In this document: positions 1-5,927 of the stretch, piece after piece
Numbering within the stretch: position 1 is the stretch's first letter
How the letters are laid out: each line of letters begins with the position of its first letter
DNA from: Raphidiopsis brookii D9
GTDB taxonomy: Bacteria > Cyanobacteriota > Cyanobacteriia > Cyanobacteriales > Nostocaceae
Length of the DNA: 5,927 nt
Direction of reading: 5' to 3'
NCBI GenBank assembly: GCA_000175855.1
Contig: ACYB01000028.1
Location: forward strand, 1 to 5,927
Program-made: the position numbers and the translations under genes
The notes under the pieces: generated by a model
Databases searched by the model: none
What the model was told of the DNA's origin: nothing
The model's input: only the letters and a program-made list of their open reading frames with translations

Positions 1-778
1 CCGGTGGTAGTTTATCAACTAAACCTATTAGTAATTCGGTGCGATACTTTTCATCCTGAATTTGTCTAGCAATAGAGAGAGCTTCTGGTAATACTGAGGG
101 CAGTTTATCAGCTAAATCTATTAGTGCATAAGTGCGCCTGTATTCATCCTGAATTTGCCTGGCACTAGAAAGCGCCTCTGAAAGCACTGATTCTTGCAGA
201 TCATTTGGTAAATAGTCAACTAAACTTGTAAGTAAATGCGCTTTTACTGTGAGATCTGAGCTTTGTAAAATATGAGAAAGCGTTTGTTCAGGTGTCCAAA
301 TATTTTCTCTCACTAGGGCAATTAGTAATTTTGCCGGTAAGTTCGCTACTAGGCTATTCATGGATGTAATAATTAGGGCATAGCGACATTGCCATCCCAC
401 AACTTCACTGGGGTTGGTTTTATTCCAGGACTCTTCTGCTAATCCCCATGCCCGACGTACATCATTGATAAAGATAGCTATTTTTCCTGTCCGATTACAA
501 GTTTCATACCAACCGTTGTTTCCATCTGGGGTTTCCTCTTGTAATAGTTTATGTATGTCTGTATTTTGGTTGCCTTTTTGAAAATGCCAGGTTAAATGGG
601 CATTGATATACCCATCTTCGGGTAATGTGTGCCATTTTCCTGAATCGATTTTTTCTTCGTACCGCTTTAATAATTCTCTATGAGCATCTATTATGTTTAA
701 TCCTAATCCTGGCAGTTTTTCTGGTTGTTTAGGATTTTCTCTGCTGTAATTAATTTTGTTGCTAGGTCGTGTAAAAGG
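1..778 (-). CDS. 3' continuation of the same STAND gene in the -1 frame. It is partial, runs off the left edge, and is not in the supplied ORF track. It comprises an Apaf-1 HD2-like helical region followed by HEAT/ARM-like repeats.
   Basis: This is my own minus-strand translation (codon 700..698 = L, last full codon 4..2 = P). There are 259 stop-free codons from the TGA at 781..779 to the window edge: PFTRPSNKINYSRENPKQPEKLPGLGLNIIDAHRELLKRYEEKIDSGKWHTLPEDGYINAHLTWHFQKGNQNTDIHKLLQEETPDGNNGWYETCNRTGKIAIFINDVRRAWGLAEESWNKTNPSEVVGWQCRYALIITSMNSLVANLPAKLLIALVRENIWTPEQTLSHILQSSDLTVKAHLLTSLVDYLPNDLQESVLSEALSSARQIQDEYRRTYALIDLADKLPSVLPEALSIARQIQDEKYRTELLIGLVDKLPP. The first 126 codons contain no ATG, GTG or TTG (first GTG 400..398, first ATG 361..359). 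The region therefore cannot be an independent gene over its clearly coding-looking 5' part. Confidence 0.75.
2..340 (-). repeat. In-frame coding repeats of the STAND C-terminus (HEAT/ARM-like units starting with LP). Unit lengths are 43, 36 and 31 aa, and the array continues beyond the window.
   Basis: Units: LPAKLLIALVRENIWTPEQTLSHILQSSDLTVKAHLLTSLVDY (340..212); LPNDLQESVLSEALSSARQIQDEYRRTYALIDLADK (211..104); LPSVLPEALSIARQIQDEKYRTELLIGLVDK (103..11); LPP... (10..2). An identical 15-nt core ttcatcctgaatttg occurs at 50-64 and 143-157 (93-nt period). Flanking similarity tttatca[a/g]ctaaa[c/t]ctattag occurs at 11-33 and 104-126. Confidence 0.7.
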
Positions 779-2280
779 TCATGTATTCTGTAGGTTGGTT
801 TCTCCTTAAATTCAATTTTTCCCCTTTGTAATAATGACTTAGATGCAATTCTCCTTAATATCCGATAGGCTTTTTCAGGATTAACTCCCCACAGTGTTGC
901 TGCCATTTTATGGGTAATCACTACGTCTTCCGGTAAAATTCCAAACCAAATAAATTGTTTTAATTCTTCTTGTGTTAAGGATTTTAAGCTGAGGTTAAAA
1001 CAGGCTTCTAGGGAATATTTTTTACGTTTCTCCTCATTAGAAGTAGAATTTTCTATATCTAGGTACTCTAGTCTAGCGATTTCCTCTGTTAGATAGTCTA
1101 ATAATTCTTGCCAGGTACTGTCATTAGCAATTTGACAGGCTACTAATTCTAATGCTAAAGGTAGGTAGCCAACTTTTTTCGCTAATTGTTTAGCCAGATC
1201 TTGTTCTGATGGTTTTAGATCTGTTTGCAGGTGACTTTTGAGAAGTTCTAGGGATTCGCTTTCTGTCATTACACCTAGTTCATATCGATTTGCACCGGAG
1301 ATAAAGACTTGTCTTGTTGTTACTATTACTCGACAATTGTTACCACCCACCTGAAAATATTCAACGTGTTCTGACTCCCAAGCATCATCGACTACTATCA
1401 AGATTTTTTTGTTGTTAAGTAATGTTTGTAAATGCCTTTTAGCATCTTCTTCTTTTAGCGGTTTATAATTATAATCTCCTAATTCTTGAATCCAACTGTT
1501 TAATAATTGCAGACAGTCTGGTTCCTTACCCAAGGTTGCCCACAGGATTCCATCGCTAAAATATGTTTTTACATCCTCCTCATGAGCTATAGCAGCAGCT
1601 AAAGTTGATTTTCCAATACCTCCTAGTCCGAAAATACTGGTAATTAGTAAGGTTCCTTCTTCACTATGTTGGTTGAGTAATTTTTCTTTTAATTTTTCAT
1701 GGTGTATTGAACGTTTTACACAAAAACGCGGTAGGGAAGGTACTTGGTAGGGTTTTTTCAGGGTAATTCCATTATCTGGCTTCTTTTTTAAATTTGTACT
1801 TCTTTCTCCACATAGAGATGCAAAAGCAGCAGTTAAAACAGTAAAGCAAAGTTTTGCTGTATGCTTATCTGGTTTAAAGTTATGCTTTAGTTGTTCGTAT
1901 GGATGAATATAATTTCTAAAATCTCGTAAAGTGTGGCTATGTTTTTGAACATCAAGATCTATTAACCCTATGTCGAAAGCAACATCAATGAATTCGGCAA
2001 GAATCCAGTGTTGAAATCTCTTGACCTTAACTTTATCTTTATCTTTTGGTGCTTTGTTACATTTATTAAAAATTTCCGGATTTTCTTCCGCTGCTCCCCG
2101 CAAAACCCCTTCGAGTAAACTGCCACAAAGAAAAACTACGGATAAATAGCATTCTGAATCAAATACCTTTTTAGCTTCTATCCATCTATACTTTAGAAGC
2201 TCGAGTACAGACTCACTTACTGGAAGCTGATTCCAGCTCCAGTCGGTTTTTTCTGGAAATAATTCAGATTCGTTATTCAC
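703..2280 (-). CDS. NB-ARC / AP-ATPase-type STAND NTPase with an N-terminal HEPN-like all-alpha domain. This is the 5' portion of a gene whose reading frame breaks within 703-778.
   Basis: Based on the 525-aa ORF-track product. Motifs read directly, in canonical NB-ARC order: Walker A GLGGIGKST (aa 218-226, nt 1603-1629); Walker B/kinase-2 ILIVVDDAW (aa 293-301, nt 1378-1404); RNBS-B/sensor-1-like RVIVTTR (aa 317-323); GLPL-type GYLPLAL (aa 371-377); MHD-equivalent IHD within YRIHDLLHDLA (aa 497-507). The start is GTG at 2280. The only AAGGAG (2301..2296) lies 15 nt upstream, which is long spacing, so the exact start is uncertain. There is no in-frame ATG before aa 338. Confidence 0.88.
   Translation of the reverse strand: MNNESELFPEKTDWSWNQLPVSESVLELLKYRWIEAKKVFDSECYLSVVFLCGSLLEGVLRGAAEENPEIFNKCNKAPKDKDKVKVKRFQHWILAEFIDVAFDIGLIDLDVQKHSHTLRDFRNYIHPYEQLKHNFKPDKHTAKLCFTVLTAAFASLCGERSTNLKKKPDNGITLKKPYQVPSLPRFCVKRSIHHEKLKEKLLNQHSEEGTLLITSIFGLGGIGKSTLAAAIAHEEDVKTYFSDGILWATLGKEPDCLQLLNSWIQELGDYNYKPLKEEDAKRHLQTLLNNKKILIVVDDAWESEHVEYFQVGGNNCRVIVTTRQVFISGANRYELGVMTESESLELLKSHLQTDLKPSEQDLAKQLAKKVGYLPLALELVACQIANDSTWQELLDYLTEEIARLEYLDIENSTSNEEKRKKYSLEACFNLSLKSLTQEELKQFIWFGILPEDVVITHKMAATLWGVNPEKAYRILRRIASKSLLQRGKIEFKEKPTYRIHDLLHDLATKLITAEKILNNQKNCQD
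1807..2223 (-). other. N-terminal putative effector domain (aa ~20-158) of the STAND protein; candidate HEPN-like helical domain
   Basis: The segments have helix-like hydrophobic periodicity: SVLELLKYRWIEAKKVF / CYLSVVFLCGSLLEGVLRGAAEE / Lys-rich insert NKCNKAPKDKDKVKVKRF / ILAEFIDVAFDIGLIDLDVQKHSHTLRDFRNYIHP / DKHTAKLCFTVLTAAFASL. R119-x6-H126 (RDFRNYIH, nt 1903-1926) fits the HEPN Rx4-6H rule. The inner RNYIH is only Rx3H. I recognised no named family. Confidence 0.4.
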
Positions 2281-2490
2281 TGTATTGGAAGTTAACTCCT
2301 TAATTTGTATTTGTTTATCATCTACACTACTCTAAGTATACTCGGGATAACTTTTTCTTGTGTTGATTTTGCTTTATCCCCATTAACAACTAACATGACG
2401 CACCAGAGAATTTTTATAAGTATAAATTATGTGTGTTGTTATTTTTAGTAATTAAATCTGTTCTTGATTAAGAGCGTAAAATTAGGAAAA

Positions 2491-2498
2491 GCGATCGC
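2491..2498. repeat. HIP1 palindrome GCGATCGC (cyanobacterial highly iterated palindrome)
   Basis: Exact 8-mer read in the sequence, in intergenic DNA. Confidence 0.9.
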
Positions 2499-2608
2499 AC
2501 GTAATCAAGAAAACGGGGCAAAACTCAGCAATAGGATAAAGTATGTTTTCCTACATTTTGTGTATAATCTGAGTTATGGTGGCTCTATAACAATAAAAAT
2601 AACTAAAG

Positions 2609-2674
2609 GTCAACTAATCCCACTATCTTTTAGTCAAGTTTCGTCAAGACAATTCTGTCCGTGGGATTGTTGAC
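2609..2674. promoter_or_regulatory. Interrupted inverted repeat (potential RNA hairpin or protein-binding site) in the divergent intergenic region
   Basis: Arm gtcaactaatcccac (2609-2623) pairs with arm gtgggattgttgac (2661-2674), giving 14 bp with one bulged T and a 37-nt loop. The loop contains gtcaag twice (2633-2638, 2643-2648). ccgtggg[a/t]tt is repeated at 2659-2668 and 2689-2698. Function unknown. Confidence 0.35.
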
Positions 2675-2926
2675 TTGAAAGTTTACTACCGTGGGTTTCG
2701 ATATGTCCGGTAAATGTTAAAAATGCTTCCGGAACAAACTGAAGATCTACCCTAGGATAGATGTGGAGATAACTTTTGATGTATTAAAGTGCTTTTGTTT
2801 ACATTTCATGTAAGGGTTTTGTGGAAGACTATAAATTTCTTCCACCAGCTAAAAATCACGAATCCCCTGACTCTTGTAGCTGTAGCTCAAGAGTACCAAG
2901 AAACAACATGTATTACCATTAAAAAA

Positions 2927-2931
2927 AAGGA
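2927..2931 (+). promoter_or_regulatory. Shine-Dalgarno-like AAGGA for the 2941 GTG start
   Basis: AAGGA lies 9 nt upstream of the GTG at 2941. The nearby ATG at 2934 runs into a stop after 3 codons. Confidence 0.5.
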
Positions 2932-2940
2932 AATGTTATT

Positions 2941-3471
2941 GTGAGAGTCTTGTTCATTTCTACCTTCCTTCTTTCCATAGGGATATTTAATCCAGCACTT
3001 GGTGGTTATAATTATGAGTTTGAGTATGATAGATTTAGTGATTCCAAGAAAGCTACTTTCCAGGCAAATATTGGCAGCGAGTGTAAATTACTTGTTTCTA
3101 AAAAGGGAGAACTGAGATATTGTAGTTTTTCTTACGAGGATCCAAATGAAGGAGGAGTTTACCCAGTGATAGCTGTAGGTACAAGCTCAGATGATTGGGA
3201 TATTACCGACAACGGAAAATCAACATTTTTAGATGATATAAATACCATAATTACCTATAATGATAACACAACATCCAGAGTAAAATTGAAGGCTTCGACC
3301 CTAGGAAAGGAGATAACTCAGTATAACATTTTTGCCGAGGTCGTCATGGTTCATCTTGGTCAAATTTTAGATGAGTTAACTAACATTAAGCAAATCGAAT
3401 TTAAATATGGTTCAAATGAGTATCTATTCATTATTGACCAAAAATTAACTAAAAAAGACACTGAACTTTGA
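2941..3471 (+). CDS. Hypothetical exported protein, 176 aa, with an N-terminal signal peptide
   Basis: The N-terminus MRVLFISTFLLSIGIFNPALG-GY has a positive residue, a hydrophobic core and an A-x-G signal-peptidase-I-like site. There is no lipobox Cys. An SD sits at suitable spacing. The mature part has two Cys (C48, C61) and looks beta-rich. I recognised no family. Confidence 0.65.
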   Translation: MRVLFISTFLLSIGIFNPALGGYNYEFEYDRFSDSKKATFQANIGSECKLLVSKKGELRYCSFSYEDPNEGGVYPVIAVGTSSDDWDITDNGKSTFLDDINTIITYNDNTTSRVKLKASTLGKEITQYNIFAEVVMVHLGQILDELTNIKQIEFKYGSNEYLFIIDQKLTKKDTEL

Positions 3472-3709
3472 AAAGTAGATTTTCCTTCTTATATTAGTGA
3501 GCTAGTGAGCCGAAATTATGTGTCAATTTCTCATCAATGCTTTTGAACTTGATGATTTCAAGTGTTATGGAATCCGGTTCTCCTAGTGAGTAGGTAAAAA
3601 AGTTGGAGATGCAGGGTTTACAGCTATTTTCATGTATTTAAACTACGAAATGAGGTAAACTATAATAAGAGTGATAAACTAAAATAGACTAAAAATATTG
3701 TTAAATTAT

Positions 3710-3988
3710 ATGCCAAAACCTTATTCAGTAGATTTGCGTAATCGTGTAATTGTAGCATGGGCGGCTCAAGAGGGATCTCAACGCCAGTTGGCAGACAGAT
3801 TTAAGGTTAGCTTGTCATTTGTGAGAAATTTAGTACGTCGTTATCGTGAAACTGGTCAGGTTGAGCCAAAGCAATGTGGAGGATACGAAAAGCCTATAAT
3901 TGAAGGACAATATTTAAACATGATCAAGGCTTGGATCGATGAGAAAAATGATTTACTACTTTCAGAATTATGCGATCGCCTTTCTTAA
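3710..3988 (+). pseudogene. IS630-family (IS895-like) transposase, N-terminal helix-turn-helix portion only, ending at an in-frame TAA
   Basis: MPKPYSVDLRNRVIVAWAAQEGSQRQLADRFKVSLSFVRNLVRRYRETGQVEPKQCGGYEKPII... matches the MPxPYSxDLRxxVI...FxVSxxxVxxxxxRxxxTGxxxPK..GG pattern that I recall for cyanobacterial IS630/IS895 transposase N-termini. The likely true start is the ATG at 3710; the ORF-track TTG at 3698 adds 4 codons. The 93-aa product lacks any catalytic domain. Confidence 0.85.
3972..3979. repeat. HIP1 palindrome GCGATCGC
   Basis: Exact 8-mer inside the transposase fragment (it encodes CDR). Confidence 0.9.
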
Positions 3989-4010
3989 TTTCCTGGATCA
4001 GTATCCTTGA

Positions 4011-4385
4011 GCATTAGATAGTCTTTATCTTGATATCTTTGACCATGACCAGAAAAAAAGAACCACAGATTGTCTCCTGATAGAATTTATCGAAACTGAA
4101 GAAAGTTATACCTCTAAAAGTTCTTTTTTGGATAATGATATCCTACCTTCACTCGGCGAAAAACCTGAGGGGTGGGAACCATCTGGAAACCGTAGTGGTA
4201 GACTTTTCAAATCTGCTGCGATCGCTCTATGGAAAAGGGTTTTTAAAAAGTCATTTTGCAATTTACCACTGACTTTGAAAACGCCCTGGTTGAGATGGTG
4301 GGATAATCGAGGCAATTTGCTGTTGACGGGGAATGAGCGTGCTGAAGATGAGTGTCGGGGTTTTTACCATCCCCATCATAGATAG
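4011..4385 (+). pseudogene. Degenerate, truncated DDE-domain remnant of the same IS630-family transposase, in a different frame
   Basis: The frame is open for 125 codons from 4011 and includes ORF-track 4128..4385: ALDSLYLDIFDHDQKKRTTDCLLIEFIETEESYTSKSSFLDNDILPSLGEKPEGWEPSGNRSG...LPLTLKTPWLRWWDNRGN.... The spacing of KK, EF, FLD(E) (first catalytic D), W-x-P-x-G-x-R and a later DN (second catalytic D) follows the IS630/IS895 layout as I recall it (..RKKKT..EF..LVFLDETG....G.R....VVMDN..H). The region between the two D motifs is shortened. The C-terminal third, which would hold the last catalytic residue, is missing. Confidence 0.5.
4218..4225. repeat. HIP1 palindrome GCGATCGC
   Basis: Exact 8-mer inside the transposase remnant. 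Confidence 0.9.
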
Positions 4386-4452
4386 GATATTCATCAGCGT
4401 GCGATCACAATTTCCACCCATTCCTCCTTATATCGATTACAAGTTGTTAAAT

Positions 4453-4460
4453 GCGATCGC
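4453..4460. repeat. HIP1 palindrome GCGATCGC
   Basis: Exact 8-mer 15 nt beyond the TerD stop codon. A near-copy, GCGATCAC, lies at 4401-4408. Confidence 0.9.
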
Positions 4461-4474
4461 ACAGTTTTGGCTTG

Positions 4475-5668
4475 CTACATGTAATAATGTGCAATTTCCC
4501 GCAGTCCATTGATCTTAATACCATTACCTATTGCTGCTAACTTCCACTCCTCCTTATACCGATATATTTCTGCCATAATCATTCCAGTCATTCCTTTGTA
4601 TTCAATTCCCGATAGATTGTACCGAGCAAGTTCTTTGTTGTTAGCCATATCGACTAAGCGTACAAATGCATTTCTAACCTGACAAAAATCTTGTTCTCTT
4701 GCTACACAGTCATAGATATTAACCGTGAAAATTAGTTTGCTAATTTGTGATGGGACTAAGGGAAGATCAACAATGATTTGTTCATCGTCTCCCTCTCCTT
4801 CACCCGTTAAGTTATCTCCTAGGTGAGTAATTGCTCCTGATTTATGTGTGAGATTGCCAAAATAAACAATATTCCCAACGTCACTGATTTTTCCATTGTT
4901 GTCCAAACAGATTACTGAAGCATCCAGGTCGTAATTCTTTTTATTGGTGAACATACCCAATAACCCCCCTCCAGTTTGTTCTACCACATCCCAACCCAGT
5001 CCACAAATAATTTTCTTTAGTCCAGGAGCTTCTTTGGTGAGTGAAATACGTTGTCCTTTCTGTAAATTGATAGCCATAATTTGTACTTTCCTTAAGCTAT
5101 AACGATCTAGTAATGCTTTCAAACCTCCCTGATAACCCGCCCCTACTGCATTAAGAGACCATTCTCCATCTTTACGATATAACTCAGCCATAATTAGTGC
5201 AGTTTCAATAGAGTAATCTTCTGCTAGGTCATAACGTACAGCTTCTTGTTTGTTCTGAGCATTTACTATACGAATAAAAGCATTTTGTACTTGTCCAAAA
5301 TTTTGACGACGTTGCTGCGCTTCGTGAATTGTTACTGTAATAACAATCCTTTTGACCTCCTCAGGTACTTTTTTGAGGTTAATTTTAATAACTTCATCAT
5401 CTCCGTCTCCAAAACCCGTCAAGTTATCTCCCGTATGTTGGACTGACTTACCAGGATCTGGACTGACAAGATTATTATAAAAGATGAAATGATCATCTGA
5501 AATCAGTTTTTCATTAGCACCAAGTAAAAATACTGATGAGTCTAGATCAAAATCAAATCCCGTGTCAGTTGTTTTAACATCCCATCCCAATCCTACAAAT
5601 AGCTCTGACAATCCAGGTGCCACTTTTTCTAGTGATACTCTCTGACCTTTTGTTAATGAAACAGCCAT
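4475..5668 (-). CDS. Tandem two-domain TerD-family protein (TerD/TerE/TerZ-type Ca2+-binding stress / tellurium-resistance domain, two copies)
   Basis: 397 aa. Domain 1 (aa 1-190, nt 5099-5668) reads MAVSLTKGQRVSL..GLGWD..DFDLDSS..GDNLTGFGDGDDE (nt 5393-5431)..AELYRKDGEW..GG. Domain 2 (aa 198-397, nt 4478-5077) reads MAINLQKGQRISL..GLGWD..YDLDAS..GDNLTGEGEGDDE (nt 4781-4819)..AEIYRYKEEWKL. Both copies keep the DxDxS and GDNxTGxGxGDDE Ca2+-site signatures typical of TerD domains. AAGGAG lies 10 nt upstream of the ATG at 5668. Confidence 0.92.
   Translation of the reverse strand: MAVSLTKGQRVSLEKVAPGLSELFVGLGWDVKTTDTGFDFDLDSSVFLLGANEKLISDDHFIFYNNLVSPDPGKSVQHTGDNLTGFGDGDDEVIKINLKKVPEEVKRIVITVTIHEAQQRRQNFGQVQNAFIRIVNAQNKQEAVRYDLAEDYSIETALIMAELYRKDGEWSLNAVGAGYQGGLKALLDRYSLRKVQIMAINLQKGQRISLTKEAPGLKKIICGLGWDVVEQTGGGLLGMFTNKKNYDLDASVICLDNNGKISDVGNIVYFGNLTHKSGAITHLGDNLTGEGEGDDEQIIVDLPLVPSQISKLIFTVNIYDCVAREQDFCQVRNAFVRLVDMANNKELARYNLSGIEYKGMTGMIMAEIYRYKEEWKLAAIGNGIKINGLREIAHYYM
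5088..5093 (-). promoter_or_regulatory. Internal Shine-Dalgarno-like AAGGAA inside the TerD linker, 10 nt upstream of the in-frame ATG at 5077..5075 (Met198)
   Basis: The minus strand reads agc tTA Agg aaa gta caa att ATG. AAGGAA-N10-ATG has the same geometry as the AAGGAG-N10-ATG at the gene start. An out-of-frame TAA (5094..5092) overlaps the SD. Confidence 0.45.
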
Positions 5669-5678
5669 ACAACATGTT

Positions 5679-5684
5679 CTCCTT
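5679..5684 (-). promoter_or_regulatory. Shine-Dalgarno AAGGAG of the TerD gene
   Basis: The minus strand reads caAGGAGaacatgttgtATG, with 10-nt spacing to the ATG at 5668. Confidence 0.6.
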
Positions 5685-5927
5685 GTTGCTTTTTTAACTT
5701 ATGTGTAAAAAACTGTTTGACAAGTCCAGAGTTAAAACCTTCAATTGTTCAATTAAGTAAGTATGAATAAACAAGGTAAATCCGGAACTTCACCTAAGTG
5801 TTATTTAGGTGCTACTAACAATAAGTAATTAGATTATTTTTAAACATCTATCTTAGGGTGGATATTTTTAAGGAATTATGTAACATCTGTTCGGGATAAG
5901 CTGAAACTGTCTCCGTCTATTAAAGGC

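Follow-up and report, generated by a model that had tools for sequence, protein, structure and literature searches.

The all-α domain encoded at positions 1807–2223 of the window (the whole 5,927-nucleotide stretch of DNA analysed here) is probably a divergent member of the HEPN superfamily that forms the effector part at the N-terminus of a STAND protein of the Apaf-1/NLR type and would act as an RNase activated by oligomerization. The protein, a STAND protein of Cylindrospermopsis raciborskii, is built in the order HEPN, NB-ARC, winged helix, helical domain, and HEAT-like repeats. A HEPN warhead on an NLR-like NTPase is a known design of immune proteins, and HEPN–STAND fusions have already been described; the result therefore fills an annotation gap, brings no surprise, and does not alter how NLR-like immunity in bacteria is currently understood. 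For a cyanobacterial Apaf-1/NLR-like protein that public records name only ‘NB-ARC domain-containing protein’, it indicates what the unannotated N-terminus probably does. It also ties a large and mostly ‘hypothetical’ family, with 2,581 clusters at the 50% identity level, to the HEPN/DUF4145 nucleases and adds one more case of N-terminal effector swapping among bacterial STAND immune proteins. A first-pass annotation of the sequence had put forward a HEPN-type effector at this place, a proposal now supported at the level of fold and homology by sequence, structure, conservation, and effector slot.

Architecture of the gene and its N-terminal domain

The features of the gene, all on the reverse strand, are as follows:

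703..2280, reverse strand: open reading frame (ORF list) of 525 aa with a GTG start, which runs through the HEPN-like domain, the linker, NB-ARC, and the winged helix and is cut short by a premature stop
1807..2223, reverse strand: HEPN/DUF4145-like all-α domain, aa 20–158 (AF2 model, Foldseek, BLASTP, hhalign)
2110..2112, reverse strand: codon of E57 in SLLEGVL (aa 54–60), helix 2; acidic residue invariant in 148/148 representatives
2002..2061, reverse strand: insert between helices 2 and 3, aa 74–93 (DSSP and pLDDT of the model)
1900–1929, reverse strand: LRDFRNYIHP, aa 118–127; R119...H126 has the Rx6H spacing, its Arg being followed by polar D120, and the inner RNYIH is Rx3H
1702..1806, reverse strand: low-confidence linker from effector domain to NTPase, aa 159–193 (pLDDT <50 from aa 163; no Pfam match)
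1075..1701, reverse strand: NB-ARC NTPase, aa 194–402 (Pfam PF00931, 102 bits, 3.9e-29)
1603–1629, reverse strand: P-loop GLGGIGKST, aa 218–226, located in the translation
1378–1404, reverse strand: Walker B ILIVVDDAW, located in the translation
1312–1332, reverse strand: NB-ARC motif RVIVTTR, located in the translation
1150–1170, reverse strand: NB-ARC motif GYLPLAL, located in the translation
760..951, reverse strand: winged-helix domain, aa 444–507 (Pfam WH_DRP and APAF-1-like_WHD, both sub-threshold)
766–789, reverse strand: MHD-like RIHDLLHD, within the winged-helix domain
735..738, reverse strand: frameshift site, a run of A4 versus the A5 implied by the P0125/P0285 frame (GAG AAA AAT CCT); the ORF ends 11 codons later
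2..745, reverse strand: out-of-frame continuation of the gene, encoding HD2 (a helical domain of the APAF-1 type) and the start of the HEAT-like repeats (translation; Pfam APAF1_C E 0.01)

The NTPase that the first-pass annotation had seen behind the N-terminal domain scores far above the Pfam NB-ARC cutoff of 23.5 bits, carries Walker A, Walker B, TTR, GxP, and MHD-type motifs, and has all of its catalytic motifs intact. Given the position of the P-loop, about 160–190 aa lie upstream of the NTPase, close to the earlier estimate of about 160. The HEAT-like repeats (ARQIQDEYRR..L..LADKLP) run from ~290 downwards in the window and continue past its end; the C. raciborskii protein P0285 has at least eight of them in frame. 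A 52-aa ORF at 1968..2126 (reverse strand), lying in another frame within the domain, was regarded as spurious because the main frame is strongly conserved at the protein level. Scans of the window for Rfam families, tRNAs, and tandem repeats returned no features, a promoter/terminator scan 5′ of the gene stayed at background level, and the gene lies outside any restriction–modification (R-M) operon.

An AF2 model of the N-terminal domain gave an all-α bundle (pLDDT 87.1, pTM 0.82) with long helices at residues 23–41, 45–66, 94–103, and 139–156, and with short broken helical segments at 109–132 that hold the Arg/His motif; this is the four-helix layout that had been drawn from the sequence beforehand. 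In the model, the motif thus sits where the helical structure is distorted, ahead of the final helix, and helices 2 and 3 are separated by an insert; both features have been described for HEPN domains (PMC3710099). The compact all-α arrangement of two α-hairpins that characterizes HEPN domains is present, though the Foldseek E-values lie between 0.35 and 5: HEPN domains account for 18 of the 25 top PDB matches, each one weak, including 7ae8/7ae6, 1ufb (prob 0.94), HepT (6m6u/5yep/7bxo), Csm6 5fsh, 1o3u, 2hsb, and sacsin 3o10, with a target-normalised TM of about 0.6. The HEPN matches cluster at the top of the list, and the others mostly have a query-normalised TM <0.3. Foldseek found no PDB match with E<0.1, and sequence-profile searches of the PDB with three profiles (A1, A2, A3) gave chance-level matches only, i.e., no detectable relative with a solved structure. 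The charge of the domain is balanced (21 K+R versus 20 D+E). No hydrophobic or amphipathic membrane segment was seen by eye.

The Lys-rich insert was found where it had been placed, between helices 2 and 3, with KAPKDKDKVKVKR at aa 76–88. The model gives this segment high confidence, and P78, V86, K87, F89, and W92 are conserved, which rules it out as low-complexity filler. In the Streptomyces-type subfamily, the insert is absent or shorter, leaving a gap in the hhalign and BLASTP alignments.

Conserved motif and homology to DUF4145

HEPN domains are recognized by an Rx4-6H motif, its Arg followed by a polar residue, that lies in the distorted end of helix 3 ahead of helix 4, and by a second, upstream acidic residue that typically forms part of Ex3[KR]. 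In the window domain, LRDFRNYIHP and SLLEGVL lie exactly where the first-pass annotation had located them, and R119-D120-x5-H126 (Rx6H), within the broken helical segments 116–132, has the HEPN spacing. The inner R122-N123...H126 (Rx3H), which holds the most invariant pair, falls short of every accepted HEPN spacing, which bears out the earlier remark that only R119...H126 fits; either Arg may be the catalytic one. Conservation was counted over 149 representatives of 50%-identity clusters: R122 and H126 are kept in all 149, N123 in 148/149, P127 in 147/149, and R119 in 144/149 (97%; K in four), while position 120 is D, E, or N in 138/149. The helix 2 acidic residue that had looked conserved, E57, is so throughout; its equivalent in the DUF4145-positive subfamily, E184 of LLEGV, is also invariant, and E35 is invariant among 42 sequences. 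The Ex3[KR] companion (E57...R61) occurs in the window sequence only, and homologues have L61. The motif persists as LRxxRNxxHP in relatives of 30% identity, and its conservation, judged from these alignments, is far beyond chance.

The first-pass annotation had called the domain unrecognised, and scans of aa 1–170 against Pfam, NCBIfam, and PADLOC indeed returned nothing, even at E≤10. Homology was detected by other routes. BLASTP aligned the domain over ~130 aa, at 31–32% identity, with two proteins that carry PF13643 (DUF4145), P0278 (9e-18) and P0280 (3e-15). Similarly, hhalign matched the window-domain subfamily (A2) to the DUF4145-positive subfamily (A3) with a probability of 99.8% and E 1.4e-28, with the motifs in register; 11 of the 15 A3 members match Pfam DUF4145 (best 2.6e-6). 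Among 42 close family members, 14 have DUF4145 matches below the Pfam gathering threshold (best E 0.0067), peaking at 16.9 bits under a cutoff of 23.1 bits. DUF4145 itself is placed in the Pfam HEPN clan CL0291 (PMC3710099). Because the homology to P0278 and P0280 is strong but the Pfam score stays below threshold, the sequence comparisons make the domain a relative of DUF4145, outside the membership of the current Pfam model, and assign it to a divergent branch, with the signature LRxFRNYIHP, within the DUF4145-like assemblage. The earlier view that no family could be named, and that the domain might be undescribed, thus holds for its divergence and fails for its lack of kin; the link to DUF4145, which it had proposed to check by profile, appears in BLASTP, in hhalign, and in the 14 relatives, and is absent from the Pfam scan of the domain itself. 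Since Pfam HEPN models miss the LRxFRNYIHP branch, a dedicated profile would improve the annotation of defence islands.

Relatives, genome contexts, and known systems

Residues 1–515 are 98.25% identical to the C. raciborskii NB-ARC proteins P0125 and P0285, and in our searches the fusion of this domain to NB-ARC was found only in these two and in an 89%-identical metagenome protein, P0001. The exact protein was not found on record, and its assignment to C. raciborskii follows from the 98% identity to P0125 and P0285. Other NB-ARC relatives, at 45–64% identity, have N-terminal Trypsin, Peptidase_C14, CHAT, TIR_2, or EAD1/EAD4 domains, in agreement with the effector position assigned earlier to the N-terminus. 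Cyanobacterial Apaf-1-like proteins with caspase, trypsin, CHAT, or TIR effectors share the NB-ARC/WHD/HD2 core at that level of identity and the same effector position, and differ in the effector, which is HEPN/DUF4145-like in the window protein. PADLOC models, which cover Avs and other catalogued anti-phage STAND systems, matched neither the window protein, nor its N-terminal domain, nor P0125.

Most members of the domain family are proteins of ~275 aa; those listed have no Pfam domain and are mostly named ‘hypothetical protein’. Genome contexts were counted for 80 loci. About half of these 80 loci lie in R-M operons: 17/80 have the arrangement hsdM-hsdS-X-hsdR and a further 23–24/80 have an MmeI-like methyltransferase, X, and a DEAD/ResIII helicase. 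Other stand-alone homologues adjoin HigB, Abi_alpha, or PIN_12, and still others adjoin a helicase matching the PADLOC MkoA/PDC-S37 models, with TIGR02679/TIGR02680 family genes nearby. No cyanobacterial locus was among the best 80 of the 492 genome-contig matches, and phage genomes yielded no homologue of the domain. The stand-alone homologues have no ATPase domain; the domain is partnered instead by an unrelated N-terminal domain of ~130 aa. In three long fusions of the N-terminal domain (P0133, P0221, P0258), a PADLOC scan for a Dsr1/Avs7-type sensor gave no match. One lineage places the predicted nuclease domain under the control of NB-ARC, and many others have it inside restriction operons of the Type I or MmeI-like kind.

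The operon slot recalls PrrC and RloC, which combine an ABC-ATPase N-domain with a HEPN-like nuclease and are encoded inside an R-M operon (in the order prrA-prrB-prrC-prrD for PrrC). The stand-alone homologues share this slot, in the 17 hsdM-hsdS-X-hsdR loci, and an HEPN-type Arg/His motif, but have the ~130-aa domain in place of the ABC-ATPase; the window gene, unlike PrrC/RloC, is not in an R-M operon.

Among characterized systems, RAZR/PD-T7-4 (PF13643) resembles the window domain in homology, in the HEPN-like fold, including matches to 7AE6/7AE8, and in the Arg...His motif. The DUF4145 domain of RAZR, which was superposed on 7AE6, is a HEPN domain shown experimentally to cleave ssRNA, with R146 and H154 essential, and is activated by higher-order assembly (PMC13017515). 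A defence context is a further point in common, and the need for oligomeric assembly is the activation logic proposed here for the window protein. However, the RAZR motif is R146...H154 (x7), whereas the window has RxxRNxxHP (R-x6-H and a second invariant Arg); RAZR places an N-terminal Cys4 zinc-finger sensor before a C-terminal DUF4145, whereas the window domain is N-terminal, lacks a zinc finger, and is fused to NB-ARC. The window domain further differs from RAZR/DUF4145 in its conserved helix 2–3 insert, sub-threshold Pfam score, and missing PADLOC match. The window protein shares with RAZR only the effector class.

The same logic of architecture is seen in the HEPN–STAND fusions Npun_F6454, MED222_16016, and Desac_1927, which join HEPN to a STAND ATPase and TPR/S1 (Anantharaman et al. 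2013, PMC3710099), and in the HEPN effectors that bacterial NACHT proteins carry (Kibby et al., 10.1101/2022.07.19.500537). The published fusions likewise place a HEPN RNase effector at the N-terminus, a STAND NTPase in the middle, and repeats at the C-terminus, and one of them comes from a filamentous cyanobacterium, the window protein being cyanobacterial too. Compared by description, their HEPN domains belong to a Swt1-like assemblage, whereas the window domain has no Pfam HEPN_Swt1 match and is linked to DUF4145; its NTPase, unlike theirs, is of the NB-ARC/Apaf-1 type and is followed by HEAT-like repeats. The BREX-associated BxaP, which provides abortive infection against T4, has an N-terminal DUF4145 and a C-terminal HEAT-like domain (PMC10799925). 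By architecture alone, this order of a DUF4145-type N-terminus and helical repeats is that of the window protein, but BxaP is without a STAND NTPase, whereas the window protein has NB-ARC.

Proposed function and state of the gene copy

The domain is probably an RNase ‘warhead’. In the mechanism that we propose as the most likely, a ligand from an invader or from stress would bind the C-terminal repeats, upon which the NB-ARC module would exchange nucleotide and oligomerize. The N-terminal HEPN domains would thereby be brought together to form a composite Arg/His active site. Such composite sites are typical of HEPN dimers, whose RNase activity is metal-independent. The activated domain would then cut RNA of the cell or of the virus, independently of metal ions, and the cleavage would arrest or kill the infected cell (abortive infection). 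The domain order, fold, DUF4145 homology, motif conservation, swappable effector slot, and defence setting of the stand-alone homologues are observed, whereas RNase activity, activation through dimers, the nature of the trigger, and the fate of the cell are inferred.

Two readings of the domain would remove the nuclease. An HEPN-like fold without catalysis would make it a module for regulation, ligand binding, or adaptor function, e.g., one that recruits a separate effector or restrains the NTPase. Substrate-binding HEPN domains do occur attached to nucleotidyltransferases; several HEPN families are non-catalytic (PMC3710099), the inner Rx3H spacing of RNxxH is non-canonical, and in neighbouring NB-ARC paralogues this slot is often filled by EAD domains of the adaptor type. 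Yet HEPN domains of this kind have typically lost the R/H motif (PMC3710099), whereas R122, H126, and E57 are invariant here, and N123 and R119 nearly so across the 149 divergent representatives; the stand-alone homologues occupy an R-M operon position used by toxin-type HEPN genes, and the DUF4145 domain of RAZR is an active RNase (PMC13017515), all of which makes a non-catalytic module improbable. More drastically, the domain could be a generic four-helix bundle outside HEPN, e.g., a coiled-coil or a membrane-disrupting effector like the N-termini of plant CC-NLRs. Helical bundles match promiscuously and weakly, the Foldseek matches stay above E 0.1, and the window sequence itself has no Pfam HEPN-clan match. 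Against this stand the BLASTP and profile–profile matches to DUF4145, the position of HEPN domains at the head of the Foldseek list, the balanced charge, and, by eye, the lack of a membrane segment; we give the generic bundle hardly any credence.

A bolder version of the HEPN effector reading is that the LRxFRNYIHP branch forms a distinct, undescribed clade of R-M-embedded HEPN nucleases, whose shortened, double-arginine motif (RxxRNxxHP) would stand for a catalytic geometry or substrate unlike that of canonical Rx4-6H enzymes, and which was rewired independently under NB-ARC in Cylindrospermopsis. We regard this as doubtful. If true, it would concern ~2,600 clusters (50% identity), essentially all annotated ‘hypothetical’; one option would then be a PrrC-like but ATPase-free guard that targets tRNA and watches over restriction systems of Type I and of the MmeI type, and the domain would offer a natural experiment in which one toxin is regulated by two unrelated sensing modules.

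A separate matter is whether the copy in the window works. By tblastn, aa 1–515 lie in frame -3 and aa 507–760 in frame -2, and the switch relative to P0125 and P0285 falls between 736 and 763. A one-base deletion at 735–738 separates the sensor repeats from the ORF and could mark either a pseudogene or a sequencing error; since the sensor part is unlinked, the window copy may be inactive unless the deletion is such an error, and the locus may be decaying. That the deletion is real, leaving a 525-aa product without HD2 and the repeat sensor and hence no regulated effector, is possible but less likely than not; it is suggested by the frame change, by the aberrant end of P0125 inside its repeats, by an IS630-type fragment nearby, and by L007 and L008, which lose homology at window position 1665, just before the P-loop (P0001 likewise), with a 235-aa ORF left. 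However, only one base of a homopolymer run is affected, as is classic for errors of sequencing or assembly; all NTPase motifs are intact, and aa 1–515 have no other stop codon or indel and are 98% identical to the reference. A pseudogene would in any case bear on the state of this copy and not on the nature of the domain.

An all-alpha domain linked to DUF4145

The domain forms the N-terminal part of an NB-ARC open reading frame (ORF) of 525 aa, whose numbering is used throughout.

703..2280, - strand: 525-aa ORF, GTG start
1807-2223, - strand: N-terminal domain, aa 20-158
1900-1929, - strand: LRDFRNYIHP motif, aa 118-127
within the ORF: SLLEGVL, aa 54-60
within the ORF: Lys-rich stretch, aa 76-88

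These three elements lie where the first-pass annotation had placed them, and the NB-ARC NTPase that it recognized downstream is returned by Pfam at aa 194-402 (102 bits, cutoff 23.5), with Walker A, Walker B, TTR, GxP, and MHD-type motifs all intact and sub-threshold Pfam winged-helix matches of the Apaf-1/R-protein type at aa 444-507. The domain itself had been called unrecognized, accurately so, because aa 1-170 find no match in Pfam, NCBIfam, or PADLOC even at E<=10.

We regard the sequence-based link to DUF4145, a family that the Pfam HEPN clan includes (PMC3710099), as the decisive evidence for its identity. The profile comparison proposed earlier, blank for aa 1-170 itself, gives sub-threshold Pfam DUF4145 matches in 14 of 42 close family members, ending exactly at the motif His-Pro. 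Plasmid relatives from Streptomyces, Paraburkholderia, and Deinococcus, found by tblastn at 30 % identity, retain LRxxRNxxHP. Among the relatives of the Streptomyces protein are P0278 and P0280, for which PF13643 (DUF4145) matches are precomputed, and one protein named DUF4145 by NCBI; DUF4145 is matched by 11 of 15 members of this Streptomyces-type subfamily (best 2.6e-6). The window domain aligns by BLASTP with P0278 (9e-18) and P0280 (3e-15), and the two subfamily profiles align with their motifs in register (hhalign probability 99.8 %, E 1.4e-28). From these comparisons, we conclude that the candidate HEPN-type domain of the first-pass annotation belongs to the DUF4145-like HEPN assemblage as a divergent branch, missed by the current Pfam model.

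The fold was modeled with AlphaFold2 from a 42-sequence alignment. The model is confident (pLDDT 87.1, pTM 0.82) and contains long helices at 23-41 and 45-66, a conserved insert at 74-93, a third helix at 94-132 broken into short segments bearing the motif, and a last helix at 139-156; apart from the break in helix 3, it reproduces the four helices and the insert between helices 2 and 3 that had been guessed by eye. The modeled layout matches the published HEPN description of a four-helix core, a helix 2-3 insert, and Rx4-6H in the distorted end of helix 3 (PMC3710099). A Foldseek search with the model, also suggested earlier, gives HEPN domains as 18 of the 25 top PDB matches (including the HEPN toxin 7AE8/7AE6, TT1696 1UFB, HepT, Csm6, TM0613, AF0298, and sacsin), with scores that are weak one by one (E 0.35-5, probability <=0.94, target-normalised TM ~0.6).

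Conservation and spacing of the Arg/His motif

Searching a 5.8-billion-protein collection with aa 1-175 yielded 734 homologues, nearly all ~275-aa proteins without any Pfam domain, in which the C-terminal 145 aa are the matching part (50-60 % identity). When a domain-only profile (A2) was run with HMMER exhaustively against 1.84 billion cluster representatives, 2,581 clusters scored E<=1e-3, of which 335 reached E<=1e-30. Conservation was counted over 149 representatives and includes the four residues singled out beforehand (E57, R119, R122, and H126):

E57: kept in 148/148
R119: kept in 144/149, K in 4
R122: kept in 149/149
N123: kept in 148/149
H126: kept in 149/149
P127: kept in 147/149

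R119-D120...H126 reads as Rx6H with a polar residue after the Arg. Counted from the strictly invariant R122-N123 pair, the spacing to H126 is Rx3H, outside the accepted range; the earlier caveat that RNYIH is too short was justified. Judged by position, the catalytic Arg more likely corresponds to R119, and the conserved polar residue to N123. In RAZR (PD-T7-4), the one biochemically characterised DUF4145 protein, R146 and H154 are used, at a spacing of seven as against six here (PMC13017515).

The first 130 residues of the ~275-aa homologues (e.g., P0063, L001 8001-8828) form a conserved domain, MSSLT..KRYLE..GYVLD...YGTSKAKKMRAFWE, with no Pfam match; it might be AbiJ-NTD1, reported fused to DUF4145 (PMC3710099).

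An apparently disrupted gene and its predicted mechanism

Residues 1-515 of the ORF are 98.25 % identical to two Cylindrospermopsis raciborskii proteins annotated "NB-ARC domain-containing", P0125 (707 aa) and P0285 (927 aa, partial), which read through (...LITAEKNPKQPEKLPGLGL...) where the window ORF stops (...LITAEKILNNQKNCQD*). Their reading frame implies A5 at 735-738 (- strand), where the window has A4; this loss of a single base truncates the gene at 525 aa, and the gene goes on in another frame up to the window edge (2-745, - strand) with an Apaf-1-type helical domain (HD2) followed by HEAT-like repeats. The read-through and the out-of-frame continuation together argue for an intact architecture of HEPN-like domain, NB-ARC, WHD, HD2, and HEAT-like repeats. 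The repeat is ~31 aa long (LPEALSxARQIQDEYRRxxALxxLADKLP) and lies at window ~5-290 (- strand), a putative C-terminal sensor region; P0285 has at least eight copies at aa ~700-927, and TRF reported no tandem repeat at the DNA level.

This single-base lesion in a homopolymer could reflect either an error in sequencing or genuine decay. P0125 (a cluster of nine sequences) has an aberrant tail inside the repeats, where P0285 continues. In the metagenome relatives L007 (4928-5986) and L008 (92.6 % DNA identity), homology breaks off at window position 1665, immediately before the P-loop, and what remains is a 235-aa ORF (P0001) with the HEPN-like domain and linker only, a break present in two independent assemblies. 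Close relatives thus display three different disruptions (window, P0125, L007).

In other cyanobacteria, the nearest NB-ARC relatives, 45-64 % identical across the NTPase and helical part, have N-termini of the trypsin-like, caspase, CHAT, TIR, or EAD1/EAD4 type, or nothing there. This variety marks the N-terminal position as a swappable effector slot and the HEPN fusion as acquired within one lineage; of the 150 top-ranking representatives, only the Cylindrospermopsis cluster has NB-ARC. Bacterial STAND/NACHT proteins with HEPN domains as their N-terminal effectors have been described (PMC3710099; 10.1101/2022.07.19.500537), including an example from Nostoc punctiforme (PMC3710099). Only three points are new: unlike the published, Swt1-like examples, this NB-ARC protein bears a DUF4145-like branch; that branch is large and unannotated; and it has a distinctive RxxRNxxHP signature.

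The best-supported reading, and probably the correct one, is a STAND-controlled RNase. Ligand binding by the repeats would cause nucleotide-dependent oligomerisation of NB-ARC and gather the N-terminal HEPN domains, and proximity-activated, metal-independent RNA cleavage would then abort infection. HEPN active sites are built across the dimer interface, and bringing the domains together would therefore activate cleavage; for these last steps (proximity activation, cleavage, abortive outcome), we reason by analogy with RNase L and Ire1. RAZR offers a further analogue, its DUF4145 domain cutting ssRNA only once a higher-order assembly has formed on phage rings (PMC13017515). A non-catalytic HEPN-fold adaptor is unlikely, as the invariant motif speaks against it, and direct homology makes a non-HEPN bundle highly improbable. 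That the window copy is a pseudogene deserves more weight, with roughly one chance in three by our estimate, and is orthogonal to the domain's identity.

Genomic neighbors

Among the best 80 of 492 genome loci, the stand-alone ~275-aa gene (X) sits in a Type I operon in 17, nearly always as hsdM-hsdS-X-hsdR. In 23-24 more of these 80, X has a 4-nt overlap with the end of a preceding 917-aa MmeI-type methyltransferase/restriction gene, whose product has all five MmeI Pfam domains, and is followed by a 685-aa DEAD/ResIII helicase gene. This conserved three-gene operon (L010, L012, L019, L030, L033, and ~19 others) is as frequent as hsdM-hsdS-X-hsdR, so about half of the stand-alone loci among these 80 lie inside R-M operons. 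At individual other loci, X adjoins HigB and an HNH gene, Abi_alpha and an integrase, a PIN_12 gene, or a helicase that matches the PADLOC MkoA/PDC-S37 models and has TIGR02679/TIGR02680 family genes nearby.

Distant members are translationally coupled to a 1453-aa helicase with PADLOC MkoA/PDC-S37 matches, adjoining TIGR02679/TIGR02680 family genes, on a Streptomyces chartreusis plasmid (L090 181-5381), and to a PIN_12 protein beside an integrase array on a Paraburkholderia plasmid (L089 4563-6646).

The domain is also located behind TPRs in P0160 and N-terminal to ~350-900-aa helical modules in P0133 (509 aa), P0221 (1080 aa), and P0258 (1066 aa). These modules resemble one another, have no Pfam or PADLOC match, and may represent a further type of sensor for this effector. 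Such neighbors and fusions show the domain to be a defence-system effector module that is mobile, in agreement with the reported association of DUF4145 with R-M, TerD, and McrBC and its fusion to AbiJ-NTD1 (PMC3710099). Less probably, the branch might be a PrrC-like nuclease that guards restriction systems by a distinct mechanism, re-used by cyanobacteria under NLR control.

Three further reading frames lie in the window:

4475-5668, - strand: gene with two TerD domains (Pfam 4.9e-153), 2.2 kb upstream of the NB-ARC gene
3698-3988, + strand: 96-aa ORF, HTH part only (Pfam HTH_23, HTH_28), between the TerD and NB-ARC genes
2941-3471, + strand: 176-aa ORF, divergent from the NB-ARC gene

The 96-aa ORF is presumably the HTH part of a seemingly IS630-type transposase and appears to be a mobile-element remnant, because no DDE domain follows it in the window. 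TerD is among the operon partners of DUF4145 (PMC3710099); linkage of the TerD gene to the NB-ARC gene is doubtful here because + strand ORFs intervene. The 176-aa ORF matches no Pfam family and has, by eye, a hydrophobic, signal-peptide-like N-terminus.
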